Translations under genes and position numbers: made by a program
DNA from: a bacterium
GTDB lineage: Bacteria > Krumholzibacteriota > Krumholzibacteriia > LZORAL124-64-63
Direction: 5' to 3'
Assembly (NCBI GenBank): GCA_024231905.1
Contig: JAAEQC010000102.1
Span: forward strand, 80,033-144,032
DNA: 64,000 bases
Shown: positions 1 through 64,000 of the stretch, piece by piece
Position numbering within the stretch: position 1 is the stretch's first letter
How the letters are laid out: each line of letters opens with the position of its first letter
The notes under the pieces: generated by a model
The model's database searches: none
Seen by the model: only the letters and a program-made list of their open reading frames with translations
Told to the model about the DNA's origin: nothing

Positions 1-1
1 G

Positions 2-430
2 CGGCGGGGCGGTACGAAACTCGAAGCCAGCCGGTACATCCACGAGAAGGACGAGAACCGGACCATGTGGAACCGGTTCCTGTACGGTGTGGAGTCGCTG
101 GCCGACTGCGTCTATTACGACCAGGTCGTCAACCTGGAGGTGATGTCGGTGACCGAGGCGACCGGCATCGTCGAGCGGGCCACGACCTACCCGTGTTTCC
201 GCTGGCTGGACGAGGACCGGCAGGCCATCGACGACATCGCGCTCGCCACGCGGGTCAAGTCGATCCTCATGCAGAACTTCAACACGCGGATGTTCACCCT
301 CGACGTGCAGGCCGACGGCGGCACCGTCACGGTTACCGGTCGCGGGGACGAGGAGGCGGCCAAGGACGAGATCAGCCGGATCTGCCTCGCGGTTCCGGGC
401 GTCGAGAACGTGACCGTGGTCCACGAATGA
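2..430 (+). CDS. BON-domain protein, 5' partial (reading frame is open to the window edge)
   Basis: ORF 65..430 stays open in-frame upstream to position 2. The C-terminal region TVTVTGRGDEEAAKDEISRICLAVPGVENVTV resembles a BON (OsmY-like) domain. Confidence 0.45.
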   Translation, partial: RRGGTKLEASRYIHEKDENRTMWNRFLYGVESLADCVYYDQVVNLEVMSVTEATGIVERATTYPCFRWLDEDRQAIDDIALATRVKSILMQNFNTRMFTLDVQADGGTVTVTGRGDEEAAKDEISRICLAVPGVENVTVVHE

Positions 431-479
431 CGAAACGGCCCGCCCGGCCCGGCCGGGCGGCTGGAAAACGAGATACGCC

Positions 480-962
480 ATGAGCGAGACGACAACCGGC
501 TTCGACACCGGTGGCATCGATACCATCCTGGCCCGGTACGACGGCTTCGAGGGCCATTTGATCGGTATCCTCCACGAAGTGCAGAAGCTGTACAACTACC
601 TGCCGCGAGAGGCGCTCGAACGTGTGTCCGAACAGACCGGGTTCACGCTCGAGCGGCTCTACAGCATCGCGACGTTCTACAACTTCTTCAGCCTCGAGCC
701 TCGGGGCAAGCACGTCATCCGGGTCTGTACCGGTACGGCCTGCCACGTCAAGGGCGCCCCGCGCGTCCTCCAGGAAATCGAGGAAAGGCTGGAGATCTCC
801 TCGGACGAGACCACGCCGGACGGACAGTTCAGCATCGAGCATGTCCATTGCGTGGGCACGTGCAGTCTGGCACCGGTGGTCGTGGTCGACCAGGACACGC
901 ATTCCCACGTGAAACCGTCGAAGGTCCGCGCGCTGCTGAAGAACTACGAGGACAAGGGATGA
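480..962 (+). CDS. NuoE/HoxE/HndA-like thioredoxin-fold [2Fe-2S] subunit (NADH dehydrogenase 24 kDa family)
   Basis: 160 aa with CTGTAC...CVGTC cysteine motifs typical of the 24-kDa subunit family. ATG start at 480, followed by the NuoF-like gene. Confidence 0.85.
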   Translation: MSETTTGFDTGGIDTILARYDGFEGHLIGILHEVQKLYNYLPREALERVSEQTGFTLERLYSIATFYNFFSLEPRGKHVIRVCTGTACHVKGAPRVLQEIEERLEISSDETTPDGQFSIEHVHCVGTCSLAPVVVVDQDTHSHVKPSKVRALLKNYEDKG

Positions 963-1026
963 TCCCGGCGGCACACCGCCCCGGCCGCGGGGCCGGCGAC
1001 GGTACGCACGGGGACAACCGAAGGCG

Positions 1027-2859
1027 TTGCACTTGAACCAGAATACGAACAACGACCGCCCCGGGGGCGGCAGCGGACGAGCGATCGTCATCCGTGTCTG
1101 CGTGGGCACGGGGGGTATCGCCGCCGGCGCCCACGAGGTCATGGCGGAGTTCCGCTCCCAGTTCCTGCAGCAGGGCGTGGACGGCCGCGTCCAGGGACGA
1201 CCCTGCTCCTGCGACATCAAACAGGTCGGCTGCCGCGGCTTCTGCGCGCGCGACCTGCTGGTCGACGTGGAAGTGGACGGCCGGACGCACACCTACCAGA
1301 AGGTGAAGAAGACCTACGTCAAACGGATCGTCCAGGACCACATCCTCCTGGGGGAGCCCGTGGCCTCGTGGCTTGTCGGCGACGACTATGCCCAGTTCCA
1401 TGACCAGCAGGAGAAGATCCTGCTCGCCGAGTGCGGCACCGTCGACCCCGAGGACATCGATTCCTACATCGAGTACCACGGCTACGAGGGCGCCCGCAAG
1501 GCCCTCGGCGGGATGAAGCCCGAGGAGGTCATCGACGAGGTCACGCGGTCGGTGCTGCGCGGCCGGGGCGGGGGCGGCTTCCCCGCCGGCCGGAAGTGGA
1601 CATCCACCCGCCGGGCCGCCGGAGAGCCCAAATACGTGATCTGCAACGCGGACGAGGGGGATCCGGGCGCCTTCATGGACCGGGCCCTGCTTGAAGGAAC
1701 CCCGCACGCGGTCATCGAGGGCATGCTCATCGGCGCCTACGCCGTCGGCTCCTGCGAAGGCTTCATCTATGTGCGTGCCGAGTACACCCTGGCCGTGGAA
1801 CGCTTCCAGACCGCCCTGGACCAGGCCTACGAACACGGCTTTCTGGGCAAGGACATCCTCGGCAGCGGTTTCGACTTCGACCTGAGCATCCGTCTCGGCG
1901 CCGGCGCCTTCGTCTGCGGCGAGGCCAGCGCCCTGTGCATGTCCATCATGGACCGCATCGGCACGCCCTGGCCCAAGCCGCCCCGGCTGGCCGAGAAGGG
2001 CCTGTGGGGCAAGCCCACCAACGTGAACAACGTGGAGACCTGGGCCAACGTTCCCAAGATCATCCGCCACGGCGCCGAGTGGTTCGCGTCCATCGGGACT
2101 CCCAAGTCCACGGGCACGAAGATCTTCTCCCTGGTGGGCAAGATCAACAACACGGGCCTGGTGGAGGTGCCCATGGGCATCTCCCTGCGCACCATCATCG
2201 AGGACATCGGGGGGGGCATCCCCAAGGGCAAGAAGTTCAAGGCGGTGCAGACCGGCGGTCCTTCCGGCGGTTGCATCCCAGCCGAGCACCTGGACTCGCC
2301 GGTGGACTTCGAGACCCTCGAAGAGTTGGGCTCGATCATGGGTTCGGGGGGCATGGTCGTCATGGACGAGGACACGTGCATGGTGGACGTGGCCAAGTAC
2401 TTCGTGACCTTCTGTCGGGACGAGAGCTGCGGCCAGTGCACGCCCTGCCGCGACGGCACGGCCCAGATGGTGCAGCTTCTGGAGGACATCTGTGAGGGTC
2501 GGGGAACCCCCGAGCACATCACCAAGCTGGAACAGCTCTCGGAACTGGCCACTCTCGGTTCCCTGTGCGGGCTCGGCAAGGCGGCGGCCAACCCGGTGCT
2601 GTCGACCCTGCGCTTCTTCCGCGACGAGTACGACGCCCACGTCAACGACAAGCGTTGCCCGGGCGGCGTGTGCAAGGCCCTGCACACCCTGCACATCAAC
2701 GCCGACCTCTGCACCGGTTGCCGGGTCTGCGCGGTGGCCTGCCCGGTCGAGGCCATCACCGGCGAGAAGAAGCAGCCTCACGTGATCGACAACGAGATCT
2801 GTACCCGGTGCGGCAGCTGCTACGATGTCTGCCGCTTCGACGCGATCTACAAGGAGTAG
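1027..2859 (+). CDS. NuoF/HydB/HndC-like 51-kDa flavoprotein subunit with N-terminal [2Fe-2S] Trx-like domain and C-terminal 2x[4Fe-4S] ferredoxin domain
   Basis: GRGGGGFPAGRKW (FMN/NADH site), ESCGQCTPCRDG (N3 [4Fe-4S]) and C-terminal CTGCRVCAVACP...CTRCGSCYDVC. The start appears to be TTG at 1027, so exact start is uncertain. Confidence 0.85.
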   Translation: MHLNQNTNNDRPGGGSGRAIVIRVCVGTGGIAAGAHEVMAEFRSQFLQQGVDGRVQGRPCSCDIKQVGCRGFCARDLLVDVEVDGRTHTYQKVKKTYVKRIVQDHILLGEPVASWLVGDDYAQFHDQQEKILLAECGTVDPEDIDSYIEYHGYEGARKALGGMKPEEVIDEVTRSVLRGRGGGGFPAGRKWTSTRRAAGEPKYVICNADEGDPGAFMDRALLEGTPHAVIEGMLIGAYAVGSCEGFIYVRAEYTLAVERFQTALDQAYEHGFLGKDILGSGFDFDLSIRLGAGAFVCGEASALCMSIMDRIGTPWPKPPRLAEKGLWGKPTNVNNVETWANVPKIIRHGAEWFASIGTPKSTGTKIFSLVGKINNTGLVEVPMGISLRTIIEDIGGGIPKGKKFKAVQTGGPSGGCIPAEHLDSPVDFETLEELGSIMGSGGMVVMDEDTCMVDVAKYFVTFCRDESCGQCTPCRDGTAQMVQLLEDICEGRGTPEHITKLEQLSELATLGSLCGLGKAAANPVLSTLRFFRDEYDAHVNDKRCPGGVCKALHTLHINADLCTGCRVCAVACPVEAITGEKKQPHVIDNEICTRCGSCYDVCRFDAIYKE

Positions 2860-2861
2860 CC

Positions 2862-3641
2862 GTGATCTCGATCCAGTTGAACGACCTGCAGGTCGAGTGC
2901 GAACAAGGCCGGACGATTCTCGAAGTCGCCCGTGCCCACGGTGTCGAGATTCCGACCCTCTGCCACCATCCGTCGCTGCCGCCGGCGGGATTGTGCCGCC
3001 TGTGCATCGTCGAGCAGGAATGGCCCGACGGGGAACGTTCGGTGAAGTCCTCCTGCACGCTCCAGGCCACCGACGGCATGAAGATCCTCACGGATACGGA
3101 CCGGGTGCATTCTCTGCGCGCCGGCGTCATCGAACTGCTCCTGCTGCGGGCGCCCCACGCCACGTCGATCCGCGACCTGGCCAATCTCTACGGCGTCGAG
3201 CAACCCGCCCTGACGCAGTTGCAGGAACCCGACGGTTGCGTCCTTTGCGGCCTGTGTGTGCGCACCTGCGAGCAGTCCATGGCCCGCGAGGCCATCACCT
3301 GCGCCCAGCGTTCCACCGGACGCTCGGTGGCCACGGCCTTCCACGACCGTTCGGAGAACTGCGTGGGCTGTGGTTCCTGTGTGAACGTGTGCCCCACGGG
3401 CGTGCTCCACCTGGAGCAGCAGGACGGCGTCCGCCGTATCTTCTGGAACGACCAGCTACTGAACGAGACCGAACTGGTGCCCTGCGAGGACTGCGGGGAC
3501 GAGTTCACCACGCGGCAGTTGCTGGACTGGACCGCCCAGCGGGGCAAGCCCAACGCCGTCGATACCGAACACCCGGTCTGTCCGGCCTGTGCCCGCCAGC
3601 GGCAGGCCCGCCGCATGGCGCGGCCCCTGGCCCGGTACTGA
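2862..3641 (+). CDS. HoxU / NuoG-N-terminal-like [2Fe-2S]+[4Fe-4S] subunit (259 aa) with no catalytic domain
   Basis: GTG start 3 nt after the upstream TAG and preceded by AAGGAG. Plant-type 2Fe-2S motif (CHHPSL...CRLC), a His/Cys3 cluster and CVLCGLCVRTC / CVGCGSCVNVCP ferredoxin motifs. It ends after about 260 aa. Confidence 0.75.
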   Translation: MISIQLNDLQVECEQGRTILEVARAHGVEIPTLCHHPSLPPAGLCRLCIVEQEWPDGERSVKSSCTLQATDGMKILTDTDRVHSLRAGVIELLLLRAPHATSIRDLANLYGVEQPALTQLQEPDGCVLCGLCVRTCEQSMAREAITCAQRSTGRSVATAFHDRSENCVGCGSCVNVCPTGVLHLEQQDGVRRIFWNDQLLNETELVPCEDCGDEFTTRQLLDWTAQRGKPNAVDTEHPVCPACARQRQARRMARPLARY

Positions 3642-3678
3642 GCGCCCGCCGCCGGCGGCGCCCGAGGAGGATGATCCC

Positions 3679-4431
3679 ATGGCGCTGCCGTTGCTCCTGG
3701 CGGTGATTTTTCTGTCTTCCCTGGTGCTGACCATGGTCGGTCTCGGCGGTGGCCTGATCTTCTCGCCGCTGTTCGTGCTGCTGGACTTCCCCGTGAGCCA
3801 GGCCGTGTCGGCCTCCCTGCTACTCAACGGCATCGCGGCCGTGTCCGCAGCTTCGGTGTACCTGAGCAAACGCATGGTGGACATGGCGCTGGCCGTGCCG
3901 CTGATCGTCACCTCCGTGGCCGGGGCCCCCCTGGGGGCGCTCATGACCTCCCGGGTGGACGTGCGCCTGTTCACGGGACTGCTGGCGGCGGTGGTCTTCC
4001 TGGCGGCCCTGCGCATGATTTTTGGCCGGAAGGGCGCCGACGGCCGGCGGGAGATCGGCCGTACCCACCGGATCGTGGGCGGGGGGCTGATCGGCCTGGG
4101 CATCGGCTTCCTGGGGGGGATGCTGGGCATCGGCGGCGGCGTGTTCATCGTGCCGCTCTTGATCTACGTGCTGGGCGTACCCACCAAGACGGCGGCGGCC
4201 TCGTCCATCTTCATCGTCTGCTTCTCCTCCTTTGCCGGATTCGCCACCCACGCCGCCCGGGCGGACGTGGACTGGCGCTTCCTGGGTCTGGCTGCGGTCT
4301 GCTCCTTCGCCGGGGGGCAGATCGGTTCGCGGATCATGGCGGACCGGCTCCGGGGGCGCACCGTACGCCTGGTTTTCGGGGTCGTGCTGCTGGCCTTCTG
4401 CGCCCGGCTCGTGTCGCGGATCGTCGCCTGA
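3679..4431 (+). CDS. TauE/SafE (DUF81) family sulfite/anion exporter, polytopic membrane protein
   Basis: Glycine-rich hydrophobic repeats (GLGGGLIFSPLFV.., GIGGGVFIVPLLIYVLG) typical of TauE/SafE. The ATG follows GAGGAGGATGA. Confidence 0.75.
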   Translation: MALPLLLAVIFLSSLVLTMVGLGGGLIFSPLFVLLDFPVSQAVSASLLLNGIAAVSAASVYLSKRMVDMALAVPLIVTSVAGAPLGALMTSRVDVRLFTGLLAAVVFLAALRMIFGRKGADGRREIGRTHRIVGGGLIGLGIGFLGGMLGIGGGVFIVPLLIYVLGVPTKTAAASSIFIVCFSSFAGFATHAARADVDWRFLGLAAVCSFAGGQIGSRIMADRLRGRTVRLVFGVVLLAFCARLVSRIVA

Positions 4432-4575
4432 ACCACCGGTAGCGGCGACCGCCCCGGCCCCGCGCGAAACAATCCCCGGCCGATCCGGTTTTGAGGTGCA
4501 GAATTCGGCTCCGAGGATATTGTCAAGGGCCGCTCCATGTGCCACATTGTCGGGTACTGTTCTCAGGTCAGGGAC

Positions 4576-4606
4576 GATCCCGCCCGAGTCGCGGGATCCG
4601 GTTTTC
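4576..4606 (+). terminator. GC hairpin plus T-run about 22 nt upstream of the pckG start codon (terminator or attenuator-like)
   Basis: gatcccgc-ccgagtc-gcgggatc followed by cggtttt. Confidence 0.4.
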
Positions 4607-4627
4607 ATGGCATAGAAGGAGGCAGAG

Positions 4628-6586
4628 ATGCTGGAGTTGAAGAAGGGTGTCGACATCCTCTCCCATTGCGGTGGGATCGAGTCGCTCGATGAAGCCAAGA
4701 AGCTTTTCGCCGAGAAGATGAACGCGGAGCACCTGGCCCGCCTGGATAAGATCAAGACCGGTGACGCCCTCCTGAAGATCGCCAACGCGATCGCGCTGTG
4801 CCAGCCGGACAGCGTCTTCATCTCCACCGGCTCCCCCGAGGACATGGCCGCGGCCAAGAAGATGAGCCTCGACAAGGGCGAAGAGAAGACGCTTGCCATG
4901 AAGGACCACACGATCCACTTCGACCTGCCCGAGGAGCAGGGCCGGATCGTCGACCGCACCTACTACATCATCAACGAGGGCGAGCCCGTCAGCGTGCTGG
5001 GCAAGAAGATGATCCGCGACGAGGCCCTGGCCTACGTCAAGGAGCAGATGACCGGCATCATGAAGGGCAAGACCATGCTGGTCGGCTTCTTCAGCCGCGG
5101 TCCGGCCGGCGCCAAGATGGCCCTGCCCGCCCTGGAGATCACCTCGTCCACCTACGTCATGCACTCGGGCGACATCCTCTACCGCCACTGCTACGACCGC
5201 TTCGACGAGCAGGTCGAGAAGTCGGGCACGTTCCTGACCAACGTCCACTCCGAGGGCCAGAACCGCCCCGAGGACCTGCCCAACGCCCGCGTCTTCATGG
5301 ACCGCAGCTGGCTGACGACGTTCTCCATGTTCTGCACCTACGCCGGCAACACCCTGTTGCTGAAGAAGGGCAACCACCGCTTCGCCGTGGACCTGGCCAC
5401 CTACTACGGCAAGGGCCAGGAGCTCTCCGAGCACATGTTCATCACGGGCATGGAAGAGGACAGCGGCCGGATCACCTGGTTCGCCGGCGCCGCGCCCAGT
5501 GGCTGCGGCAAGACCACCACGGCCATGGCCGGCACCGAGTTCGTGGGTGACGACCTGGCCCAGATGTGGATCGCCGAGGACGGCACCATGCGGGCCATCA
5601 ACCCCGAGCAGGGCATCTTCGGTATCGTGGCCGACGTGAACCGCGAGGGCGACCCGTTCCTGATGAAAAACCTGCGCGAGGAAGGGACCGAGATCATCTG
5701 GTCCAACGTGCTGATCGACGACAAGGGCGTTCCCCACTGGACCGGTAACGGCGAAGAGCACGCCGACAAGGGCGTCAACTTCCAGGGCGAGTGGACCAAG
5801 GGCAAGAAGAACGCCGAGGGCAAGGAGATCCCCATCTCCCACCCCAACGCGCGTTGCACCCTGCGTTGCCGGGACATCGGCAACTACAGCAACACGACCG
5901 GCGAGGATCCCGCGGGCGCGCCGGTGAAGGTCGTTACCTACTCCGGCCGTGACGCCGACACCATGCCTCCGGTGTGGGCCGGCAAGAACTCGGACCACGG
6001 CGTGGTCATCGGCGCCTCCATCGTCTCGGCCGCTACGGCGACCGAGGTGGGGGCTTCCGGCGTCAAGCGCCAGCCCTGGGCCAACGCGCCGTTCATCCCC
6101 GGCGCCCTGGCCGACTACATGCGCGTACAGTTCCAGTTCTACGGCAGCGACAAGTACACCGACGCCGGCAAGCCCGTCCTGGCCGGTCTGAACTACTTCC
6201 TGACCAACGAGGCTCGCGGCGGCGAGGGCCGGGCCCTGCTGGGCGAGAAGCGCGACGTGAAGGCCTGGCTGACCTGGCTGGCCCGTTACGCCCACGGCGA
6301 CTACAAGGGCATCGAGACGCCGGTCGGCTTCATTCCCCGGTACGAAGAGATGAAGCAGACCTTCGCGGACACGATCCAGAAGGACTATCCGAGGGATCTG
6401 TACGACAAACAGTTCTCCATCTACATCGACAACATCCTCGGCCGCATCGAACTGCAGCGCGAGGCCTTCGGCAAGGAAGAGAACCTGCCGGAGCAGCTGT
6501 TCAAGGTGTACGACGAGTGGGAGGCCGGACTCAACGAACTGAAGGGCAAGTTCGGCGCCATCGTGACGCCGGATCAGCTCGGCTAG
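4628..6586 (+). CDS. pckG: Phosphoenolpyruvate carboxykinase (GTP)
   Basis: 652 aa. PSGCGKTTTAM resembles the PSACGKTNLAM kinase-1a motif, and GNTLLLKKGNHRF resembles GNSLLGKKCFALR. Strong RBS GAAGGAGG. Confidence 0.85.
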   Translation: MLELKKGVDILSHCGGIESLDEAKKLFAEKMNAEHLARLDKIKTGDALLKIANAIALCQPDSVFISTGSPEDMAAAKKMSLDKGEEKTLAMKDHTIHFDLPEEQGRIVDRTYYIINEGEPVSVLGKKMIRDEALAYVKEQMTGIMKGKTMLVGFFSRGPAGAKMALPALEITSSTYVMHSGDILYRHCYDRFDEQVEKSGTFLTNVHSEGQNRPEDLPNARVFMDRSWLTTFSMFCTYAGNTLLLKKGNHRFAVDLATYYGKGQELSEHMFITGMEEDSGRITWFAGAAPSGCGKTTTAMAGTEFVGDDLAQMWIAEDGTMRAINPEQGIFGIVADVNREGDPFLMKNLREEGTEIIWSNVLIDDKGVPHWTGNGEEHADKGVNFQGEWTKGKKNAEGKEIPISHPNARCTLRCRDIGNYSNTTGEDPAGAPVKVVTYSGRDADTMPPVWAGKNSDHGVVIGASIVSAATATEVGASGVKRQPWANAPFIPGALADYMRVQFQFYGSDKYTDAGKPVLAGLNYFLTNEARGGEGRALLGEKRDVKAWLTWLARYAHGDYKGIETPVGFIPRYEEMKQTFADTIQKDYPRDLYDKQFSIYIDNILGRIELQREAFGKEENLPEQLFKVYDEWEAGLNELKGKFGAIVTPDQLG

Positions 6587-6608
6587 CCGATCCGACCGCA
6601 GGACAGAC

Positions 6609-6642
6609 GAGGCGCCCGGTTCGCGAGAGCCGGGCGCCTTGG
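6609..6642 (+). terminator. Hairpin terminator downstream of pckG
   Basis: ggcgcccgg-ttcgcgagag-ccgggcgcc followed by ttgg. Confidence 0.4.
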
Positions 6643-6804
6643 CGTATTCGGGAACCGTCACGGCCGCCCCGGTGAACGACAGCCGGACAATCATGCTCCT
6701 GGATCGAGCCCCCCAATCTGTGGTATAGATTGTCGAGAACGGTACGGCAACGGGTGGGCGCGGGTATCGCGTGCACCGACCACGCCTCCGGTCCGAGGTG
6801 TAAG

Positions 6805-8817
6805 ATGGCCCCGACGAGCGAGAGCCACTTCGGTCACGATTCCGGGGAAACGAGCGTCGGCAGCAGAGAAGACCTGCAGACGGTGCTGGACGGCATTTCC
6901 GCGGGCGTCATCCTCCAGCATGCCTCGGGCAAGATCCTCACCTGGAATCGCACCGCCGCCCACATATTCGGCCTCGAGGCCAGGGATATCGTCGGCCGCG
7001 CGACCGCGGATGCCGAGTGGGCCACGATCCGCGAGGACGGCTCCCCGCTCCCCGGCCGCGACCACCCTTCCATGGTCACCCTGCGCACGGGCCGGCCCTG
7101 TCGGGGCCAGGTCATGGGCGTGCGCCAACCGAACGGCAACTACCGCTGGATCTCCATCGACACCGAACCCATCTTCGCCACCGAAGCCGGCGCCATCGAA
7201 GCGGTCGCCATCTCCTTCACCGACATCACCGAGCAGCGGCAGGTGGCCGCCGACCTGGTGCGGAGCCGGCGCAGCATGGCCACGCTCCTGGGCAACCTGC
7301 CGGGCATGGTGTACCGCTGCCAGAATGATCCCGACTGGACGTTCGACTACGTGAGCGAAGGCTGTCTCGGATTGACCGGCTACGAGCCCGACAACCTGGT
7401 CAACAGCCGGACCATCTCCTACGCCGAGATCATCCATCCCGAGGACCGGCAACTGGTCTGGGACGGGGTCCAGGAGGCGCTGGCGGCGGGACACGAGTTC
7501 GAACTCGAATACCGGATCATCACGAGATCGGGCCAGGTGCGCTGGATGTGGGAACGCGGCATCATGGTGCCCGGGGACCTGGGCGAACCAGACCTGCTCG
7601 AGGGCTTCATCACCGATATCACACCCCGCAAGCGGGCCGAAGAAGAACGCGTGGGCCTGGAGTTGCGCCTGCGGCAGTCCCAGAAGATCGAGGCCATGGG
7701 CACCATCGCCGGGGGGATCGCCCACGACTTCAACAACATCCTTGCTTCGATCATGGGCTACGCGGAACTGGCGCTGCTCGATGCGGAGCCGGAATCGGAC
7801 CTGCAATCGTCCCTGGACGCGGTGGTCAAGGCCAGCCTCCGGGCGCGGGACCTGGTCTCCCAGATCCTCACCTTCAGCCGGGGAGGGGAACACGACCGGC
7901 GTCCGGTGCGGCTGGACGGCATCGTGGACGAAGCGGTCGGCATGCTGCGCTCGGTCCTGCCTTCCACGGTGGGAATCGAGGTTGTCGTCGACGGCGCGCC
8001 GCCTGTCATCGACGCGGATCCGTCGGAGCTCCATCAGGTGGTCGTGAATCTGGCCACCAACGCCGTGCACGCCATCGAACCGAACACCGGCACCATCACC
8101 ATCACCGTGGGCGCCACCGAGGTCGCCGCCCACGAACTGACCGCGGGCGAACTCGCTTCCGGCCGCTACGCTTGCCTGGAGGTCCGGGACAACGGTTGCG
8201 GCATTCCCACCTCCAGTCTGGGCTCCATCTTCGACCCTTACTTCACGACCCAGGTGAACGGCAAGGGCACGGGCCTGGGCCTGGCCGTGGTCCACGGCAT
8301 CGTCCTGGCCCACGGGGGTGGCCTGAGGGTCGTCAGCACGCCGGAGGTCGGCTCGGTTTTCGCCGTGTACCTACCGCTCTGCGCGACCGGCACCGCCGAG
8401 GATCCTCCCGCGTCCGGAGAACCGGTGGGTGACGTCTGCGGCCATATCCTGGTGGTGGACGACGAGGAATCGCTGGTCGTGCTCAGGACCCGGGAGCTGT
8501 GCCGTCAGGGCTGCGAGGTCACCGCGGTCACGGACAGCCTGCAGGCGCTGGCCCTGTTCCAGGCGGATCCCCAGGCGTTCGATCTGGTGATCACGGATAT
8601 GACCATGCCGGGCATGGCCGGGGACGAACTCTTCCGGGCGATCCGGTCCGTGCGCGCGGACCTGCCGGTGGTGATCTGCACCGGTTACAGCGAGCGCCTG
8701 GGCAAGCTGGCGGACCGGGAATCGACGCCGGACGCGATCATCCACAAGCCCGTGCGCCACGAGGAGTTCCTGGCCACGGTGCGGAAACTGCTGTCGCGGC
8801 CGCGGCCCGGTCGCTGA
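6805..8817 (+). CDS. Hybrid sensor histidine kinase (two PAS domains, HisKA, HATPase_c, C-terminal receiver)
   Basis: PAS-like blocks, an H-box (GIAHDFNNIL), an HATPase G-box region and a C-terminal receiver (ILVVDDEES...DLVITDMTMPGM). The start could be 6730 or 6805. Confidence 0.8.
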   Translation: MAPTSESHFGHDSGETSVGSREDLQTVLDGISAGVILQHASGKILTWNRTAAHIFGLEARDIVGRATADAEWATIREDGSPLPGRDHPSMVTLRTGRPCRGQVMGVRQPNGNYRWISIDTEPIFATEAGAIEAVAISFTDITEQRQVAADLVRSRRSMATLLGNLPGMVYRCQNDPDWTFDYVSEGCLGLTGYEPDNLVNSRTISYAEIIHPEDRQLVWDGVQEALAAGHEFELEYRIITRSGQVRWMWERGIMVPGDLGEPDLLEGFITDITPRKRAEEERVGLELRLRQSQKIEAMGTIAGGIAHDFNNILASIMGYAELALLDAEPESDLQSSLDAVVKASLRARDLVSQILTFSRGGEHDRRPVRLDGIVDEAVGMLRSVLPSTVGIEVVVDGAPPVIDADPSELHQVVVNLATNAVHAIEPNTGTITITVGATEVAAHELTAGELASGRYACLEVRDNGCGIPTSSLGSIFDPYFTTQVNGKGTGLGLAVVHGIVLAHGGGLRVVSTPEVGSVFAVYLPLCATGTAEDPPASGEPVGDVCGHILVVDDEESLVVLRTRELCRQGCEVTAVTDSLQALALFQADPQAFDLVITDMTMPGMAGDELFRAIRSVRADLPVVICTGYSERLGKLADRESTPDAIIHKPVRHEEFLATVRKLLSRPRPGR

Positions 8818-8946
8818 ACCGGCCCCCCCCTCCCGCCCCGAGAATCTTTGATCCCCATTGAAAACCCGTATTCGCAAACCCGCCGGTTAGGGGTGCAATT
8901 GCCGACGTTCGCACTTTCGCATGAGATGGACAACGTGGTGGAGGGG

Positions 8947-9729
8947 ATGATGAAGAGGAACCTTATTCATGCGCTGCTGGCAATGTCGCTGCTGGTCCTG
9001 GTCTGGGGCTGCGGGGACGACGACGATCCCACCGAGACGGCCAACAAGCTCACCGGCACCTTCAGCATCAACGACGGGAATCCGCAGACGGATTCGCGCG
9101 CCGTCACCCTGCTCTACGACGTGGCCGAGGCCGACTCCGCGCGCTTCTGCAACGTCGGCAGCGCCTGGACCACGTGGCTGCCGATCCCGGTGGTCAAGGC
9201 ATCCCGGGCCTGGGCTCTCGAAGGCGACGACGGGGTCAAGACCGTCCAGGCCGAATTCAAGTCCACCGACGGCCGCACCCTGGACCTGGAGGACGACATC
9301 GAGTTGGACACTGTGCGCACCCGCATCCTGATCCTCGACGACAACGGCTACGAGATCGATCTGGATATCGCGACGCTCCTGGAGATCCTGCCCCTGACCT
9401 ACGACGGCGACTACTGCGACGACGGTGGAGGAGTCTGTCCGGAGACCTACACGCGGATGATCGACCATCCGATCACCGAGGGTCTGCCGGCCACGTTCGT
9501 CACGCCCAACGATTGGACCTACAGTTTCTTGGCGGTCCACGACGCCTCCCTGGCCACGGGCATCCAGGTGCTGTTCGAGGGTTCCAACAGCGGTGCGGCG
9601 CTGGGGATCGGAACCTACGGCAGCGGCAGCACGGTGCATTGGAGCATGGCCGGCGAGTACGACGGGGACGCGATCTGGTCCGCCGAAACCGAGCGCATCC
9701 TGACGAACATAGCGGCGTTCGCCGACTAG
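8947..9729 (+). CDS. Hypothetical lipoprotein
   Basis: Signal peptide with lipobox (LLVLVWGC) after an MMKRN start preceded by GGAGGGG. No recognisable catalytic motif. Acidic and cysteine-containing. Confidence 0.55.
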   Translation: MMKRNLIHALLAMSLLVLVWGCGDDDDPTETANKLTGTFSINDGNPQTDSRAVTLLYDVAEADSARFCNVGSAWTTWLPIPVVKASRAWALEGDDGVKTVQAEFKSTDGRTLDLEDDIELDTVRTRILILDDNGYEIDLDIATLLEILPLTYDGDYCDDGGGVCPETYTRMIDHPITEGLPATFVTPNDWTYSFLAVHDASLATGIQVLFEGSNSGAALGIGTYGSGSTVHWSMAGEYDGDAIWSAETERILTNIAAFAD

Positions 9730-9780
9730 GGCGGGCGTACCTGCGCAGTACGACGGCCCGTCCCCACATGGGGCGGGCCG

Positions 9781-9808
9781 TTGACGTGCGGGCCCGTGGG
9801 GCTACACT
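9781..9808 (+). promoter_or_regulatory. Sigma-70-like promoter candidate upstream of yjbQ-like gene
   Basis: TTGACG, 16 nt spacer, TACACT, about 50 nt upstream of the ATG at 9858. Confidence 0.3.
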
Positions 9809-9857
9809 GGCGCAGATACCGGAATTCCGGTAGGACCTTGCCGTGAGGAGCCACGCC

Positions 9858-10274
9858 ATGATCCACGCCGAGACGATTACCATCCCCAGCCGCGGTTTCA
9901 GCCACGTCCACGACGTCACGCCGCAGGTGCGCCGGATCGCCCGGGCATCGGGCATGGCCGAGGGCCTGGTCAACGTCTTCATGGTGGGTTCCACCGGTTC
10001 GGTGACCACCATCGAGTTCGAGCCCGCCTTGGTCGCGGACATGGAGGAGGCCCTGGAAAAGCTCTGGCCCCGGGACATGCCCACCCGCCACGGCGACACC
10101 TGGGGCGACGATAACGGTTTTTCCCATTTGCGGGCCTCGTTCCTGGGACCCAACATTACGGTACCCCTGCACCGGGGCGACCTGGTGCTGGGCACCTGGC
10201 AGCAGATCGTGGCCATCGACCACGACAACGGACCTCGCGACCGGCAGATCTTCGTGCAGGTCGTTGGGGAGTAG
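9858..10274 (+). CDS. YjbQ/UPF0047 family protein (secondary thiamine-phosphate synthase-like), copy 1
   Basis: 138 aa with family-typical length and conserved blocks (HTTAGVTINE-like; GTWQQIV...). RBS GAGGAG. Confidence 0.75.
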   Translation: MIHAETITIPSRGFSHVHDVTPQVRRIARASGMAEGLVNVFMVGSTGSVTTIEFEPALVADMEEALEKLWPRDMPTRHGDTWGDDNGFSHLRASFLGPNITVPLHRGDLVLGTWQQIVAIDHDNGPRDRQIFVQVVGE

Positions 10275-10293
10275 CCGTCACCGGAGGAATACC

Positions 10294-11601
10294 ATGTCCG
10301 GACCCAGCCTTTCCGCCCACTTCGCTTCGCGCCAGCCGTCGGTGATCCGCCTGGCCCAGATCGAGTTTGCCAAGCGCCAGGACGAGGTCGAAGACCTGAA
10401 CGTGGCCATCGGCAACGTCTCTTTGCCCATGCACCCGGCTATGCAGGCGCGCATGCGCACCCTCGGCGACCCGGGCAGTCCCTTCGCTGAGGGAGTCGTG
10501 GGCTACAGCGCCACCGTGGGCCTGGCCGAGACCAACGCCGCCTTCCTGAACATCATCGCCGCCAGCGGTTGCGACACGGCGGGGCTCCACAGCCAGATCA
10601 CCGACGGGGGCAGCCAGGCCATGGAACTGGTGGTCGTGGGTTGCTGCGGTCCCGCCGGCAGCGACGAGAAACCCTTGCTGCTCATCGACGCCGCCTACAC
10701 CAACTACAAGGCGTTCGCCGAGCGCGTGGGCCGCGACACCGCCTCCATCACCCGCACTCTGGGTGACGACGGCCGCTTCAGCCTGCCGGATCGTGCGGAG
10801 ATCGCGTCAACCATCGCCGCCACGAAACCCGGCGCCATGGTCGTCATCCCTTACGACAACCCCACCGGGCAACTCTACGACCGGGCGGCGCTCATCGGAC
10901 TGGCCCAGCTGTGCGTCGAGCACGACCTGTGGCTCATCAGCGACGAGGCCTACCGCGAGCTGTACTACGTGGGCGACGAGGCCGTGAGCGTGTGGTCGCT
11001 CACCGAGGAAGAAGTGCCGGGCATCACCGGCCGCCGCATCAGCATCGAGACCTCCAGCAAGGTGTGGAATGCCTGCGGCCTGAGGATCGGCGGCCTGGTC
11101 ACGGACAGCCCCGAGTTCCACGCCCGGGCCGTGGCGGAGAACACGGCCGGGCTGTGTTCCAATGTCATCGGGCAATACATCTTCGGCGGGTTGGCCGGCG
11201 AGTCCCACGCGGACCTGCAACGGTGGTTCGCCGACCAGCGGGCCTACTACGGCGGCATGCTCGAGGACTTCACGCGCCGCACGCGCGACCTGCTGCCGGG
11301 CGTCATCGTCTCCAGCCCCGATGCCTCCATCTACTCGGTGGTGGACTTCCGGAACGCGGCGCCGGCGGACTTCGACGCCCTGGATTTCGTACTCTTCTGT
11401 TCACGGGAGGGTTCGGTGGAGGTGGATGGCCGTTTGCGGACGTTGCTGGCCGCGCCCATGGCTGGTTTCTACAGCGTCCCCGCGGGCGAACCCAACCCCG
11501 GACGGACCCAGTTGCGCATCGCCTACGTGGCGCCCCCGGCGGAGATGGCCCTGGTGCCGGACCTGCTGGCGGGGCTCCTGGAGACGTACCTGGCCCGCTG
11601 A
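10294..11601 (+). CDS. Class I/II pyridoxal-phosphate aminotransferase
   Basis: 435 aa. PYDNPTG and SKVWNACGLRIGG (PLP-lysine motif region). RBS GGAGGA. Confidence 0.8.
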   Translation: MSGPSLSAHFASRQPSVIRLAQIEFAKRQDEVEDLNVAIGNVSLPMHPAMQARMRTLGDPGSPFAEGVVGYSATVGLAETNAAFLNIIAASGCDTAGLHSQITDGGSQAMELVVVGCCGPAGSDEKPLLLIDAAYTNYKAFAERVGRDTASITRTLGDDGRFSLPDRAEIASTIAATKPGAMVVIPYDNPTGQLYDRAALIGLAQLCVEHDLWLISDEAYRELYYVGDEAVSVWSLTEEEVPGITGRRISIETSSKVWNACGLRIGGLVTDSPEFHARAVAENTAGLCSNVIGQYIFGGLAGESHADLQRWFADQRAYYGGMLEDFTRRTRDLLPGVIVSSPDASIYSVVDFRNAAPADFDALDFVLFCSREGSVEVDGRLRTLLAAPMAGFYSVPAGEPNPGRTQLRIAYVAPPAEMALVPDLLAGLLETYLAR

Positions 11602-11616
11602 ACCGGCGACGCGACG

Positions 11617-11650
11617 AGAAGGCCCCCCGGACCGCGATCCGGGGGGCCTT
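11617..11650. terminator. Bidirectional GC hairpin terminator between convergent genes
   Basis: aggccccccgg-accgcgat-ccggggggcct, a 12-bp perfect stem. Confidence 0.45.
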
Positions 11651-11670
11651 CGTACGTCATGCTGGATCGG

Positions 11671-12156
11671 TCAGAAAGCGTAGCCGAAGGCCGCGCCGCC
11701 CATGGGCTGGAAGCCGTCCTTGGTCACCGCCGGGGTGAAGGCCAGCCGGTAGGTGAAGCCGTAGTGCCCGAGGAAGCGGTAGCCGAAGGTGCCCGTGCCC
11801 ACCACCTGGTTCTCGGCCACGTCCAGGTAGGTGTCGTCCGTGGACGTGTCGTCGATGTTCACGTAGGCGCCGCCGATGCCGAATTCCAGGAAGTTGCGGT
11901 CGTCGACGGCCATGAGGTAGCTCATGCCGAAGGGCGTGACCAGGCCCTGCCGGAACACGGCGCCCGTGCCGCCGATGCCCACCCGGATCGTGATCTTCTC
12001 GGCCAGGATCTTCTCGAAGTTCACCGACAGTTCGCCGCCGTGCCCGAAGAACTCGGCGTAGATGCTGGTCTCCTTGTCGTAGAAACTCTGGGCGGAGGCG
12101 GTGCCGTTGCCCGCCAGCAGCAGGAGCACGGCGCCGACGATCAGGACGTTCTTCAT
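11671..12156 (-). CDS. Small secreted outer-membrane beta-barrel-like protein
   Basis: Signal peptide, alternating hydrophobic beta-strand pattern and a C-terminal aromatic residue (…FGYAF). ATGA overlap with the upstream gene. Confidence 0.55.
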   Translation of the reverse strand: MKNVLIVGAVLLLLAGNGTASAQSFYDKETSIYAEFFGHGGELSVNFEKILAEKITIRVGIGGTGAVFRQGLVTPFGMSYLMAVDDRNFLEFGIGGAYVNIDDTSTDDTYLDVAENQVVGTGTFGYRFLGHYGFTYRLAFTPAVTKDGFQPMGGAAFGYAF

Positions 12157-12839
12157 GTGTCATCTCCCATGGTCAGGGCGGCGCGCTCGAAATCCGAGGC
12201 GGCCGCCAGGGTGAGCGGTTCGTCCAAGAGGTCGGCGGCGACTTCCGGACCGAAGGTCAGGGTCTCGAGGCCGGCGGCGGCCAGGTCGACCACCACGGCG
12301 GCCGAACGCAGGCTGGCCGCCAGCAGGCGCAGGCGTGAACCCGTGTTCCGCAGCAGGCGCTGCATCTCCAACAGGATGGCGCGACCGTCGCGGCCGGCGT
12401 CGTCCAGGCGGCCCAGGTAGGGGGCGGCGTAGGCTGCGCCCAGGCCGGCGGCGGCCAGCACCTGGGCCGGAGCGTAGACGGCGGTCATGGTCACGGTAGC
12501 TCCCGAGGCCACCAGTTCGCCGGCAGCCAGGAAGCCCTCGCCGGTGGCGGGCACTTTCACGGCGACGGCGAGCCCGGCGTCGATGGCGGCGAGCCGGGCA
12601 CCCCGGTCGGCCATCTCCACGGCGTCTTCGCCCCAGGTCTGCAGGTGGATCTCCATGGCGCCCAGGGCCGCGGCCTGGGCGGCCAGATCCGCCAGGTTGC
12701 CGACGGTGCACCGCTGGCCGGATCGTTCCAGCAGGAGCGGATTCGTGGTCACGCCGTGGTAGATGCCCGTGGGCAGATACTCGGCCCAGGCGTCCGGGTC
12801 CGCGCTGTCGAGATAGAGTCTGGGGCCCGCCCCGTTCAT
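12153..12839 (-). CDS. Transaldolase / fructose-6-phosphate aldolase family protein (short type)
   Basis: LYLDSADP...GVTTNP, AVKVP (Schiff-base Lys region), AAPYLGRLDD, 228 aa. Confidence 0.75.
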   Translation of the reverse strand: MNGAGPRLYLDSADPDAWAEYLPTGIYHGVTTNPLLLERSGQRCTVGNLADLAAQAAALGAMEIHLQTWGEDAVEMADRGARLAAIDAGLAVAVKVPATGEGFLAAGELVASGATVTMTAVYAPAQVLAAAGLGAAYAAPYLGRLDDAGRDGRAILLEMQRLLRNTGSRLRLLAASLRSAAVVVDLAAAGLETLTFGPEVAADLLDEPLTLAAASDFERAALTMGDDT

Positions 12840-13564
12840 GCCGTTGCTCCCTGGTCGTCGTCTCCGAAGAGGTCGAGTTGGTCGCCCGTGTCGTCGTCGA
12901 CCGCCTCGAGGCAGTCCGGTTCGTCGCAGGACGGGCTGTTCACGCGGCGGCTCACCGGGTGGGCGAGCAGAAGGTCCGCGGGTGCCGGTTTCAACAGACC
13001 GGCCACCTGGTCGAGACTAGCGTCCGGCAGGTCGCACCACAATCGCCAATCCGCCGCCGGCAGGATCACCGGCATACGGTGATGGATCGGACGCATGACC
13101 TCGTTGGCCGCGGTGGTGACGATGGCGCAGGTCTCCACCTCCCGGCCGTCCGGACCCCGCCAGGTCTCCCAGAGGCCGGCCAGGGCGAAGAGGTCCGCGT
13201 CGGGCCGACGGAAGAGGTAGGGACGACGGGGCCCCGGGCCCGGTCGCCACTCGTAGAATCCGTTCACGGGAATGAGACAGCGTCGGCGGGCGAAGGCCTC
13301 TCGGAAGGCGGGCTTCTCACGCACGGTCTCGCCCCGGGCGTTGATGAGCTGGCGACCCGCTTTGGGTCCCTCGCTCCAGGGTGGGACCAGGCCCCAACGC
13401 ATGGCCCGCAGGATGCGGTGTTCGGCCCGCGGGTCGGCCGCCACCACGGCGATGTCCGTGCCCGGGGCGATGTTGTAGCGCGGCAGGAGATCCGGCTCCA
13501 GGTCCAGGTAGAAACGCTCGGCCAGGACATGGGGAGCGGAGGTCAGGTTGATGCGGCCGCACAT
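12836..13564 (-). CDS. SOS-response-associated peptidase (SRAP/YedK/HMCES family, abasic-site DNA-protein crosslink)
   Basis: N-terminal MCGR (catalytic Cys2) and conserved SRAP blocks (YNIAPG, MRWGLVP, NARGET, PVNGFYEW, MPVIL). Confidence 0.8.
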   Translation of the reverse strand: MCGRINLTSAPHVLAERFYLDLEPDLLPRYNIAPGTDIAVVAADPRAEHRILRAMRWGLVPPWSEGPKAGRQLINARGETVREKPAFREAFARRRCLIPVNGFYEWRPGPGPRRPYLFRRPDADLFALAGLWETWRGPDGREVETCAIVTTAANEVMRPIHHRMPVILPAADWRLWCDLPDASLDQVAGLLKPAPADLLLAHPVSRRVNSPSCDEPDCLEAVDDDTGDQLDLFGDDDQGATA

Positions 13565-13650
13565 GGGGATCCCTTCCGGTCCGCGGCGCGTCCGCGGGCC
13601 GATGGGATGATAGGGCAGGTGGTCGGGTTCGGCCAGATGCCGGAGTCGGA

Positions 13651-15003
13651 TCAGGCGCCGAGCAGGAGCTTGGCCACGGCCGGAGCTTCCTCCTCGGCCA
13701 GGTCCACTGCGAGCATGGCGTCCTGGCCCAGGAGGGCGCCGTCCTCGTCGTGGGTGATCTTCACCCGGGGCCGCTCGATGTCGTCGCCCGCGGCCATGAT
13801 GATGCCCGCGGTGCCGTCCGAGAGAACGACTTTCTGGCCCGGCGGGTAGAGTCCGACCGCCTTGACGAGGGCGTGCATGGCGGCGGGGGAGTAGGCGTCC
13901 CGATCCTTGAGCATGATCTCGTAGGCGTGCCGCGGGGTCATGGCCCGCTTGTAGGGACGGATGGCGGTCAAGGCCTCGAAGACATCGCACGTGTGGACGA
14001 GCTGGGTGAGTTCGCTGGTGCGATCACCGTGGGGCATCTTCGGGTAGCCGCCGCCGTCGTAGCGGCGGTGGTGGCCCCAGGCGATGGCCACGGCCAGGGG
14101 CGTGGCGTCGTTGCTGTCCAGCAGCATACGGGCGCCTTCTTCCGGGTGCGTCTCGATGATCAGGCGCTCTTCGGCGTCGAGCCGGCCGGGCTTGAAGAGG
14201 ACTTCCTGGGGGATCTTGCCCTTGCCTACGTCGTGCAGCAGGCCGGCGGCGCCCAGTTCGCAGAGCAGGTTCTCCTCGAGTCCCGCGGCGCGTCCGACCA
14301 GGATGGACAGCATGGCCACCCGCACCGAATGGCCCACGGTGTAGGTGTCGCAGTCCGGGTAGTTGACCAGGTTCATGATGTCGGTGCTGCCGGTGCGGCT
14401 GACCTTCACCAGGGACTCGCCCACCGAGCGCGCCTCGTCGATCTGCAGGTCGCGGCTCATGGCCGCGTGCATGTGGGCGTGCTCCACGGTGGAGAACATG
14501 GCCTGGTAGACCGCGAGCAGGGTCTCGATGTCGCTGTGGGTCTCGTCGGCCAGGTCGATGCTCTCCTGGCTCGTGCCGTAGTTGCGGTAGGGCGGCGAGA
14601 GATTGATCAGGCCGATGCCGTTGGCGGCCAGGAGTTGCCGACTGGCCTCGAGCCCCCCGGGCGCCTCCTCGGTCTCGGCGGCCAGGGTGAAGAAGCGGAC
14701 CAGCTCCGAAGCCTCGATGCGGGCGTCGATCTCGTAGCCGCCGGCCTCCAGCAGTTCCGCGAAGGACGTGAGCTGCCGGCCCACCACCGTGGAACCCACC
14801 AGGTACCGTCCGTCGTGGACCAGCTTGCCTTCCACCACGCCCAGCAGGAAGGAGGAAACCTCTTCCTCGGCCAGCAGGCGCCCCAGCAGGTCGACGAATT
14901 CCGTGGCGCACTGCTTGACGTTGGGGTGGCCGTCGAAGTACATGCGTCGTTGGCTGATACCGCGGGCCAGGAGCGTGGCCAGATCCGCGTAGTTGCCTGC
15001 CAT
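13651..15003 (-). CDS. HD-GYP domain c-di-GMP phosphodiesterase
   Basis: HDVGK...HH..YDGGGYPK motif set. The ATG at 15001-15003 overlaps the upstream stop (ATGA). AGGAAGG RBS. Confidence 0.8.
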   Translation of the reverse strand: MAGNYADLATLLARGISQRRMYFDGHPNVKQCATEFVDLLGRLLAEEEVSSFLLGVVEGKLVHDGRYLVGSTVVGRQLTSFAELLEAGGYEIDARIEASELVRFFTLAAETEEAPGGLEASRQLLAANGIGLINLSPPYRNYGTSQESIDLADETHSDIETLLAVYQAMFSTVEHAHMHAAMSRDLQIDEARSVGESLVKVSRTGSTDIMNLVNYPDCDTYTVGHSVRVAMLSILVGRAAGLEENLLCELGAAGLLHDVGKGKIPQEVLFKPGRLDAEERLIIETHPEEGARMLLDSNDATPLAVAIAWGHHRRYDGGGYPKMPHGDRTSELTQLVHTCDVFEALTAIRPYKRAMTPRHAYEIMLKDRDAYSPAAMHALVKAVGLYPPGQKVVLSDGTAGIIMAAGDDIERPRVKITHDEDGALLGQDAMLAVDLAEEEAPAVAKLLLGA

Positions 15004-16955
15004 CAGTCGTCTTCCTTCCTCTCGCGCATGGCTACCGCCGCGGTGGCCAGGGCTCGGGACGCTGCCTCGCGGGCTTCCTGGGGCCAGGCCTTGAACAGGA
15101 GCATCCGGCGTTCGTCCGAGATGCGTTCCAACAGCCGCCGACCCGAGGCTGGGCAGTGGCGTCCAATGATGTCCAGGACCTCCGTCAGCCAGGGTTCCGA
15201 CCGCTCGGTCGCCTTGAGTCCGGACACCCGGCGCCGCAGTTCGTCGAGCACTTCGGAAGCCGGCGCCGCGTTGTGATCGCTCGACGCCTTCAACCACTCG
15301 GCGTAGGCCTTGCGTTGTTTGCCGCGGAAGGGACCGAGGGCGGCGGCGATGGTGCGCATCTGTCGGTCGGGGCCTCCGCGCACCAGGCCGTCCTGCAGCC
15401 AGCCGCCGAAGACCTTGCCACGGGACGTCAGCAGCAGGACCGAGTACACGGGAAAATAGCGACGCTCGGGACGGCTGCAGAAATCGAAGCCGCTGCGCAC
15501 TTCGCCGAAGATGGCCAGGCGCTCCAGGCGCCGGCCGATGTCTGGATCCTCCAGGGCGCTGGGGCTCGTCACGAGGGTTTGCATGAGGCGCAGGTCGTCG
15601 CGCCCTTCGACAGTGTCGGCCAGGAATTCGCCGACCAGGTGCGGCCAGACCGCCGCGTGCAGGCCGGGGCGGTTTTCGCTGCAGACGCGCCCCCAGAAGG
15701 AGATGACGGCCCTTATGCCCCGTTCGCGGATCACCGAAGCGATGCGCTCGATCACCGGGTCGACCGCCGCCAGGTCGTCCGCTTCCAGCAGGGAGCCTAC
15801 CGCCTCGTGGAGTTCGGTGTCGTATTCGGGTTCCGGGTGGCCGGCCACGATGCGCGTGACCTCGGCCAAGGCCCGCGTGCGGCCGAAGGCATCCCCGCCC
15901 TTGCTCAGGAAATTCAGGTAGATGAAGAGATCTTCCGTGTCGGCGCGCGATTCGAAGCACTGGTCGCCGGCCTCGAACGAGGAAAGCTCATGGCGCAGTT
16001 CCTCCAGGGGCAGGTCGTATTCGGAATCGTCGGTAAGACAGCGGGGATCGACCTCGGCGTCCCCCTCCTCGAAGTCCGCCCCGGCGTGGGAGCCGAGGGC
16101 CTTGAGCAGGACCTGGGCCGCTGCGCGGTCGATACCGGCCTCCATGTCGTCGGCCGCTTCGCGGATCGCTTCGGCCAGGCGCGAGAGATCTCCGTCCTGG
16201 TCGAGCATGCGCCGCAAGGCGCCACCCACCGAACGGGCCCCCTCGGCCAACCGGTGATCCTTGTCCGCGTCCTGGGGACGGGTGGCGGGATCCGTGTCCG
16301 GCGCGACGATGTCGGTGCTGCGGGCCATGAGCACGGTGAAGAGTTCCTGCAGGGTCTCGCGGCAGTCCTGGAGAACGTTTTCGTGGGTGCCCCGGGAAGA
16401 GAGCTCGTCGAGGATGGCGTCCACGGCCTCGCCGATGCTGGCCGCGCCGGCCTCGGCCCACTGCTTGGCGAAGACCTTGGGCACCACCTGCACCGTGTCG
16501 GGCAGGTGCGCGAAGTCCGCCTCGGCCAGATGACCCGTGTCGTCGGCCTCCCGCCGATGGCCCAGGAGGGAGGTGGACAGGTCGTGGAGGGCCGCTTCGG
16601 TGGCCTGGGGGTGGATCGTGATCCGGTGCAGCCCCAGTTTCTCCATGAGGCTCGCCACGCGTTCCACGCCGCGGGATGCAGCGTCGAGCAGGACCGGTCC
16701 GATCCGCAACTGATCGCCGGCTTCGATGATGACGAAGGCCTCGCGATCAGCAGTCAGGGCCGCGCGGAAATTGTCGGAAGCAGCGGTGAAGTTGACATGC
16801 CCGGGCGGATAGAGCGCGCCACTGGTCAGCAGCTTGTCCAGCAGCATCATCATCTCGGACGCGGGCGGGGCGTCCATCAGGCCGGTGGCTTGACCGGTCT
16901 GGTTCGGCGTGTCGAAAGCTGGGGACATGGTGGCGAATTCCCTCCTCGTATGCAC
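15003..16955 (-). CDS. Hypothetical protein (about 640-650 aa), no recognisable domain, translationally coupled to the HD-GYP gene
   Basis: Long ORF with coding-like codon usage. Start is either GTG at 16955 or ATG at 16928, which follows GAGGAGGG. The stop overlaps the HD-GYP start. Confidence 0.5.
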   Translation of the reverse strand: MHTRREFATMSPAFDTPNQTGQATGLMDAPPASEMMMLLDKLLTSGALYPPGHVNFTAASDNFRAALTADREAFVIIEAGDQLRIGPVLLDAASRGVERVASLMEKLGLHRITIHPQATEAALHDLSTSLLGHRREADDTGHLAEADFAHLPDTVQVVPKVFAKQWAEAGAASIGEAVDAILDELSSRGTHENVLQDCRETLQELFTVLMARSTDIVAPDTDPATRPQDADKDHRLAEGARSVGGALRRMLDQDGDLSRLAEAIREAADDMEAGIDRAAAQVLLKALGSHAGADFEEGDAEVDPRCLTDDSEYDLPLEELRHELSSFEAGDQCFESRADTEDLFIYLNFLSKGGDAFGRTRALAEVTRIVAGHPEPEYDTELHEAVGSLLEADDLAAVDPVIERIASVIRERGIRAVISFWGRVCSENRPGLHAAVWPHLVGEFLADTVEGRDDLRLMQTLVTSPSALEDPDIGRRLERLAIFGEVRSGFDFCSRPERRYFPVYSVLLLTSRGKVFGGWLQDGLVRGGPDRQMRTIAAALGPFRGKQRKAYAEWLKASSDHNAAPASEVLDELRRRVSGLKATERSEPWLTEVLDIIGRHCPASGRRLLERISDERRMLLFKAWPQEAREAASRALATAAVAMRERKEDD

Positions 16956-17147
16956 CGCGGGCCGTAGCCACGGTCCGGCGGAGTCCTCCAGCTATGTGAT
17001 CGGCGTTGATCTGGACGACCTTGAGGGGGAAATGGTGTTGCCAGAAGCTCCGTATTCGGCTCCTGGCGGGTCTTTGGGCCCAGGCGGACACTGCTTCCGG
17101 TGGCCCCCCGGGTTCCCGCGGGCGCCGATCCGTGGTATCAACGTGCC

Positions 17148-18317
17148 ATGGAAGAACCGCGCGCGATCCTCCACGTGGATATGGACGCCTTCTACGCCTC
17201 GGTCGAGGTGCTGGACGACCCGTCCCTGCGCGGTCTGCCGGTGATCGTGGGGGGGACGCCCGAGGGCCGGGGCGTGGTGTCGGCCGCCAGCTACGAGGCC
17301 CGGCGCTACGGGGTGCACAGCGCCATGAGCGCCGCCCGGGCGCGGCAACTGTGCCCGGACGGGGTCTTCCTGCGGGGCCGCATGGAGCGTTACGCGGAGA
17401 TCTCGGCGGCCATCTTCGACGTCATGCGGGACTTCACGCCCCTGGTGGAACCCCTGTCCATCGATGAGGCCTTCCTGGATGTGACCGGTTGCCGGCGGCT
17501 CTTCGGTCCCCCGGAACGGCTGGGCCGCGCCGTCAAGGACCGCATCGCCGCCGACCTGGGCCTGACCGCTTCTGTGGGCCTGGCCCCCAACAAGTTCCTG
17601 GCCAAGCTCGCCTCGGATCTGGACAAGCCCGACGGTTTCGTGGTGGTTCCGCGGGACGACGTGGCGGGCTTCCTGGCGCCCCTGGAGGTGACCCGTCTCT
17701 GGGGTGTGGGGCCGGCGACCGCCAAGTTGTTGGCGGACATGGGGATCCATAAGGTGGCGGACCTGCTGGCCCATCCCCGGGGGGCCCTGGTGGACCGCTG
17801 GGGCGACCACGCCCGCAAGCTGCTGGAACTGGCCGTGGGCCGGGACGAACGGCCGGTCATCCCGGACCACGAGGCCAAGTCCATCGGCAACGAGACCACC
17901 TTCGCCGTGGACGTGGCGGACCAGGAGCACCTGGAGGAGATCCTCGACCACCTGGCCGACAAGGTGGCCCGCCGCCTGCGGCGCCACGGCCTGAGCGCCC
18001 GTACGGTCACCCTCAAGGCGCGCTACACGGACTTCGAGACCCACACCCGCTCAGCCACACTGCCCGAGGCCACCGAACGCACGGTGGTGATTCGCGACGC
18101 GGCCCGGGACCTCCTGCGCCGGCGCCTGGGCCGTCGGGGCCGTCCCCTGCGCCTGGTGGGGGTGATGACCTCCAATCTCACCGGTGGTACTCCAGCCCAG
18201 GGCAAACTCTTCGCCGATCCCGAGCAGGAGCATCAGCGCACCCTGGACCAGGTCATGGACCGGGTCCACGAACGTTTCGGCGCCAAACTCCGCCGCGGCC
18301 TGAATCGCGACCGCTGA
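17148..18317 (+). CDS. dinB: DNA polymerase IV (Y-family translesion polymerase)
   Basis: ILHVDMDAFYASVE, SIDEAFLDVT and the rest of the Y-family palm and finger motifs. 389 aa. Confidence 0.85.
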   Translation: MEEPRAILHVDMDAFYASVEVLDDPSLRGLPVIVGGTPEGRGVVSAASYEARRYGVHSAMSAARARQLCPDGVFLRGRMERYAEISAAIFDVMRDFTPLVEPLSIDEAFLDVTGCRRLFGPPERLGRAVKDRIAADLGLTASVGLAPNKFLAKLASDLDKPDGFVVVPRDDVAGFLAPLEVTRLWGVGPATAKLLADMGIHKVADLLAHPRGALVDRWGDHARKLLELAVGRDERPVIPDHEAKSIGNETTFAVDVADQEHLEEILDHLADKVARRLRRHGLSARTVTLKARYTDFETHTRSATLPEATERTVVIRDAARDLLRRRLGRRGRPLRLVGVMTSNLTGGTPAQGKLFADPEQEHQRTLDQVMDRVHERFGAKLRRGLNRDR

Positions 18318-18440
18318 GTCTCGTCCGTATTTTCCATAGCCGATCGTTAAAGGACCGCGTTAGTCCGACGATAACGTGAACACGTACATCCGGCTACGCG
18401 ACCGGATTCCAGTCCTGATACGAGCGCCCGGGAGCGAATC

Positions 18441-19658
18441 ATGTCCGTCGACCGAGTCAAGGCCCGCATCATGACCGTCATGCGGAATCTGCCGCCCCTG
18501 CCGGAAGTGACCCGGCAGCTGATGGCGGTCATGGGCAACGAGGACTCTTCCGCGGCCGACGTGGCCAAGGTGCTCTCCGGCGACCAGGCCCTGGCCGGCA
18601 AGGTGCTCAAGATCGCCAACTCCTCCTTCTACGGCGTGCCCAACGAGGTGACGACCATCAGCCGCGCCGTGGTGATCATGGGCTTCACCGGCGTGCGCAA
18701 CATGGCCCTGGGCCTGGGCACCACCTCCGCCCTGCGCGAGATGAGCAGCAAGCTCGACATGAATTCCTTCTGGAGCCACGCCATGGCCAACGCGGCGGCG
18801 GCTCAGGTCCTGGCCCCGCATATGCAGCGCCGCATGGACCCGGAGGAGGCCTTCCTGGCCGGGCTCATGCACGACATCGGCGCCTACGTGCTGGCCGCCG
18901 CCGTGCCCGACGCCTATGCCGAGGCCCATGTGGGCGAGGAAGGCAGCATCCTGGAGCGCGAGCGCAACCACGTGGGCTTCACCCACACCCAGATCGGCCA
19001 GGGACTGCTGCAGTTCTGGCAACTGCCCGACCCCTTCGGCGAGGCGGCTCGTTTCCACCACGACGCGGACAAGGCATCCAGCGGCGACCAGCCCCTGACG
19101 AATCTCGTGGCCTTGGCCGACATCCTGGCCTGCATCCACGACGGCAGCTTCGAGGCTCCCGCCGGCGAGTCCGACCTGGGCCGTTTGATGATGGCTGCCG
19201 GCATCAGCACCGACAACATGATGGCCGCCATCGCCGGCATGAGCGCCAAGATCGACGACATGCAGGAGTTCATGCACATTGCGGGCGCCGCCGGCGCTAG
19301 CAAGGTCGAGAGCGCCGAGTTCGGCGCCGGATGCGTCGTCGTCACCACCGATGAGCAACGCCGCCAGTGGACCGAGGGGGTCCTCAAGTCCTTCGGTTAC
19401 GAACTCTGTCCCATGGATTCCTACTTCAACGGCGGTGCCGGCAGCGAAGGCGTGCGCCTGGCCATGGTCGACCCCCAGACCCTCACCCGCGAACAGACCG
19501 CGCGCCTGATGCCCTTCCTGTCCTCCCAGCCGGTCCAGGTGTGCGTCATGACGGATTCGGAAACGCCGCCGCCCCAGCACCTGGCCGAATATTCCCACCT
19601 GAATTTCATCTTCACGCGCCGCCAGCTCAACGCCTTGCTGGAGGAGACCTTCGTCTAG
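18441..19658 (+). CDS. HDOD-domain signalling protein
   Basis: LPPLPEV...KIANSSFYG...MHDIG, a typical HDOD signature. C-terminal 150 aa uncharacterised. Confidence 0.75.
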   Translation: MSVDRVKARIMTVMRNLPPLPEVTRQLMAVMGNEDSSAADVAKVLSGDQALAGKVLKIANSSFYGVPNEVTTISRAVVIMGFTGVRNMALGLGTTSALREMSSKLDMNSFWSHAMANAAAAQVLAPHMQRRMDPEEAFLAGLMHDIGAYVLAAAVPDAYAEAHVGEEGSILERERNHVGFTHTQIGQGLLQFWQLPDPFGEAARFHHDADKASSGDQPLTNLVALADILACIHDGSFEAPAGESDLGRLMMAAGISTDNMMAAIAGMSAKIDDMQEFMHIAGAAGASKVESAEFGAGCVVVTTDEQRRQWTEGVLKSFGYELCPMDSYFNGGAGSEGVRLAMVDPQTLTREQTARLMPFLSSQPVQVCVMTDSETPPPQHLAEYSHLNFIFTRRQLNALLEETFV

Positions 19659-19736
19659 CCCCGACCGCGGGTCCGTGTCGATCTCGCCTTGATCGGGAGG
19701 GATCCGTTTGCCATGCTCCGGTTCCGAAAGGAGCCT

Positions 19737-20480
19737 GACGTGGACCTTCTCTTCATGGGATTCGGAGGCGGCCTGGTGGTGGCGGCCGTGGCCTGGGGTG
19801 TGTGGAAGATCGCCCGCCGGGGACGCCGGCGCGGTCCCGCCGCCCCGGACGTGACCTACGAGAGCTTCGTGACCAGCATGAAAGCCGTGGGCGAGCTGAG
19901 CGTCTTCCGCATCGTGACCAAGGAAGTCATCACCGCCAGCGACCACTGGTTCGGCGAGTTCGGCAAGAAGTACCTGAACTGGCTGCTGTCCAGCCAGCGC
20001 ATCACCCTGGTCATCGAGTTCGACGTGGACTTCCGCTACGACCTGACCGATCCGGCCTTCCGGGTCGAGCGCCGGGGCGAGGGCGCCTTCCACATGACCC
20101 TGCCGTCGTGCCGCCACGAGGTCCTCATCCGGGACATGCGCATCCACTCGGAGGACAAGACCGAGTTGCTGCCCTGGCTCATGCCCGACCTGCTGGGCCG
20201 TTTCTTCACCGGCGGCTTCAGCGTCGAGGCCAAGAACAAGCTCATCACCGAGACCCGCGACCAGGCCAGCCGCTTCGCCGGCGACCTGGTGGGGCGCACC
20301 ACGGGCGAGGCCCAGCGCTCGGCGGCCCGCACCCTGACCATGCTGGCCCAGGGCCTGGGCGCCTGGAAGGTGGACTTCGATTTCACCGAGGGCGGCGATT
20401 TTGAACCGGTGGTGGATACGTCCTCCCTGGAACGAACCTTGCCCGCCTCCGGCGCGGACGTGGCCGGAGGTGCCTCATGA
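19737..20480 (+). CDS. DUF4230-like membrane-anchored protein
   Basis: N-terminal TM helix after a GTG start preceded by AAGGAG. Alternative starts at 19689 and 19713. Pattern ELSVFRIV...ITLVIEFDV resembles DUF4230. Stop overlaps the next start (ATGA). Confidence 0.5.
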   Translation, partial: DVDLLFMGFGGGLVVAAVAWGVWKIARRGRRRGPAAPDVTYESFVTSMKAVGELSVFRIVTKEVITASDHWFGEFGKKYLNWLLSSQRITLVIEFDVDFRYDLTDPAFRVERRGEGAFHMTLPSCRHEVLIRDMRIHSEDKTELLPWLMPDLLGRFFTGGFSVEAKNKLITETRDQASRFAGDLVGRTTGEAQRSAARTLTMLAQGLGAWKVDFDFTEGGDFEPVVDTSSLERTLPASGADVAGGAS

Positions 20481-20983
20481 GCGGACGCCGCACGGTGGTG
20501 GGGGTCATGGGCGGTTGCGCGGCAGAATCCGGAACCGTGGAGAACGCGCGGACCCTCGGCCGGCTCATCGCCGAACACGGGTGGGTGCTGCTGTCCGGCG
20601 GACGGCCCACGGGGGTCATGCAGGCCTCGGTGGACGGGGCCAAAGAGGCCGGGGGCTTCACCGTGGGGGTGCTATTCGACACGGAGCACGCCGACGCGGC
20701 CGTGGGCCTGGACCTGGTCATCCCCACGGGCATGGGCGCCGGGCGCAACGTCATCAACATCCTGGCCAGCGACGTGGTGGTGGCCTGCCGGGGCTCGGGC
20801 GGCACCCTGAGCGAGATCGCCCTGGCCCTGCGCTTCGGCCGGCCGGTGGTGCTGCTGGACTTCGATCCGGGAGAGGCGTTCCTGACGGCCTGCGCCGCCG
20901 ACGCCCGCTGGACCCTGGCGGCCGATCCGCGGAAGGCTGTCGACGCGGTGCGGGGCTACCTGGAGGAAGCGGGGCGGGCCTAG
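20477..20983 (+). CDS. TIGR00725 / LOG-like Rossmann-fold protein
   Basis: GGRPTGVMQASVDGAKEAGG and CRGSGGTLSEIA match the LOG-family GGGxxGLMG and PGGxGTxxE motifs. 168 aa. Confidence 0.7.
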   Translation: MSGRRTVVGVMGGCAAESGTVENARTLGRLIAEHGWVLLSGGRPTGVMQASVDGAKEAGGFTVGVLFDTEHADAAVGLDLVIPTGMGAGRNVINILASDVVVACRGSGGTLSEIALALRFGRPVVLLDFDPGEAFLTACAADARWTLAADPRKAVDAVRGYLEEAGRA

Positions 20984-21606
20984 TTCGTCGTGGGCGCGCC
21001 CGCCGGCATGGACAGTCCGCGGGCGAAGATGGGCACGTTGTTGCAGACCACGTCGTTGGCCTGGAATTCTACCGACGTGATTTCTTCCCAGACGTTGACG
21101 TTCAAAGCGCAGTCCATGACCATGCCCACGAAGCAACGGCTGGTGATGAAGGGATCGACCTTGCGCACCTCGCCCGCGTCCATGAGGCGCTGGAGTTCCC
21201 CGGTCAGGAACGTGATGTAGGGCAAGCGCACCTCCCGGAACAGGGCGGTGGCCACGTCGTTGCTGTCGACACTGTTGGCGAACATGAGACGCATGAGTTC
21301 GGGATCGCCGGCCGCCAGTCCCAGCACGTGCTCGGCGATGCGTGTGAGCACGGCCTCGATGTCGCCCCGGCCCTCCTGCGCCGCCAGGTAGCCCTCGATG
21401 TCGTGCTGGTGGGCCTTGGCGCTGATGACTTCCCGGTAGAGATCCACCTTGCTCTCGAAGTGCCGGTAGATGGCGGCCTCGGTGATGCCGCAGGCCCGGG
21501 CGATCACGCGCACGGACGTGCCTTCGAAGCCGCCGCCCGCGAAGAGAGTGGTGGCTTCGCGCAGGATCTGGTCGCGGCGGTCGGGCCGACGTTTCGTGGG
21601 TGTCAT
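20980..21606 (-). CDS. TetR/AcrR family transcriptional regulator
   Basis: N-terminal HTH (ILREATTLFAGGGFEGTSVRVIARACGITEAAIYRHFESK). Confidence 0.8.
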   Translation of the reverse strand: MTPTKRRPDRRDQILREATTLFAGGGFEGTSVRVIARACGITEAAIYRHFESKVDLYREVISAKAHQHDIEGYLAAQEGRGDIEAVLTRIAEHVLGLAAGDPELMRLMFANSVDSNDVATALFREVRLPYITFLTGELQRLMDAGEVRKVDPFITSRCFVGMVMDCALNVNVWEEITSVEFQANDVVCNNVPIFARGLSMPAGAPTTN

Positions 21607-21980
21607 GAGCCTTGTCCCCGGGACGATCAGGGTGGGGAGTGGGTCTTCGCCGCAGCGCGAGTGTCGCGAGGCGAGTAAACGACCGTTGACTTTCGGAATC
21701 TAAGCGCCGGGCGGAGTCAGGTCAACGATAGAACAGATTAAATGGTCTAATAACTACTGATATGGTCGTGATTTACGCGGGTGGGGCGTGGCGGAGGGCC
21801 GGGGACCGGACGCCGCAGCGCCCGGTCCCGTGGCAGGAGATCTTTGCCCTTGGCTGGAGATTCTAGTTCAATCGGCAGGCTCGGTGGCCAGGGGCTTCAG
21901 GTACATGTCGAACCAGCTGGCTCGGTAGTTAGAGACCGCTCGCCCAAGCCGTTGCCGTGGCGAGCGGTCGCAAGCTACTG
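21607..21980. promoter_or_regulatory. Non-coding region with a local AT-rich island (about 21694-21780); TetR gene promoter/operator region plus a hairpin downstream of the peptidase gene
   Basis: Sharp GC drop (ttgactttcggaatctaag...gatagaacagattaaatggtctaataactactgatatggtc). An 11-bp perfect-stem hairpin gaccgctcgcc/ggcgagcggtc sits at about 21945-21981, just 3' of the minus-strand peptidase gene end. Confidence 0.3.
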
Positions 21981-24080
21981 CTACCGGGCCGCCCCGGTCG
22001 GCACCTCGGTCGGTCGCTCAACAAATGGTTCGTTCTCCTCTGGAGATTGTAGCAACCACAAGTCGAACCACGCCCGGTCCCACTCCATCTTCGCCAGCCG
22101 GTTCTCGTGGGTGGTCAGCCCGTGGGGTTCGCCCGGATAGACCACCAGTTCCGTGGGCACGTCCAGGTAGTGGCGCAGGGCCCGGTACAGGGCCTTGCTG
22201 TGGGCCGGTGGCACCCGCGGGTCGTTGCCGCCCACGTGGATCAGGGTGGGCGTCCTGACCTGGTCCAACCCGTACAGGGGACTGGCCTGCTGGTAGTGGT
22301 GCTCCTGCTCCCAGGGCAGGCCCTCCACGAAGTTGATCACGTGGCCGGGCGTGTCCTCGGTGCCCCACTGGATGACCATGTCCAGGACGCCGGCGCCGCT
22401 GCTGGCGGCGGCGAACAGGTCCGGTTCGGCGACGATCATGCAGTTGGTCAGGTAGCCGCCGTTGCTCCAGCCCATGACGCCGATGTGGTCCGGGTCGGCG
22501 ATGCCATCGTCGATCAGCCAGCGGGTGCCGGCGGTGATGTCCGCCACCTCGATCTCGTTCTCGCGGCCGATGAGCTTCTCCAGGAACTCGTCCCCGTAGC
22601 CGGTGGACCCATGGTAGTTGGGACTGAGCATGGCGTAGCCCTGGCTGGCCATGAGGGTGCGGCCGTAGATCCACAGGCGCAGACGGTGCTTGGTGCTGCT
22701 GGTGGGACCGCCGTGGAGTTCGATGACCGTGGGCAGGGGGCCGTCCGCCCGCTCGTAGCCGGCCGGCAGTTCGAGAATGCCCCACACCTCGTCGCCGTCA
22801 GCGCCGGTCCAGCTCACGTGCTCGATACGCGGCAGGACCCAGGAGTCCACCTGAGGATTGGTCTTGGTCAGGCGGGAGAAACGGTCCTTGGCGGCCACGG
22901 CGTAGATGTCGTTGGCGTCGGTGATGGTCTCCAGGACCACCGCCAGACGCCGGCCGCGCTCGTCGAAGCTGAAAGAGCCGATGACGCCGTCGCCGTCGGC
23001 CAGCAATTCGGAGCGGCCTTGGCCGCCCTGTTGCACGTCGTGGGTGCCGTACACCCGCACCCGGGCCATGCTCTCGCCCCGGTAGCAGAGGGTGCGCGAG
23101 GTGCCGCGCCAGGCCAGACCACCGTCGAAGGTCACCATTTCCGGACGCCCGATCCGCTGCAGGGGCCATCCGTCGCGGCCCTGCTCGGCGACCCAGATCT
23201 GGGACGCGTAGCCGTCGTAGGCGATGGAGAAGGCCAGGGCGCGGCTGTCGCCCGACCAGGCCAGGCCCTCGATCCAGCCGTAGGGGGAGGGATGGTCGGC
23301 GCGCCACTGCTGGTCCGTCAGGGCGGTGAGCTCGCCGCTCTCCAGGTCGAGGACCTCCACCCGGGACCAGCCTTCCTTGAAGATCAGTTCGTTGTCCTCG
23401 GTGGTGACCATGGCCAGCCGCCGGCCGTCGGGGGACAGGCTCAACTCCCAGATCACCCGTTCGGCCGCCAGGACCTCGTCCTCGCGCCAGGCCAGCAGGT
23501 CCAGGCGGTGGATGGCCTGCAGGTCGCGCACGCCGTGGCCGTACTCCAGGTCGGCGTACTTCTCGCGCAGATCGGTCCACTCGTCGTCGCGGTGTTCCTT
23601 GCTGGTCACGTAGTAGAGAGCGGTGCCGTCGGGGGCGAGGGCGAAGTCGTCCACGCCGTCCTTCACGCGGGTCACGGGGACCGGATCGCCGCCGTTGGTG
23701 GGCACCCGCCATACCTGGCGCGAACCGTCCCGCGGGGGAGCCTCGAGGCCGGCGTCCACCCGGCCCAGGCACCAGATGTCGCGTCCGCCCGGACCCCAGG
23801 CCACGGCGCCGGGACCGAAGCCGTCGAAGGTCAGGCGCCGGCGGTCCGTGCCGTCGCGTCCCACGATCCACAGGTCGCGGCTGCGGCCTTCCTTGCCCTG
23901 GCCCCAGCGGCTCTCGCTGTGGGCGACCAGTTCGCCGTCGGGGGAGAGGGCCAGGTTGCCCAGGCCGATGAGGTCGAAGTAGTCCTCGGGCTGGGGAACG
24001 TGGTCGCGGAAGGGTGTCTCGGCCAGGGCGGGGAGCGCCAGGAACGCGGCGAGGATCATGATCACGGATAGCGAACGCAC
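21981..24080 (-). CDS. Secreted S9-family serine peptidase with N-terminal PD40/beta-propeller region
   Basis: GWSNGGY nucleophile motif, a C-terminal Asp/His region and a signal peptide. GTG start after GGAGGT. Confidence 0.8.
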   Translation of the reverse strand: MRSLSVIMILAAFLALPALAETPFRDHVPQPEDYFDLIGLGNLALSPDGELVAHSESRWGQGKEGRSRDLWIVGRDGTDRRRLTFDGFGPGAVAWGPGGRDIWCLGRVDAGLEAPPRDGSRQVWRVPTNGGDPVPVTRVKDGVDDFALAPDGTALYYVTSKEHRDDEWTDLREKYADLEYGHGVRDLQAIHRLDLLAWREDEVLAAERVIWELSLSPDGRRLAMVTTEDNELIFKEGWSRVEVLDLESGELTALTDQQWRADHPSPYGWIEGLAWSGDSRALAFSIAYDGYASQIWVAEQGRDGWPLQRIGRPEMVTFDGGLAWRGTSRTLCYRGESMARVRVYGTHDVQQGGQGRSELLADGDGVIGSFSFDERGRRLAVVLETITDANDIYAVAAKDRFSRLTKTNPQVDSWVLPRIEHVSWTGADGDEVWGILELPAGYERADGPLPTVIELHGGPTSSTKHRLRLWIYGRTLMASQGYAMLSPNYHGSTGYGDEFLEKLIGRENEIEVADITAGTRWLIDDGIADPDHIGVMGWSNGGYLTNCMIVAEPDLFAAASSGAGVLDMVIQWGTEDTPGHVINFVEGLPWEQEHHYQQASPLYGLDQVRTPTLIHVGGNDPRVPPAHSKALYRALRHYLDVPTELVVYPGEPHGLTTHENRLAKMEWDRAWFDLWLLQSPEENEPFVERPTEVPTGAAR

Positions 24081-24210
24081 GGCGGGACCTCCGGATAGTC
24101 TGTTGCCAGGAATTTTCGTCAGGTTACACTATCATGACCGATGCCTACGAGGTACCGGTTCCTGGTCCGGAGCGGTTCCGGACATCCACCCCCTTTCCCG
24201 GAGTCTCCAC

Positions 24211-26223
24211 GTGTGCGGAATCTGCGGCGCGTTCGCCCTGGACGGGCGCCTGGACCTGCCCGACAAGACGCCCGAACGCATGATCGGCGTCATGCGCCAT
24301 CGCGGTCCCGACGAGTTCGGCGCCTGGCGTGACGACCGCGTCTTCCTGGGCCACGCGCGCCTGAGCATCATCGATCTGGCGGGCGGCCAGCAACCCATGG
24401 CCGGCCGGGCCGACCATTGGCTCACTTTCAACGGCGAGATCTTCAACTACGTGGAACTGACCGAGGAACTGCGGGCCCTGGGCCACGTCTTCCGCACGCG
24501 CTGCGACACCGAGGTCATCCTCCGGGCCTACGAGGAGTGGGGCGACGCCTGCGTCGAGCGTTTCAACGGCCAGTTCGCCTTCGCCCTGTGGGACCGACCC
24601 CGCGGCCGCCTCTTCCTGGCCCGGGACCGTTACGGCATTCGCCCCCTCTACCTGGCCGCCCACGACGGGCGCCTGCTCTTCGCGTCGGAGATCAAGTCTC
24701 TGCGGGCCTACCCAGGCTTCGCCCCGGCCCTGGATCCGGGCTCCGTGGCGGAAGTCTCCACCTACTGGGTGAACATCGCCCCGGCCACCGCCTTCGCGGG
24801 CGTGGCCCAGTTGCCCCCCGGCCACACGGCCGTGGTGGAGGCGAATCCGTCCGGACCGCCCCCGCCCGCGCCCCTGCCGCCGGCGTTGCGAATCCGCCGC
24901 TACTGGCACCCGGAATTCCTGCCTGCGGACGAGGACCGGCGGCGCGTGGCCCCGGACGAGGCCTCGCGCCTGGCGAAGGACGTGCGCGAGGCCCTGGTCG
25001 ATGCTGCCACCATCCGTCTGCGGGCGGACGTGCCCGTGGGCGCCTACCTCTCCGGCGGCCTGGATTCCTCCACCACCGCGGCGCTGATCCACCGCTACAC
25101 GGACCACCGCCTGAAGACCTTCTCCGTGGGCTTCGCTGACCGGGACTACGACGAGACCGACTGGCAGTACGCCATGGCCGCCCACATCGGCACCGAGCAC
25201 GTCACGGTGAAAGTGGACGGCGACGACATCGCGTCCCGCTTCGAGGAAGTCGTGTGGCTGGCCGAGACGCCGGTCCTGCGCACGGCTCCGGCGCCCCTGC
25301 ATGCCCTGTCGGGCCTGGCCCGCTCCGAGGACTTCAAGGTCGTCCTGACGGGCGAGGGCGCCGACGAGGTCTTCGTGGGCTACAACATCTTCCGCGAGGC
25401 CAAGGTGCGCCGCTTCTGGGCGCGGGACCCGGCAGCGCGGGCCCGGTCCATGCTGCTGACCCGACTCTACCCTTACCTGGCCCAGTCGCCTCCGGAATTC
25501 CTGCGCCGCTTCTACGGCCAGGGCCTGGAGGACGTGGACGACCCCTTCTACTCCCACCGCCCCCGCTGGCACAATACGGGCGCCGTCGCCAAGCTTCTGG
25601 CGGTGGACGGAACCGACGCCCTGCGGTCCGCCGAGGAACGCCTGGCCGCCTCTCTGCCCGCGGAATTCACGGCCTGGGGACCGGTGGCCCGGGCCCAGTA
25701 CGTGGAGATGACCACCTTCCTGGCCGGCTATCTGCTCAGCTCCCAGGGGGACCGCATGCTCATGGGGCATTCGGTGGAGGGGCGCTTCCCGTTCCTGGAC
25801 CACGAACTGGCCGCTGTGGCCGCGCGGATACCCGCGTCGGCCAAGCTTCAGTCCCTGGTGGAGAAGGCGATATTGAAGGAGAGCGTTGCGGATCTGCTGC
25901 CCGCGAGTATCCTGAACAGGCCGAAGCAGCCGTACCGGGCGCCCGACGGCGCCAGTTTCGCCGGCAACGCCGGCCGCGATATCGTGGCCGCGCGGCTGGG
26001 CCAACACGGCGGCAGCCTGTGGGACGACCGCCGGGTGGGGGCCTTGCGGCGCAAGTGGGAAGCCGGCAAGCTGGCCAGCGCCCGCGACAACATGGCTTTC
26101 GTGGCCGCTCTGAGCGGCCGCATCCTCGAACACGAGTTCGGACCGGGTTTCGCTGACCGGCTGGCGTCTACGGAGCTGGCCCCGCAGGACCTGGTCTGGC
26201 GCGAACGACCCCGCGACGACTAG
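24211..26223 (+). CDS. Asparagine synthetase-family glutamine amidotransferase (AsnB-like, 670 aa)
   Basis: Starts (GTG)-CGICGAF (N-terminal nucleophile Cys), followed by the SGGLDSS PP-loop. Confidence 0.8.
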   Translation: MCGICGAFALDGRLDLPDKTPERMIGVMRHRGPDEFGAWRDDRVFLGHARLSIIDLAGGQQPMAGRADHWLTFNGEIFNYVELTEELRALGHVFRTRCDTEVILRAYEEWGDACVERFNGQFAFALWDRPRGRLFLARDRYGIRPLYLAAHDGRLLFASEIKSLRAYPGFAPALDPGSVAEVSTYWVNIAPATAFAGVAQLPPGHTAVVEANPSGPPPPAPLPPALRIRRYWHPEFLPADEDRRRVAPDEASRLAKDVREALVDAATIRLRADVPVGAYLSGGLDSSTTAALIHRYTDHRLKTFSVGFADRDYDETDWQYAMAAHIGTEHVTVKVDGDDIASRFEEVVWLAETPVLRTAPAPLHALSGLARSEDFKVVLTGEGADEVFVGYNIFREAKVRRFWARDPAARARSMLLTRLYPYLAQSPPEFLRRFYGQGLEDVDDPFYSHRPRWHNTGAVAKLLAVDGTDALRSAEERLAASLPAEFTAWGPVARAQYVEMTTFLAGYLLSSQGDRMLMGHSVEGRFPFLDHELAAVAARIPASAKLQSLVEKAILKESVADLLPASILNRPKQPYRAPDGASFAGNAGRDIVAARLGQHGGSLWDDRRVGALRRKWEAGKLASARDNMAFVAALSGRILEHEFGPGFADRLASTELAPQDLVWRERPRDD

Positions 26224-26244
26224 CGGACAGGGAGACGGGATTCC

Positions 26245-26496
26245 ATGAACGTGCGTGATAAGGTGTGCGAGTACATCATCGAGAACTTCCTCTTCGGCGA
26301 CGCCGAGCCCATGGCGGACGACACCATGTCGCTGCTGGACGAGGGCATCATCGACTCGGTGGGCGTCATGGAACTGGTGGCCTTCCTCGAGTCCGACTTC
26401 GGTATCTCCGTGGGCGACGAGGAACTCGTGCCCGACAACCTGGACTCGGTGGCCAACCTGGTGGCCTTCGTGGGCCGCAAGCAAGCCGCCGCCTAG
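26245..26496 (+). CDS. Acyl carrier protein
   Basis: 83 aa with IIDSVGVMELV (phosphopantetheine Ser in a DSx context). 4-helix ACP size. Confidence 0.75.
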   Translation: MNVRDKVCEYIIENFLFGDAEPMADDTMSLLDEGIIDSVGVMELVAFLESDFGISVGDEELVPDNLDSVANLVAFVGRKQAAA

Positions 26497-28034
26497 TGTC
26501 CACCGGCCTCGCACCCGTCCACACCCTCCTGGAGCATACGGTCCAGGCCCACGGCGACGCCGTGGGCCTGGTCCACGGCAAGAAGAGCCTGACTTGGGCC
26601 GAGGTGGAGACCGCCGCCAACCGGACGGCCCGCCTGCTGGTGGAACTGGGCGTGGCGCCCGGCGACCGGGTCGGCCTGCTGGTGGACAACGGCGTCACCT
26701 ACGTCACGAGCTTCTTCGGCATCCTCAAGGCCGGCGCCTGCGCCGTGGCCCTGAACGCGGCCAACCGGGCCGATACCCAGCGCAAACTCCTGGCCGACGC
26801 CGGGGCCCGGGTCCTGGTGACCAAGGCGGCCCAAGCCCGGCGCGACCTGCCTGAGATGGTGGCCGGCCTCGATGATCTCACCCACGTGGTGGTGGACCGG
26901 GCGGCGCCCCACTGGGAGCTTCCCGCGGGACTGTCGGTCGTCACCACCGATCAGCGCGAAGCCCTGCCCGGCGACCGCCTCGATCTGGCGGTGGAACTGG
27001 AATCCCCGGCGGCCATCCTCTACACGAGCGGCTCCACGGGCATGCCCCGGGGTGTCACGCTCCTGCACCGGAATCTGGCGGCCAACACGCGGCAGATCCT
27101 CGACTACCTGGAACTCACGTCCGACGACTCGGTCCTGGCCGTGCTCCCTTTCCACTACAGCTTCGGCATGTCCCTGCTGCTGACCCACACGGCGGTGGGC
27201 GGCCGGCTGGTGGTGGACAACCGTTTCGCCTATCCGGCCACCATCGTGGACGCCCTGGCGGAGCACGCGGTGAGCGGGTTCTCGGGGGTGCCCTCGACCT
27301 ACGCCATTCTGGCGGCGCGCACGGATTTCCTGACCCGTCCGCTACCGGCCCTGCGCTACCTGACCCAGGCCGGAGGCGGCATGACGCCGGCGTTGACGCG
27401 GAAGCTGCTGGCCACCCGCGGGCAGACGGCGCAGCTGTTCGTCATGTACGGCCAGACCGAAGCCGGCGCCCGCCTGAGTTGGGTGCCGCCCGAGCGTCTC
27501 GAAGAGAAGCTGGGTTCCATCGGCGTGGGTATCCCCGGCGTGGAACTCGCGGTGCGCCGGCCCGACGGCTCCGAGTGCGACGTGGACGAAGTGGGGGAGG
27601 TCGTGGCCCGCGGCGACAACATCATGCGCGGCTACTGGAACGACCCCGATGAGACCGCCCTCGTGCTCAAGGGCGGCGCCCTCTTCACCGGCGACCTGGG
27701 CCGCCGCGACGACGACGGCTTCATCTTCCTGGTGGACCGGGTCAAGAACATGATCAAGGCCGGCGCCAATCGCGTCAGCGCCAAGGAGATCGAGGACGCG
27801 ATCGCTGAGCTCGAGGGCGTGATGGAAGTGTGCGTGGTCGGCGTTCCGGACGAGTTGCTGGGGGAGGCCATCGAGGCGCACGTAGTGTCCGCCCCGGGCG
27901 CCGAACTGGACGAGCGGGCGGTTCTGGCCCATCTGCGCGGACGGCTGGCGTTGTTCAAGATTCCGCGCGTGGTGCAATTCCGCAAGGACCTGCCGAGAAG
28001 TTCTGCTGGGAAGATTCTCAAGTCCGAGTTGTGA
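26496..28034 (+). CDS. AMP-dependent acyl-CoA/acyl-ACP ligase
   Basis: GTG start overlapping the ACP stop (TAGTG). LYTSGSTGMPRGV AMP-binding motif, and YGQTE and GD motifs. Confidence 0.8.
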   Translation: MSTGLAPVHTLLEHTVQAHGDAVGLVHGKKSLTWAEVETAANRTARLLVELGVAPGDRVGLLVDNGVTYVTSFFGILKAGACAVALNAANRADTQRKLLADAGARVLVTKAAQARRDLPEMVAGLDDLTHVVVDRAAPHWELPAGLSVVTTDQREALPGDRLDLAVELESPAAILYTSGSTGMPRGVTLLHRNLAANTRQILDYLELTSDDSVLAVLPFHYSFGMSLLLTHTAVGGRLVVDNRFAYPATIVDALAEHAVSGFSGVPSTYAILAARTDFLTRPLPALRYLTQAGGGMTPALTRKLLATRGQTAQLFVMYGQTEAGARLSWVPPERLEEKLGSIGVGIPGVELAVRRPDGSECDVDEVGEVVARGDNIMRGYWNDPDETALVLKGGALFTGDLGRRDDDGFIFLVDRVKNMIKAGANRVSAKEIEDAIAELEGVMEVCVVGVPDELLGEAIEAHVVSAPGAELDERAVLAHLRGRLALFKIPRVVQFRKDLPRSSAGKILKSEL

Positions 28035-28043
28035 CCGGGAAGC

Positions 28044-28143
28044 GTGGGTGGGGCTGTGGTCCGGCGCGCTCCGCGCTTCGGCCCTGCGGGCCTCGCTCGG
28101 GCCGGACGGCCCGAGTCGCTTGCCGGACCACAACCCCACCCAC
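28044..28143 (+). repeat. 21-bp inverted repeat (20/21 match) enclosing a GC-rich, internally palindromic 58-nt core
   Basis: gtgggtggggctgtggtccgg ... ccggaccacaaccccacccac, immediately after the ligase stop. Confidence 0.3.
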
Positions 28144-28216
28144 CCCTCCCGGACCCAGTGGGGGCGGGGAAGAAGGTTGGTGGCGTGGATTGGCCTGGTC
28201 GGGTGGGTTCGCAGAC

Positions 28217-28250
28217 GAAGAGGCCCCGGGTGTTTACCCGGGGCCTCTTC
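28217..28250. terminator. Bidirectional GC hairpin between convergent ligase and C25 protease genes
   Basis: gaagaggccccggg-tgtttac-cccggggcctcttc, a 14-bp stem. Confidence 0.45.
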
Positions 28251-28272
28251 TGTGCTGGCAGGGCGTTTCGGG

Positions 28273-31200
28273 CTATTTGACGAGGGTCATTTTGCGGGTG
28301 ACGATGTGGTCGTCGGCGGCCACCCGGCAGTAGTAGATGCCGCTCGCCATCCTGCGGCCTGAGCTGTCGGAGCCGTCCCACATCACCGTATGGGTGGCCG
28401 CCGGCAGGTCCTCGTTCAGCAGTTCCCGCACCAGGCGTCCGGCCACGTCGTAGATCCGCACGCTCACCTGGCTGTCGCGGGGGATATCGAACCTGATGGT
28501 GGTCGCCGGGTTGAACGGGTTCGGGAAGTTCTGGTAGGCACGGAAAGCCAGCGGCGCGCCCTGATCCCCCACACCGGAGATGCCGCCGGACCCGTAGGTG
28601 AACCGCAGACACCATTCGTCGAAGGTGCCGGTATCGCCGCCGGCGCCGTCGGCCACCGTAAGAGTCCATGTGCCGTCCAGGCCCAGGCCGATGAGGGCGT
28701 CGAGGCTCTCGGCGGGGGTAAGCTCGCCGGGATACCACCCGTAGATGTTGTCGGTGCTCGAGCCGGTCCGGTTGTGAAGGATGACCGAGGCCTTGTCCGG
28801 CGAGGTCAGCGTGACCGTGAGATCGCCCTGGAAGGTGTGGCTGATATCGAGGAAGACCTCGATCCCGCTGATCGTCAACGCCGGGCCGACCGCCACATCC
28901 ACTGTGGCGACGGCGGTCTGATTGTCGTTGATCGGCAGGTCCGGCTTGTCCCAGAAATCGCTCACCACCGTCGGCACGAGCGTCATGTCGATGCCCGTCA
29001 GGTGCTGGCCCGAGGTGGGTTCCACGGGCACGGTGCCCACGCTCCATTCCTCCTTCTCGGCGACGATGGTGTAGGGACCGGCGTACAGGCCGTCCAGCAG
29101 GTAGGTGCCGTCGGTGCCGGTCGTCGCGCTGGGACCGTTGGGCAGCGCACGCACTGTTATGCCCGAGTGGTCGGCCTGGCCGTGGAGGGTCACTGTACCG
29201 GAGACGGTGCAATCGCCCGCCTCAGGGGTGAGCAGCCAGGTCACGGCGTTCTCCAGCAGGTCGGCGCGCTCGGTTCCCGCCACCGCGTAGTTGAAGCAGA
29301 AGTAGACGACTTGACCGCCCTCGGGGGCCGGGTTGGGATCGTAGGCGATGACGCTGGCGTCGCTGGGGTAAGAGGTCCAGGACGCCACCATCTCGGCGTC
29401 CGGCAGCGGCGCCATGGCGTCGTTGTCGGCGTAGGCGGTGCCGCCGCCGGTGATGGTCGAGTTCGCCAGGTTGTTGGGATGTGTGGCCACGTAGTGCGAC
29501 GTGACGCCTATGGAGATGTCGCCGCTGAGGTCATGATTCCAGTCCGTCGTGTGCAAGACGTCGGTGGCGAAGGCGCCCGAGCTCTGCTGGTCGTAGCCCA
29601 GTTCGCCGCCTTCCAGCAGGATATGGCCGCCGGCCTGGACGAATATCACCAGGCCGTCCCTGAGCGCCGTGTTGGCCAGGGTGGTGGAGTTGTTGCCGCA
29701 ACCGAGGACGACCAGGTCGTAGTTCCAGAACGTGGCCGGATCCACCGCGCCCGCGTCCACGACCGTGACGCCGTAGCCGAGTGCCTCGAGATCGGCGACG
29801 AGTTCCGCCACGCTCTTGGCGCCGTCAGGTTGGTAGCCCTCCGCCAACAGTTCGCCCTTTTCCGTGAATTTAGGCTCCGCCGCCGCCGCGACACTGTCGT
29901 CGATGACCAGCATGTCGCCTGCCGTGGGGGCGAGAGCCCAGTCCCTCGCTACTGTGGGGCCGTCGACGACGACCGGCTCGTTGGCGGGGACGTGATGCCA
30001 GGCCCGCACGACCACGTCGTAGGTGAAGTAGGGCAGGTCGCCGGTGGTGTACAGCCCGTCTGCGCCGCAGGTGACCTCGTCGTAGAGTTCGCCCGTGTCC
30101 GATCGGAAGACCCGGACCGTCGCCGTCAGCGGTTCCATGGTCACGCTGTCGTAGGCCTGGCCCTGGAGTACGCCTGCGGGCGCCGGGTCGAGAGCGAGGT
30201 CGAAGGTGTTGGCGCCGTAGTTGACTAAAACGACCTGCTCCAGGTGCAGGTAGCCGAAGCGGTCGGCCTCGAGGGTGTAATCGGCCACCAGCACGTCCTC
30301 CGGACCGGAGTAGTCGCCCTGGGCGTCGGTGACGACGCTGAACACCACGTCGTCCTTGACGAGGTTCACCACCACACCGGCTACCGGCGTGCCGCCGGAC
30401 GTGACCTTTCCGGCCACGGTGCCGTAGGCCTCGATCACGTCGAAGACCTCGCTGTGGATGTCGTGACCGGCCAGGGCGATCATGCTGGTGACCTGGCCCG
30501 GCCCGGCGGCGGTTACGGTGAGTTGGTCGCCGACCACGCTGTGCAGCGAACCGTCGGGCATCCGCGCGTAGAGCGTGGAGCCGGCCTGGTCGCAACTCGC
30601 GTGCAGCGTGCCGGGCAGGTTCAACGGGAACATGTCGTTCAAGCCGATGTCCGTGGTCACCGCCAGGTCCGGATTGCCCAGGGGCAGGGCGTTGACCGCG
30701 ATGGTCTCGGTGAACAGACGGTAGGTGTCGGCGGGGTCTCGGCCCACGATGTCGAGGCTGGGGCCGTACGGATAGTTCACCGTGATCACGGCGACGCCGC
30801 CGGCGTCGGTGGCGATGGGAGTCGTCGCGTAGTCGAGGCCCTCGGCCCAGATGTCGACGCCGGGCTTGGGCGTGACGCCGTCCTCCGCCATGACGGTCAC
30901 GGTGATGCCGGTTTCGACGCCGGCGTCGATGACCGTCGGGTCGATGGTCACCACCGCCGGCACGATCACGTTCAACTCGGCGATCACGGGCTCGCGGGAG
31001 GAGACCATGGCCACCATCTTCAGCGGCACGCCGGGCGTGAGGATCGATTCGAAGACGATCTCGCCGGTCCCATCCTGGCCGATAAGGCCGGTTCCCACCA
31101 GCACGCCGTCCTGGGTGCAGCCGACGTAGGTGCCCCACTGGCCGGTCACGGCCATGGAAGTTGAGCCCACGAAGACGGTCTCCGGGTAGGTCATCTCGTT

Positions 31201-33021
31201 GGCAGCGGGACGGCCCTGGTAGGTGGCGATGGAAGGGTCGCCCAGCAGGTTGTAGATGTTCCAGTAGTACTCCTCGTTGCTCGAGGCGGCCTCCGAGACA
31301 CTCAGGTTGCCGCGGAAGACCACGGCGCCGTTGGTGACGTACCACATGGTGGGGTCGGCCACTTCGTTGGCCCCCTCGTGGAAGAGGGCGTCGTACACAC
31401 CGCTGCCGGTCTCCGCGTAGGTCATGCCGTCGCGGATCGACGCGCCGGGGAGCGCGCCCACCGACCACCACACATCCTCGTCCCAGAGTGTGTTGTTGGA
31501 ACCGCCGATGTAGCCGATGGCGCCCTTGTTCGCGGCGCGCAGGAAGGTCTCGCCGAAGCACTCGGCGGCGTCGTAGGTGGCGGACTGGCAGCAGTTGCCG
31601 ATGGCCAGGAAGTACTTGCCGTCGTTGGTCAGGCCGTTGACGTCGCTCTGCGTCATTGTCGGGTCGGCCCAGCTCGTGACGCTGCCGTGGGCGGTGTAGT
31701 TGACGAAGCCGACGCCGTTCGAACAGTCGGCGATGATGGCCGCCTCGCTGCTGCCGCTCGCTGGGTAGTAGTAGGTGTTGGCGGTGATGCCGTGCGCCGG
31801 GTTGTAGTAGTAGTCCTGGCCGTAACGGATGGTGCCGTTGCCGTGGGTGGGACCGAACGTGCCGTCGACGCCGGCGATCAGGGTCACGTTCTCCATGTAG
31901 GACGGGTCGGGCATGCTGAAGCTGTCGTACATCAGGGTCTTGTCGATGATCCCCTGCAGCATGGCCGTGTCGGTAGCAGAAAGGCGGCCGTAGTACATCT
32001 CGGGGAACAGGTCACCGGTGGTCTCGCAGTAGGGACGGTCGGATGCCCCGTCGGACGTGGTCCAGGTGGGGCACTGGTCGACGTCACCCACGAAGAGCAC
32101 GAAGCTGGGCGCCGGATCCTCGGGGGTCGCTGCGTTGTAGAGATCGTGCAGGTAGGTCTGGATGGAGGCCGTCGTGGAGCCCACCTCAGGCGAGCCGATC
32201 ACACCGGTGATCACGGTGAAGCCGCGCTCGGTCTTCCAGGCGATGAAGTCGTCGAGCTGGGCCTGGAACCCGGACGGCGTGACGATGACCATCTTGACCG
32301 GCTGCCGCACGAGATCCGCCTTGAGCGCCGGGATGTGCACGCCGTCGATCATCCCGTAGACCGAGGCGAAGAACGGGCTCCGGGTGGCGGCCTGCAGATG
32401 TTCGGTCTCCGCCCAGCCCTGGTCGAAGACCACCTCCAGGTCGAAGCTCTCGACGATCTCCAGCTCGCCGCTCTGCGGCAGGTACCGTACCGGGGCGATC
32501 TCCAGGCGCGCCAGGTCCGCGGCGCGCATGCGGCCGAGGTATTCAACGATGACCAGCTCGCGCTCCACGCGCGCCTGGGCGTAGGCGGCGGTGTCGTAGG
32601 CGAAGGGTACGTCCTCGGGCTTCTGGCTCTTGCTCAGCGAGGGCTGGTGCGGGAAGAGCGGGTTGGTGAGGCCGTGATCGGCGAGGCGCACCGTGCGGGT
32701 CCGCAGGTTCGTGATCGTGATGCCGGCCTTGCCGCCGGCGGGCAGCGCGATGAGGCGATTCATCTGCGGCAACTCGGGCGCGCCCTCGGTCATGGAGCCG
32801 TGGAACCCGGGAATGATCAACCGGGTGAATTCGCCTCCCCGGGTATCGACGGTCAGGGCTTCGAGCCGGCCGACCTCCACGCGGTAGGTCAGCGCATCGC
32901 TCTTCTGCTCGAGCAGCGTCAGTTGCGGCTGACCTCCCTCGAGCGTGAGCGTGGTGGCGGCCATGGCGCTCGCCGCGGTGATGAGGATCAAAACGGAGGT
33001 CGTCAGCATACTCAGGCGCAT
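28273..33021 (-). CDS. Giant secreted C25-family (gingipain-like) cysteine peptidase (about 1582 aa) with P-domain and T9SS C-terminal sorting domain
   Basis: Signal peptide. C25 catalytic-domain pattern (YTAHGSVTSW His region; LAIGNCCQSATYD Cys region). FQGDLTVTLTSPDK (proprotein-convertase P-domain-like). The last ~80 aa (…NFPNPFNPATTIRFDIPRDSQVSVRIYDVAGRLVREL…RKMTLVK) match the Por/T9SS type-A CTD. Start ATG at 33021 after GAAGGGA. Confidence 0.8.
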   Translation of the reverse strand: MRLSMLTTSVLILITAASAMAATTLTLEGGQPQLTLLEQKSDALTYRVEVGRLEALTVDTRGGEFTRLIIPGFHGSMTEGAPELPQMNRLIALPAGGKAGITITNLRTRTVRLADHGLTNPLFPHQPSLSKSQKPEDVPFAYDTAAYAQARVERELVIVEYLGRMRAADLARLEIAPVRYLPQSGELEIVESFDLEVVFDQGWAETEHLQAATRSPFFASVYGMIDGVHIPALKADLVRQPVKMVIVTPSGFQAQLDDFIAWKTERGFTVITGVIGSPEVGSTTASIQTYLHDLYNAATPEDPAPSFVLFVGDVDQCPTWTTSDGASDRPYCETTGDLFPEMYYGRLSATDTAMLQGIIDKTLMYDSFSMPDPSYMENVTLIAGVDGTFGPTHGNGTIRYGQDYYYNPAHGITANTYYYPASGSSEAAIIADCSNGVGFVNYTAHGSVTSWADPTMTQSDVNGLTNDGKYFLAIGNCCQSATYDAAECFGETFLRAANKGAIGYIGGSNNTLWDEDVWWSVGALPGASIRDGMTYAETGSGVYDALFHEGANEVADPTMWYVTNGAVVFRGNLSVSEAASSNEEYYWNIYNLLGDPSIATYQGRPAANEMTYPETVFVGSTSMAVTGQWGTYVGCTQDGVLVGTGLIGQDGTGEIVFESILTPGVPLKMVAMVSSREPVIAELNVIVPAVVTIDPTVIDAGVETGITVTVMAEDGVTPKPGVDIWAEGLDYATTPIATDAGGVAVITVNYPYGPSLDIVGRDPADTYRLFTETIAVNALPLGNPDLAVTTDIGLNDMFPLNLPGTLHASCDQAGSTLYARMPDGSLHSVVGDQLTVTAAGPGQVTSMIALAGHDIHSEVFDVIEAYGTVAGKVTSGGTPVAGVVVNLVKDDVVFSVVTDAQGDYSGPEDVLVADYTLEADRFGYLHLEQVVLVNYGANTFDLALDPAPAGVLQGQAYDSVTMEPLTATVRVFRSDTGELYDEVTCGADGLYTTGDLPYFTYDVVVRAWHHVPANEPVVVDGPTVARDWALAPTAGDMLVIDDSVAAAAEPKFTEKGELLAEGYQPDGAKSVAELVADLEALGYGVTVVDAGAVDPATFWNYDLVVLGCGNNSTTLANTALRDGLVIFVQAGGHILLEGGELGYDQQSSGAFATDVLHTTDWNHDLSGDISIGVTSHYVATHPNNLANSTITGGGTAYADNDAMAPLPDAEMVASWTSYPSDASVIAYDPNPAPEGGQVVYFCFNYAVAGTERADLLENAVTWLLTPEAGDCTVSGTVTLHGQADHSGITVRALPNGPSATTGTDGTYLLDGLYAGPYTIVAEKEEWSVGTVPVEPTSGQHLTGIDMTLVPTVVSDFWDKPDLPINDNQTAVATVDVAVGPALTISGIEVFLDISHTFQGDLTVTLTSPDKASVILHNRTGSSTDNIYGWYPGELTPAESLDALIGLGLDGTWTLTVADGAGGDTGTFDEWCLRFTYGSGGISGVGDQGAPLAFRAYQNFPNPFNPATTIRFDIPRDSQVSVRIYDVAGRLVRELLNEDLPAATHTVMWDGSDSSGRRMASGIYYCRVAADDHIVTRKMTLVK

Positions 33022-33446
33022 GGTCGGGGTCCCTTCGTTCGGCATATCGGATGATCCGATTCGGCGGTCTGTGGAAGCGAAGAGATTGTGCGCCGCGAAT
33101 CGCGAGGCATCATATCACGGTTGGGTATTCCGGATCGAAGCCCGTCCTGCGCGCTCCGGCGTTACGAAACGTTCTCCGATCGGGTGGTTTCGAGACTTCG
33201 GTGGTGAACTTATTGGTTGTCATTGAACTAGACAAGACCAGTCCTGGATTGTGTGACGATTCGCGGAGAGGGGTGATCTCTGAAGTCGAAAGGGAGGCTC
33301 GCCGTGCCCGGAAAGGCCGGCCGACTCGACTCGTCAATGGCGGTCCGGATTCGGTCCGAGGGGCGGATTTTCCATCGTACCGATAGGTGTTGGGTGCTTC
33401 CTGGTACCTGCAGAGCGTTGCTCCGGAACGCGGTGAAGGCGAAGGA

Positions 33447-33472
33447 GCCGGGACGCAGATCCCGGCTCCAAT
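33447..33472 (-). terminator. Hairpin downstream of leuCD (minus strand)
   Basis: ggagccggga-cgcaga-tcccggctcc, a 10-bp stem about 25 nt after the stop. Confidence 0.35.
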
Positions 33473-33496
33473 TCCCAAGGCCTAAATGCCGACAGG

Positions 33497-35293
33497 CTAC
33501 CCCGCCAGCAATCCACCCCTCCTGTAGATCTCCAACTGCACCTTGCTCGCCGGCGTGATCGTCGTCCCGCCGCCGTCCCAATGCACCTTGCCGGTCTCCA
33601 GGTCGAGTTCGATCTCCTGACCGTTCTCCAGTTCCGCTGCCAGCAGATCACCTGCGAGCACAGGCAGCCCCGCGTTGATGGCGTTGCGCTCGTAGATGGC
33701 GCCGTAGCTGCGGGCTACCAGGGCGGTCACGCCCAGGCTGGAGAAGCAGTCCACGGCCTGTTGCCGCGAGGATCCGCAACCGAAGTTGCTGCCGGTGACG
33801 ACCAAGTCGCCGGGCTGGACCTTGGCCGGGAAGTCCTCCCAGCCGGGCAGATTGCCGAAGGCGTGCTGGCCCATCTCGGCTGGGTCGGTGATGGCCAGGT
33901 GGCGGTTGTGGAAAATCATGTCCGTGTCGATGTTCTCCTCGTTCACCAGCCAGACACGGCCCTTGAGTACGGTGGGCTTGTCACCTGCCGCTGCGGCTGT
34001 GGGTGCCGCCGTGTCCACCGTGGCGGTCGGCGCGGTCTTGGCCACCGGCTCGGGAATATCGTCTGCCCGGGCCAGGACACCGCAGAGCGCCGTGGCCGCG
34101 CAGGTGGCCGGGCTGGCCAGGTAGACCTCGCCCTTGCCCTGCTTGCCCGCGAAGTTGCGATTGCCGCTGGAGACGGTCACCTCGCCGGGACCGTTCTGGC
34201 CGATCTGTCCGGCCGCGCAGCCGCCGCAGCCCGCGTTGCCGATCAGCGCGCCCGCGTCGATGAGCGTCTGCACCAGCCCCTCGGCCAGGGCCGCTTCCCA
34301 CACCTTCCGCGTGGAGGGGACGATCTTCAGGACCACGCCCGGGGCCACGCGCTTGCCCGCCAGGATGCCGGCGGCGGTGCGCAGGTCTTCCAGGCGACCG
34401 TTGGTGCAGCTGCCGATGAAGACCGAGTCCACGGATCGGCCGGCCACTTCGGAAACCGGGACCACGTCCTCGGGATGTCCGGGCCGGGCTACCATGGGCT
34501 CCAGGCCGTCGATGTCGATCTCGATGGTTTCCACGTAGGCCGCGTCCAGGTCGGCGGCGATGGGGGCGAAGTCCTGGCCGCCGGCCCGGCGACAGAATTC
34601 CAGCACCTTCTCGTTGGGCGTGAACAGCATGATGATGGCGCCCATTTCCGTGCCCATGCTGGCAATGGTCACGCGGTCGGGTACGTCCAGGTCGTCTACC
34701 ACGTCGCCGTAGATCTCGGCGGCGCAGCCCAACAGGCCGCTGGCGCCGAGCTGGCTGGCCATGGCCAGGACGATGTCCTTGGCCGTAGCCGTCGGCGACG
34801 GCTTGCCCGTCAGGATGACCTTCTTGGAGGGCGGGACCTTGAACCACACCTTGCCGTGGGCCCAGGCGGCGGCGATGTCCTGGTCGCCCATGCCCTGGCC
34901 GAAGGCACCCACGGCACCCATGATGTTGGCATGGCTGTCGGTGGAGACGAAGGTGCTGCCCGGGCCTACGAGCCCGTCCTCGATGGCGATGTGGGTGCCG
35001 ATGCCCTGGTCGATGTCACGCAGGGCGACGCCGGTCTCGCGGGCGAAAGTCCGGCAGATCTGCTGGTTCGCCGCGTAGCCCTGGTCGCTGCCGCCCGGGT
35101 TGCAGTCGAAGGTGAATACGGTCCGCGCCGGATCGGCCACGGGCAGGCCCGCCTTGCGCAGGTTCTGGACCACGTTGGCGCCGCCGAAGTCACGGGCGGC
35201 GCGCACGTCGATGGCCACGTCGACGATCTCGCCGGGAACGGCGGGTTGGTCGCTGTGCTGGCCGATGATCTTCTCGATGAGGGTCTGTCCCAC
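33497..35293 (-). CDS. leuCD: Fused 3-isopropylmalate dehydratase large+small subunit (aconitase-family LeuC-LeuD fusion)
   Basis: LeuC blocks (GSCTNGR, GCGGCAAGQ..) joined by a Pro/Ala/Thr linker to a LeuD-like swivel domain (GSNFGCGSSRQ). GTG start after GAGGAGGA. Confidence 0.8.
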   Translation of the reverse strand: MGQTLIEKIIGQHSDQPAVPGEIVDVAIDVRAARDFGGANVVQNLRKAGLPVADPARTVFTFDCNPGGSDQGYAANQQICRTFARETGVALRDIDQGIGTHIAIEDGLVGPGSTFVSTDSHANIMGAVGAFGQGMGDQDIAAAWAHGKVWFKVPPSKKVILTGKPSPTATAKDIVLAMASQLGASGLLGCAAEIYGDVVDDLDVPDRVTIASMGTEMGAIIMLFTPNEKVLEFCRRAGGQDFAPIAADLDAAYVETIEIDIDGLEPMVARPGHPEDVVPVSEVAGRSVDSVFIGSCTNGRLEDLRTAAGILAGKRVAPGVVLKIVPSTRKVWEAALAEGLVQTLIDAGALIGNAGCGGCAAGQIGQNGPGEVTVSSGNRNFAGKQGKGEVYLASPATCAATALCGVLARADDIPEPVAKTAPTATVDTAAPTAAAAGDKPTVLKGRVWLVNEENIDTDMIFHNRHLAITDPAEMGQHAFGNLPGWEDFPAKVQPGDLVVTGSNFGCGSSRQQAVDCFSSLGVTALVARSYGAIYERNAINAGLPVLAGDLLAAELENGQEIELDLETGKVHWDGGGTTITPASKVQLEIYRRGGLLAG

Positions 35294-35294
35294 G

Positions 35295-36101
35295 TCAATC
35301 CTCCTCGGGCTGGGTGGGTGCTTCGAGCACCGGTTCACGGCCTTCCCGCCAGGCTCGCAGGCCCTCTGCGGTCTCCAGGGAGGACCAGCACTGCTGCTGG
35401 GTTTCCCACTCGTAGGCCAACATGTTGGTCATGTCGAACTGCTGATTCTGCTGCACGCCGAGCTTGGTCAGGCGCACGGCGGGCTGGGGGAGGGAGCGCA
35501 GGCGGTCGACGACCGTGTCGAGTTCTTCCTCGTACATGTCCTCGTCCAGGAGCCGGTCCACCAGGCCCAGTTGCCAGGCTTCGGCCGCTCCCACCGTGCG
35601 GCCGGACCATAGGAATTCCAGGGCGCGTCCCTGGCCCAGGAGGCCGGGCAGGGTGTGCAGCAATCCCCAGCCGGGGATCAGGCCCGCCTGCATGCTCGCG
35701 GCGGTGAAGCTGGCGGACTTGGCGGCCAGGTGCACGTCGGCGGCCAGGTAGAAGCCCAGCCCCGAGTCGCGGACATCGCCCCGGGTGGCAGCCACCACAG
35801 GTTTGGGGCATTCGCGGATGACGGTGATGATGCGGCCGCTGATCTCGTCGTCGGCGGCCAGGGTATCGAAACCGCCACCTTGGGGCTGGGCGTCGGCCAG
35901 CCCGTCCAGGTGGTGGTGCAGTTCGAAGCTGTGGTCGCCGTCGGTGAGAAGGACCACGCGCACGGCGTTATCCTCCTGTAGGCGGAGCATGAGGTCGACG
36001 AACTCGTCGCACAACTCGCCCAGGTCCGGGGCGCCGGGGCCGATCAGGCGCAGGCGCGCCCTTCCGTCGGCGATCTCACAGTCGAAGTTCCGGTACTCCA
36101 T
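35295..36101 (-). CDS. Enoyl-CoA hydratase/isomerase (crotonase) family protein
   Basis: Crotonase-fold oxyanion region (VVAATRGDVRDSGLGFYLAADVHLA...LIPGWG). RBS GGAGGGA. Start overlaps leuCD. Confidence 0.7.
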   Translation of the reverse strand: MEYRNFDCEIADGRARLRLIGPGAPDLGELCDEFVDLMLRLQEDNAVRVVLLTDGDHSFELHHHLDGLADAQPQGGGFDTLAADDEISGRIITVIRECPKPVVAATRGDVRDSGLGFYLAADVHLAAKSASFTAASMQAGLIPGWGLLHTLPGLLGQGRALEFLWSGRTVGAAEAWQLGLVDRLLDEDMYEEELDTVVDRLRSLPQPAVRLTKLGVQQNQQFDMTNMLAYEWETQQQCWSSLETAEGLRAWREGREPVLEAPTQPEED

Positions 36102-36265
36102 GGACGGTCCCTCCGGGGCCGGGGTCGTGTGCTGTGCCATACGCCCAAAATACGCGCGGAAGCGTCCTTGTCCAATGCTCCCGTGGACACTCGCCGTCCC
36201 GTGGGATAGGTTCCGATGAACCCCTGCGCCGCGCCGCTCCGTGCGGCGGGAAAGGACACCCCGAC

Positions 36266-37177
36266 TTGCGCGTCTTTCTGACCGGAGCCACGGGCCTGGT
36301 GGGTCGGCATTTGGCAGCCCGTCTGGTGGAGTTGGGCCGCGAGGTGGTGTGCGTGAGCCGCGATCCGGGCGCCGCCCGCGCGGTCTTGCCCGAGGGCGTG
36401 GAAATCGTCGGCGCCGATCCGGTCCTGCCCGGCTCCTGGCAGGATCGCCTGGCCGGCTGCGACGCTGTGGTGAACCTGGCGGGGGAGTCCGTGGCCGAGG
36501 GCCGGTGGTCCCGGGCCAAGAAACGCCGTCTGCGCCGGTCCCGCCTGCGCACCACCGAGCACGTGGCCCGGGCCATGGCCGGGGCGGACCGCCCCATGAC
36601 CCTGATCAACGCCTCGGCCACGGGTTACTACGGCGACGCCGGTGACAGGGCCCTGGCCGAGGACGCCCAGCCGGGCCAGGACTTCCTGGCCCGCCTGGCT
36701 GTGGAATGGGAGCACACGGCCCTGGAGGCCGAGCGCGAAGGCGTGCGGATCGTACTCCTGCGCATCGGCGTGGTCCTGGCCCGCGAGGGGGGCGCCCTGC
36801 CGGCCCTGCTGAAGCCCTTCCGCTCCGGTTTCGGCGGCTCGCTGGGCAACGGTCGCCAGTACTTTCCCTGGATCCACATCGAGGACCTGGTGCGGGTCAT
36901 CCTTTTTGCCCTGGATCGCGACGATCTGGCCGGCCCGGTGAACGCCGTGGTACCCGCGCCGCCCACCCAGGGAGAATTCGCCCGGGCCCTGGCCGCGGCG
37001 GTGGACAAACCGGCCCGCTGGCCGGCGCCGGGTTTCGTGCTGCGTCTGTTGCTGGGGGAGAAGGCGGCCATGCTGCTGGCCAGCCAGCGAGCTGTGCCCG
37101 CGGCGCTCAGGGCGCTGGAATTCAAGTTCAGCTACCAGGAATTGGACGCGGCCCTGGCCGACCTGATCGAGCCCTGA
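36266..37177 (+). CDS. TIGR01777 (YfcH-like) NAD-dependent epimerase/dehydratase family protein
   Basis: VFLTGATGLVGRHL Rossmann motif and a C-terminal DUF1731-like region. TTG start after GGAAAGGA is assumed. Confidence 0.65.
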   Translation: MRVFLTGATGLVGRHLAARLVELGREVVCVSRDPGAARAVLPEGVEIVGADPVLPGSWQDRLAGCDAVVNLAGESVAEGRWSRAKKRRLRRSRLRTTEHVARAMAGADRPMTLINASATGYYGDAGDRALAEDAQPGQDFLARLAVEWEHTALEAEREGVRIVLLRIGVVLAREGGALPALLKPFRSGFGGSLGNGRQYFPWIHIEDLVRVILFALDRDDLAGPVNAVVPAPPTQGEFARALAAAVDKPARWPAPGFVLRLLLGEKAAMLLASQRAVPAALRALEFKFSYQELDAALADLIEP

Positions 37178-37183
37178 CCCCGT

Positions 37184-38368
37184 TCAACCCACCACGAAGG
37201 CGTCGGCCACCGTGTCGCCGTTGGCGAAGCGGTCGAGCGACAGGCTCTCGATGATGTCGTCCCGTTCGCCGGTGACCACATGCTTCGCCATGCGCTTGCC
37301 CGTCATGGGACCGAGCATGAAACCGTGGCCGCTGAACCCGCAGATATGGAAGTAACCCTCGAGCCCCGGCACGCCGCCCAGGATGGGCCGGTGGTCCGGG
37401 GTCACGTCGTACATGCCCGCCCACTGGCGCATGAGGCGCACGCCGCCGGCCTTGGGATAGTAGGCCAGCAGGGCCTTGGCGAACCGCACGGCGAAGCGCA
37501 GCTGGCTGCGGGTGTCGAACTGTTCGGGGGCGGTCCAGTGGGGCTCGGCCGGGTCGCCGATGCCGCCGACGATTTCCCCGCGCATGCTCTGGCTGAAGTA
37601 GATGCCGTTGCTGATGGAGATGACCATGGGCCCCAGGAAGGGCTTGAGCGACTCGGAGACCATGATCTCGTGGCGTTCCTGCCGGTTGGGCAATTCGATC
37701 CCGACCTTGGCCGCCAGCGTGCGGGCCCAGGGGCCGGCGCAGTTCACCACCAGGGGCGTGGCGATGGTGCCGCGGTCGGTGACCACGGCGCGCACGCGGC
37801 CGTCATCGCACTCGATATCCTCGACGGCGGTGCGGATGTGGATGGCGATGTTCCGCCGGTGGCAGGCCCGGGCGTAGCCCCACACCACGGCGAAGGGGTA
37901 GGCCGTGCCGTCGCGGGGACAAAAGGTGGCGCCCTTGATGGCGGACACGTCCAGGTCCGGGACGATGCGGCGGCAGTCCTCGGGCTGGAGGAATTCGGTC
38001 GGCACGTCGCAGCGGTTCTGCAGGGTCACGGCCTCGCGCATGGACGTCAGGTGGGACTCGTCCTCGGTGACCATGAGGTAGCCGCCCTGGCGGAAGAAGA
38101 CCTGGTAGCCCAGTTCGGCCGACATGTTCTCGTACATGCGGACCGATTCCTGGGCCAGCCGGATGTTCTCCTCGGTGGTCCACTGCTGGCGGATGCCGCC
38201 GCCGCAGCGGCCGGTGCTGCCGGCGCCGATGTAGTTCTTCTCCAGGACGACGATGTTCTTCACGCCCTGCTTGGACAGCTCGTAGGCGGTGGTCAGGCCG
38301 TTGATGCCGCCGCCGACGACGACCGCGTCTGCCGTGGCGGGAACGGGACCCGTGGACATGGGGATCAT
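37184..38368 (-). CDS. FAD-dependent oxidase beta subunit (DadA/SoxB/HcnC/OoxB-like)
   Basis: N-terminal VVVGGGINGLTTAYELSK dinucleotide fold. 394 aa. RBS GGAGGAG. Confidence 0.8.
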   Translation of the reverse strand: MIPMSTGPVPATADAVVVGGGINGLTTAYELSKQGVKNIVVLEKNYIGAGSTGRCGGGIRQQWTTEENIRLAQESVRMYENMSAELGYQVFFRQGGYLMVTEDESHLTSMREAVTLQNRCDVPTEFLQPEDCRRIVPDLDVSAIKGATFCPRDGTAYPFAVVWGYARACHRRNIAIHIRTAVEDIECDDGRVRAVVTDRGTIATPLVVNCAGPWARTLAAKVGIELPNRQERHEIMVSESLKPFLGPMVISISNGIYFSQSMRGEIVGGIGDPAEPHWTAPEQFDTRSQLRFAVRFAKALLAYYPKAGGVRLMRQWAGMYDVTPDHRPILGGVPGLEGYFHICGFSGHGFMLGPMTGKRMAKHVVTGERDDIIESLSLDRFANGDTVADAFVVG

Positions 38369-38670
38369 GGCGTCTCCTCCGGGTCCGCGGCCGGGTCGGG
38401 CACCTGGAGGGTGGCCAACTGGGAGAAGGTGAGCGGCTCGGATGGGGGCCGGATCGTGGTCAACCTGATATCGCCGGGTTCCAGTTCGCGCAGGCGGGCC
38501 AGTTCGCCGGTGGCCTCGCACAGGCAGCCCTTGCCCTGGCAGAAGCCCGTGCCCACGCCGGTGTACCGCTTGAGGGACTCCAACTCCGTGAAACCCTCGC
38601 GGAAGGCCGCGGTGAACTCGTCTACGGTCACGTCCTCGCAGCGACAGAGGAAGATCTTGGGCTTGCTCAT
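38365..38670 (-). CDS. Small BFD-like [2Fe-2S]-binding subunit (101 aa)
   Basis: IFLCRCEDV...GFCQGKGCLC cysteine pattern. Start and stop overlap both neighbouring genes. Confidence 0.65.
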   Translation of the reverse strand: MSKPKIFLCRCEDVTVDEFTAAFREGFTELESLKRYTGVGTGFCQGKGCLCEATGELARLRELEPGDIRLTTIRPPSEPLTFSQLATLQVPDPAADPEETP

Positions 38671-40049
38671 GACGCCTCCCCGGCGCCGGCCAGCACCGTC
38701 TCCGGTGTCTCGCCGGCGGCCTCGCCGACGAACGTCACCTCGGGACCGTTCGGCACCGTCGTCGACCAGCCGGAACCGGTGCAACCGCGGGGTACGAAGC
38801 CGCCTTGTTCGGGCGCCAGATGCAGGTCCACACCCAGCTGGTAAGGGATGTCGTAGATCGGCTTCGCCCGGCGGCAGACCACCACCAGATCCGCGTCCAG
38901 GGTCAGACGGCCGCCGCCGCCGGGACCGGGGCCGGGGACGAATTCGGCCCGCAGGCCGCTGCCGTCGGCAGCGGTGTGGGCGCGGTCCAGCACCAGGCCC
39001 GTGTGCAGGGGCCAGCGCCGGGCCACCGCCGTGGCCAGGTCCGTGCCGTTGTCGTCGCTTTCCAGGAGGATGGACGGGTGTGCGCCGCGGGTTTCCAGCA
39101 ACGCCGCGGCCAACCAAAGATCCTGGCCGCCGCCCACCAGCAGGATCGTGCGCCCGGTCACGTCCAGACCGTCGCGCACCAGGAGCCGCAGCAGGGCGCG
39201 GGTTCCCAGCACGCCGGGGACGTCGTTGCCCGGGAAGAGCCCGGGGGCGTCCAGGGCGCCGGCCGCCCACACCAGCCGGTCACAGGCGAGGGTGGCGAGC
39301 TCGGCACCGTGGCGCAGGACCAAGCCGCCCGGATGGTAGCCGGCCACCACCCGCACGCCGGTCCGCAGGTCCACATCCGCGGCGGCCACCCCCTCGGCCA
39401 GGTGGTTCAGGCCGGCGCGGGCCGAGGTCAAACCGGCGAAACCGTCGAGGCAGCCCGCGGCCGCGGCCTCGTCCAGGGCCGCCAGGCGCAGTCCGCCGGG
39501 AGCGTCGTTCTCGTCCACCAGGACCACCGGACCGTCGGACGTCAGCGCCGCGGACAGCCCCGCGGGCCCGGCGCCCACCACCACTGTGGGGATACGGCCC
39601 AGATCCGTCGCCGGTTCTGCCTCCGCCTCGGCCCGTTCGGGCAGGCGGCCCACACCGGTCAGGGGACGGATGGCCGACAGAAAGACTCGGCTCAGGATCG
39701 CCGGCTTGGTGAACCACTTGTAATAGAAGCCCACGGGGACCAGGTCCCCGCCCACCGCCAGCATCTTCTGCATGGGGGCGCCATAGAAAGCTCCAGCGTC
39801 CTGGCGCTCGACCACCATGCCGTCCCGCAGGGGCGTTTCGCACACGCGCACGTTGGGCACGCCGTCCACGCGCATGAGGCAGGCGGTGCACTGGCCGCGG
39901 GCGCAGGTCACGCCGCGGGGGCGGCCGTACTTGGGACTGTGGGAGAGGTGGCGGATTCCGGCTTCCCAGAGGGCGGTCGCGATGCTGGTGCCCGTGCGGC
40001 AGATCAGGTCGCGTCCCTCGAAGCGGATGGTCGCCTTGTCACCGGCCAA
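38667..40049 (-). CDS. FAD/NAD(P)-binding oxidoreductase alpha subunit with N-terminal [2Fe-2S] ferredoxin-like domain (HcnB/OoxA/SoxA-N-like)
   Basis: N-terminal CARGQCTACLMRV...VCETP (2Fe-2S). TVVVGAGPAGLSAAL Rossmann. TTG start after GGAAAGGA. Confidence 0.75.
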   Translation of the reverse strand: MAGDKATIRFEGRDLICRTGTSIATALWEAGIRHLSHSPKYGRPRGVTCARGQCTACLMRVDGVPNVRVCETPLRDGMVVERQDAGAFYGAPMQKMLAVGGDLVPVGFYYKWFTKPAILSRVFLSAIRPLTGVGRLPERAEAEAEPATDLGRIPTVVVGAGPAGLSAALTSDGPVVLVDENDAPGGLRLAALDEAAAAGCLDGFAGLTSARAGLNHLAEGVAAADVDLRTGVRVVAGYHPGGLVLRHGAELATLACDRLVWAAGALDAPGLFPGNDVPGVLGTRALLRLLVRDGLDVTGRTILLVGGGQDLWLAAALLETRGAHPSILLESDDNGTDLATAVARRWPLHTGLVLDRAHTAADGSGLRAEFVPGPGPGGGGRLTLDADLVVVCRRAKPIYDIPYQLGVDLHLAPEQGGFVPRGCTGSGWSTTVPNGPEVTFVGEAAGETPETVLAGAGEAS

Positions 40050-40300
40050 GCTGGATCCTTTCCGGGAGCCGCGGCGGGCAGGCGCGGCGCCGCACTTGCG
40101 GCGCGGGCGATCCCGCCGGGGGTGGAACTCCGAAAATAGGACGCGCCCCCGGGCGCGGCAAGGACGCGATGCCCGGCAGTAGACCGTGCTTTCCTCCTGG
40201 CGCGTGGAGCATATATTTGATGGAGTCGAAACCCTTTAGGAGTACAGCACTCCTCTTACGGAGGCGTGCAATCCGGCCAACGGCCGCGACGAGGTGGATC

Positions 40301-41671
40301 ATGGCGGACAAGAATTTTGCCGATGTGCGCGAGGTCATCGAGAGTGAAAGCATCGAGTTCATCGACCTGAAGATGCTCGACCTGGCTGGCCGGCTGCACC
40401 ATATCTCCTATCCCGTGGAGCGTTTTACCGAGGAATCCTGCAAGGACGGCATCGGCTTCGACGGGTCGAGCTACGGTTTCCTCAAGGTCGAGAACAGCGA
40501 CATGGTCCTGGTGCCCGACCTGGCGACCCAAGCGCGGGACCCCTTCCGGCGCCGGCCCACCCTGTCCATGTTCGCCGAGGCGCGCCTGACCGACGCCGAC
40601 CGCACGCCCTTCGACCAGGACGCCCGCGGCCTGGCCCGCCGAGCCGAACAGGCTTTGGCCGACGCCGGTGTGGCCGACAAGAGCATGTGGGGACCGGAGT
40701 ACGAATTCCACATCTTCGAGGAGGCCGAGTTCCTCACCGAGAACAACGACTCGGCCTTCGGTGTGCGCAGCGGCGAGATCTTCTACAGCAACGCCTACCA
40801 TGCCTGCAATCCCTTCGACCGCTACGACGACTTCCGGGACGAGGCCTGCGCGGTCATGAAGGACTTCGGCATCCCGGTCCGCTACCACCACCACGAGGTG
40901 GGGGCCCAGGGCCAGCAGGAGATCGAGGGCTGGTTCCATGACCTGGTCACCACCGGCGACCACGCCGTCCTGACCAAGTACATCCTGTTGAACCTGGCCG
41001 AGGAGCGGGACCTGAAGCTCACCTTCATGCCCAAGCCCCTGCACGGCAACGCCGGCAGCGGCTGGCATCTGCACCAGTTCCTGACCAAGCAGGGCCACAA
41101 CGTCTTCCACGAGGACGGCGGCTATGCCGAACTCTCGCAGACGGCCCTCCACTACATCGGCGGCATCCTGCGCCACGCCGACGCCCTGTGCGCCCTGACC
41201 AACCCCAGCACCAACAGCTTCAAGCGTCTGGTGCCCGGCTTCGAGGCGCCCACCGCCCGCACCTTCGGCCGTTCGAACCGGGGCGCTGCCATCCGTGTCC
41301 CCAGCTACGTGACCGACCCCGAGGAGCGGCGCATTGAGTACCGTCCCCCGGATCTGACAGCCAACCCGTACCTCTGCGCCTCGGCCATCCTCATGGCCGG
41401 GCTCGACGGCATCATCAACCGCACCGATCCGGGCGATGCGGGCTGCGCTCCGGCGGACGCCCCGAGCGACGGCAGCCGCCACGAGGACTTCCTGCCGCGT
41501 TCCCTGGACGATGCCCTGGACGCTCTCGAGGACGACCACCAGTTCCTGTTGCGCGGCGACGTCTTCCCCGAGTCGCTCATCCGGCGCTGGGTTGAGATCA
41601 AGCGGGCGGAGATTGCTGCCATCAACCAGCGTCCGCACCCCTTCGAGTACACCATGTACTTCGACTTCTAG
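40301..41671 (+). CDS. glnA: Glutamine synthetase family protein (type I-like)
   Basis: GFDGSS, KPLHGNAGSGWHLHQ, NPSTNSFKRLVPGFEAP and ANPYL motifs. 456 aa. No NLYDLP adenylylation motif seen. Confidence 0.85.
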   Translation: MADKNFADVREVIESESIEFIDLKMLDLAGRLHHISYPVERFTEESCKDGIGFDGSSYGFLKVENSDMVLVPDLATQARDPFRRRPTLSMFAEARLTDADRTPFDQDARGLARRAEQALADAGVADKSMWGPEYEFHIFEEAEFLTENNDSAFGVRSGEIFYSNAYHACNPFDRYDDFRDEACAVMKDFGIPVRYHHHEVGAQGQQEIEGWFHDLVTTGDHAVLTKYILLNLAEERDLKLTFMPKPLHGNAGSGWHLHQFLTKQGHNVFHEDGGYAELSQTALHYIGGILRHADALCALTNPSTNSFKRLVPGFEAPTARTFGRSNRGAAIRVPSYVTDPEERRIEYRPPDLTANPYLCASAILMAGLDGIINRTDPGDAGCAPADAPSDGSRHEDFLPRSLDDALDALEDDHQFLLRGDVFPESLIRRWVEIKRAEIAAINQRPHPFEYTMYFDF

Positions 41672-41688
41672 CCGAACCGTGCCAGAAT

Positions 41689-41722
41689 GGGAGGGACCGC
41701 CGCCGGGCGGTCCCTCTTTTCA
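41689..41722 (+). terminator. Rho-independent terminator after glnA
   Basis: gggagggaccgc-cgccgg-gcggtccctc followed by TTTTCATT. Confidence 0.55.
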
Positions 41723-41741
41723 TTCCGCCGAGGAGCGAGCC

Positions 41742-42134
41742 ATGATCGAGATCAGTCTGCGCACGGGCGGTCGTACGGATTTCGTGGACGTGACCGCCGA
41801 GGTCCGCCGTGCCGCCACCGAACTGGGGATCACCGACGGCGCCCTGGTCGTCTTCAACCCCCACACAACCGCCGGTGTGACGGTGAACGAGGGCGCCGAC
41901 CCGGACGTGGTCCGCGACAAGGCCGTGGCCCTGGACAAACTCGTACCCTGGGAGGACGGCTACCGCCACGCCGAAGGCAACAGCGCCGCCCACATCAAGG
42001 CCAGCCTCTACGGCTCGTCGGTGACGCTCCTGGTGGCGGATGGAGAACTGCGCCTGGGCACCTGGCAGACCGTGTGGTTCGCCGAGTTCGACGGGCCGCG
42101 CACCCGGCGCCTGTGGGTGTCGAAGGCGGGCTAG
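41742..42134 (+). CDS. YjbQ/UPF0047 family protein, copy 2
   Basis: 130 aa. NPHTTAGVTVNE and LRLGTWQTV blocks, paralogous to the gene at 9858. RBS AGGAG. Confidence 0.75.
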   Translation: MIEISLRTGGRTDFVDVTAEVRRAATELGITDGALVVFNPHTTAGVTVNEGADPDVVRDKAVALDKLVPWEDGYRHAEGNSAAHIKASLYGSSVTLLVADGELRLGTWQTVWFAEFDGPRTRRLWVSKAG

Positions 42135-43156
42135 GGGCGGACCGGAAAGATACCCGACAGCTGATCGAGGGTTGTCTTGGCCGTCAAGGTGACGCGCCCT
42201 ACCGCGCAGGATGTGTCCGCGGCCGTGAAGCGGCTGGGCCGCAGACTGACGGTGCCACGGAAGCCCAGATCCCGGGCCAGGCTGTCCAGGTCGGCGGTGG
42301 CGAAGCCGTAGGGCCAGGCCAACCAGCGGGGGGACCTGCCCACGTGCCGGGCGATCTCGAAGCGGCTGGCGGCCAGGTCCACCAGGACCGGTTGCCACGG
42401 CCCCGACGGCGGCAGGGGCGTGCCTTCGCCCAGTGCCGCCCGGTTGGCGGCGGCCACTTCGGCGGGAATGGCCCCGGGGTGCCAGAAGACCGGCTCGTGA
42501 TCCCCGGTGGTGCGCACCTTGAAGTGGAGCGACCGGGTGTGGGACTCCACGAGTACGTGACCCGAGGCGGCCATCTCCGCCAGCTCCGCCCAGCTGCACA
42601 CGTCCAGATCGCTCCAGGCGCGCCCCGCTTCCCCGGTGGGGACGAAGAGATGAGCCCGCACGCCGTACTCCTGGAGCAGGGGCCAGGCCAGCTCGTACAC
42701 GCTGCGGTCGGCGTCGTCGATGGTGAGGATCACCGCTTTGGTGGGCAAGGGCTTATTGGCGGCATTGAGGTCAGCAACTTCATCAAGCGTAACGACTTCT
42801 ATCCCGGAATTGCGAAAATACTCGAGGTGTCGCGCTAGCTCCGCGCGGGGTGTCGTCCAGAACTCGCGGTCCCCCAGGGCGGGCAGTCCGAAGAGGAGGG
42901 AGCCCACGACCCGGGCCAGGTAGTCCGGGTCGAAGTCGGCCCGGAAGTAGTGGTAGCAGAGGACGGGAACGCCGGGGGTGTCGTCCACGAATTCGAAGCT
43001 GGCCAGGTGGGGCGGATCCAGCTGATGCAGGGAGACGGGCTCCTCGAGGGCTTCTTCGCCGCCGCCGCAGCCGGTGGCGAACAGGAGGCAGGCCAGCACC
43101 GCGGCGGTCGGGACGCACGGGTGGTGGCGGGTTCGGTGGTCCATGACCGCGTCCAT
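42131..43156 (-). CDS. Polysaccharide deacetylase (NodB-homology) lipoprotein
   Basis: Lipoprotein signal (LLFATGC). AVILTIDDADRSVYELAWPLLQEYGVRAHLFVPTG NodB motif 1-2 region. Start overlaps the upstream stop. Confidence 0.7.
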   Translation of the reverse strand: MDAVMDHRTRHHPCVPTAAVLACLLFATGCGGGEEALEEPVSLHQLDPPHLASFEFVDDTPGVPVLCYHYFRADFDPDYLARVVGSLLFGLPALGDREFWTTPRAELARHLEYFRNSGIEVVTLDEVADLNAANKPLPTKAVILTIDDADRSVYELAWPLLQEYGVRAHLFVPTGEAGRAWSDLDVCSWAELAEMAASGHVLVESHTRSLHFKVRTTGDHEPVFWHPGAIPAEVAAANRAALGEGTPLPPSGPWQPVLVDLAASRFEIARHVGRSPRWLAWPYGFATADLDSLARDLGFRGTVSLRPSRFTAADTSCAVGRVTLTAKTTLDQLSGIFPVRP

Positions 43157-44604
43157 CAGAAGAGTGCCCGCAGGGACACGTTGGCGAAGGTCCGGCTGTA
43201 GCCGCTGGCGGTGGCGAAACTGCTCTTGGCGTAGCCGGCCTCCAGGGCCGCAAGCCAGCCGCTGGCGAAGCGCCAGCCCACCCGGCCGGAGGCGCTGCCC
43301 ACTGAGACCGCGTCGGCGCCGGCCTCGCGCTCGGTGCCCAGGCTGCCGCCCAGGCGCCAGGTCGTGCGTCGCGAGCGGGTGGCCAGGGTCAATTCGAAAC
43401 TGCCACTGCGTACCCAGTCCGGCGCCCAGTAGCCGCCGGGGTAGGGGTCGCGGTAATCCATGTACGACACCACCGGTCCAGCCGTCACCTGGATGCGGCC
43501 CTCCCGGCGCCACTTGAGACTGGCACTGCCGCGGCGGCGCAGGTTGCCGTCGCTGTAGTCAGCCAGGCTGCCCTGGGCGTCGCAGGCCCAGTGGCGGGCC
43601 AGGCGCCACTCGGCCGACAGGCTCCCCTGCTCCAGGTGGAGACGGCGGCCGAAGGCGGTGTAGGTCTCCACCGCCTGGCTGGCCGCGCCCAGATCCGTCC
43701 GCCAGCGCGGGGCCGGCAACCAGGTGAGCCAGGCGTCGCCGCCGGTGCGGGTCCAGTCCAGTTCGCCGTTGCCAGCGGCCAAAGGACCGTCGCTGCGGAA
43801 GTGGTCCACCCAGCCGTAGGCGTGGAGAGACCAGTTGCGGGCCAGGGCCGTTGCCAGCCCGGCGCCCAGGCGCGGCGCCGTGACGTGGGGCCGGCCGGGC
43901 TGGGAGTAGCGGGCCACCGAGGGCATGATCTGCAGTAGCTTGTTGCCGGCGACGGTCACGGCGCCGTGGGCGGAGACCCGGTAGCGGTCCAGGTCGTCCG
44001 AGTCCCAGGCCGCGTCCACCCGCAGGTCCAGGTGGGGCGTGTAGCCGTCGAGGGTGGTCAGGAGGAAGGCGCCCGCTTCCCGGCCCGGCGCCGCGTCGCC
44101 GTCGAATTCCGTCTCCACCCGGCGCAGCACGCCGTAGCCCCCGTGGAGGCGGTTGTCCCAGACCAGGGTGCGGCCCAGGCCCACCCGGGCGTCGCCGTCG
44201 GCGGAGTCCTCGTCCACGAGGGAGCGGTACAGGGCCACGGCCGCCGGTTGCCGTCCACTCCAGCTGAGAGCCAGGGCCAAGCCCGAACGCACCCGGCGGT
44301 CAGCCTGACCCGGATGGCGGGCCAGGTGGCGGCGGAAGTAAAAGACGGCCCGTTCGGCGTCCTCCCGCCACAGTTTCTGGTAGGCGATCTCCTGGGCCAC
44401 TTCGGGCACCAGACTCGCGTCCTGGGCCAAGGCCTCCAGGTAGTCGGCCACGGCCTCGTGGTGGCGGTCGGCGCCGGCGGCGGTCCGGGCGGCCGCCACC
44501 TTGGCCCGGGCCGCCTCGGGATCGATGACCGTCGAGTCGGGCGCCGCGGCGTGGGCGCAGGCGGTCCAGATCAACAGCACGGACAGGGTGCGCAGCAGGG
44601 TCAT
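43156..44604 (-). CDS. PgaA-like exopolysaccharide export outer-membrane protein (TPR-like N-terminal region plus beta-barrel)
   Basis: Signal peptide. An N-terminal helical repeat region, then alternating beta-strand pattern ending in …SLRALF (C-terminal Phe). Position in operon with GT2 and deacetylase. RBS AGGGAG. Confidence 0.6.
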   Translation of the reverse strand: MTLLRTLSVLLIWTACAHAAAPDSTVIDPEAARAKVAAARTAAGADRHHEAVADYLEALAQDASLVPEVAQEIAYQKLWREDAERAVFYFRRHLARHPGQADRRVRSGLALALSWSGRQPAAVALYRSLVDEDSADGDARVGLGRTLVWDNRLHGGYGVLRRVETEFDGDAAPGREAGAFLLTTLDGYTPHLDLRVDAAWDSDDLDRYRVSAHGAVTVAGNKLLQIMPSVARYSQPGRPHVTAPRLGAGLATALARNWSLHAYGWVDHFRSDGPLAAGNGELDWTRTGGDAWLTWLPAPRWRTDLGAASQAVETYTAFGRRLHLEQGSLSAEWRLARHWACDAQGSLADYSDGNLRRRGSASLKWRREGRIQVTAGPVVSYMDYRDPYPGGYWAPDWVRSGSFELTLATRSRRTTWRLGGSLGTEREAGADAVSVGSASGRVGWRFASGWLAALEAGYAKSSFATASGYSRTFANVSLRALF

Positions 44605-44606
44605 GG

Positions 44607-45875
44607 CTACTCCCTGACCGGTTTCCAGAGCGTGTATTTCCGCTGCTGGCGGTTGACGTTCAGGCCCTGGGGCGCCGAGATGACGGTGATGGCCGCCAGG
44701 AGGATCCAGTAGACCAGCGGGTAGAAGACAGCCACCACGAAGTACCGGGGCAGCTTCCGGTCGTAGTTCCGGTCCAGGAAGACACCGGTCACCAGTTGGA
44801 CCAGGCACACGGTGGCGATGAGCATGCCCCAGAAGTTGGGGATGGGTGAGGCCCCGATGGGCGGGAAGCCCAGGGCGTAGCTCACCAGCCAGATGAACGA
44901 CAGGATGACGTAGGCGTAGGCCCAGCCCACCGACAGGCACGACTCCACCAGCACCGGCCAGAAGCGGCGGTGGCGCCAGGCCAACAGGGAGCGGCCGTGC
45001 CGGACCAGGACCTGGCTCAGTCCCACGGCCCAGCGCCGGCGCTGGCGCCACAGACCGTGCAGGGACTGGGGGACCCGCATCCACATGACCGCGTTGGCCT
45101 CGTAGCGCACATCCCAGTGGCGTAGTTGCAGGCGCCAAGTCAGGTCGATGTCCTCGGTGGCCATTTCCGGGCTGTACAGTCCCACGTCGTAAAGGGCGCT
45201 GCGGCGGAAGATCCCCACCACGCCGCTCATGGTCATGATGCGTCCCCATACCCTCTGGGCACGCCGCATGAGCGAGATGATCGAGGCGAACTCGATGGCC
45301 TGCAGCTTGGCCAGGAAGCTGTCCCGGTTCACCACGCGCGGGTTGCCGGTCACGGCGGCGCAGCGCGGCGAGTCGAAGTGGGGGACGAGCCAGCGCAGGA
45401 TGTCCGGGGCGGGTTCGGCGTCGGCGTCCATGACGAAGACCAGCTCCCCGCGGGTCAGGGGGATGGCGTCGTTCAGGGCCATGGCCTTGCCCTCGTTCAC
45501 CCGCTTGCGCAGCACCCTGACCCGGGCGTCCACCAGGTAGGGCCGGATGCGGTCGAAGGTGGCGTCGGTGGAGGAGTCGTCCACCACCAGCACCTCGAAC
45601 TCCGGGTAGTCCACGGCCAGGACCGCGGCCAGGGTGTCGCCCAGGTTCCCTTCCTCGTTGAAGGCGGGGATGACGAAGGACACGAAGGGCGTCTTGTCCG
45701 TGGCGTAGAAGGCCTGTTTCTCCTGGGGGTCCGAGGACTCGCGCCGCACGTAGTAGATGAGGGCCGTGAAGATCCACACGCAGCTGGTGACCAGGGGGTA
45801 CCAGGCGAAGTAGACGAGCATGGCCGTGTACCACCAGGTGTGCTGCAGGCGCACGACGAGACTCAGGAGGTCCAT
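44607..45875 (-). CDS. Family-2 glycosyltransferase, poly-beta-1,6-GlcNAc synthase-like (PgaC/IcaA-like)
   Basis: Processive GT2 pattern: VVDDSSTD, DADAEP, GNPRVVNR, QRRRWAVG (QxxRW) and flanking TM helices. RBS GGGAGGAG. Confidence 0.8.
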   Translation of the reverse strand: MDLLSLVVRLQHTWWYTAMLVYFAWYPLVTSCVWIFTALIYYVRRESSDPQEKQAFYATDKTPFVSFVIPAFNEEGNLGDTLAAVLAVDYPEFEVLVVDDSSTDATFDRIRPYLVDARVRVLRKRVNEGKAMALNDAIPLTRGELVFVMDADAEPAPDILRWLVPHFDSPRCAAVTGNPRVVNRDSFLAKLQAIEFASIISLMRRAQRVWGRIMTMSGVVGIFRRSALYDVGLYSPEMATEDIDLTWRLQLRHWDVRYEANAVMWMRVPQSLHGLWRQRRRWAVGLSQVLVRHGRSLLAWRHRRFWPVLVESCLSVGWAYAYVILSFIWLVSYALGFPPIGASPIPNFWGMLIATVCLVQLVTGVFLDRNYDRKLPRYFVVAVFYPLVYWILLAAITVISAPQGLNVNRQQRKYTLWKPVRE

Positions 45876-46240
45876 CAGGACTCCTCCCCGTCGACGATCC
45901 GGTAGACCTTGTGGCCGGCGGCGTCGCCCTCGATGATCACGGTGGTGGCGGCCTGGAGTTCCGCGCGGGACGGCGCCATCAGCGACCGGCCCAGGTGATC
46001 GTGGGTGAAGGGTTCGGGGGGCGCGGCGAAGCCCTGGCGCCGGCCCAGGCGGGCCGAGAGCCGCAGGTTGTGGCTCACCCACAGCAGGGTGATCACCAGT
46101 CCCGCCAGGACGATGCCCGCCAGCACCAGCAGGGCCACGCCGCTGTCGGCGGTGATCTGCCGCTGGGCGACCACGTACCAGTAGTAGCCCAGGAGGCACC
46201 ACAGGAGGATGGAGATGAAGATGTGCCACGCGTGGCGCAT
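45875..46240 (-). CDS. Small two-TM membrane protein (PgaD/IcaD-like accessory candidate)
   Basis: 121 aa with two hydrophobic helices. Its stop overlaps the GT2 start (ATGA). Confidence 0.45.
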   Translation of the reverse strand: MRHAWHIFISILLWCLLGYYWYVVAQRQITADSGVALLVLAGIVLAGLVITLLWVSHNLRLSARLGRRQGFAAPPEPFTHDHLGRSLMAPSRAELQAATTVIIEGDAAGHKVYRIVDGEES

Positions 46241-46272
46241 GCCGTTGACGCTCCCGCCGGCCGGTGCGCGGG

Positions 46273-46301
46273 TTGACCGCGCCCTGTCCGCCGCTTAGAC
46301 T
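46273..46301 (+). promoter_or_regulatory. Sigma-70-like promoter candidate for alaS
   Basis: TTGACC, 17 nt spacer, TAGACT, about 150 nt upstream of the TTG start. Confidence 0.3.
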
Positions 46302-46450
46302 ATCGCCTCTGTTCCAGGCGACGGCCCACCCACCCGTCCGGCACTTCCGGCAGGTGGCGACGACCGTCCCTGAACTTCACTGTCTGCAATCGGTTTCGGC
46401 AATTCCGGGACCGAATTGACCTTCAATCGCCGCCGTGCACAGGAGCCGCC

Positions 46451-49150
46451 TTGAAAGCCAGGGAAATCAGGTCCCGCTTCCTCGAGTACTTCGCCGCCCA
46501 TCAGCACGAGGTCGTCACCTCGTCTTCGCTGGTGCCCCGGGACGACCCGACCCTCATGTTCACCAACGCGGGCATGAACCAGTTCAAGGCCGTCTTCCTG
46601 GGCCTGGAGAAGCGCGACTACGTGCGCGCCACCTCGGTGCAGAAGTGCATGCGCGTCTCGGGCAAGCACAACGACCTGGAGGAGGTGGGCAAGGACGCCC
46701 GCCACCACACCTTCTTCGAGATGCTCGGCAACTGGTCCTTCGGGGACTACTACAAGCGCGAGTCCATCGCCTGGGGCTGGGAATTCCTCACCAAGGAGAT
46801 GGGCCTTGATCCGGAGCGCCTCTGGGTCTCGGTCTACAAGGATGACGACGAGAGCTTCGGCATCTGGGAAAAGGAGGTGGGTGTGCCCGCCGGTCGCATC
46901 GTGCGCCTGGGGGACATTGAGCAGGGCGACGAGGAGAACTTCTGGTCCATGGCCGACACGGGGCCCTGCGGTCCCTGCACCGAGATCCACTACGACCAGG
47001 GCGAGGCGCAGAAGTGCGACCACCCGGACGGCTGTTTCGTGGGCGTGTGCGACTGCGACCGCTGGCTCGAGCTGTGGAACCACGTCTTCATGGAGTTCGA
47101 CCGGCAGGAGGGCGGCAAGTTGATCCCCCTGCCCATGAAGAGCGTGGACACGGGCCTGGGCTTCGAACGCCTGGTGACGGTCATGCAGGGCAAGCAGAGC
47201 AACTACGAGACCGACGTCTTCACGCCCATGATCGCGCGCGTGGCCGAACTCTCGGACCGCGCGCCCGAGGGCGAGGACCGCATCTCCATGCAGGTGATCG
47301 CGGACCACGCCCGGGCCTGCGCCTTCACCGTGGCCGACGGTGCCATCCCCAGCAACCAGGACCGGGGCTACGTGGTCCGGCGCATCCTCAGACGCGCCGC
47401 CCGCCACGGTCATTTGCTGGGCCTGGAGAAGCCGTTCCTGTTCGAGATCGCCGACGTGGTCATCGCCGAGATGGGCGACGCCTACCCGGAACTGGTCGAG
47501 CGCCGCGAACGCATCCTGGAAGTGATCCGCAAGGAGGAGGAGCGTTTCGGACGCACCCTGGCCGGCGGTCTCCAGGTCTACGCCGAATTCAAGGCGGCCA
47601 TGTCTCGTGACGGCCGCACCGAGATCTCCGGCGCCGAGGCCTTCAAGCTCCACGACACCTTCGGCTTCCCGGTGGACCTGACCGCCGTGGTCGCCGAAGA
47701 GGACGGCTTCACCGTGGATCGGACCGGCTTCTCCGTCTGCATGGAGGAACAGCGGGCCCGCAGCGGTTCCGAACGGGTCTACCGCGAGGGCCTGGGCGCC
47801 TGGCAGCCCGTGGCCGACGCCGACCTGGCCGGGTATCGCGGCGCCTTCACCGGTTACGACGCCCTGACCGGATCCGGCCAGCCGGTGGCCCTGCGCGCAG
47901 CTGGCGACCAAGTGCACCTGCTTCTGGACGCCACGCCCTTCTACGGCGAATCCGGCGGCCAGGTGGGCGACAGCGGGACCATCACCCTGCAGCCCGCGGG
48001 CACCGTTCTGAAGGTCGTCGACACCCAGGCCGCCGAGGAGGGCTCTTCCCTGGTGCTCGCCGGCACGGTGGAGGACCTCCTGCCGGCCCTGGCCGCCGCC
48101 GAGTCGGTGGACCAGGTGGTGGACGCCGATGCACGGCTGTCGACCATGCGCCACCACACGGCCACCCACCTGCTGCACGCTGCCCTGCGCCGGGTCTTGG
48201 GCGACCACGTGGAACAGGCGGGCAGCGTGGTGGATCCGCGCCGCCTGCGCTTCGATTTCCGTCACGACCAAGCTCTCACCGCGGACGAGCTCACGCAGGT
48301 CGAGCGCCTGGTCCAGGACCGCATCCTGGACAACCGTCCGGTGGTGCGCCACGACGACATGGCCCTGGACGACGCCCGCGGTCGCGGCGCCATGGCTCTC
48401 TTCGGCGAGAAGTACGGGGACCGGGTGCGGGTCATCGAGATCCACGGCGGCGCCCAGGCCAACCAGGCGGCCCCCGACGCCGGCGACCTCTTCTCCCTGG
48501 AACTCTGCGGCGGCACCCACTGCCTGGCCACCGGCGATATCGGTCCCTTCCGTATCGTGGGCGAAGGCAGCGTCTCGGCGGGCGTGCGGCGCATCGAGGC
48601 AGTGGCCGGCATCGTGGCCCGGGACCTGACCCACCGGGACCGGGACCAGCTGGCGGCCCTGGGCCGGGTGCTGCGTTCGGACGGGGCGGGTTACTCCGAG
48701 CAGGTGGACGAATTGCTGGCCGAGCAGAAGGCCCTGCGCAAGGAACTGTCGGGCCAGCGAAGCGCTTCGGCCCAGGCGGGCCTGGAGGACGCGCTGGCGG
48801 CGCCGCAGGCCATCGGCGACCTGCGCCTGGTGGCGGCGGCGGTGCCCGCCGACGACAAGGACGCCTTCCTCAAGCTCGGCGACCACGTCAGGGACAAGCT
48901 GGGCACGGCAGGGGTGGTGGTCCTGGCGGCGGACATAGGCGGCAAGGCCATGGTGCTGGTGACGCTCACGTCCGACCTGGTGGCGAGCAAGCGCCTGCAC
49001 GCGGGCAACCTGGTCAAGGAGATCGCCGCTGCGGCCGGCGGCCGCGGCGGCGGTCGGCCCAACATGGCCCAGGCGGGCCTGCCGGACGCGGCGGCCGTGG
49101 CCACGGTCCTGGCGGCGGCGCCGGGCGTGGTCGAAACCCAGGCCGGCTAG
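46451..49150 (+). CDS. alaS: Alanine--tRNA ligase
   Basis: 899 aa. Class II core (FTNAGMNQFK), a WGGG-like editing region (HxxxH...CGGTH) and a C-terminal DHHA1. TTG start after AGGAG. Confidence 0.9.
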   Translation: MKAREIRSRFLEYFAAHQHEVVTSSSLVPRDDPTLMFTNAGMNQFKAVFLGLEKRDYVRATSVQKCMRVSGKHNDLEEVGKDARHHTFFEMLGNWSFGDYYKRESIAWGWEFLTKEMGLDPERLWVSVYKDDDESFGIWEKEVGVPAGRIVRLGDIEQGDEENFWSMADTGPCGPCTEIHYDQGEAQKCDHPDGCFVGVCDCDRWLELWNHVFMEFDRQEGGKLIPLPMKSVDTGLGFERLVTVMQGKQSNYETDVFTPMIARVAELSDRAPEGEDRISMQVIADHARACAFTVADGAIPSNQDRGYVVRRILRRAARHGHLLGLEKPFLFEIADVVIAEMGDAYPELVERRERILEVIRKEEERFGRTLAGGLQVYAEFKAAMSRDGRTEISGAEAFKLHDTFGFPVDLTAVVAEEDGFTVDRTGFSVCMEEQRARSGSERVYREGLGAWQPVADADLAGYRGAFTGYDALTGSGQPVALRAAGDQVHLLLDATPFYGESGGQVGDSGTITLQPAGTVLKVVDTQAAEEGSSLVLAGTVEDLLPALAAAESVDQVVDADARLSTMRHHTATHLLHAALRRVLGDHVEQAGSVVDPRRLRFDFRHDQALTADELTQVERLVQDRILDNRPVVRHDDMALDDARGRGAMALFGEKYGDRVRVIEIHGGAQANQAAPDAGDLFSLELCGGTHCLATGDIGPFRIVGEGSVSAGVRRIEAVAGIVARDLTHRDRDQLAALGRVLRSDGAGYSEQVDELLAEQKALRKELSGQRSASAQAGLEDALAAPQAIGDLRLVAAAVPADDKDAFLKLGDHVRDKLGTAGVVVLAADIGGKAMVLVTLTSDLVASKRLHAGNLVKEIAAAAGGRGGGRPNMAQAGLPDAAAVATVLAAAPGVVETQAG

Positions 49151-49172
49151 AAAGCACCGCGATTCAAAGCAA

Positions 49173-49209
49173 GAACCGGGACACCTGAGGGCGTCCCGGT
49201 TCTCGTTTT
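49173..49209 (+). terminator. Rho-independent terminator after alaS
   Basis: gaaccgggac-acctgagggc-gtcccggttc followed by TCGTTTT. Confidence 0.55.
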
Positions 49210-49224
49210 CCCACCATAAACCAA

Positions 49225-49779
49225 TTAGGGCAGGAATCCGATATCCACGCCCACCGTGAGGGTGTACAGCCGGGTGCGGTGGGACTCCAACTGCAGTTGC
49301 CGCGCCAGGACCTCAACGTAGAGGTTGGATTCCGTGTCGCCCCGCACCAACAGCCCGAATCCGCCGCCGTAGACCAGGTCCGAATGGGAATAGCTCGCGG
49401 CGCCGACCGCTGAATCGAAGTCGTAATCGTACTGGCCGGCGAAGCCCTTCAGGTAGGGCGCGTGCTTGCCGTCCCGCACGAAGTACTTGCCGGTGGCCAG
49501 GTAGTCGACGACGGACTCGTTGGGAGCGTTGCCGTTCACGTCCTGCTCGGCGTCGTAGCCCAGGTAGGAGATCTCCGCGCCCAGGATCAGCCGCGGGGTC
49601 AATTGGTAGCCCAGGCCGGCACCCACGATGTAGCCGTTGTCGGCCTCGTCGCTGGAAGGCACGTTGAAGCCGCCGCCGAAGGTGAGATTGAAGTTGCCCG
49701 GTTCGGGTTCGCTCGCTGTCGCGGTCCCGGCCACGGCCAGGACGCAGATCAGACCAACCAGCACGCGCATCATGGCCAT
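49225..49779 (-). CDS. Outer-membrane beta-barrel protein (OmpW/OmpA-TM-like)
   Basis: Signal peptide, Gly/Tyr-rich alternating strands and a terminal …GFLP. Confidence 0.6.
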   Translation of the reverse strand: MAMMRVLVGLICVLAVAGTATASEPEPGNFNLTFGGGFNVPSSDEADNGYIVGAGLGYQLTPRLILGAEISYLGYDAEQDVNGNAPNESVVDYLATGKYFVRDGKHAPYLKGFAGQYDYDFDSAVGAASYSHSDLVYGGGFGLLVRGDTESNLYVEVLARQLQLESHRTRLYTLTVGVDIGFLP

Positions 49780-49860
49780 GCTCCTCGGCTCGAGTGGGGC
49801 GAGTTTACGTGAACCCTTTAGGTATCGGGGGTGGGGGGCGGGTCTTGAGGACCGGGATCG

Positions 49861-50523
49861 TCAGCGCAGGTGCCGGACCTCGTCCGGGGATTTGCGCCCG
49901 ATGTCGGGCACGGTGGCGTCAGCGGCCGCATGGCCGGCTACCAGCAGCAGGAAAGGCTTCTCCCGGCGGGGCCGCTCCAGGATGCGACCCAGGAATTGCA
50001 TGGGACTGGGCGTGTGGGTGAGGGTGGCCAGCCCCGCGTCGTGGAGGGCGGCGATGAGGAAACCCGCCGCCAGGCCCACCGATTCCTTGGTGTAATAGTA
50101 GCGGATCTTCCGTCCGTCCGGAGCCAGGCCGTAGCGCTGCTCGAAGACCACGATGAGCCAGGGCGCCGTCTCCAGGAAAGGTTTCTCGGCGTCGGTGCCC
50201 AGGGGGGCAAGGGCGTCGAGCCACTCCTGGCTGGCCCGCCCCTCGTAGAAGGCCCGCTCCTCCGCCTCGGCGGCCAACCGGATCTCCCGCTTGACCGCCG
50301 GGTCGCCGACGATCTCGAAGTGCCAGGGCTGCATGTTGGCGCCGCTGGGCGCCTGGGCCGCCGCGCGGACGCACTCCTGGATGACGGCCCGGTCGACCGG
50401 ACGGTCGCAGAAGTGGCGGACCGTGCGCCGGGCGGTCAGGCGGTCGGCGAAATCCCGGGCCCGGGCCAGGCGTTCATCGTCGTCGTAGGCGGGCAGCGGG
50501 GGCAGGGGAAGGTGCGGCTTCAT
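49861..50523 (-). CDS. Nitroreductase family protein
   Basis: RRTVRHF...[13 protein letters not shown]-binding signature. 221 aa. Confidence 0.7.
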
Positions 50524-50530
50524 GATCTCC

Positions 50531-51109
50531 TCACGGGGTGGCGTCGAGCAGGAGTTGCGAGGCGATCTCTGCGCGCTTGTCGTCGCCGCACAGGATGCCC
50601 ACCAGGACGATGGCGAACTCGAGGGCCGTGCCGGGCCCCTGGCTCGTGACCAGGGGGCCGTCCACCACCACACGCTCGTCGCAGTGGGAACCGGCGGGCA
50701 ACCATTCGGCCAGGGCGGGGAAGCAGGTGGCGCGGCGGCCGTCCAGCAGGCCGTGCTCGGCCAGCACCGTCACCGGGGCGGCGCAGATGGCGCCCAGCAG
50801 GCGGCCGGCATCGGCATGGGTCCTCAGCAGTTCGGTGAGGGGCTCGCTGTCCCGGAGATACTCGGCGCCCGGCAGGCCGCCCGGCAAGACGACGGCGTCC
50901 CAGGCGGTGACAGCGCATTCGTCCAGCAGGGCGTCGGCCACCAGGCGTACGCCGCGCGAGGCGGTGACCTCCGGTCCTTCGCCGCCGGGCGAGGGTACCC
51001 GCGCCACGGTAACCTCGACACCGGCCCGGCGCAGGGTGTCGACGATGCAGACGGCTTCGATCTCCTCGGACCCGTCGCTGATCGGTACGAGCACGCGGGG
51101 TGGGGACAT
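50531..51109 (-). CDS. DJ-1/PfpI (ThiJ) family protein
   Basis: DAVVLPGG...AICAAP nucleophile-elbow Cys motif. 192 aa. Confidence 0.8.
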
Positions 51110-51176
51110 GGGGCCTCCCAGGTGTGGCGATGATGTTCGGCAGGAACAGGATACGATCCGCCGCCCCGGGCCGCAC

Positions 51177-52130
51177 TCAGAGATCGAAGGCCCAGCCCAC
51201 CGTTACCGTCAGCATGTCGTTGGTCGGTTGGGGATCGACGGCGCCGCTGCTGCGGTGGTGGCTGCGCACTTCGGCGGTGGCCCGGCCCGACCGGACGCCC
51301 ATGCCGATGGCGGTGCCGAGCCAGGAATTCTCCCGGTGATACCAGCCCAGGCCCAGGCTGACGAAGGGCTCGATGCCGCCGGCCGGCAGGGTGACGCGGG
51401 CGGTGGCGCCCGCGTGGCCCGTGTCGTGCACCGAGGCGGCGCGGCCGCTCCAGTGCTCGCGGTAGGTGCCCAGGCGCATCCAGCCCACGTCGGGTCCCGC
51501 CTCGAGCCAGGATTTCAGGCGGCGTGGCACGAAGAGGCGCAAGTGCAGGTCGTCGTACTTGTCGCCGCCGATGTCGTCGGCGGCGGACATGCCCAGTTGG
51601 GGTTCGAGGCGCCAGGCACAAAGCGGGACCGCTGCGCGGACATCCAGGTCGTACCACGTCTCGGAACCGGATCCGATCAGGGCGCCTATGCTGCCGACGA
51701 TCGTGGCCCCCACCGAGGCGCTGCCGATGGTCATGCCGGCGAAGGGGGCGACCGTACCCTCGATGGTGTTTTCGTCGGCCAGGTCCGACGCGGCGAGAGC
51801 GAACAGCAATCCCAGAACGCCGCCGCTCGCGGCGCCGATGGTGCTGCCGGTCCGCCAGCCGCGGGCGGACGTGGAGCGCTGCTGGCGCACCAGCAGGATC
51901 TCTCCGGCGGCCAAGGCTTCGCGCGCCGGCTGTCCCGAAATCGCGGCCAGACCCACCGAGTCGCCCGCCGCCGGGGCCGGAAAGCCTGTGTGCACGGCCC
52001 CGTCGTCAGTGGTGATCTCCAGCAGAAGGCCCGGGTCCAGGCGGAGGACGCGGATCGCCCAGTCCTCGTCGGCGCGGGCGGAGGACAGGAGCAGCGGGAC
52101 CAGGAGCAGTACGAGGATCAAGCGGGGCAT
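51177..52130 (-). CDS. Hypothetical secreted/outer-membrane protein
   Basis: Signal peptide. Gly/Ala/Ser-rich middle. C-terminal beta-strand pattern ending in …VGWAFDL. Confidence 0.5.
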   Translation of the reverse strand: MPRLILVLLLVPLLLSSARADEDWAIRVLRLDPGLLLEITTDDGAVHTGFPAPAAGDSVGLAAISGQPAREALAAGEILLVRQQRSTSARGWRTGSTIGAASGGVLGLLFALAASDLADENTIEGTVAPFAGMTIGSASVGATIVGSIGALIGSGSETWYDLDVRAAVPLCAWRLEPQLGMSAADDIGGDKYDDLHLRLFVPRRLKSWLEAGPDVGWMRLGTYREHWSGRAASVHDTGHAGATARVTLPAGGIEPFVSLGLGWYHRENSWLGTAIGMGVRSGRATAEVRSHHRSSGAVDPQPTNDMLTVTVGWAFDL

Positions 52131-52263
52131 GGTAGCAACCGTTTCCAGGGGTGTGTGGGGTGGGTCGACAGCCGGTGCATGAACGCCGTTACGGTACGGT
52201 ATCGAGAGGGATTCATCAAAAAAAGCGGGGACGGCAACCGCCGTCCCCGCTTCAAGCGCCGCT

Positions 52264-53796
52264 TCAGGAATCGGTCGCGGGAGTCTCCTCCTCGACCGGT
52301 TGGGGCAGCGGCGTGTCGGTGCCCAGGAACTCGTCCCGGTGGAACTTGTGCAGCATCAGGTCCGGATCTCCATGCTCCAAGGGGAGCAGGAACTGGAACG
52401 GCTGATCGCTGCCCTGGGCCAGGAGGGAGTGGCAAAGGGTGCAGTCGTAGGGGACCGCCACGCCCTGCTCGTCCACCATGTCCGGATTGTGGCACCGGAA
52501 GCACCCGCTCTCGCCCCGGTGGCCCAGGTGCGAAGGGTAGGTGTTCCAGGTCACGTTCATGGCCGGGAAGATGTTGCGGGCGTAGATGGCCTGCACCTCC
52601 TTAACCATGGTGTCGATTTCGAGGCCGAGTCCCGTCGCGCGGTGCTCGCCGCGCCGGTAGAAGCCGCGGATCTCGTTGTCGATGCCGGACAGGGCGGCGT
52701 CCTTGTCCCGCCAGTTGCCCAGCAGGGCGTCCAGGGCCACCCGCTTGGCGAACGGCAGATGCCGGTCGATGCGGTCGGCGGATAGGGCGGCGTCCACCGC
52801 GCCCTCCGGATCCTGGTAGACGTGGGTGGCGCGATTATGGCAATCGACGCAGTCCATGGACCGCACTTCCGCCGGGTGCTCGTCGCTCCCGGTCGGCTGC
52901 ACGTTGCGGTTCGTGTAGCGGTGGAACTTGTCGCCGCGCTTCACTTCCACCCAGGTCATCTTCGTGCGACCCGGATCGGCGGCCTCGTAGCGGACCTCGT
53001 TGGACCCGGCGATGTGCCAGTGGATCGTGCCCCGGTCCTCGCCCGTGCCCGATCCCACCTTCAGGGCCAACGTCGTGTGCCGCGGCGTCGAGGTCCGGTC
53101 CGGTGCGAAGCTGTCGAATGACTTGATGCGTGTCCCGTAGAACTTGTCGGGCCAGTGGCACTTCTCGCACGTCTCCCGGGCCGGACGCAGCTGGCGCACC
53201 GGCGTCGGGATGGGACGCTCGTAGAGGTCGAAGGTGGCCGAGATCACCTGCCACAGGCCGTTCAGTTTGGCGTCGATCAGGGCGCCGGCGCCCTCACCCA
53301 CGTGGCACTCCACGCACTTGACGTGGGCGTGGGGGGAGTTCTGGTAGGCCGTCCACTCCGGTTCCATGACCGGATGGCAGGCGGTCCCGCAGAATTCGGG
53401 TCCATCCATGAAATGGAGCACGCGCGCGCCGCCGAGACCGATGAACATGAGGTTCATCACGGTCAGCAGGGCGATCATGCCCACCAGCGACGAGCCCAGG
53501 CGCTTGGCCTTGGTCATGTCGTCGGGGAATCTCTGGCTGAGCAACTCTTCGGTCGTGCGCCCGGTGGCCTGGCGGAATTTCCACCAGCCGATCGGGATCA
53601 GGATCAGGCCCAGGAGGAACAGGGCCGGCAAGGCCATGTAGCTGATGAGCCCGACGTAGGAGTTGGTCAGGATTCCCGCGATCCGCAGCAGCTCGAAACC
53701 GACGAAGAGCAGGAACGCGGAGGTCACGAAAGTGACCCCCAACGTTCCGGTCCAGTTCGTCGAGATGCCGCGGATGAAGAGCTGGAATCGCTTCAT
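52264..53796 (-). CDS. Membrane-anchored hexaheme c-type cytochrome (3 N-terminal TM helices; NapC/NrfH/ImcH-like candidate quinol dehydrogenase)
   Basis: Three hydrophobic helices in the first ~130 aa, then six CxxCH sites (CGTACH, CVECH, CEKCH, CVDCH, CFRCH, CTLCH). Begins 11 nt after the HAO-like gene stop. Confidence 0.75.
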   Translation of the reverse strand: MKRFQLFIRGISTNWTGTLGVTFVTSAFLLFVGFELLRIAGILTNSYVGLISYMALPALFLLGLILIPIGWWKFRQATGRTTEELLSQRFPDDMTKAKRLGSSLVGMIALLTVMNLMFIGLGGARVLHFMDGPEFCGTACHPVMEPEWTAYQNSPHAHVKCVECHVGEGAGALIDAKLNGLWQVISATFDLYERPIPTPVRQLRPARETCEKCHWPDKFYGTRIKSFDSFAPDRTSTPRHTTLALKVGSGTGEDRGTIHWHIAGSNEVRYEAADPGRTKMTWVEVKRGDKFHRYTNRNVQPTGSDEHPAEVRSMDCVDCHNRATHVYQDPEGAVDAALSADRIDRHLPFAKRVALDALLGNWRDKDAALSGIDNEIRGFYRRGEHRATGLGLEIDTMVKEVQAIYARNIFPAMNVTWNTYPSHLGHRGESGCFRCHNPDMVDEQGVAVPYDCTLCHSLLAQGSDQPFQFLLPLEHGDPDLMLHKFHRDEFLGTDTPLPQPVEEETPATDS

Positions 53797-53807
53797 CGCT
53801 CAGCCCC

Positions 53808-55136
53808 TTACTTGATGTTCACCTGGTACGTGCCGTCGAACATGGCCGCCAGCTTGCCCGACTTGATGTCGGCCTTGATGTCGGCGGTCGGCTGCGACAT
53901 CCACACGTGCATGGGATCGGCGAGGATCTCGTCGATCAGCTTGTCCACGTCCGGGTCGTGGAATTTGCGCAGCTCCGGGATGTACTTGAAGTAGAAGTGC
54001 TGGGCCACTTCGTAGATGCCGTGCCACCAGGTGTAGTCCGGTCCCATCATGGCCGCGCCGTGACGCGCACGACGACCCTCGTGGTGCCAGATCTCCCACC
54101 AGATCCACTCGTACTTGTTGGAGAAGTTGGCGGTGCCGTCGCCCAGCTTCTTCTCCTTGGCCAGCTTGTGCAGGGCCGCGCCCGGCTTGGCGAACTTCTC
54201 GTTGTAGAGGTGCACGAGGCCGTCGAGCTGGGCGTAGTGGCCGTCCACGAAGGTCTTGCCGTGGCAGTTGGTGCACACGTCCTTCATGTTGTCCCGCTTG
54301 GCTTCCCAGTTGTCCTTGGTCTTGGACACGGGCGGACGCAGGGTCCAGCTGATGCGCATGCCCACGTCGTGGGTCACGGCCTGGTTGCTCGTGGCCGACA
54401 TGTGGCAGGTGGCGCAAGTGGGGGCCTCGAAGTAGTCCAAGCCCACGATCCAGCGCTTGGCCTCCAGGTTCATCTTTTCCTGGTTGGTGTAGTAGGCGTT
54501 GCCGTGCTTGGACTCCTCGTAGACTTCCTTCTGCGGATGGTCCGGGCCCAGGTGGCACTTGGAGCAGGCCTCGGGCTGGCGGGCCTGCTTCACGCTGAAG
54601 GCGTGCCGCGTATGGCAGGCCGTGCACGCACCCTTGCTGCCGTCAGGATTCAGTCGGCCGATGCCGCTGTTGGGCCAACTCAAGCGGTGCAGCTTGTTGG
54701 GGCTGTTGGGGTCGATGAGCATCTTGCCGCCGTGGCAACTCTCGCAACCGGCGATGGCCACCGGCGCGCCACCGGCCGCGTGGGCCAGGTATGCGTCCTT
54801 GGAGTCGAGAATCTCACCGGCGTGGGCGTGGTAGCTGTCGCCCACTTCCTTGGCTTCCTTCTCGTGGCATTTGCCGCAGTCGTAGGGTGTGACGAGGGTG
54901 GCGATGAGGGCGCCTTCGTGCATGAAACCGTCCGCGTCACCCTGGGCGGCAGCGTGGCAGTCGATGCAGGTCACGTTGTGCTTGGCGTGCTCCGAGTCGT
55001 ACCACTGGTTGTACAGGCCGAGGCTCTTCTCCTTGTGGCAAGTCATGCACTTGCCGGCCGCCGTGTCGTCGGCGGCCAGAGCGGCGCCGGACGCCAGGAG
55101 GGCGAGGAGGCTCGCGGCGATCAGCAGCTTCTTCAT
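53808..55136 (-). CDS. Octaheme cytochrome c of the hydroxylamine oxidoreductase (HAO) family
   Basis: Signal peptide plus eight CxxCH sites (CMTCH, CIDCH, CGKCH, CESCH, CTACH, CSKCH, CATCH, CTNCH). Spacing and ~440-aa length are HAO/epsilon-Hao-like. RBS AAGGAG 7 nt before the ATG. Confidence 0.8.
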   Translation of the reverse strand: MKKLLIAASLLALLASGAALAADDTAAGKCMTCHKEKSLGLYNQWYDSEHAKHNVTCIDCHAAAQGDADGFMHEGALIATLVTPYDCGKCHEKEAKEVGDSYHAHAGEILDSKDAYLAHAAGGAPVAIAGCESCHGGKMLIDPNSPNKLHRLSWPNSGIGRLNPDGSKGACTACHTRHAFSVKQARQPEACSKCHLGPDHPQKEVYEESKHGNAYYTNQEKMNLEAKRWIVGLDYFEAPTCATCHMSATSNQAVTHDVGMRISWTLRPPVSKTKDNWEAKRDNMKDVCTNCHGKTFVDGHYAQLDGLVHLYNEKFAKPGAALHKLAKEKKLGDGTANFSNKYEWIWWEIWHHEGRRARHGAAMMGPDYTWWHGIYEVAQHFYFKYIPELRKFHDPDVDKLIDEILADPMHVWMSQPTADIKADIKSGKLAAMFDGTYQVNIK

Positions 55137-55591
55137 CGTCGGGCTCCTTGATCGGATTCGGGACGAAACTGGTTGTGAACAACCCAACAACCTTCGTCTG
55201 AACTTCACCTTGGGTCAATCCCCCTTCGGGGGGTGCGGAGGGGGTCTCCGAGTGTCGCTTGACGCCTCATCTGCTGATTCTGAAACGCGTTATCGCGATG
55301 TCATCGGTTCGTCACAGGCATGTAAGCTGGTCCTCGGTCGTATATTCCGGTCGTATCGATAATTAGGACATATGTATCTGTTACAGAAGGTTCAAATCTT
55401 CGCAATCGCTGCATAATCACGAGCCGCCATGTTCCATGATGCTTTGTAACTGTTATCGACAAGAACGTCCTGAAACGGACGCTATCTGGGACCGGGTTTC
55501 GAGGGAATCAACTTTCCGGGAGGGTTCGCAGTTGGCGGGGTGGGAGAGACGGGCATGGATTCCCCGGACCGGTCGCCGTAGATTGACCTTC
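55137..55591. promoter_or_regulatory. Unusually AT-rich 450-bp divergent intergenic region upstream of the HAO operon and the LpxL-like gene
   Basis: Local GC drop with palindromes ATCGCGAT, TATCGATA (about 55355-55362) and the motif ttgtaactgttatcgacaag (55445-55464). Confidence 0.35.
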
Positions 55592-56500
55592 ATGCACTGG
55601 CGCGACGACATGGAATACCTGGCCTTTCGCGGAGCCCGCGCGGCCCTGTGTGCCTTGCCCTACGGAGGCGCCGAATGCGTTCTGCGTGAATTGGCGCGAT
55701 TGGTGGGCCCGGGGTTGGGCCTTCGCTCACGAGTCGTCGCCGACCAGCTGCGTTCAGTCTACGCCGACCTGTCCGACGCCCGGCGCGCCGCCATGCTGAG
55801 GGCTGTGTACGACCACTTGGGGCGCACGGTGGCGGAGATCCTCTGCGCGGAACCGGCGCGGCTGGCCGCCTCGGTCCGGGTCGATCCCGGCTGGGACGAA
55901 CTCGACCAGGCGGTGGCTCTCGGGCGCGGGGTTGTGGTGGCGTCGGCCCATCAGGGCAACTTCGAACTGGGTGGCCGCGTACTGGCCGCACGCTACGACG
56001 TACTGGACGTGGTCAAACCCCAGCGCAATCGGGCCTTCGACCGGGACCTGACGGACCTGCGCCAAGCCCACGGCATCGACACGGTGCCCATGGCCCGGGC
56101 GGGGCGTGCGGTGTTGGCCCACCTGCGGCGCGGCGGGGTGGTGACCTTCTTTATAGACCAGGATGCCGGGGCCCGGGGCCTGCGGCTGGATTTCCTGGGC
56201 CGTCCCGCTTCCACCTGGCCCGGGGCCGCCCGCTTCGCCCTGCGTGCCGGGGCGCCGGTGGTGCCGGCGGCCATGGCGCGGCGCCCGGGCGGACACGTCC
56301 TGCGTGTGGGGCGCGCACTGGCCACGCAATCGGGGCCGGCCGACCCGGCCGCCACCTTGAAACTCATGGGGCGGATCAACGCCGCCGTGGAAGAATTCGT
56401 ACGGGAGGATCCGGAACAGTGGTTCTGGGTCCACCGCCGCTGGAAGGGCGCCGCCGAGGCGCGCGCCGTCGCTTCATCCGGGAAGGACGAGGACACATGA
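55592..56500 (+). CDS. LpxL/HtrB-family lipid A (lyso)acyltransferase
   Basis: VVASAHQGNFELGG (HxxxxE/D acyltransferase motif of the LpxL family). Start uncertain. Stop overlaps the next start. Confidence 0.65.
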   Translation: MHWRDDMEYLAFRGARAALCALPYGGAECVLRELARLVGPGLGLRSRVVADQLRSVYADLSDARRAAMLRAVYDHLGRTVAEILCAEPARLAASVRVDPGWDELDQAVALGRGVVVASAHQGNFELGGRVLAARYDVLDVVKPQRNRAFDRDLTDLRQAHGIDTVPMARAGRAVLAHLRRGGVVTFFIDQDAGARGLRLDFLGRPASTWPGAARFALRAGAPVVPAAMARRPGGHVLRVGRALATQSGPADPAATLKLMGRINAAVEEFVREDPEQWFWVHRRWKGAAEARAVASSGKDEDT

Positions 56501-58443
56501 AGACGCTGCTGACGGTCCTGATGCTGGGGACGCTCCTTTCGCCCGCTACCCTGCTCGCGGAATCTCCCCGTTGGCCCGGAGGCACCGTCGAGGGCGAGGA
56601 ACCCGTCTGGCTCGCGCCGGGGTTGGTCAGCACCGGTGTCTCCACCCGGGACTGCGCCATGTCCCCGGATATGGACGAGCTGTGGTTCTGCATGGCGACG
56701 CCGCGCTACACCTACGCCGTCATTTGCGTCACCCGCCGCGTGGACGGCGCCTGGACCGAGCCGGCGGTGGCGGAGTTCTCCGGTGACCCGCGCTGGATGG
56801 ACATCGAACCGGCCATGTCGTCGGACGGGGCGCACCTGTACTTCATGTCCACGCGGCCGGACGTGGGGGACGACGAGCCCGGCGACGCGGACATCTGGGT
56901 CGTGGACCGCCAGGTGGACGGCTGGAGCGAGCCGCGCAATCTGGGCGCTCCGGTGAACACGGAATTCCGGGAGACCTTTCCGTCGCTGACCGCCGGCGGC
57001 ACCCTCTACTTCGGCCGTGCCGACAGCACGAATCGCGTGGACACCATCTGGCGCGCCCGACCCGCCGACGAAGGTTTCGCCGAGCCCGAGCGTCTGCCCG
57101 CCCAGGTGAATGCCGGCCGCACCCGCTTCAACGCCTGGGTCGCGCCGGACGAGAGCCGACTCATCTTGGCCACCGTGGGGCTGCCCGGAGGCCACGGCGG
57201 AGCCGATTACTTCCAGGTGGACCGCGGATCCGACGACACCTGGTCCGAACCGGCCAACCTGGGCGGTCTGCTAAACGCCGGCAAGGGCCGGGGCTGGTCG
57301 CCCTACGTGACGCCCGACGGCAAGAGCTTCGTCTTCATGACCGCGCGCCGCACCACTTCGGTGCCCTGGCCCGCCACCTGGAGCGCCCTGCAGGGAGCGC
57401 GCAGCGGCCCCGGGGCCGGGCAGCCAGGCATAGCTGTGGTCGGCGCGGCCGTGCTGGAGTCGCGATCTCCGGCCGTGGACCAACCGCAGATCCCCGCCAT
57501 ACCCGCGGCCTACGACGCTCCCGCCGGCGCCTGGGCCGGCACCCCGGAGCCAGGTGACGAACCGGAAATCTTCGCGCCCGGTTTCGTGAGTACGGGCATG
57601 CTCGAGCGGGACCTGGTAGTTCATCCCGGCGGTCGCGAACTGTGGTGGGGATTCATGGAGGGTGGCGAGGTGAGCGTCCTGTCGAGCCGCCTGGAGGACG
57701 GCCGCTGGACCGAGCCCGTGACCGTGCCATTCCACACGGACCGGGAGTTCGCCTGCTTCGAGCCGTGCCTTTCGGCCGACGGCCAGCGCGTGCTCTTCCT
57801 GTCCAATCAAGCCGCACCGGGCCAGGAACAGGGCCGCGGTTGGGCCAACCAGAACATCTTCGAGTGCCGGCGTACGGCCGACGGCTGGAGCGAACCTGCT
57901 GCCCTGCCCGCGCCGATCACCACCGCCGGCTTCGAGTACTTCCCGTCCCTGGCCACCGACGGCACCCTCTACTTCAGCCGTGAGGGCGAGGACGGCGTGG
58001 TCATCTGGTTCGCCGAACCCGTCGGCGACGGTTACGCCGAGCCGGTGCGTATGCCGGAGACGGTGAACGTCACCGCCAACGTCTACAATGCCACCGTGGC
58101 CCCGGACGAGAGCTGGCTCGTGTCCTGCGTGGCCGGCCACGATGGGAACCTGGGCGCCGCCGACTACTGGATCAGCTTCCGTGGTGAGGATGGCGCCTGG
58201 CTGCCGGCGGTGAACATGGGGCCCCGTTTCAACGGGGAGGATTTGCGGGCCAGCAGCGTGGCCCTCTCGCCCGACGGCGAGTTCTTCTTCTTCAGTTCGA
58301 GCCGCCGCACCGGCGGCGAGCCCTTCCCCTCGGGCCGGGTCACCCGCCAACGCCTCCTGGAGATGCACGACAGTCCGGGGGAGGGAAGTTCGGACCTCTG
58401 GTGGGTGCGGGCGCGGGTGCTGGAGGAGTTGCGGCCGGAGTGA
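56497..58443 (+). CDS. Secreted protein with two tandem PD40/TolB-like beta-propeller repeat modules
   Basis: Signal peptide. An internal duplication of ~300 aa (…LYFMSTRPD…/…VLFLSNQAAPG…; …TLYFGRADS…/…TLYFSREGEDG…). Confidence 0.6.
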   Translation: MKTLLTVLMLGTLLSPATLLAESPRWPGGTVEGEEPVWLAPGLVSTGVSTRDCAMSPDMDELWFCMATPRYTYAVICVTRRVDGAWTEPAVAEFSGDPRWMDIEPAMSSDGAHLYFMSTRPDVGDDEPGDADIWVVDRQVDGWSEPRNLGAPVNTEFRETFPSLTAGGTLYFGRADSTNRVDTIWRARPADEGFAEPERLPAQVNAGRTRFNAWVAPDESRLILATVGLPGGHGGADYFQVDRGSDDTWSEPANLGGLLNAGKGRGWSPYVTPDGKSFVFMTARRTTSVPWPATWSALQGARSGPGAGQPGIAVVGAAVLESRSPAVDQPQIPAIPAAYDAPAGAWAGTPEPGDEPEIFAPGFVSTGMLERDLVVHPGGRELWWGFMEGGEVSVLSSRLEDGRWTEPVTVPFHTDREFACFEPCLSADGQRVLFLSNQAAPGQEQGRGWANQNIFECRRTADGWSEPAALPAPITTAGFEYFPSLATDGTLYFSREGEDGVVIWFAEPVGDGYAEPVRMPETVNVTANVYNATVAPDESWLVSCVAGHDGNLGAADYWISFRGEDGAWLPAVNMGPRFNGEDLRASSVALSPDGEFFFFSSSRRTGGEPFPSGRVTRQRLLEMHDSPGEGSSDLWWVRARVLEELRPE

Positions 58444-58461
58444 CCGACGACGGGACCGCCG

Positions 58462-60306
58462 CTAGCGCCGCCCGCCCCGCCGCGAGACTTTCGTCCAATC
58501 GATGGCGAAGACCGTCGTATGCTCACCGTCCAGCACCGGTGTCAGGTAGGGCCGTCGGCGCAAGGCGTCCCTCTGCAGCACCGGCGCCCGTTCGAAGGGC
58601 CAGTGGTCGGTGGCATGGAGGTGGGTTACGCCCAGGTCCCGCAGGGCGCGCACCCCGGGATTCCACCAGCCCCGGGCCAACCCTTTGACCGCCTCGCGGT
58701 GGTCGAAACCCTCGTCTTCGCCCAGGATCCAGTTGGCGCCCATGAGGAAGCGTCGTCCCGACAGGTGCATGGCCCAGCAGCTGCCGTTGTTGCGCCAGTT
58801 GGCCACCACCGCGTCCTCGGCCACGACCTCGGCCAGGTCCCGGGCCAGGCGGGCGTCGTCGTCCAGGAAGTAGACGTCACCCGCGGCGGCTGGTCCCTGG
58901 AGTCGCCAGACCGCGGGGGTGGCCAAGAGCGCGACGAGCAGGACCGCGACCAAGGGCGTCCGGCGGCCGGGCACCTGGGCCAGGCGCCAGGTCAGCGTCG
59001 CTACCAGGGGCGCCAGCAGCAAGGCCAGCGGTGGGAAGAAACGGGTGTGGACCTGGTACCAGGGCTGGCTGAGGACCATGCTCACCGGGTCCTGCCAGGC
59101 GCCCAGGGCCACGCTGAGCGCGCCCAGGAAGAGGGCGAAGCCAGCCACCGGTCGCGTGGCGCGGCCGAGTAATCCGGTCAGCAAAGCCACGACGACCACC
59201 ACTTCGAGTCCCCACCAGGCACCGACGCTGCGGGCCACCAGGCGCAGGCATTCGCCGAGCGGCAGCAGGTCGTCCGGATTGAGTCCGCGCTCACGGTACA
59301 CGCCGGCCGCGGGCACCAGGTCCCAGACCGTGACCAGCAGGAAGGCCGCCAGGGCGAGGCCCGCCGTTCGCCAACCGCGAGAGCCGGCGCGGCGGACACA
59401 GAGTGCGGCCAGGATCACCGCCATGACCGTCCAGCTGGCGTGGATGAGCAGCAGGCAGGCCAGGCCCAGTCCCGCTAGGATCGCCGCTCCGTTCCGACCG
59501 GATCGCAGGGCGCGGGCCAGGGCCAGCACCGGCAGGACCAAGGCGAACATGGCCACGAATTGGCCCAGTCCGCCGTGGCCCGGGATGGCAGCGGTGATGT
59601 CCCCGGCGCCGGGCACGAGGAAGGCCGCCAGCACCGCCGTGGGGGCGGCGAAGCCCAGGCGGCGCCACACCAACGCCAACGACGCCGGCAGCAGGGCCGC
59701 GGCCAGGGAGGGCAGGAGCCAGGTGGCGGTCCAGGCCGGCAGCCGGCTCCACCAGGCGACCAGCGCCGAGGCCGCGTGCCAGCCCGTGAAATAGGGGCGG
59801 GACGGTTGGCCCCAGGGCGGGGCGAAAATGGCGTCCGGCGACGTGTGTCCGGTCTCCAGGATGCGCCAGGTCATGAAGGCGTGGTTGCCCGCGTCGTGCC
59901 GCGAGGCGGGTACCGGCAGGTCCGCCTGCAGGGCGACCAGGACCGCCGCCGTCAGCAGGCAGGCGGCCAGCACGGCCAACCATTGGCCCGGGGCCAGGTC
60001 GCCGTCCTCGCCCAGGAGATCGGCCGCCGTGGCGCGGTAGGCCGGCCAGCGGCCGAGACCGAAACCGGCGGCGGCCGCCAGGGCGAACCAGGGCCAGGGC
60101 AGGAGCGGCAGACCCAGGTGACCGCCCAGGAGCCCGGCGCCGGCCACGGCCAGGAAGCCCGCCGCCATGGAGAGCACCAACCGCGCCGGCAACGAGGCGC
60201 GAACGTGGCGGCCGAGGAGCCACCAGCCCGGCAGTCCCAGGACGAGGGCCGCACCCGACAGGGTCTGCACCCAGACGATGGGGTCGGTCAACGGGTGGGC
60301 GCTCAT
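58462..60306 (-). CDS. Large polytopic membrane protein, possibly a GT-C-fold glycosyltransferase, with C-terminal periplasmic domain
   Basis: About 12 predicted TM helices over 450 aa, then a soluble ~160-aa tail. RBS GAGGAG. The rest of the 1299-aa ORF is an antisense artefact. Confidence 0.55.
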   Translation of the reverse strand: MSAHPLTDPIVWVQTLSGAALVLGLPGWWLLGRHVRASLPARLVLSMAAGFLAVAGAGLLGGHLGLPLLPWPWFALAAAAGFGLGRWPAYRATAADLLGEDGDLAPGQWLAVLAACLLTAAVLVALQADLPVPASRHDAGNHAFMTWRILETGHTSPDAIFAPPWGQPSRPYFTGWHAASALVAWWSRLPAWTATWLLPSLAAALLPASLALVWRRLGFAAPTAVLAAFLVPGAGDITAAIPGHGGLGQFVAMFALVLPVLALARALRSGRNGAAILAGLGLACLLLIHASWTVMAVILAALCVRRAGSRGWRTAGLALAAFLLVTVWDLVPAAGVYRERGLNPDDLLPLGECLRLVARSVGAWWGLEVVVVVALLTGLLGRATRPVAGFALFLGALSVALGAWQDPVSMVLSQPWYQVHTRFFPPLALLLAPLVATLTWRLAQVPGRRTPLVAVLLVALLATPAVWRLQGPAAAGDVYFLDDDARLARDLAEVVAEDAVVANWRNNGSCWAMHLSGRRFLMGANWILGEDEGFDHREAVKGLARGWWNPGVRALRDLGVTHLHATDHWPFERAPVLQRDALRRRPYLTPVLDGEHTTVFAIDWTKVSRRGGRR

Positions 60307-60404
60307 GGTGCTCCTCGAGGAGGTGAAAGAGGATCGAGAGTCGAGGATAGCCCCGGCCGCTGCGGTCCTCAACTGCGTTTTCGTTTGACGGTGCCCCGCC
60401 CGGA

Positions 60405-60420
60405 CCGGATCATGATCCGG
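60405..60420. promoter_or_regulatory. Perfect 16-bp palindrome CCGGATCATGATCCGG in divergent promoter region
   Basis: Centred in the 174-bp gap between two divergently transcribed polytopic membrane protein genes. Confidence 0.3.
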
Positions 60421-60480
60421 CGTCGGGACGGGCCCGGCGCACCGCAACCGGGGAACGACGCCGTGCGCCATCGCTTCATC

Positions 60481-62112
60481 ATGACCGGGACTGTGCTGCT
60501 GTGCGCGCTCCCTCCCTTGGCGGAACTGGTGGCCAGGGGCTGGACCGTAGCCCTGCGCTACTTCGCCGGCGACGCCTATCTCTACCTCACCGTGGGCCGC
60601 AACCTGGCGGCCACCGGCCGCTTCACCATGGACCAGGTCCACGCCACCAGCGGCTTCCACCCTCTGTGGCAGCTCGTCATGGGCCTGCTCCACCTGGTGG
60701 CAAATCCACTCGGCCTGGGCAAGCCCGCGGTCATCGTCCTGGACTTTCTGCTCTGCCTCGCCCTGGTCGCTGCGGGACTGGGGCTGGTGCTGCTGGCCCA
60801 CCGGCGGGCCGAGGGACGCTTGCCGGTCCTGGTGCTCCTGTTGCCGGTGGGCGTCATGGGACTGGTCCTGGCGGACTACGATTCGGCCTTCGGGCCACGG
60901 GGAGCCCTGTGGGGCTACGTCAACGGCATGGAGAGCGGCTTGACCTTGCTGGGCTACGGTCTGCTGGCCGCGGTGATGGTGCGAACCGGCGCCGGATCCA
61001 CACGCCGCGGCGCCCTGGGCATCGGCCTGGTCCTGGCCTTCCTGCTGGTCGCCCGCCTGGACAACGCCTTCCTGGTGGCCGCCTACGCCGGCGTGCTCGG
61101 CCTGCGGGCTCTGCTGCGCCGGGACACGCCGGCCATCCGTCTGCTGGCTTGGCAAGGGGTGCCGGTGGTCCTGGTCCTGCTGCTCTACTTCGCCGGCAAC
61201 CTGGCCACCACGGGCCTGCTCATGCCCGTGAGTTTCCTGGCCAAGTCCGGCGTCTCCCTGGCGGACAAGGCGGCCGAGGTTCGCCGGGCCCTGGACGAGA
61301 ACGTCCTCATGTTCCAGTGGCGGTACCTGCAACTGGTGGTGCCCCTGGCCGGCGCTCTGGTGGCGCTCGTCCTGCTGCGGCGCACCTGGCGTGAAAAGCA
61401 GCCGCGCCCCCTGAATCTGGTCTTCCTGGTGACGGCCGTCGCCACCGTAGCCACCGGTCTGTACCACCTGCTGCACGTACCCACCCTGGCCCAGGGCCAC
61501 TGGTATTTTCCGGTGCCGGCCCTCTTTTTGACTTGGTTCCTGGTGGACCGGCTCGATCACCGGCGGCTGCGGCCGGTGCTGGACGGCTGGCCGGCGGCGG
61601 CCGCAGTGACGGTCCTCACAGGGTGGATCTTCGTGACCGTCTACGTGGGTTCGGCGGCCTGGGGCCCGGGCATCTACGAGCGTCTGCTGACCAGCGAGGC
61701 GGACAGCCTGCGCGCCCACTATGGGGACACGCCGCCCCGGATCCTGTCCTACGAGGACGGTATCCTGGCCTACGCCACCGGCTGGCCGGTCATGACCGGC
61801 CGCGGCTACCTGCTGGACCGGGAAGCGGTGGCGGTGTTCCGGGACGACGAACGCTCCCTCTTCAAGCTGGCCCTGGACCGGGGCTTCGACCGGGTGACGG
61901 TCTCGCCCTTCCACAACAAGAGACCGCGTTTCACGCAGCGCTCCCGCTCGCGGCAACTGGCCAGCGTCCTGTCCGCGCGGCTGCGCCTGAGCGCCACCGA
62001 GGCCCGCGGCATCGGCTTCGCCGTGGACTACATCTCCGCCGACGGCCAGTTCGTGATCCTGAAGATGGCCCCGGCCCGTCGCAGGGCCCAGGGCGGACCG
62101 AGGGGCAAGTAG
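60481..62112 (+). CDS. Large polytopic membrane protein (second GT-C-like candidate) with C-terminal soluble domain
   Basis: First periplasmic loop RYFAGDAYLYLTVGRN (Asp-containing loop as in GT-C enzymes). About 11-12 TM helices. Confidence 0.55.
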   Translation: MTGTVLLCALPPLAELVARGWTVALRYFAGDAYLYLTVGRNLAATGRFTMDQVHATSGFHPLWQLVMGLLHLVANPLGLGKPAVIVLDFLLCLALVAAGLGLVLLAHRRAEGRLPVLVLLLPVGVMGLVLADYDSAFGPRGALWGYVNGMESGLTLLGYGLLAAVMVRTGAGSTRRGALGIGLVLAFLLVARLDNAFLVAAYAGVLGLRALLRRDTPAIRLLAWQGVPVVLVLLLYFAGNLATTGLLMPVSFLAKSGVSLADKAAEVRRALDENVLMFQWRYLQLVVPLAGALVALVLLRRTWREKQPRPLNLVFLVTAVATVATGLYHLLHVPTLAQGHWYFPVPALFLTWFLVDRLDHRRLRPVLDGWPAAAAVTVLTGWIFVTVYVGSAAWGPGIYERLLTSEADSLRAHYGDTPPRILSYEDGILAYATGWPVMTGRGYLLDREAVAVFRDDERSLFKLALDRGFDRVTVSPFHNKRPRFTQRSRSRQLASVLSARLRLSATEARGIGFAVDYISADGQFVILKMAPARRRAQGGPRGK

Positions 62113-63882
62113 ATGGCCGGACTGCACGCCCTCGACTGGACCATCATCGCCGTCTACGTGGTGGTGACCGTGGCCCTGGGCCTGGCCTTCCGCAAGCGGG
62201 CTTCGCGCTCGGGCGCGGACTACTTCCTGGCGGGCCGCTCCCTGCCCTGGTGGGTCCTGGGCACGAGCATGGTGGCCACGACCTTCGCCGCCGACACGCC
62301 CCTGGCCGTCACCGGTTTCATCCGTAACCACGGCATCTGGTACAACTGGTTCGGCTGGCACTACGTGGCGAGCCAGATGCTGGCGGTCTTCCTCTTCTCA
62401 CGCTTCTGGCGGCGGGCCGAGGTCGTGACCGACAACGAGCTTATCGAGCTGCGCTACAGCGGCAAACCCGCGGCCTTCCTGCGGGGCTTCAAGGCCAGCT
62501 ACTTCGCCGTCCTCTATAATTTCATCGTGCTCGGCTGGGTGCTCAAGGGCATGGGCACCGTGGCCGAGTCGGTGCTGGGCGTGGATCCGGAGACGGCGGT
62601 GATCGTCGGCGCGGCCCTGGCCCTGAGCTACGCCCTGCTGGCCGGATTCTGGGGCGTGGTGATCACCGACGTGATCCAGTTCGTGCTGGCCATGGCGGGC
62701 TCCATCACCGTGGCGGTGCTGGCGGTGCGCCACGTGGGTGGGGTGGAGGAGTTGAAGGCGCGACTCCTGGACTCGCCTTTGGCCGACGCCAACACGCTCG
62801 CTTTCATCCCCGGCGGCGGACTGGGTTGGGACAGCGATCTCTTCAAATTCGTGGTCTTCGTCTCACTCATGTGGTGGGCCAGCCATAACGCCGACGGCGG
62901 CGGCTATCTCATCCAGCGCATGGCCGCCGCCCGGGACGAGCGTCACGCCCGCGCCGCGACCCTCTGGTTCGTGGTGGCCAACAACGCCGTGCGCTACTGG
63001 CCCTGGATCCTCACGGGTCTGGCTTCCCTGGTCATTTTCCCGACCCTGGCCGAGGGGCAGAACGAGGAGGCGGCCTACCCGCTGGTCATGCTCGAGGTCC
63101 TGGGACCGGGGCTGCTCGGCCTGCTGCTGGTGAGCTTCTTCGCCGCCTTCATGTCCACCATCGACACCCATCTGAACTGGGGCGCGAGCTACCTGGTGAA
63201 CGACGTCTACCGCCGCTTCCTGCGACCGGACGCCTCGGAGAAGGAGACGGTGGTGGCGGCCAAGATCGCCGTGGCGGCCATGATGGCCTGCGCGGTGGTG
63301 GTGGCCTTCAGTCTCACGAGCATCGGCCGGGCCTGGCTCTTCGTGTGGGCCATGGGAGCGGGCATCGGGCCGGTGCTGATCCTGCGCTGGTTCTGGTGGC
63401 GCATCAACGCCTGGAGTGAGATCGCGGCCCTGGCCACGTCGGTGCTGCTGGCGGTGGGTTTCGAGGTGGTAGCGGCGGTGCAGTCCGGCGCCGGGTACGA
63501 ACTCTTCGCCACGCCGATCCGGGTGGGGGGCATGGCCCTGGAGACCCACCACAAAGCTCTCATCCTGGTGCCGGTGACCATGGTCGTCTGGTTCGCCGTC
63601 ACGCTGATGACGCGTCCGGTGGACCGGGACCGGTTGGCGGACTTCCACCGCCGCGTGCGACCCGGCGGCGCCTGGGGGCCGGTGGCCGCGGCCGCACCGG
63701 ACGTGCGCAGCGACGGCCTGGGGTGGGACGTCCTGCTGGCCTGGTTCGGGGGCTGTGCGGGTGTCTTCGGACTCATCTTCGGCCTGGGCAAACTGCTGCT
63801 GGGGGAGCCGGTGGCGGGGACGGTCCTGCTGGCGGTGGCCATGGCCGGAGGGGCGCTCGTGGTGCGGGAGCTTCGGCGTTAG
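62113..63882 (+). CDS. Sodium:solute symporter (SSS/SLC5) family transporter
   Basis: 589 aa. An SSS signature region (…GRSLPWWVLGTSMVATTFAADTPL…) and 13-14 TM helices. ATG directly after the upstream TAG. Confidence 0.85.
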   Translation: MAGLHALDWTIIAVYVVVTVALGLAFRKRASRSGADYFLAGRSLPWWVLGTSMVATTFAADTPLAVTGFIRNHGIWYNWFGWHYVASQMLAVFLFSRFWRRAEVVTDNELIELRYSGKPAAFLRGFKASYFAVLYNFIVLGWVLKGMGTVAESVLGVDPETAVIVGAALALSYALLAGFWGVVITDVIQFVLAMAGSITVAVLAVRHVGGVEELKARLLDSPLADANTLAFIPGGGLGWDSDLFKFVVFVSLMWWASHNADGGGYLIQRMAAARDERHARAATLWFVVANNAVRYWPWILTGLASLVIFPTLAEGQNEEAAYPLVMLEVLGPGLLGLLLVSFFAAFMSTIDTHLNWGASYLVNDVYRRFLRPDASEKETVVAAKIAVAAMMACAVVVAFSLTSIGRAWLFVWAMGAGIGPVLILRWFWWRINAWSEIAALATSVLLAVGFEVVAAVQSGAGYELFATPIRVGGMALETHHKALILVPVTMVVWFAVTLMTRPVDRDRLADFHRRVRPGGAWGPVAAAAPDVRSDGLGWDVLLAWFGGCAGVFGLIFGLGKLLLGEPVAGTVLLAVAMAGGALVVRELRR

Positions 63883-63900
63883 CTGGTACCTATGATATTG

Positions 63901-64000
63901 TCAGTCAACGATATGTGCGGCCTGCCTCAAGTTGAACCAGAAGACTGACCCCTCGCCTTCGGTGGAGTCGACCTCCAGGGAGCCGTCGTGTTCGGCCACG
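63901..64000 (-). CDS. C-terminal end of a histidine kinase (HATPase_c), 3' partial at the window edge
   Basis: Reverse translation …VAEHDGSLEVDSTEGEGSVFWFNLRQAAHIVD*, a typical HK G2-box tail. Confidence 0.4.
   Translation of the reverse strand, partial: VAEHDGSLEVDSTEGEGSVFWFNLRQAAHIVD

Follow-up and report, generated by a model that had tools for sequence, protein, structure and literature searches.

A conserved gene pair of a Tyr-less HAO-family octahaem cytochrome and a six-haem ImcH-type membrane cytochrome

Described systems closest to the locus

The octahaem cytochrome IhOCC of the archaeon Ignicoccus hospitalis (4qo5), described in the literature as an octahaem nitrite reductase, resembles the first product of the locus studied here (A) in its eight CxxCH motifs and in lacking a Tyr cross-link, and the alignment of the two proteins spans haems 2–8 and the C-terminal helices. 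It differs from A in its archaeal origin, in its length (521 aa versus 442 aa) and in two aligned residues, with Phe at the position of W371 of A and Trp at that of Y368, and to our knowledge no ImcH-type partner gene has been reported for it. The epsilon-Hao proteins of Campylobacterota (Nautilia, Campylobacter, Caminibacter), which were compared by their published signature only, are likewise Tyr-less, a Trp taking the place of the Tyr and a conserved Met preceding it by eight residues (PMC8940962), and they reduce nitrite and hydroxylamine in vitro (PMC8042395). Their genes usually lie by nap clusters and their proposed electron donors are NapC/NrfH-type tetrahaems or bc complexes, whereas the partner of A is an ImcH-type protein with three transmembrane (TM) helices and six haems (B). 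Hcp provides a further link between the two: epsilon-Hao is placed with it in a proposed 'reverse-HURM' pathway, and in Zixibacteria an hcp gene immediately precedes A. Kustc0458/0457 (HAOr) of Kuenenia stuttgartiensis is also Tyr-less, with the motif A-H-x6-W-W where A has A-M-x6-W-W, and Kustc0458 reduces nitrite to NO (PMC8042395), but it works in the anammoxosome and is paired with a soluble dihaem cytochrome instead of a quinol dehydrogenase in the membrane. In assays of Tyr-less HAOs, nitrite and hydroxylamine were reduced and neither hydroxylamine nor hydrazine was oxidised (PMC8042395). Beyond the nitrifier/anammox clade, the clades of the HAO family formally count as being of unknown function, and some have been suggested to use a sulfur substrate (PMC9213671).

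On the membrane side, proteins of the ImcH family have three N-terminal TM helices, a CX3CH motif beside TM3 and then 5–9 CX2CH motifs at conserved spacings (Zhong & Shi 2018, PMC6295460), with a published intra-family identity of 31.5–49% (PMC6295460). ImcH oxidises menaquinol analogues, is structurally NrfH-like and is needed for extracellular electron transfer in Geobacter, and quinol oxidation of the ImcH type has been reported to be electroneutral. Geobacter sulfurreducens ImcH (GSU3259) shares with B the three TM helices, the CX3CH beside TM3 and the NrfH-like core, and it may also share Lys and Gln residues near haem 1, judged from their offsets. It has one haem more than B, the seventh, and passes electrons to periplasmic carriers in extracellular electron transfer, whereas members of the B clade have six haems and an HAO-type gene ahead of them in all 23 testable loci. 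NrfHA is comparable in plan, with a membrane quinol dehydrogenase of the NapC/NrfH lineage feeding a multihaem nitrite reductase of the periplasm that is encoded next to it; however, NrfH is a protein with a single TM helix and four CxxCH motifs, and NrfA is a pentahaem protein with a CxxCK motif, which A lacks.

The gene pair and its two products

Genes A and B were recovered at the positions first called within the window (the whole 64-kb stretch of DNA analysed) as adjoining minus-strand ORFs with A upstream of B, and the tight linkage claimed by a sequence-only reading of this DNA was confirmed by a gap of 11 nt between the stop codon of A and the start codon of B (Table 1). They are the sole ORFs with at least two CxxCH motifs within the window. 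That reading had also stated that nothing else in the window is related to the nitrogen cycle, and indeed nap, nar, nrf, nir and hcp genes are all missing from the 64 kb, the flanks consisting of housekeeping genes. The context of the ribosome-binding site (RBS), 'AAGGAGCCCGACGATGAA', is kept in three relatives (L002, L084 and L086), while the promoter consensus scan upstream of A returned one site against 0.5 expected. The near-palindrome GGTTGT-TC-ACAACC occurs once in the 64-kb window and does not recur ahead of A in close relatives; an operator or a hairpin in the 5' UTR are candidate roles for it.

Table 1. Features of the A-B locus (window coordinates).
Feature	Position	Strand	Remarks
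Gene A, 442-aa secreted octahaem c-type cytochrome	53808..55136	-	HAO family, most likely reductive (Tyr-less) type, like IhOCC and epsilon-Hao
Gene B, 510-aa inner-membrane six-haem cytochrome c	52264..53796	-	ImcH family; 3 TM helices; NrfH-like quinol module + two further haems
Predicted Sec signal peptide of A, residues 1–21, cleavage after ALA	55074..55136	-	Read from sequence
RBS AAGGAG, 7 nt before gene A ATG	55144..55149	-	Sequence inspection
Near-palindrome GGTTGT-TC-ACAACC, 35–48 nt upstream of A start codon	55171..55184	-	Sequence inspection
Sigma-70-like promoter candidate ATGACA-16-CAGAAT, ~140 nt upstream of gene A	55277..55304	-	Consensus scan; weak
Predicted intrinsic terminator closing the A-B operon	52222..52253	-	14-bp stem, 10 GC pairs, then TTTTTTT, 11 nt past B stop

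Protein A has 442 aa when translated from the ATG at 55136; a longer form starting from the GTG at 55208 (466 aa) is less likely. Its Sec-type signal peptide, MKKLLIAASLLALLASGAALA/A, comprises a KK n-region, a hydrophobic core at residues 2–23 (Kyte-Doolittle 2.29) and an A-L-A motif. Exactly eight CxxCH motifs are present (residues 30, 57, 87, 131, 171, 191, 241 and 288), all 16 Cys residues lie inside them and there is no CxxCK, while composition-preserving shuffles of the protein gave a mean of 0.05 CxxCH motifs and a maximum of 2; the earlier description of a secreted protein of about 440 aa with exactly eight CxxCH sites therefore holds. A scored 96 bits against PF13447 (cut-off 21.9, E = 2.9e-27) and matched the PDB profiles 4qo5 (IhOCC, 1.5e-61), 1fgj (NeHAO, 6.7e-26), 6h5l (7.7e-25), 4n4j (3e-23) and 6hif (1e-16), its best solved relatives being IhOCC, NeHAO, Kustc0458, HOX and HDH. 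In the HAO family haem 4 is five-coordinate and long C-terminal helices build a trimer. An AlphaFold2 model of A, built without haems or oligomer, had a mean pLDDT of 62, with values below 50 in the haem core and high values in the long C-terminal helices (277–328, 341–362 and 369–390), and 4qo5 and 6h5l were top-ranked when it was searched with Foldseek. Judged on its sequence, A is an HAO-family octahaem cytochrome (clade 1, with HAO, HDH and IhOCC) with IhOCC as its nearest solved relative, which bears out the family originally proposed for it. Assignment to NrfA or OTR, which would have refuted that proposal, was rejected on the PF13447 score of 96 bits and the best solved relatives; matches to NrfA were only marginal (~1e-3).

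The direction in which A works had been said to hinge on the haem-cross-linking Tyr. Oxidative HAO, HOX and HDH share the motif A-H-x6-T-Y (Tyr467 in NeHAO) and Kustc0458 has A-H-x6-W-W, while the family of A has A-M363-x6-W370-W371, with M363 and W371 invariant. W371 falls at the Tyr467 position by a transitive motif argument, in which HMMER aligned this stretch to Kustc0458 and IhOCC, the direct profile-profile alignment to nitrifier HAO having ended before the C-terminal region. An alternative placement of the Tyr on residue 346 of A was statistically insignificant and was rejected; the window protein has a Trp there too. M363 and W371 match the epsilon-Hao signature. The distal pair at catalytic haem 4 is retained, D199-H200 in 'GPDHPQ' of A aligning to D267-H268 in 'GVDHNN' of NeHAO, and both residues are invariant (sets of 37 and 30 sequences), while Tyr334 of NeHAO is replaced by an invariant Arg267. 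Because the position of the cross-linking Tyr is held by the invariant W371, A is most likely a reductive-type HAO without the residue for the haem-Tyr cross-link.

Protein B (510 aa) has Kyte-Doolittle hydrophobic segments starting at about 16–27, 46–56 and 100–109, and its AlphaFold2 model has helices at 15–39, 46–78 and 103–130 (pLDDT 85–95); the TM helices of GSU3259 lie at 13–35, 45–67 and 100–122. Of the three TM helices and six CxxCH motifs originally described, the helices and the six haem sites were found, but only five of these sites are CxxCH (161, 210, 316, 432 and 452), the first being a CX3CH at 136 (C136-G-T-A-C140-H141). F135, C136, G137, C140 and H141 are invariant in an alignment of 40 B sequences, most of 150 representatives carry CGxxCH and the 5+1 haem pattern recurs in 119 of 120 close homologues, the clade also having a conserved haem-free C-terminal tail. 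The spacing equals that of the first six motifs of GSU3259 (136/161/210/316/432/452 in B vs 132/156/205/311/428/448). K177 (invariant) and Q183 (at least 90% conserved), both near haem 1, were equated with K173 and Q179 of GSU3259 through a shift of +4, which the haem motifs also show, and not by alignment. B scored 32.6 bits against PF03264 (cut-off 24.1) and its structural alignment with NrfH covered 140 of 145 residues, so that hydropathy, AlphaFold2 and the NrfH alignment together support real TM helices and a NapC-like core, the lack of which would have refuted the earlier reading. The NrfH model itself gave 49.6 bits, below its cut-off of 134, and with three TM helices and six haem sites B was rejected as a NapC/NirT/NrfH tetrahaem equivalog.

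B is 39.9% identical over residues 18–458 to an ORF in a related locus (L065) that corresponds by length and motif positions to the ImcH catalogue entry OFW24447.1. By its topology, its CX3CH, its motif spacing and this identity, B is a member of the published ImcH family containing a NapC/NrfH-like quinol module and, since it has only six haem sites, it belongs to the six-haem subgroup, not to the Geobacter seven-haem type. The sequence-only reading was thus right to liken B to ImcH. Its contrast between NapC/NrfH-type and ImcH-like partners was false, because ImcH itself contains a NapC/NirT/NrfH module, and its claim of novelty for a 3-TM hexahaem protein has to be withdrawn, as six-haem ImcH homologues (3 TM, one CX3CH and five CX2CH) were catalogued in 2018 (PMC6295460).

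Conservation of the pairing and its variable neighbours

Among B homologues of at least 47% identity, A lies directly upstream in 23/23 testable loci, with a spacing of 15–273 nt, and these loci span about 11 named lineages, mostly uncultured sediment and subsurface bacteria. By comparison, A was next to B homologues of 35–43% identity in 0 of 56 loci. When loci were centred on A, a downstream ImcH-like gene was present in 46 of 72 metagenome loci (~64%), about a third of A homologues having no adjacent partner. Identity to the window A and identity to the window B are correlated (r = 0.83, 54 full-length pairs), with A identity of 60–83% across lineages, ~15 points above B, and conservation of the neighbourhood is limited to these two genes, whose synteny is strict and co-evolving. 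We found no paper describing the pairing of an HAO-type A with an ImcH-type B. The new element is this conserved pairing, neither protein kind being new by itself, and the earlier suggestion of an undescribed module type can be upheld for the pairing but not for the proteins, which belong to known families.

Outside the pair, the gene immediately ahead of A in Zixibacteria codes for a bona fide Hcp (840 bits, cut-off 367), accompanied by genes for a Crp/Fnr regulator and a NapH-like protein; Hcp linkage was seen in only 3 of ~105 loci. Genes for DUF438-hemerythrin-PAS and DUF1858/DUF2249 proteins occur in L015, L116 and L120, and FNR-like boxes were detected upstream of A in 28 of 87 loci (13 expected). 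These occasional neighbours (Hcp, Crp/Fnr, NapH-like, hemerythrin/DUF1858) appear to point to nitrogen-oxide reduction. A PF13372 (AlgE-type) outer-membrane beta-barrel porin is adjacent in 20 related loci, and no sulfur-metabolism genes were seen to recur beside the A-B pair. An extra MtrC-like multihaem gene lies upstream in one locus (L009).

Proposed function and competing readings

The reading that we favour, with some confidence but well short of certainty, is that the operon of A and B encodes a reductase for nitrite, hydroxylamine or NO that works in the periplasm at the expense of quinol, following an NrfHA-like plan assembled from different parts. B in the inner membrane would oxidise menaquinol beside its first haem (the atypical CX3CH, with Lys177 and Gln183 beside it), with the protons released to the periplasm, and electrons would run through its six haems to secreted A, which would reduce a small nitrogen oxide (nitrite, hydroxylamine and/or NO) at the presumed open-coordination haem 4, yielding ammonium or a less reduced species. 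The haem-Tyr cross-link adapts HAO to oxidation, and A, being without it, should act reductively. We infer the physical transfer of electrons from B to A, quinol as the donor, and the identity of substrate and product. With an HAO-family A and an ImcH-family B, the quinol-linked nitrite/hydroxylamine module first suggested for this locus is the best-supported reading. Several points weigh against this reading: the window has no nitrogen-cycle genes beyond the pair, Hcp linkage is confined to 3 of ~105 loci, about a third of A homologues stand without an adjacent partner, some other HAO-family clades may act on sulfur (PMC9213671), the haem core of A is poorly modelled, the Tyr position was placed by a transitive argument, and the ImcH characterised so far works in extracellular electron transfer and not with an enzyme of the periplasm.

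More tentatively, and as a possibility that we would not yet call probable, the pair may represent an unrecognised widespread respiratory module, in which an ImcH-type menaquinol dehydrogenase is dedicated to an HAO-type nitrite/N-oxide reductase and which acts as a principal route of ammonification or NO handling among uncultured phyla of the FCB group and in Acidobacteriota; the PF13372 porin that recurs beside the pair might then be its third component, for substrate uptake. Metagenome surveys read 'hao' as hydroxylamine oxidation or nitrification and ImcH as extracellular electron transfer or iron reduction. If the widespread module exists, a large share of the 'ImcH' hits would be no evidence of metal reduction and a large share of the 'hao' hits none of nitrification, and if the pair is an N-oxide module, current annotation pipelines misassign it in both directions. 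Reduction of nitrite, hydroxylamine or NO by the module would amount to an NrfA-independent route of nitrogen retention or NO turnover. The pair also provides a concrete, clonable two-gene target for assigning function to HAO-family clades of 'unknown function'.

The same chemistry could serve defence against nitrite, NO or hydroxylamine stress and not energy-conserving respiration, roles that are not separable from sequence. Stress-type genes linked to the pair in Zixibacteria and others (Hcp, RIC-like hemerythrin/DUF438, DUF1858, Crp/Fnr), the occurrence of the pair mostly alone, without nap or nar genes, and the electroneutral quinol oxidation reported for the ImcH type are consistent with detoxification, but very wide conservation and a dedicated quinol dehydrogenase resemble respiratory NrfHA, and we consider a purely defensive role somewhat unlikely. 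A reversal of direction, with hydroxylamine or hydrazine oxidised by A and the electrons passed by B to quinone, after the manner of the nitrifier hydroxylamine:ubiquinone redox module, is very improbable. While JGI labels homologues 'hydroxylamine dehydrogenase' and the layout parallels HAO + cM552, A has an invariant Trp instead of the cross-linking Tyr, Tyr-less HAOs so far assayed oxidise neither hydroxylamine nor hydrazine (PMC8042395), amo, hzs and c554 genes are absent, and the hosts are anaerobic, sediment-type lineages.

Two further readings dispense with a nitrogen oxide. A might reduce sulfite, tetrathionate, thiosulfate, polysulfide or another small oxidant, with B as the quinol dehydrogenase: MccA and OTR, which have the wider multihaem fold, are reductases of sulfur compounds, unstudied clades of the HAO family have been suggested to have a sulfur role in sediments poor in oxidised nitrogen (PMC9213671), Arg267 in place of NeHAO Tyr334 would suit any oxyanion, an anion-type porin (PF13372) often adjoins the pair, and the window is without nitrogen-cycle genes. 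We nevertheless regard a sulfur substrate as unlikely, given that no sulfur-metabolism genes recur beside the pair, that the recurring neighbours are linked to NO or hydroxylamine (Hcp, Crp/Fnr, hemerythrin/DUF1858) and that the closest characterised relatives, IhOCC, epsilon-Hao and Kustc0458, all reduce nitrite and hydroxylamine. It is more doubtful still that B discharges the quinol pool like Geobacter ImcH, with A as an eight-haem carrier and the porin maybe as a conduit, for metal or electrode reduction. The true ImcH-family membership of B, the requirement for ImcH in Geobacter extracellular electron transfer, the beta-barrel outer-membrane protein in 20 related loci and the MtrC-like gene in L009 would all accord with such a relay. 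Yet A keeps the HAO catalytic Asp-His pair and is more conserved than B by ~15 points, as would be expected of an enzyme more than of a wire; genes for outer-surface cytochromes or of the MtrAB/Pcc type do not occur with the pair, and the porin belongs to the AlgE/PF13372 type and not to the known barrels of porin-cytochrome complexes. In addition, more distant ImcH homologues, including one catalogued in the literature, never occur with A, which suggests that the B clade diverged together with its own partner.

Haem cytochromes encoded by genes A and B

The open reading frames of the window place two co-directional genes at 52264-55136 on the minus strand, in agreement with the sequence-only reading, encoding a secreted octahaem cytochrome (A) and a six-haem membrane cytochrome (B). 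An alternative, longer GTG start of gene A at 55208 lacks an AAGGAG-type site. Elsewhere in the 64-kb window there is no ORF with at least two CxxCH motifs, and the flanking genes are unrelated (glycosyltransferase, AlaRS, outer-membrane beta-barrel protein, nitroreductase-family protein, DJ-1/PfpI, lipid A acyltransferase, PD40-repeat protein and sodium:solute symporter). The near-palindrome preceding gene A is absent from the upstream regions of its closest relatives, and no FNR, CRP or HcpR-like operators were found upstream of the window's gene A. The 317-aa protein encoded beyond the terminator has no match in Pfam or NCBIfam; a homologue, likewise downstream, is seen in no genome loci but the closest two, L002 and L003.

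Features of the window, its two cytochromes and the related loci (L numbers, from genome-collection and metagenome scans)
Feature	Position or loci	Strand	Description
Gene A	53808-55136	-	ATG start with AAGGAG before it; 442 aa, Sec-type signal peptide
Gene B	52264-53796	-	Start 11 nt past the stop codon of A; 510 aa
Intrinsic terminator	52253-52222	-	Strong; directly after B
Near-palindrome GGTTGT-TC-ACAACC	55171-55184	-	Unique; lies 35-48 nt ahead of the ATG of gene A
317-aa protein	51177-52130	-	N-terminal signal-like sequence; just downstream of the terminator
Haem motifs of B (residues)	136, 161, 210, 316, 432, 452
Haem motifs of GSU3259 (residues)	132, 156, 205, 311, 428, 448, 486		Geobacter sulfurreducens ImcH; 486 is a seventh motif
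TM helices of B (residues)	15-39, 46-78, 103-130
TM helices of GSU3259 (residues)	13-35, 45-67, 100-122
Conserved tail of B	~52318-52401	-	Residues 466-493
Hcp-A-B	L083:5348-9839, L005:2-4307		Zixibacteria
Hcp close to orphan A	L124:4253-6975
DUF438-hemerythrin-PAS (PAS_10) and DUF1858/DUF2249 proteins	L015:1534-3314, L116:5712-7462, L120:5249-5359		Adjoining the pair
PF13372 barrel	L004, L006, L010, L013-L016, L025, L082, L085, L089, L097, L104, L108, L120, L123, L126, L140, L143, L145		Alginate_exp/AlgE-like
A without partner	L111, L119, L121, L124-L131, L135, L136, L140, L141, L154-L163		Metagenome loci

Protein A has exactly eight CxxCH motifs, as had been counted before, which hold 16 of its 16 cysteines; composition-matched shuffles contain 0.05 such motifs on average. 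It scores 96 bits against the HAO-family Pfam model (cut-off 21.9), and a search of the PDB with a profile of the A family retrieved IhOCC of Ignicoccus hospitalis (4qo5, E = 1.5e-61), N. europaea HAO (NeHAO; 1fgj, E = 7e-26), Kustc0458 (6h5l, E = 8e-25), anammox HOX (4n4j, E = 3e-23) and HDH (6hif, E = 1e-16), upholding the earlier assignment to the HAO family rather than to NrfA or OTR. IhOCC, grouped with HAO and HDH in one clade, is treated in the literature as an octaheme nitrite reductase. Identification as NrfA, OTR, ONR or MccA was rejected, as A has no CxxCK motif and the hits are marginal (~1e-3 for NrfA). The distal Asp-His pair of NeHAO (D267-H268) corresponds to D199-H200, invariant across the A family, and the position of NeHAO Tyr334 is occupied by an equally invariant Arg267. 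The haem core of the AlphaFold2 model of A is too poor for active-site analysis, and Foldseek TM-scores are low for this reason.

Protein B was previously described as a novel ImcH-like cytochrome with three TM helices and six CxxCH motifs. The helices (modelled confidently by AlphaFold2; mean pLDDT 82, pTM 0.78), the number of haem sites and the likeness to ImcH all stand, but one of the sites is a CX3CH (CGTACH at 136) alongside five CxxCH, and the family itself has been published, so that the claim of novelty falls. The ImcH family is defined by three TM helices together with five to nine CX2CH motifs and, by the membrane domain, an atypical CX3CH (PMC6295460), all found in B, whose haem-motif spacing also follows that of GSU3259. 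Since B conforms to this definition and shares 39.9% identity over residues 18-458 with the ORF of L065, which equals catalogue entry OFW24447.1 by length and motif positions, B is by its sequence a six-haem member of the ImcH family, an already known kind of protein. It scores 32.6 bits against the NapC/NirT N-terminal Pfam model (cut-off 24.1) and 49.6 bits against the NrfH equivalog, far under the cut-off of 134. An exhaustive search, at E < 1e-30, gave homologues in 585 clusters of 50% identity; the six-site core as well as CGxxCH is retained in most of the top 150, and no ImcH label was found among the names of cluster members. An exact-sequence look-up of the window's B among contigs had no hit. 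In a 40-sequence alignment of B, invariant positions comprise the haem motifs, five candidate distal His residues, M144 and K177, with Q183 close to invariant; by their offsets, K177 and Q183 are candidate counterparts of K173 and Q179 of ImcH. At the site of the seventh haem of Geobacter ImcH, B-clade proteins carry a conserved C-terminal tail free of haem, with a conserved His near 483; this tail, modelled by AlphaFold2 with low confidence, could serve to dock A.

The cross-link tyrosine site

The direction in which A operates had been left to the cross-linking Tyr. In nitrifier HAO fragments the region reads HVGLAHVNPGGWTYTEGW (motif taken from four C-terminal fragments, a 169-aa fragment query having given fragments only), and Tyr467 falls in the 'WTYTE' stretch when counted from the PDB alignment. 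NeHAO, HDH and a HOX-like protein, all cross-linked, share A-H-x6-T-Y; Kustc0458, shown by its structure to have no cross-link, has A-H-x6-W-W; and the A family has A-M363-x6-W370-W371, for which no cross-link is predicted. Profile-profile alignment (hhalign) of the A family with the nitrifier fragments ended at residue 302, short of this region, and the site was placed instead by transitive HMMER alignments through Kustc0458, IhOCC, HDH and HOX, the stretch aligning to Kustc0458 at E = 8.7e-4 on the C-terminal sub-profile and to IhOCC at 3.2e-6. Because the direct alignment fell short, we infer a Trp at the Tyr467 position from these alignments and not from structural superposition, an assignment that is nonetheless well supported. 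An alternative placement of Tyr467 on residue 346 ('EWI(Y/W)WELW') was rejected, its E above 0.03 being insignificant and in conflict with the significant alignments; residue 346 is in any case a Trp in the window's A. M363 and W371 are invariant in two A-family alignments (n=30 and n=37 sequences) and are exactly the signature of epsilon-Hao, in which a Met stands eight residues ahead of a Trp that takes the place of the Tyr (PMC8940962). A Trp at this site points to the reductive type; assayed Tyr-less HAOs reduce nitrite, NO and hydroxylamine, and do not oxidise hydroxylamine or hydrazine (PMC8042395).

Pairing of A and B across related loci

Scanning a genome collection with the B alignment yielded 80 loci. 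In every locus with upstream DNA and a B homologue at least 47% identical (22 loci plus L001), an A homologue lies immediately upstream, whereas all 56 loci whose ImcH homologue is 35-43% identical lack A. The paired A homologues are 60-81% identical, with gaps mostly of 16-60 nt, and the MAGs are labelled Krumholzibacteriia, Zixibacteria, Ignavibacteria, Calditrichia, GN15, Thermoanaerobaculales, Holophagae, Bacteroidia, Neomarinimicrobiota, Delongbacteria and Cloacimonetes, among others. Among 72 testable metagenome loci, a close B directly follows A in 41, a further five carry a divergent ImcH-like gene (3 TM, 5+1 haem sites) downstream of A, and for ~26 A homologues, with identities to A mostly of 50-66%, no multihaem neighbour was found. 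The pairing may predate the close B clade or extend beyond it, as in L139, L147, L148 and L150 the genes after A homologues of 58-63% identity are ImcH-like but only 31-37% identical to B, with the same helix and haem-site counts. About a third of A homologues are partnerless, their surroundings showing neither a multihaem nor a quinol-dehydrogenase gene.

Across 54 full-length pairs, identities to the window's A and B are correlated (r = 0.83), with A the more conserved by ~15 points. Overlapping shadow ORFs aside, conservation across neighbourhoods is confined to A and B; a third gene common to all loci was looked for and none was found. Homologues of both are already in public databases, labelled 'cytochrome C', 'NapC/NirT family cytochrome c', 'multiheme c-type cytochrome' or 'hydroxylamine dehydrogenase'. 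Both families have been described, and the new element is their pairing, of which we found no description in the open-access literature. The pairing is real, widespread and uncharacterised, and bears in practice on how 'hao' and 'imcH' hits are read.

Proposed function and gene neighbourhoods

The best reading of A-B is an NrfHA-like module built from different parts. B, as an ImcH-type menaquinol dehydrogenase, would oxidise quinol near haem 1, and electrons would run through its six haems to the secreted reductive HAO-type enzyme A, which would then reduce a nitrogen oxide. ImcH is reported as menadiol-reducible and electroneutral. We consider the architecture, a quinol dehydrogenase feeding a reductive HAO-type enzyme, highly probable, and a nitrogen oxide as substrate somewhat favoured. 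Neighbour associations are sporadic and consistently involve families related to nitrite, NO or hydroxylamine. Two Zixibacteria loci carry, on the same strand and in this order, genes for a Crp/Fnr regulator, ferredoxin, a NapH-like membrane FeS protein, a bona fide hybrid-cluster protein (Hcp; 840 bits, cut-off 367), A and B, which suggests an Hcp-linked N-oxide regulon in that group; Hcp also lies close to one orphan A. The DUF438-hemerythrin-PAS protein adjoining three pairs shows weak similarity to the iron-sulfur repair protein RIC/YtfE. Crp/Fnr regulators occur in ~9 loci and NapH-like proteins in ~8, and FNR-like boxes precede A in 28 of 87 loci compared with 13 in shuffles (~2x).

Sulfur or another oxyanion as substrate of A has been speculated on in print for other HAO clades (PMC9213671), and the same recent survey gives HAO clades beyond the nitrifier/anammox clade, the Campylobacterota lineage excepted, as of unknown function. 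We regard such a substrate as unlikely here; in the related loci examined, sulfur or metal-reduction genes were never among the associated neighbours. An electron-transfer relay to extracellular acceptors, weakened by the conserved catalytic residues of A and by the absence of outer-surface cytochromes, appears quite improbable, and oxidative operation of A, contradicted by the missing Tyr, is scarcely credible. Detoxification instead of respiration would involve the same chemistry in another physiological role, and seems doubtful to us. For the NrfHA-like module, a facultative third component, such as a substrate porin, could be the PF13372 outer-membrane barrel (~410-440 aa) that in 20 loci immediately precedes A or follows B and is not present in the window. 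Single loci have other neighbours upstream of the pair: a 629-aa MtrC/c7-like multihaem cytochrome in a Calditrichia MAG (L009:2597-4486) and a CcsA/ResC-type cytochrome c assembly gene in a Delongbacteria genome (L023:2857-4467).
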